A stretch of 12,317 bases of DNA from Promethearchaeota archaeon (GTDB lineage: Archaea > Asgardarchaeota > Lokiarchaeia > Sigyniarchaeales > SOKP01): contig JAHPZI010000025.1 in the NCBI GenBank assembly GCA_019058295.1, forward strand, positions 1 through 12,317, written 5' to 3'. The position numbers were made by a program, and so were the translations under genes. How positions within the stretch are numbered: position 1 is the stretch's first letter; each line of letters begins with the position of its first letter. The notes under the pieces were generated by a model that searched no databases, was not told the DNA's origin, and saw only the letters and a list, made by a program, of their open reading frames with translations. Below, piece after piece: positions 1-12,317 of the stretch.

Positions 1-611
1 ATAATCCATCCAGTTGAATTCGTGAAAACACCATCCGAACAATTAATTTGAAATTGATAATATCCCCAAGGTAATGTGGTATTATAATAATAAAGAATTC
101 CATCTGTCGCATTGAAATCCGAAGGATCTGCTTTTTCCATTAAAAAAGTACCAGTAGCGTTTATTGTAATATTTACTATTAGAGGTAAGTTATTATCAGC
201 ATCGTAATACCATATAGTATAATTAAAGAGAGTGCTATTACTCCCAATAATGGGATTAAGATCAGCGCTCTGAAGTTCTGGATAAAAATTATTATCCAAA
301 TTAACTTCTAAATCGTTATACAAAGCTGTAGACACAGCAAAATCGCTATCATTAGCTGTAAATAAATAGGTGTAATTAAAAGGATCTGGAGCTAAATAAG
401 TTATATATTGATATATGCATCCATCTGTATAGTTATCATCCGAAATATCTCGTTTCTGCATTTCATAAGAAGTACTATTAATAGTTACATTCATATAAAT
501 CGGATCATTATTATCCAGATCTGTATAAATAACAGTAAAATTAAATTGAGTCAATTGATTCCCTATTTTAGGAATCACTTTTTCTTGTGTTAGGGTAGGT
601 TGATTATCATT
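1..611 (-). repeat. Two ~100-aa Ig/cadherin-like repeats (second repeat type; array may continue beyond the window)
   Basis: Copy A: NDNQPTL..P.IG....FNFTVIYTDLDNNDP..MNVTIN...YEM.K.D.SD.NYTDG.IYQY...L. Copy B: NNFYPEL..P.IG....FNYTIWYYDADNNLP..VNITIN...FLMEKADPSDFNATDGILYYY...L. Confidence 0.8.
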
Positions 612-3353
612 AATAATATTAGTTGAAAAATAAACAATTTCAGATTTAAACCATATACCAGTTGAAGTATTAGCGAATACTTGAACTGTATGAGAGCCAT
701 CTGTAGGGATTGCCATTACTGCCACGTTATTCGACATTGTTTTGTTATTCTGCCCGTCTAATGAGTAACATAAATAATTGGGTGTAAATATTGTTGTAGT
801 GTTTAATAAAATTCCTTTTTCTAAATTATCTCCAACATTATAATTTGGATCCCATGAATCACCAAAAGCATCAACATAAGATACAATGTTAGTTACAGAT
901 GTTTCTGTGGAAAAAATCATACGATAAAATTGATCTTCATCATTAACGAACGTATACGGTCCATATTGTGTTCCATCTATTTCCAACTGCCATCTATATT
1001 GCGCTAATCCTTGATATCCCGATCCTGAACATTCTAAATCTAAACGTATATGATACCACGTATTATCTAACGCCACTTTTCCAACATCGTTCCAGGTTCC
1101 GTTATAATACTGGAATTTGTCTTGGTCAATTGCTAACATGAATATATATTTTAATAAACCATATCCGTTCATGAATCGAAATGCGGTGTGTTTTGTAGCA
1201 TCAACTGTCCTTAGATAAAACTCAACAGTACCATTAGTTTGAGGAGTAAAAGATGTATTTAACCAGACACCATTCGTACTCTGATCATCTAACTTGACTA
1301 CTTTTTTATGCCCTCCCATTTCATCTATCACAATTGCTTCGCACCCTCCTGCTGAAAGATCATCCCAACCTCTCGGACCATCTCCATCCGCATCATTCTC
1401 AAATCCATAGGTTGCAGGATAATACCCGCTTATCGGCTGATAATACGTTTTGTTTTCAGGAGTTATCACATTTAATGGAGAAACTGTGAAAGATCTCACT
1501 TCAGATTGATATATCGTACCAAGCGAATCGTTGCCAAAGACTTGTATTGTATGAGATCCGCCTGCTGGCATAGGAATTGTTACGTTTCCCAAAATTGTCC
1601 TATTAACTTGTCCATCCAAGGAATAACCCATCCAATCAAGAGTAGTACCATTATTAAAACTGAGCAGCAATCCTTCTTCTTTATTATCTCCAACAATGTA
1701 GTTTGGATCCCATGAATACCCAATTGCATCTAAATAACAGCTTGGAGTTCCTAATCCTGTGGTGTAATAGGAAATTTTGTCAATCCCTAATACATTCGAG
1801 GCAAAATTATAGTCTCCGTATGGAGTTCCATTGATCTCAATTTGCCAATCATACTGTGCTAATCCTTGATATCCCCCAGTAGTACATTCAAAATCTAGAA
1901 CCACGTGATACCATTTATTGGCGGAGGCTACTAATCCAATATCATGCCAACTTCCATCATGATATTGAAAATCATCGCTACTAATTCTAAATCTCAATAT
2001 CTGAGTTGATGAATTCTCTAATGCAAATACAAAAGCGTCATAAGCATTATCAGTTCTCCACCACCATTCAATAGTTCCTGATGATTCTGAAAGAGACTGA
2101 TACATTTCTATAGATGTTCCAGCATTACTATCATCAAACTCGACTATTTTTGAATGACCATCTAATTCATTAATAATATCGATGGTGCCTGCTGTTTCAT
2201 CTACAGCCCAACCATCAGGATCAGCACCAATTTTATCATTATCAAAACTATATGTACCAGGATAATACCCGCTCATCAGTTGCGTATACGTTTTGTTTTC
2301 AGGAGTTCTCAAATTTATTGTAGAAACAGTGAAATATCTTACATAAGATTGATACATCGTTCCAAGCGAATTGTTGCCAAAGACTTGAATTTTATGAGGT
2401 CCGTCTGCTGGTATAGGAATTGTTGCGTTCCCTAAGATTGTCCTATTAGCTTGCCCGTCCATCGAATAGCCCATCCAAACAGGGATGATGCCCTTATTAA
2501 AGCTGAGCAGTAAACCTTCTTCTTTGTTATCTCCAATATTATAATTTGGATCCCAAGAATACCCAATAGCATCAAAATAAATATAATGATTAAGATCATT
2601 GAGTTCTGATCTGAGTCTTAATGTATCAACAGTGTCTTCATTATTATAATTAAAAAAGTCGTAATCCCCATAAAGTGTCTGATCTATATAGACATGCCAT
2701 GTATATTGAGAAAGCCCTTGATACCCACCGGCTGCTCTGCACTCATAATCGATTCTGAGATGATACCACGTATTACTAGTAATAGATCTAATATTCTGAT
2801 AAGATGAACCATTAACAGCCTGAATATAATTATTTGTTATTCTAATCCTTAAAACCTCAGTAGCTCCGTTTCTCATCATAATATATGAATCTTTTATGGG
2901 ATCTGAATACAGAGCCCATAATTCAACTGTCCCGTATGTCTGAGCTGTAAAGATATTATCTGCTCTAGCAGAATAAGATGAGGACCCATCATACAATTGC
3001 AACACCTTGTTGTGCCCAGCTTGTGAGGCAATCACTTTCGTTTCACACCCAGATTGATCCAAATCGATCCAACCATCTGGGAATGAATCATCATCATCGT
3101 TTTCAAATCCATATATCGCTGGATAATACCCGCTCATCGGTTTATAATAAGTTTTATTTTCAGGAGTTGTAATATTGATCTGTGCGCCGCTCGTTTTTGG
3201 CAATTTAAATAAATCTGTATTATTTTCATCGAACTCAACTCCATTAGAGTTAGGATCAATTTGAGTTTTTGAACTAAAGATAATAGCTGCTAAAAATAAC
3301 CCTATGAGTACGGAAAATAAGAAAAATTCTCGTTTTCTAATGGGTTTTTTCAT
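1..3353 (-). CDS. Large secreted/cell-surface repeat glycoprotein (putative adhesin): signal/anchor peptide, 3x [Ig-like + LamG/ConA-like lectin] units, >=2 cadherin-like Ig repeats; 3' end outside window
   Basis: Manual translation from ATG at 3353 gives an uninterrupted frame of 1117 codons to the window edge. It is probably absent from the ORF track because no stop codon is in the window. The N-terminus MKKPIRKREFFLFSVLIGLFLAAIIFSS has a basic n-region plus hydrophobic h-region. Repeated motifs: TPENKTY..SGYYP, N(T/K)WYH, GYQGL(S/A)QY.W, DA(I/F)G.SWDPNY, YS(L/M)DGQ.N.T, H.(I/V)QVF(G/A)N. Many N-x-S/T sequons. Confidence 0.93.
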   Translation of the reverse strand, partial: MKKPIRKREFFLFSVLIGLFLAAIIFSSKTQIDPNSNGVEFDENNTDLFKLPKTSGAQINITTPENKTYYKPMSGYYPAIYGFENDDDDSFPDGWIDLDQSGCETKVIASQAGHNKVLQLYDGSSSYSARADNIFTAQTYGTVELWALYSDPIKDSYIMMRNGATEVLRIRITNNYIQAVNGSSYQNIRSITSNTWYHLRIDYECRAAGGYQGLSQYTWHVYIDQTLYGDYDFFNYNNEDTVDTLRLRSELNDLNHYIYFDAIGYSWDPNYNIGDNKEEGLLLSFNKGIIPVWMGYSMDGQANRTILGNATIPIPADGPHKIQVFGNNSLGTMYQSYVRYFTVSTINLRTPENKTYTQLMSGYYPGTYSFDNDKIGADPDGWAVDETAGTIDIINELDGHSKIVEFDDSNAGTSIEMYQSLSESSGTIEWWWRTDNAYDAFVFALENSSTQILRFRISSDDFQYHDGSWHDIGLVASANKWYHVVLDFECTTGGYQGLAQYDWQIEINGTPYGDYNFASNVLGIDKISYYTTGLGTPSCYLDAIGYSWDPNYIVGDNKEEGLLLSFNNGTTLDWMGYSLDGQVNRTILGNVTIPMPAGGSHTIQVFGNDSLGTIYQSEVRSFTVSPLNVITPENKTYYQPISGYYPATYGFENDADGDGPRGWDDLSAGGCEAIVIDEMGGHKKVVKLDDQSTNGVWLNTSFTPQTNGTVEFYLRTVDATKHTAFRFMNGYGLLKYIFMLAIDQDKFQYYNGTWNDVGKVALDNTWYHIRLDLECSGSGYQGLAQYRWQLEIDGTQYGPYTFVNDEDQFYRMIFSTETSVTNIVSYVDAFGDSWDPNYNVGDNLEKGILLNTTTIFTPNYLCYSLDGQNNKTMSNNVAVMAIPTDGSHTVQVFANTSTGIWFKSEIVYFSTNIINDNQPTLTQEKVIPKIGNQLTQFNFTVIYTDLDNNDPIYMNVTINSTSYEMQKRDISDDNYTDGCIYQYITYLAPDPFNYTYLFTANDSDFAVSTALYNDLEVNLDNNFYPELQSADLNPIIGSNSTLFNYTIWYYDADNNLPLIVNITINATGTFLMEKADPSDFNATDGILYYYNTTLPWGYYQFQINCSDGVFTNSTGWI
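621..1475 (-). repeat. Intragenic unit 3 (285 aa) of Ig+lectin repeat; more diverged Ig half
   Basis: Runs LNVITPENKTYYQPISGYYPATYGFEND ... WFKSEIVYFST. Confidence 0.86.
1476..2318 (-). repeat. Intragenic unit 2 (281 aa) of Ig+lectin repeat
   Basis: Runs INLRTPENKTYTQLMSGYYPGTYSFDND ... IYQSEVRSFTVSP. Confidence 0.88.
2319..3179 (-). repeat. Intragenic unit 1 (287 aa) of Ig+lectin repeat
   Basis: Runs INITTPENKTYYKPMSGYYPAIYGFEND ... MYQSYVRYFTVST. Confidence 0.88.
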
Positions 3354-3829
3354 TATATTATCACATTTTCTTGAATTATAATGCTAAAATTCACTAAAAA
3401 CATAAAAAATATTAATAAATTGAATTTTCTCCTTTATACTTTTGACTATTAATAATATTTACTTTAATATATAATATTTATGAAAGTTGAATATAAATAA
3501 CCATAAGGACGGATTTTTGACTATCTTCTCTTTAAAAATAAAACAAAAAACTCTTCTAAAATTTAAACAATACTTCTCTTGTTTAAAAGTAATTAATGAA
3601 TTGAATTTTAAAATAATCTAATAAGAAATAAAATCAATTTAATTAACGAATATAGAAAAATCTAATAATAAAATTTTTGCGAACATCTTTCAGATACAAA
3701 ACTTATCAACAGAAGATGATCCAGGCATTCGCACTACTATATTCTTTAAATAATGGTCGCTTAAGCTTAAATGTATATTGGGATGTTTCACATGTTTTAA
3801 AAGATAAATTAATCCGATTATTTAAATAA

Positions 3830-4189
3830 TTACATCGTCATTCTGATATGAGGACTGGGTGTTAAAATTAAGTATTGATCGCCTATTCGACCGATAGAGC
3901 CGCCACGTTCATTTAAGAAAGATTTAATTTCATTTATACCATTTTTTAGCTCTTGAATGGGAATTGTGTCGTTATTAAGAAGTTCTCTCGCATTAATTAT
4001 TAAGATTGATTTGCCGGTAAGTTGTTGTTTTATGTCATTTACTTGCTCAATTGATTTAAAATTATATTTCTTTATTAAGAAATTTTGAATCATAGGGAGA
4101 ACGTAATTCCTTTCTTTTGTGAAACCAAGCGTTTCGTGAGGGGAACCATCCCCTAAAATATCATCAAATTCTTTTTTCCAAAATTTCAA
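3830..4189 (-). CDS. sepF: Cell division protein SepF (archaeal type, FtsZ membrane anchor)
   Basis: C-terminal ~85 aa follow the SepF core pattern: IKKYNFKSIEQVNDIKQQL-GKSILIINARELL...ELKNGINEIKSFLNERGGSIGRIGDQYLILTP (cf. G-D-I-x-x-(I/L)-G-x-x-x-I-x-T-P). Short aromatic/basic N-terminus MKFWKK fits a membrane-targeting helix. TTG start preceded by GGTG. Confidence 0.78.
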   Translation of the reverse strand: MKFWKKEFDDILGDGSPHETLGFTKERNYVLPMIQNFLIKKYNFKSIEQVNDIKQQLTGKSILIINARELLNNDTIPIQELKNGINEIKSFLNERGGSIGRIGDQYLILTPSPHIRMTM

Positions 4190-4485
4190 TATTCACACAC
4201 CATAACCTTTATTTTAAATTTTATTAATTACAAGGATAATTTAATTTTCAGAGTACTTAAATAAGAAAGTTATCTAGATGTGTTCTGTAAAGATACACAT
4301 ATGTGATGTAGGAGATAATAAGAATAATATTGAGATCTTATCAAAAATTTAATCTTTTTATATAAATTGATGTATTCCTCAAATATTTTAAAAAATATAA
4401 CATCTAAATAATACACTAAAACCTTATCTAATCTGTAAAAATTATTTAATTAAAATTATAAATTCAAAAATAAATAAATAAAATT

Positions 4486-5022
4486 ATGGAAAACGAATCA
4501 AAAAATTATTTAGAATTTATTAAATCGAGAAGAAGTATTAGAAATTTTATTCATAGGAAAATTCAGCGAGATACAATCTTACAAATCTTAGAATGTGGAC
4601 AATTCAGCCCCTCAGGAAAAAACAATCAACCGTGGCGCGTTAATATCGTAATTCATCCCACAGTTAAACGAATGCTTGGAGATCTCACCACGAGTGGTAA
4701 TATAATAGAAAGCGCCTACCTTAATTTTGTTATATTTTTAGATTTAGAAAAAGTATACGATAGAGTAAAGGATATTCAAAGTATAGGAGCATTTATGGAA
4801 AATATTCTCTTAGGCATTCACGCTATGAACTTAGGCGGAGTATGGATTGGTGAAATCTTAAAAAACAAAGACCAAGTTAATGAAATATTTAAATTAAGTA
4901 CTGCTAAATATGAACTCATGGGAGTCATCGCTGTTGGAGAAATTGATAAAGAAATCATAAAATTGAAAGGAGAATCACCGAGAAAAAGAAGGCCATTAGA
5001 TGATTTTATCGATTGGTATTAA
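4486..5022 (+). CDS. Nitroreductase family FMN-dependent oxidoreductase
   Basis: Motifs IKSRRSIRNF, SPSGKNNQPW, GAFMENILLGIHAMNLGGVWIG, and C-terminal RKRRPL. Confidence 0.93.
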   Translation: MENESKNYLEFIKSRRSIRNFIHRKIQRDTILQILECGQFSPSGKNNQPWRVNIVIHPTVKRMLGDLTTSGNIIESAYLNFVIFLDLEKVYDRVKDIQSIGAFMENILLGIHAMNLGGVWIGEILKNKDQVNEIFKLSTAKYELMGVIAVGEIDKEIIKLKGESPRKRRPLDDFIDWY

Positions 5023-5119
5023 AAAAATAACTTAACTTAATTGGAATCATTATTCTAAGAACTTAAGGCAAATATAAATATACTGTAAATAAAAGTTTTA
5101 TTTAATTATATCAATTCCT

Positions 5120-5761
5120 TTAATTCTTCCAAAAATGAATTATTGGGGAAAAAATTCCGCCTAACCAATAGAATAAATCAACCCAATATAGATAAGTTAG
5201 AGCTAAATATAAAAAAGCATAAAAAACTCCAAAAAGGAACCCACACAGTACATCAGTCGGATAATGAACACCTAAAATCAATCGAGTTATTGCCACAACT
5301 ACATCCAGTAAAATGAAAATTAATAAAATTATCCAATTTTGGAAATAAAATGCAAAAATTATCCCAAAAAACAATAAGAACGCTACATGCCCAGAGGGGA
5401 ATGATTTATCTTCTCTAATTAACTCATCATGCTGTTTGACTCCTTCATCTTGTAGCTTTATATAAGGTCGATATCTCTTTACAATTTTATATCGAATGAT
5501 AATATGAAGTATTACGCTTTGAATAAATCCGCCAGTAAATAAAACAAGAAGATAATAATCTTTAGTAATATAACCATAAATAGTCCAAATAAGCCATATG
5601 AGACCCCAGAATTCTCCTGCGGCGATGAATGAGACAATTTTAGCAACTAATTTAATCTTTTTTCCCTGAAATCTTTTTTCCCTGTACAACTTCAAAAATG
5701 TTTTGTGATCCCATTCGTTTATTCTTTGAATTATACCCTTTGAAGAAGTTTTTTCTGACAC
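5120..5761 (-). CDS. PAP2-family membrane phosphatase (polyprenyl-pyrophosphate/lipid phosphate phosphatase-like)
   Basis: C1-like ...VKRYRP, C2 SFPSGH, C3 TRLILGVHYPTDV; several hydrophobic TM segments; GTG start. Confidence 0.92.
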   Translation of the reverse strand: MSEKTSSKGIIQRINEWDHKTFLKLYREKRFQGKKIKLVAKIVSFIAAGEFWGLIWLIWTIYGYITKDYYLLVLFTGGFIQSVILHIIIRYKIVKRYRPYIKLQDEGVKQHDELIREDKSFPSGHVAFLLFFGIIFAFYFQNWIILLIFILLDVVVAITRLILGVHYPTDVLCGFLFGVFYAFLYLALTYLYWVDLFYWLGGIFSPIIHFWKN

Positions 5762-6020
5762 TGCTAATCGATTTTATCTATGCTTGTTCTTGAACTTTGA
5801 ATAAATATTAAGTTAGATATTTATACTTTTTCCTAACTATAATCATTTTACTACATTTAATCATTTGATTATTGGTTTAATTTAAAAGATATTTTGCATA
5901 ATAAGATGATTGAATACAAATAAGTCAATTAGTTATAGAGTATTACAATAACAGTTATTTTTAATCTAACATTTAAAAATCCTAAACAAAATCATTTAAA
6001 TTAATAAAAAATAGTAAAAG

Positions 6021-7376
6021 GTGTTTTTTTTGGTAGAACCAGTAAGCATGTATGAAAAATACTATAAGGATCCAAAACGCGAGCCAGTCTTAATTGATTA
6101 TGTAAGAACGCCTATGGGAAAAAAGCGAGGAACAGTCGGTCGCCATAGGGGAGATGATTTAATAATTTATTGTTATGAAACTCTTCTTAAACGTAATGAA
6201 TTTGATCATAAACTTTTAGGAGATTCTGTTGTTGCGTGTTGCAGTCAAATTGGAGAGTGCGCCTTAGATATAGGTAGGAATGCCGCATTAGGCGCTCACT
6301 TACCGCAAAGCGTTCCAGGCATGTCAGTTAATCGACATTGCGCGAGTGGAGCTCAAGCTGTACTTACAGCATGGCAAATGATTGCTTCAGGGATTCATGA
6401 TGCCGTTATTTGTGGTGGAATTGAAGTCCAAAATCGTTATCCAATTCAAAGCGATACTTATGTCTTTGATAATGAACTCGGTAAACCCATTATGGTACCA
6501 CCTAATAAAAAGATTTTAACGAATCCTGAAGTTGCGGCCAAATTGAAAGAATATAACACGAATATATCAGGTCAAATTAATGCTGCTCATCAAATTGGTA
6601 TACAATGGCAAAAGAAAACCGGGCAAACACGGGATGAATATCGCATAGAAATGGACGAATTATCTTTGCATTCTCATAAAAAAGCTTGCTCTCATTGGGA
6701 TGAGCGTGGGACAGAAATCGAGCCAATTTGGTGTCCTAAACTCGACGAAAACGGAAAACCTCTCCTAGATGAGAATAATAATGTAGCTCAAGATGAAAGC
6801 CTTTCTGTTTTAACCACTCGTGACGAAGGACCTCGTCCTAATACCTCCATGGAAGTATTAAGTAAATTAAAGACTATAACAGGGCGTAAGAAAGTAGCAT
6901 TTCTCACAGCTGGAAACAGCTGTCCCACAACTGATGGTGCAGCAGCACAAATATGGATGACTCGGCAGCTTGCTGAAGAATTAGGATTAAAACCTAGAGC
7001 TACTATTGTCAATTTTGCTTCCGTTGGAACGGATATCGTTTTGATGTTAACAGGACCTATTAAGGCAATGCCTGAGGCGTTAAAGCGAGCAAATATGACA
7101 TTCGATGATATGTCTTTTATCGAAATAAACGAAGCTTTTAGCCCCGTGGTCCACGCTTGTTGCTATGATTTAGGTTTAGATTGGAACGATCCTAGATTTA
7201 ATCCATGGGGTGGAGCAATAGCTCTTGGACATCCTACGGGAATGACAGGTTGTAGATTAATTGGATCAAATCTACATCAATTAGAAAAGTCTGGAAAAGA
7301 ATACGCTATTTCTTCAATGTGTGTTGGTTTTGGAATGTCAGTTGCTACAATTATTCGAAATGAGAATCCAAAGTAA
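6021..7376 (+). CDS. Thiolase family protein (acetyl-CoA C-acyltransferase); true start probably TTG at 6030 or ATG at 6048
   Basis: VRTPMG, catalytic NRHCASG, TAGNSCPTTDGAAA, EINEAF, GGAIALGHPTG, SMCVGFGM. AGGTG at 6019-6023 looks like a Shine-Dalgarno for TTG 6030. Confidence 0.95.
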   Translation: MFFLVEPVSMYEKYYKDPKREPVLIDYVRTPMGKKRGTVGRHRGDDLIIYCYETLLKRNEFDHKLLGDSVVACCSQIGECALDIGRNAALGAHLPQSVPGMSVNRHCASGAQAVLTAWQMIASGIHDAVICGGIEVQNRYPIQSDTYVFDNELGKPIMVPPNKKILTNPEVAAKLKEYNTNISGQINAAHQIGIQWQKKTGQTRDEYRIEMDELSLHSHKKACSHWDERGTEIEPIWCPKLDENGKPLLDENNNVAQDESLSVLTTRDEGPRPNTSMEVLSKLKTITGRKKVAFLTAGNSCPTTDGAAAQIWMTRQLAEELGLKPRATIVNFASVGTDIVLMLTGPIKAMPEALKRANMTFDDMSFIEINEAFSPVVHACCYDLGLDWNDPRFNPWGGAIALGHPTGMTGCRLIGSNLHQLEKSGKEYAISSMCVGFGMSVATIIRNENPK

Positions 7377-7379
7377 AAT

Positions 7380-8831
7380 CTAATATATGGAATTTAAATT
7401 AGGAGTTTCCCCAAAGACTTTACTAAAGCAATTACAGCAGGGAATTCCAAAATTTACTTTAAGACTTTTCTCTTTTTTTTTAAAATTGGAAATTTGAATC
7501 AAATTATTCCTTATTTCTATTTTAGAATTATCATAATAGAAATCAATAAGATATTTCTCATGATTCTTAGTACCACATATGGGGCAAGTCCTATAATTTA
7601 AAATAAAATTCTGAATTTGATTTAAATCAGAAAACTTCCCTTGAATATTTCGAACTATTTTATAACATTCTTCACAAGGAATTCCAAAATAATAATTATC
7701 ATCATTTAATTCATCTAAATGTTCAGCTTCATTCATTTTTTCCAATAAGATCTCTTTAAAAAAAATAAATTTAGAGTAGAAATAGAATTTTTCGCAATTT
7801 GCTTGATTAAGATTCTTTTCTTGACAGATGGGGCATTTTGAATAGAAGTTTTGAAAAATTTGAAAATCCTTTAACATTTCATTTTTTAAATTAGAGATAC
7901 ATGTTTGTAGACAAGCACTCTTCACTCGTTCAAAAGTCTCATGAGTTAAAAAAAGATGTATTCGATTAGCTGAATCCTTATATTCCTTCATCTCATGGCT
8001 AATTTTATATTGCTTAAAAAACTTTAAGATTAATCTTTTAGCTTTGTAATAAAATTCTCTTCGCATCTTATCATAAAAATCCCGATTGTATCTAAATAAC
8101 ATTTCAAAATGCTTATTATGAATACAATAATTTATAAGCTCACTAAAATTGTATTCATATTTGTAATTCAGCTTGATTTTTCTCAATTCATTAAAAAGTT
8201 TAATTTTTATTGAGCTTTTTTTTAATTGATTTATTTTCCTCCTATATAATATATCTAAAAATCCTAATTTTTTCGGTATAGGCTCGTGCCAAAGACTATT
8301 GTTTATTGCAATGAAATTAACTCTCAGTGGAAAATTTTCTTCGTAGTTAAATAATTCGCTTACAAATTTTTGGATAAAATCATTATCCTCATTAAGAAAA
8401 TATTCTTTTGCAATCTCAGCTAAATTTAAATTGAGTTTGATTAAATGTACTAAACTCATGATGATTTCATGGCAAAAGGACTCCCAAATATATCTCCTTA
8501 ATGCCCCATATCTCATATCTTTCCATCTATAATAGCCTAACTTGAATATTTTATAAAGATAAATCAAAAGAATTCCATCGTTAAAATTAAACTCGAATGC
8601 TGGATACTTTATAAATCCCTTTTCGGTATTGTGCCATTGATTACCTCCTACATAGAATTTTACGCCATTTATAACTTCATTTAATCTATTAACTGTTTTA
8701 TCGTCGAATTTTTCAATAATTCTCTCAAACATCTGAAAATTAATCAGATTATTCGTATCGATAAAAAAAGTACATCGATTAGGATAAAAAATTGTAGTAT
8801 TAGCTTGTTTCTTATTTTTATTCTTAACCAT
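7380..8831 (-). CDS. Hypothetical protein with two tandem C-terminal Cys4 (CPIC...GIPCxxC) putative Zn-binding modules and an N-terminal HE-containing zincin-like motif
   Basis: 483-aa open frame in AT-rich DNA; C333PIC336...FGIPC386EEC389 and C416PIC419...FGIPC465CNC468; FCH121E122IIM. Confidence 0.8.
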   Translation of the reverse strand: MVKNKNKKQANTTIFYPNRCTFFIDTNNLINFQMFERIIEKFDDKTVNRLNEVINGVKFYVGGNQWHNTEKGFIKYPAFEFNFNDGILLIYLYKIFKLGYYRWKDMRYGALRRYIWESFCHEIIMSLVHLIKLNLNLAEIAKEYFLNEDNDFIQKFVSELFNYEENFPLRVNFIAINNSLWHEPIPKKLGFLDILYRRKINQLKKSSIKIKLFNELRKIKLNYKYEYNFSELINYCIHNKHFEMLFRYNRDFYDKMRREFYYKAKRLILKFFKQYKISHEMKEYKDSANRIHLFLTHETFERVKSACLQTCISNLKNEMLKDFQIFQNFYSKCPICQEKNLNQANCEKFYFYSKFIFFKEILLEKMNEAEHLDELNDDNYYFGIPCEECYKIVRNIQGKFSDLNQIQNFILNYRTCPICGTKNHEKYLIDFYYDNSKIEIRNNLIQISNFKKKEKSLKVNFGIPCCNCFSKVFGETPNLNSIY

Positions 8832-8935
8832 CTTTCTTGTAAATTAATAGATAATCATCTATTTAATAATTATTTTTTAAAAAAATACAATAAATAAAAG
8901 AATAAATCAAAAAAAAAGTAAGAAAATAAAAAATT

Positions 8936-10180
8936 TTACTCTATTTTAAGCCCATATTTTTCGAATACTTTTGCCAGTTGATCTTTTGCGAAGTTTCTCA
9001 TAAGGTCATCCATTTTTACCATAATATCCTCTTTCTTAGTCGTTCTATTATTACTTATCCTTCCTGTGGGAATTTGGGTTAAATCATGAGCCCAACTATA
9101 CTCATCATTAAACGTAAACCATGTCTCTTTATACCCTTTCTGTTGTCCTCCATCTTTCGCTAAGGGTTTTTCTTCAATTGGTACATCTGGATCTGGAGCA
9201 TAACACCAGTCAAGAATAACCCATTCTAGCCCACGCTCGCTATCAGGGCGATCAGCTAAATAAAGACACCATGCATGACCTCCCAACTCAGTATTAGATG
9301 GAGCAAACACAGGATCAGTTAGCACTCCACCTCCAGCAACCTTTACTCTAAAAGATGGAATTCCGGCATTTATTAATAAGCTGGCGGTTAAAATCGCTCC
9401 ATCCTCACAGTCACCAATCCCAGATTGAATCGATTCAAATGGAAACTGCCAGAATTCGGGAACTTCTGCTGTTTCCTCATCATATTTATACTTAAAGAAC
9501 CCGTTTACAAAATCTTGTATGGTTAATGCAGTTTCATTAAAAGATCCTTTTAACAGTTGAGCTTGCTCAATTACATGGGCAAGAATGGCATCATTATTTT
9601 TAATAAATGATTTAACATCCGCATCAATTTGTTTATAATATTCCTCTCCTCTTAAAGCTCTACCGGTATATATAATAGGTGCTTTTTCATATTTATCATT
9701 CCAATAATCTGGTCCATACTCTCCATAATCTTCCTCGGGCTTTTTAGCTGGTGTTTTTTTAGGTGTTTTTTTCTTTGGCGTTGTTTTCTTTTTTGGTGTA
9801 GTTCCTGATGTTAATGCTGTTGCCTGTTGAATCCAATTATTTAAATCATTCAAAGTAGGCATTTTACTAGCTAATTCCTTTTTAAATTCTTTCATTCTTT
9901 CTAATGTATTCTTAGCATTTCTTTGAGCAAATTCTTTGACTGAATCAATCCCAATTTTATTTAATACGTTCGCAATTTTGTCTCCGACACCGTCTATCCT
10001 CATTAAATCCGCGAGTTCTTGAAATGTATCTATCATTTTTACTGGAATTCCCGTTTTTTTTGCTAACTTCGACATTTGACTCTTAGTTAAATTTAGTAGA
10101 TCCTCAATCTGGGAGTATCCTTCTTTTATTAGTAAGTTTGCGTACTTTTTACTAATTGCTTCTACATCCTTAATATTCAT
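8936..10180 (-). CDS. DUF4332-type tandem helix-hairpin-helix domain + Lys/Thr/Pro-rich linker + transglutaminase-like (BTLCP/LapG-like) cysteine protease domain
   Basis: aa 1-123: IKDVEAISKKYANLL..EG...IEDLL / ADLMRIDGVGDKIANVLNKIGIDSVKEFAQRNA / MPTLNDLNNWIQQA (DUF4332 pattern). C-terminal YKYD...EFWQFPFESIQSGIGDC258EDGAIL, GGH302AW, WVILD324W form a Cys-His-Asp triad. Confidence 0.85.
   Translation of the reverse strand: MNIKDVEAISKKYANLLIKEGYSQIEDLLNLTKSQMSKLAKKTGIPVKMIDTFQELADLMRIDGVGDKIANVLNKIGIDSVKEFAQRNAKNTLERMKEFKKELASKMPTLNDLNNWIQQATALTSGTTPKKKTTPKKKTPKKTPAKKPEEDYGEYGPDYWNDKYEKAPIIYTGRALRGEEYYKQIDADVKSFIKNNDAILAHVIEQAQLLKGSFNETALTIQDFVNGFFKYKYDEETAEVPEFWQFPFESIQSGIGDCEDGAILTASLLINAGIPSFRVKVAGGGVLTDPVFAPSNTELGGHAWCLYLADRPDSERGLEWVILDWCYAPDPDVPIEEKPLAKDGGQQKGYKETWFTFNDEYSWAHDLTQIPTGRISNNRTTKKEDIMVKMDDLMRNFAKDQLAKVFEKYGLKIE
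9740..9802 (-). repeat. Low-complexity coding repeat TTPKKK-TTPKKK-TPKK-TPAKK
   Basis: Read directly from the translation; synonymous codons vary between copies (ACA CCA AAA AAG / ACG CCA AAG AAA / ACA CCT AAA AAA). Confidence 0.9.
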
Positions 10181-10364
10181 TTTATATTCCCGTTAGTTTT
10201 AATAAGAAATTATGTTAGCATTCCTTTAAAATATATATGAATCCTGAATAATCCGTATGAGTTCAAAGAATTAATAAAAATTATGATTTCTAAATATATT
10301 TAGATCTTATTTGAATGAATTAAGTATACAATTACAAATTTTTATAAGTGTGGAGGGAGTGGGA

Positions 10365-10394
10365 AATCCGAAACTCGAGGAGATCTCGAAGATT
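10365..10394 (-). other. tRNA intron 2, 30 nt, T-loop position 59/60 (near-canonical BHB)
   Basis: Outer helix = T stem GTGGG/CCCAC, central helix TTCG/CGGA, bulges AA^A and TT^T, internal hairpin TTCGAG-ATCTC-CTCGAG. Removal restores the 7-nt T-loop TTCGAAT. Confidence 0.9.
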
Positions 10395-10441
10395 TTCGAA
10401 CCCACGAAGGCCTTTGCCACTGGATCTTAAGTCCAGCACCT

Positions 10442-10469
10442 ATGATCGGTCTTGACCCATCAAGATCGT
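10442..10469 (-). other. tRNA intron 1, 28 nt, D-loop position 21/22 (relaxed BHB)
   Basis: Central helix GGTC/GATC, bulges AA^A and AT^A, internal hairpin TCTTGA-TGGG-TCAAGA. Removal restores the typical archaeal Leu D-arm GAGCCTGGTCAAAGG. Confidence 0.85.
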
Positions 10470-10523
10470 TTGACCAGGCTCGGTAATCCCTCCGGTTATT
10501 TTATACCAGAAAGAATGTTGAAA

Positions 10524-10543
10524 TCTTACTAAAGCGATTTTTT
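10524..10543 (-). promoter_or_regulatory. Candidate BRE + TATA-like box for the tRNA gene
   Basis: Minus strand reads AAAAAATCGC-TTTAGTAAG about 30-50 nt upstream of the mature 5' end. The AT-rich background makes this weak. Confidence 0.3.
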
Positions 10544-10764
10544 CTTACTTAGCTAACAAGAACATTAATTTAAAATATAATGTTTGATTTAAAATTTTTT
10601 CTTTACTATAGATTTAAATAAACATAACAAGATCTTAAAATAGTGATATAAATTAATACAGCAAAAATTTTATATAAATGTAGAGATAATTCTAATTTAA
10701 ACAATTTTTACAAAAAAAATATTAAAAATATCTTAAAAATATCGGAAATAACGAGTGTATTGTT

Positions 10765-11142
10765 TTGCCTGTTGGAATTTTGATAATTAGATGGGATAAT
10801 GAAATCGGACCAATAAACGAGGGATTTTATCCTAATAACTTGAAAATTACGAATAATCTGCTTACACAGGTATATAGTAGCCACAGATATCAATCTTTAA
10901 AACCTGGTTTTGCGTCCATCTCACTTAAAAATAATAAAGTTGTCTCGTTTTTTTCTGGAATTGGTGAGGATTATATCTCTGTTGAGAATTACGTAATTGC
11001 TCTTTTGCTGCGTCGAGATGAAAAACCACACAGGTATAGGGAAATTTTAAAAAAGATTGCGGCAGAACTTCTAGATAAAATTACAGATGGATCTTATGCT
11101 GAGGTTTTACCTGAATTATACAAGGAATTAGCAAAAGTATAA
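10765..11142 (+). CDS. Stand-alone longin/uDENN-like domain protein (putative eukaryotic signature protein)
   Basis: N-terminal GILIIRWDNEIGP....FYP matches the (F/W)Dxx.GP....(Y)P signature of uDENN/longin domains. Apparent beta-beta-alpha-beta-beta-beta-alpha-alpha order over 125 aa. TTG start with GAGTG upstream. Confidence 0.7.
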   Translation: MPVGILIIRWDNEIGPINEGFYPNNLKITNNLLTQVYSSHRYQSLKPGFASISLKNNKVVSFFSGIGEDYISVENYVIALLLRRDEKPHRYREILKKIAAELLDKITDGSYAEVLPELYKELAKV

Positions 11143-11229
11143 TTTTTAAAATATAATTTATATTTTTAGCAGCTTTTTTACTTAATTAATAAGATATAGC
11201 TTGAATAAAAGTTAAATAAAGAAATTAGA

Positions 11230-12231
11230 TTAAAATTCTATTTTTTTTATATTTCCATCGTCACTCATTTCGATAGCTCCGATTTTTACTAAACGAGCAA
11301 TATCTTTCCTAATTGTTACAATTGGGGCACCCACAGCGGCTCTTAGGTCATCTATAGGAATTGTTCCAACATCCTGGATTATAAAAAAAGATTTAAAAAT
11401 CGGATCCTCTTCCATGATGGGTCGTAATTTTTCAAGGTAAAATATTTTTGAATAATTCTCTTCTTTAAAATATTTTAAATCAGCCATACCTGTTTCTTGA
11501 CTTTTAATTGTTGCTTTAAACTCCTTGTTCTTTTCGTTTAATTCATTTAATGTGCTCTTCAATTCATTATAACTTTCAGCCATATCTTTGGCTTCAGCGA
11601 TTTTATCTTCAAACCCAATTTTTTGATCTATTAATTGAGATTCCAATTTTGTAATATCTTGTTTTAGTTTTTGCCTTTCTTCAGAATGTTTGATTTTTAG
11701 CTCATCATATTCCTGTTTAGAAATTCCTCCTTTTATATCTTCTATTTGTTGTTTTAAAACATCAGCCTGAGATTCTGCTTCTTTTATTCTATTTTCTAAT
11801 GTTTTTAATATTTCATTTTTACCACTAATCTCTGCATCTTTCTTAGCCAATTCTGTTTTCAAGGCTCCAATTGTTTCAATTGCTCCCTCTAATTTTAATT
11901 GCTGTGGATTTTTTTGTAGTAAATATGTTTGTAACTCTTTTTGAGCTTGAACCATCGAACCTTTTACCTGGTCTAACTCTAAATCCTTATCTTTAATTAT
12001 AGCTCTCTGTTCGCCTATTATTCTTTTTAATTCAATTATATCATCCGGAAGATCATCTATTTCGGATAATTTTAATTTTTGGGTGTCTAAGAGAGCTGTC
12101 TGTTGACTTATGATTTTCTTCTGTCTTTCGACTAATTCAGTTAACCGGCTTATTTTTTCTTCTATTCGCGCTTGAGCATCTTGCGATAGTTCAAGTGCAT
12201 CAATACTTTTCTTTAAATCTTTTTTAGCCAT
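11230..12231 (-). CDS. Long coiled-coil protein with C-terminal winged helix-turn-helix domain
   Basis: About 260 aa of E/K/Q/L-rich heptads, then DPIFKSFFIIQDVGTIPIDDLRAAVGAPIVTIRKDIARLVKIGAIEMSDDGNIK (wHTH pattern with wing). Confidence 0.82.
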   Translation of the reverse strand: MAKKDLKKSIDALELSQDAQARIEEKISRLTELVERQKKIISQQTALLDTQKLKLSEIDDLPDDIIELKRIIGEQRAIIKDKDLELDQVKGSMVQAQKELQTYLLQKNPQQLKLEGAIETIGALKTELAKKDAEISGKNEILKTLENRIKEAESQADVLKQQIEDIKGGISKQEYDELKIKHSEERQKLKQDITKLESQLIDQKIGFEDKIAEAKDMAESYNELKSTLNELNEKNKEFKATIKSQETGMADLKYFKEENYSKIFYLEKLRPIMEEDPIFKSFFIIQDVGTIPIDDLRAAVGAPIVTIRKDIARLVKIGAIEMSDDGNIKKIEF

Positions 12232-12317
12232 CGTTATTTATTTTATTCCTTTAATTTTAAAATCAATTTTAATATTTCATTATAGGAGATGGATTTATTT
12301 ATTTTTTTCCATCAAAT

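Follow-up and report, generated by a model that had tools for sequence, protein, structure and literature searches.

The window, a stretch of 12,317 nucleotides analysed at its full length, carries a tRNA-Leu(UAA) gene at positions 10493..10351. It lies on the minus strand, which a preliminary description of this DNA had left unstated, and consists of three exons separated by an intron in the D loop and another in the T loop (Table 1). The gene forms a GC island (42.5% GC, compared with 18-26% in the flanks) within an ORF-free gap between 10180, where a gene for a 414-aa protein ends, and 10708, where small ORFs begin. The 414-aa neighbour contains a transglutaminase-like domain in addition to DUF4332 and HhH domains. 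The host genome, a Promethearchaeota MAG, has a size of 3.2 Mb, a GC content of about 30% and a completeness of 79%; the Asgard host suspected earlier is thereby identified.

Table 1. Positions of the tRNA-Leu(UAA) gene parts and of further features in the host genome (G000) and in two relatives of the same genus (G002, G006). Positions without a genome prefix are those of the window.
Feature	Position	Strand	Description
Exon 1	10493..10470	minus	24 nt; acceptor 5' strand GGAGGGA, U8, D-stem 5' strand, D loop to A21
Intron 1	10469..10442	minus	28 nt; D loop, 21/22
Exon 2	10441..10395	minus	47 nt; D-stem 3' strand, G26, anticodon arm, long variable arm, T-stem 5' strand, T-loop 54-59
Anticodon UAA (34-36)	10427..10429	minus	between U33 and G37; loop CUUAAGA
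Intron 2	10394..10365	minus	30 nt; T loop, 59/60
Exon 3	10364..10351	minus	14 nt; U60, T-stem 3' strand, acceptor 3' strand, A73 at 10351
Intron 1, 3' part	10448-10458	minus	GGGUCA(A)GACC
Neighbouring gene	8936-10180	minus	414-aa protein
tRNA array	G000:C22:30303-33335 (L031:10303-13335; L034)		3 kb; 27 intronless tRNA genes for all 20 amino acids
Insert in rtcB, L131	G006:C13:33250-33750		after position 208
Insert in rtcB, L132	G002:C3:15780-16280		after position 209
Candidate Gln(CTG)	G000:C25:57932-58137	+	30 nt removed; blind scan
Candidate Val(GAC)	G000:C14:94463-94669	+	40 nt removed; blind scan
Candidate Cys(GCA)	G000:C28:121751-121939	+	30 nt removed; blind scan
Candidate Ser(GGA)	G000:C30:119981-120196	+	24-nt anticodon-loop intron (ARAGORN) and deleted 29-nt segment; blind scan
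Candidate SeC-like (TCA)	G000:C30:102571-102761	+	35 nt removed; blind scan

Removal of the 28 and 30 nt yields an 85-nt product. ARAGORN identifies it as tRNA-Leu(taa), the cloverleaf being complete and the variable arm long. The call comprises a 7-bp acceptor stem, a 3-bp D stem with G13/A22 in addition, the anticodon loop CUUAAGA, the T loop UUCGAAU and A73. The nucleotides U8, A14, G15, G18G19, U33, G37, C48, U54-U55-C56, A58 and A73 can be read directly from the product. It has what defines a class II tRNA-Leu: the cloverleaf, a 7-nt anticodon loop with U33 and a purine at 37, A73 and the tertiary nucleotides. The class II tRNA-Leu(UAA) proposed earlier, obtained by excision of these two inserts, is the molecule found by ARAGORN and again by a blind scan (below). 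The boundary of intron 1 can be slid by 1 nt with an identical product. Inspection of the gene sequence revealed no intron at 37/38, as had been described. The anticodon UAA reads UUA, plus UUG by wobble. Downstream of exon 3 come CAC and a T/A-rich tract; the gene has no encoded CCA.

The intact gene escapes detection. ARAGORN found no tRNA in the intact window, and Rfam at gathering scores gave no match in it. In the E-value mode of Rfam, tRNA-Sec is the sole model to align, over the gene from end to end (10493..10352, 18.6 bits), leaving 41 nt of the D region and 32 nt of the T region unaligned, at the places of the two inserts. A match to MIR2655 in the same mode was rejected as AT-rich noise. 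The expectation that standard annotation would overlook the gene holds for the two tools applied, ARAGORN and Infernal/Rfam. In the blind scan, up to two segments bounded by 4-bp-helix/3-nt-bulge ends were deleted from the genome's GC islands, and each resulting variant was submitted to ARAGORN. All six accepted variants of the real island were called Leu(taa). The variant with consensus loops has exactly the boundaries given before, while alternative boundaries lead to loops that depart from the consensus, being shorter or longer. Dinucleotide-preserving shuffles of the island, with about 2,350 variants each, did not produce any tRNA call (0/100).

Other islands of the host genome gave candidate tRNA calls in the same scan (Table 1). 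They are individually unchecked, and some are doubtful, e.g. an Asp call on contig C8. The Rfam tRNA model detects 15 tRNAs in the relative G007 (99% complete) and 27 in G006 (98% complete). In the host genome, about 13-16 tRNAs were detected outside the tRNA array of contig C22, mostly intron-bearing. These low counts indicate that most host tRNA genes of the genus are cryptic to standard models.

Geometry of the splice motifs

Both inserts were evaluated with a BHB geometry in which each strand consists of a helix, 4 nt, a 3-nt bulge and a helix, with the cut after bulge nucleotide 2. The 4-bp helix and two 3-nt bulges of the preliminary description are present at both inserts, with one G.U pair in each central helix. 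The description needs qualification for the D loop, where the motif is relaxed and is not the local minimum-energy fold. Cutting after the second bulge nucleotide leads to the consensus D loop GGUCAA|AGGUG and the consensus T loop UUCGAA|U, the restoration that had been claimed.

Intron 2 has a near-canonical BHB motif. Its outer helix is the T stem GUGGG:CCCAC (5 bp). One of the four pairs of the central helix UUCG:CGGA is U.G, and the two bulges read AA|A and UU|U. Within the intron, UUCGAG/CUCGAG forms a hairpin, with a small internal loop between hairpin and bulge. The minimum-energy fold slides the register by AAA:UUU pairing, at a small energy difference.

The motif of intron 1 is relaxed. 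In the central helix, GGUC of the exon (G18-C20a) faces GAUC of the intron, one of the four pairs being G.U, and the two bulges read AA|A(C) and AU|A. The inner helix GAUCUUGA/UCAAGACC contains an A.C mismatch and forms only after a slip of 1 nt; a strict in-register h' test gave h' = 0. Only 2 bp form the outer helix, in competition with the D stem. The BHB register reaches -7.4 kcal/mol (with the D stem), compared with -11.6 for a local fold of exon GGUC with intron GACC, and is thus 4 kcal/mol above the local minimum. The cloverleaf is absent from the minimum-energy fold of the whole precursor, and the BHB of intron 1 from the local one. Minimum-energy folds were treated as uninformative because the BHB motif is recognized by a protein, yet they were counted against the motif.

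Intron 1 contains the core GGGUCAAGACC, conserved throughout the order. Towards its 3' end the intron has the sequence GGGUCA(A)GACC, near-invariant across the order (L002-L030), and a similar sequence, GGGGUCAGAGAC, is present in another family. This 3' part is unchanged where its partner CUUGA mutates. Its GACC can pair with the exon GGUC that also forms the splice helix, and in L017 this core alone makes up the entire intron (16 nt). The core GGGTCAAGACC occurs once in the genome. In a blastn-short search of both introns against the genome for signs of mobility, only chance matches of 11-13 nt and no other copy were obtained.

Conservation and turnover of the introns

Full-length orthologues of the gene were found in 33 of the 41 related genomes searched. 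From these relatives, 26 Leu(UAA) orthologues were extracted and aligned to the spliced reference with free introns; the genomes are related, and the counts are not independent. Exon 1 is identical in the same-genus orthologues L001-L005. The survey of relatives suggested in the preliminary description distinguishes the two introns: the D-loop insert is present at the same position in 26/26 orthologues, with lengths from 16 to 66 nt, and the T-loop intron is patchy.

The alignment bears on the register of intron 1. A tetranucleotide 2 nt upstream of the 3' junction pairs at four of four positions with the invariant GGUC in 23/26 orthologues by script, and in 24/26 by eye: L021, misplaced by the aligner, also pairs completely. 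Five different intron tetranucleotides form this pairing (GAUC, GAUU, GACC, GACU and GGCU), whatever the spacer after the conserved GACC. The anchoring of the pairing to the 3' junction is the main argument for the register proposed at first. Processing in the other register, with GGUC:GACC as helix and the 3' cut 2 nt after GACC, would enlarge the D loop by 4 nt, and an insert that is not removed at all would enlarge it by 28 nt. The local minimum-energy fold favours GGUC:GACC, and the conservation of GACC with the preceding GGGUCA(A) throughout the order goes beyond what the BHB alone requires. Some D-arm insertions without a canonical motif are possibly not introns, according to passages of a 2026 preprint (10.64898/2026.10.13.758758). 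The additional nucleotides of this register vary among the relatives in length and sequence, however, with none in L017 and L020, four in most orthologues and six in L025 and L027. Such variation is hardly expected in a structurally constrained D loop. The tetranucleotide anchored to the 3' junction still pairs with GGUC whatever the spacer, and the intronless orthologue L145 of another Asgard family has a plain D loop. Processing in the other register, or retention of the insert, is therefore unlikely, and excision of 28 nt at 21/22 remains the preferred reading for intron 1.

The T-loop intron occurs in four of the five other same-genus orthologues examined and in a few others. Its central helix at 59/60 is fully paired in 6/7 cases, and the variants CGGA, UGGA and CGAA still pair. 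The T-loop introns of L008 and L009 have unrelated hairpin sequences. The orthologue of the single-contig genome G032, located at about 785.6 kb, likewise has inserts in both the D loop and the T loop. In other relatives, position 15/16 and the variable arm harbour additional inserts, with up to four per gene. The intron is kept in G007 (89% identical) and in G006 and G002 (about 76%). The closely related genome G005 (L005, on G005:C150) shares 93% identity with the window across 2.2 kb; precisely the 30 nt of the T-loop intron are missing from it, resulting in the loop UUCGAAU. It has instead a 30-nt insert in the variable arm, with the central helix GGCA:GCCA paired at all four positions and a 4-bp intron helix. 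Compared with the window, this locus shows a recent, precise intron loss and gain. In the comparison with G006, identity amounts to 84/85 positions in the exons, 26/30 in intron 2 and about 76% in the flanks, with several changes in intron 1. Exon identity next to diverged introns and flanks is the pattern expected of purifying selection.

Among 20 sequencing runs listed as containing the locus, none is recorded as RNA. DNA contigs from four sediment runs were compared; they show lineage variation at the intron boundaries and nothing on splicing. In contigs of run X5, from marine sediment, position 10364 is joined directly to TTCGAACCCACG. DNA without the T-loop intron, at precisely the predicted junction, thus occurs in nature. 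The exon 2 block has by far the highest word depth in the sediment metagenome contigs, and loose ends are located at 10395/10398 and at 10460.

In other families, the Leu(UAA) genes of three have a D-loop insert at the same place, and those of one are uninterrupted. The tRNA-Leu(GAG) genes of one other Asgard family (L135, L137, L138 and L141 in G069, G060, G050 and G082) carry a 21/22 D-loop insert. It ends in ...CCGAUUAA|AGG or ...GACUAA|AGG, similarly to the Leu(UAA) intron at its 3' end. As an intron site, 21/22 may predate the divergence of the leucine isoacceptors, or may have spread among them.

Splicing enzymes and the decoding of UUA

The host genome encodes two EndA paralogues (PF01974) of about 201 aa each, on contigs C1 and C26; the two subunit genes span L040:1168-1770 and L041:1429-2031. 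The C1 protein (alpha) has its best match in the catalytic subunit of A. pernix (3P1Z_B, 3.9e-36). Each of Y125, H133, K164, R157 and W183, plus K44 and R46 of the loop, is matched by its equivalent in the host protein. Its SKPR is aligned with the EKPR of 3P1Z_B residues 43-46, and the equivalent of K44 is K59. The closest relatives of the catalytic subunit are Promethearchaeota proteins, the nearest with 96% and 94% identity. The C26 protein (beta) matches M. jannaschii EndA best and has Ser or Ala in place of the catalytic His. The alignments predict that the host EndA belongs to the (alpha-beta)2 type with the Crenarchaea-specific (L1) loop, composed of a catalytic and a structural subunit. 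In A. pernix, K44 and R46 are located in the Crenarchaea-specific loop, and the exchange K44A abolishes the cleavage of a D-loop intron (PMC3241643). By analogy, the K44 and R46 equivalents of the alpha subunit are linked to a broad specificity. An (alpha-beta)2 EndA with L1 loop has been reported for Asgard archaea (Kaneta et al., 2018; PMC5829648), and the two-subunit enzyme is published as widespread among them. The relaxed-specificity EndA postulated for this host agrees with a predicted two-subunit enzyme whose catalytic subunit keeps both loop residues.

RtcB was not found in the 79%-complete host assembly. It is present in all four same-genus genomes searched, and its absence from the host is therefore read as incompleteness. 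In two relatives of the same genus, a 29-nt insert containing stop codons splits the rtcB coding sequence (Table 1). The BHB of this insert is clean: the central helix is UUGG:CCAA, the bulges read AU|A and AA|A, and the intron hairpin has 9 bp. Removal of the insert restores the motif GGVGYDINCG; the rtcB of G007 is uninterrupted. The mRNA of the ligase would then depend on EndA and RtcB itself. A literature search found no paper on BHB introns in protein-coding genes of Asgard archaea.

UUA had been noticed as very common in the AT-rich genes of this stretch. It is the commonest leucine codon, with 49.8% of the leucine codons and 46.6 per 1000 codons, and the sixth most frequent codon overall. 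The preliminary description considered splicing essential unless an intronless copy of the tRNA gene exists. The tRNA array on contig C22 (Table 1), organized in two divergent blocks, includes such a copy, a second and intronless Leu(UAA) gene. Splicing is therefore not provably essential in this genome, and essentiality in the strict sense did not hold. The array gene and the window gene have only 56/85 positions in common and are therefore not recent duplicates. The flanks of the array look chromosomal, with DHQS-II, GH57 and a DNA methylase. Arrays of the same gene order occur in some relatives only: at about 67-76% identity in G003, G009, G024 and G012, and at 91% in G005. The C22 array did not match any of 50,697 phage records, and PHROGs recognized only the DNA methyltransferase adjoining it. 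In IMG/VR, a 23-nt exact pattern of the array had no match and a flanking protein of 655 aa had no relative. In the nearly complete genomes G007 (99%) and G006 (98%), neither an array nor any Leu(UAA) gene besides the orthologous two-intron gene was detected; their class II covariance hits are Leu(CAG) and Ser. In G006 and G007 splicing must, by inference, work.

These genomes bear on a second alternative, in which the window gene is a decaying or silent relic, functionally replaced by the intronless Leu(UAA) of the array. In favour of it, both genes are present in the same assembly. A relic is not expected to keep invariant exons and intact splice motifs while introns and flanks diverge. The relatives G006 and G007 retain the two-intron gene with no array to replace it, and the supposed substitute is alike at only 56/85 positions. 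A relic is very improbable.

Proposed maturation and known systems

The reading preferred here takes 10493..10351 on the minus strand as the host's own functional tRNA-Leu(UAA) gene, spliced by the pathway outlined below, with a probability of about 0.88. Transcription would yield a precursor of about 143 nt, extended by leader and trailer. The 28-nt intron at 21/22 of the D loop and the 30-nt intron at 59/60 of the T loop would be released, and the three exons would be joined by an RtcB-type ligase. Addition of CCA would complete an 85-nt class II tRNA decoding UUA, the most used leucine codon. Transcription, cleavage at exactly the 21/22 and 59/60 bonds, ligation and translational use are deduced from the sequence. 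A chance GC-rich island or another structured RNA would account for the failure of ARAGORN and of Rfam at gathering scores to call the intact island, but such a non-tRNA reading is effectively refuted by the ARAGORN call on the spliced product, the full-length orthologues in 33/41 related genomes, the shuffles without a single tRNA call in 100 and the end-to-end similarity to the tRNA clan in the E-value search of Rfam.

A wider picture can be drawn, and it is rather doubtful. The Loki-type lineage might be a further, so far undescribed hotspot of BHB micro-introns, in most host tRNA genes and in some protein genes including the rtcB of two relatives. The array might serve as a splicing-independent back-up or mobile decoding set, and the intron core GGGUCA(A)GACC as a functional switch gating the maturation of the most used leucine tRNA, in place of a passive role.

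The gene itself is solid, and Asgard archaea are already known to have tRNA genes interrupted in this way. The importance of this one gene lies chiefly in annotation: neither ARAGORN nor the Rfam tRNA model sees the tRNA that reads the commonest leucine codon. With tRNA genes cryptic to these tools, automated counts badly understate the gene set, as illustrated by 15 hits in a 99%-complete relative. The D-loop position 21/22 of tRNA-Leu is an old intron site, conserved across at least one order. In the T loop and the variable arm, introns are gained and lost between genomes of 93% identity, and the losses are exact at the predicted junctions. This turnover fits the repeated gain of introns at splice-competent sites published for Asgard archaea and leaves that picture unchanged.

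Multi-intron tRNA genes with introns at non-canonical positions are described for Asgard archaea in the parts consulted of three reports (PMC5829648; PMC11291895; 10.64898/2026.10.13.758758), which also state that D-arm introns of Asgard tRNAs are missed by tRNAscan-SE. The view that such genes are best documented in Thermoproteales is out of date, since Asgard cases and their EndA have been published. The Asgard cases (Kaneta et al., 2018; Valentin-Alvarado et al., 2024; Goswami et al., 2026, preprint) resemble the present gene in the Asgard host and in several non-canonical BHB introns per gene. They likewise share D-arm introns missed by annotators, an (alpha-beta)2 EndA with L1 loop and introns of about 20-30 nt. 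As far as these publications were consulted, they focus on Atabeyarchaeia, Freyr/Jordiarchaeia and single representatives, and neither Lokiarchaeia nor Promethearchaeia is mentioned in the passages searched of the 2026 preprint. The locus described here comes from a family of Loki type; one genome of this family, 99% complete, yields only 15 covariance-model tRNA hits. In the consulted parts of the published papers, as here, splicing stands without experimental demonstration.

The tRNA genes of Thermoproteales, according to the portions consulted of the work on them, contain two or three BHB introns in the D-arm, the T-arm and other positions, and rely on a broad-specificity heterotetrameric EndA (Sugahara et al., 2008). 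These organisms belong to another phylum, and the host here is mesophilic with about 30% GC. In contrast to what those portions describe, neither of the present introns has another copy in the genome.

For A. pernix there is biochemical proof that APE-EndA, which bears the Crenarchaea-specific loop (CSL), cuts the D-loop BHB intron of pre-tRNA-Thr(UGU) (Hirata et al., 2011; PMC3241643). The gene described here codes for another tRNA and is known from its sequence. Its D-loop motif differs from that of A. pernix by a G.U pair in the central helix and by weaker flanking helices. Both systems have a BHB intron in the D loop and, as predicted for the host, the same enzyme architecture, and K44, required for D-loop cleavage in A. 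pernix (PMC3241643), corresponds to K59 of the host protein.
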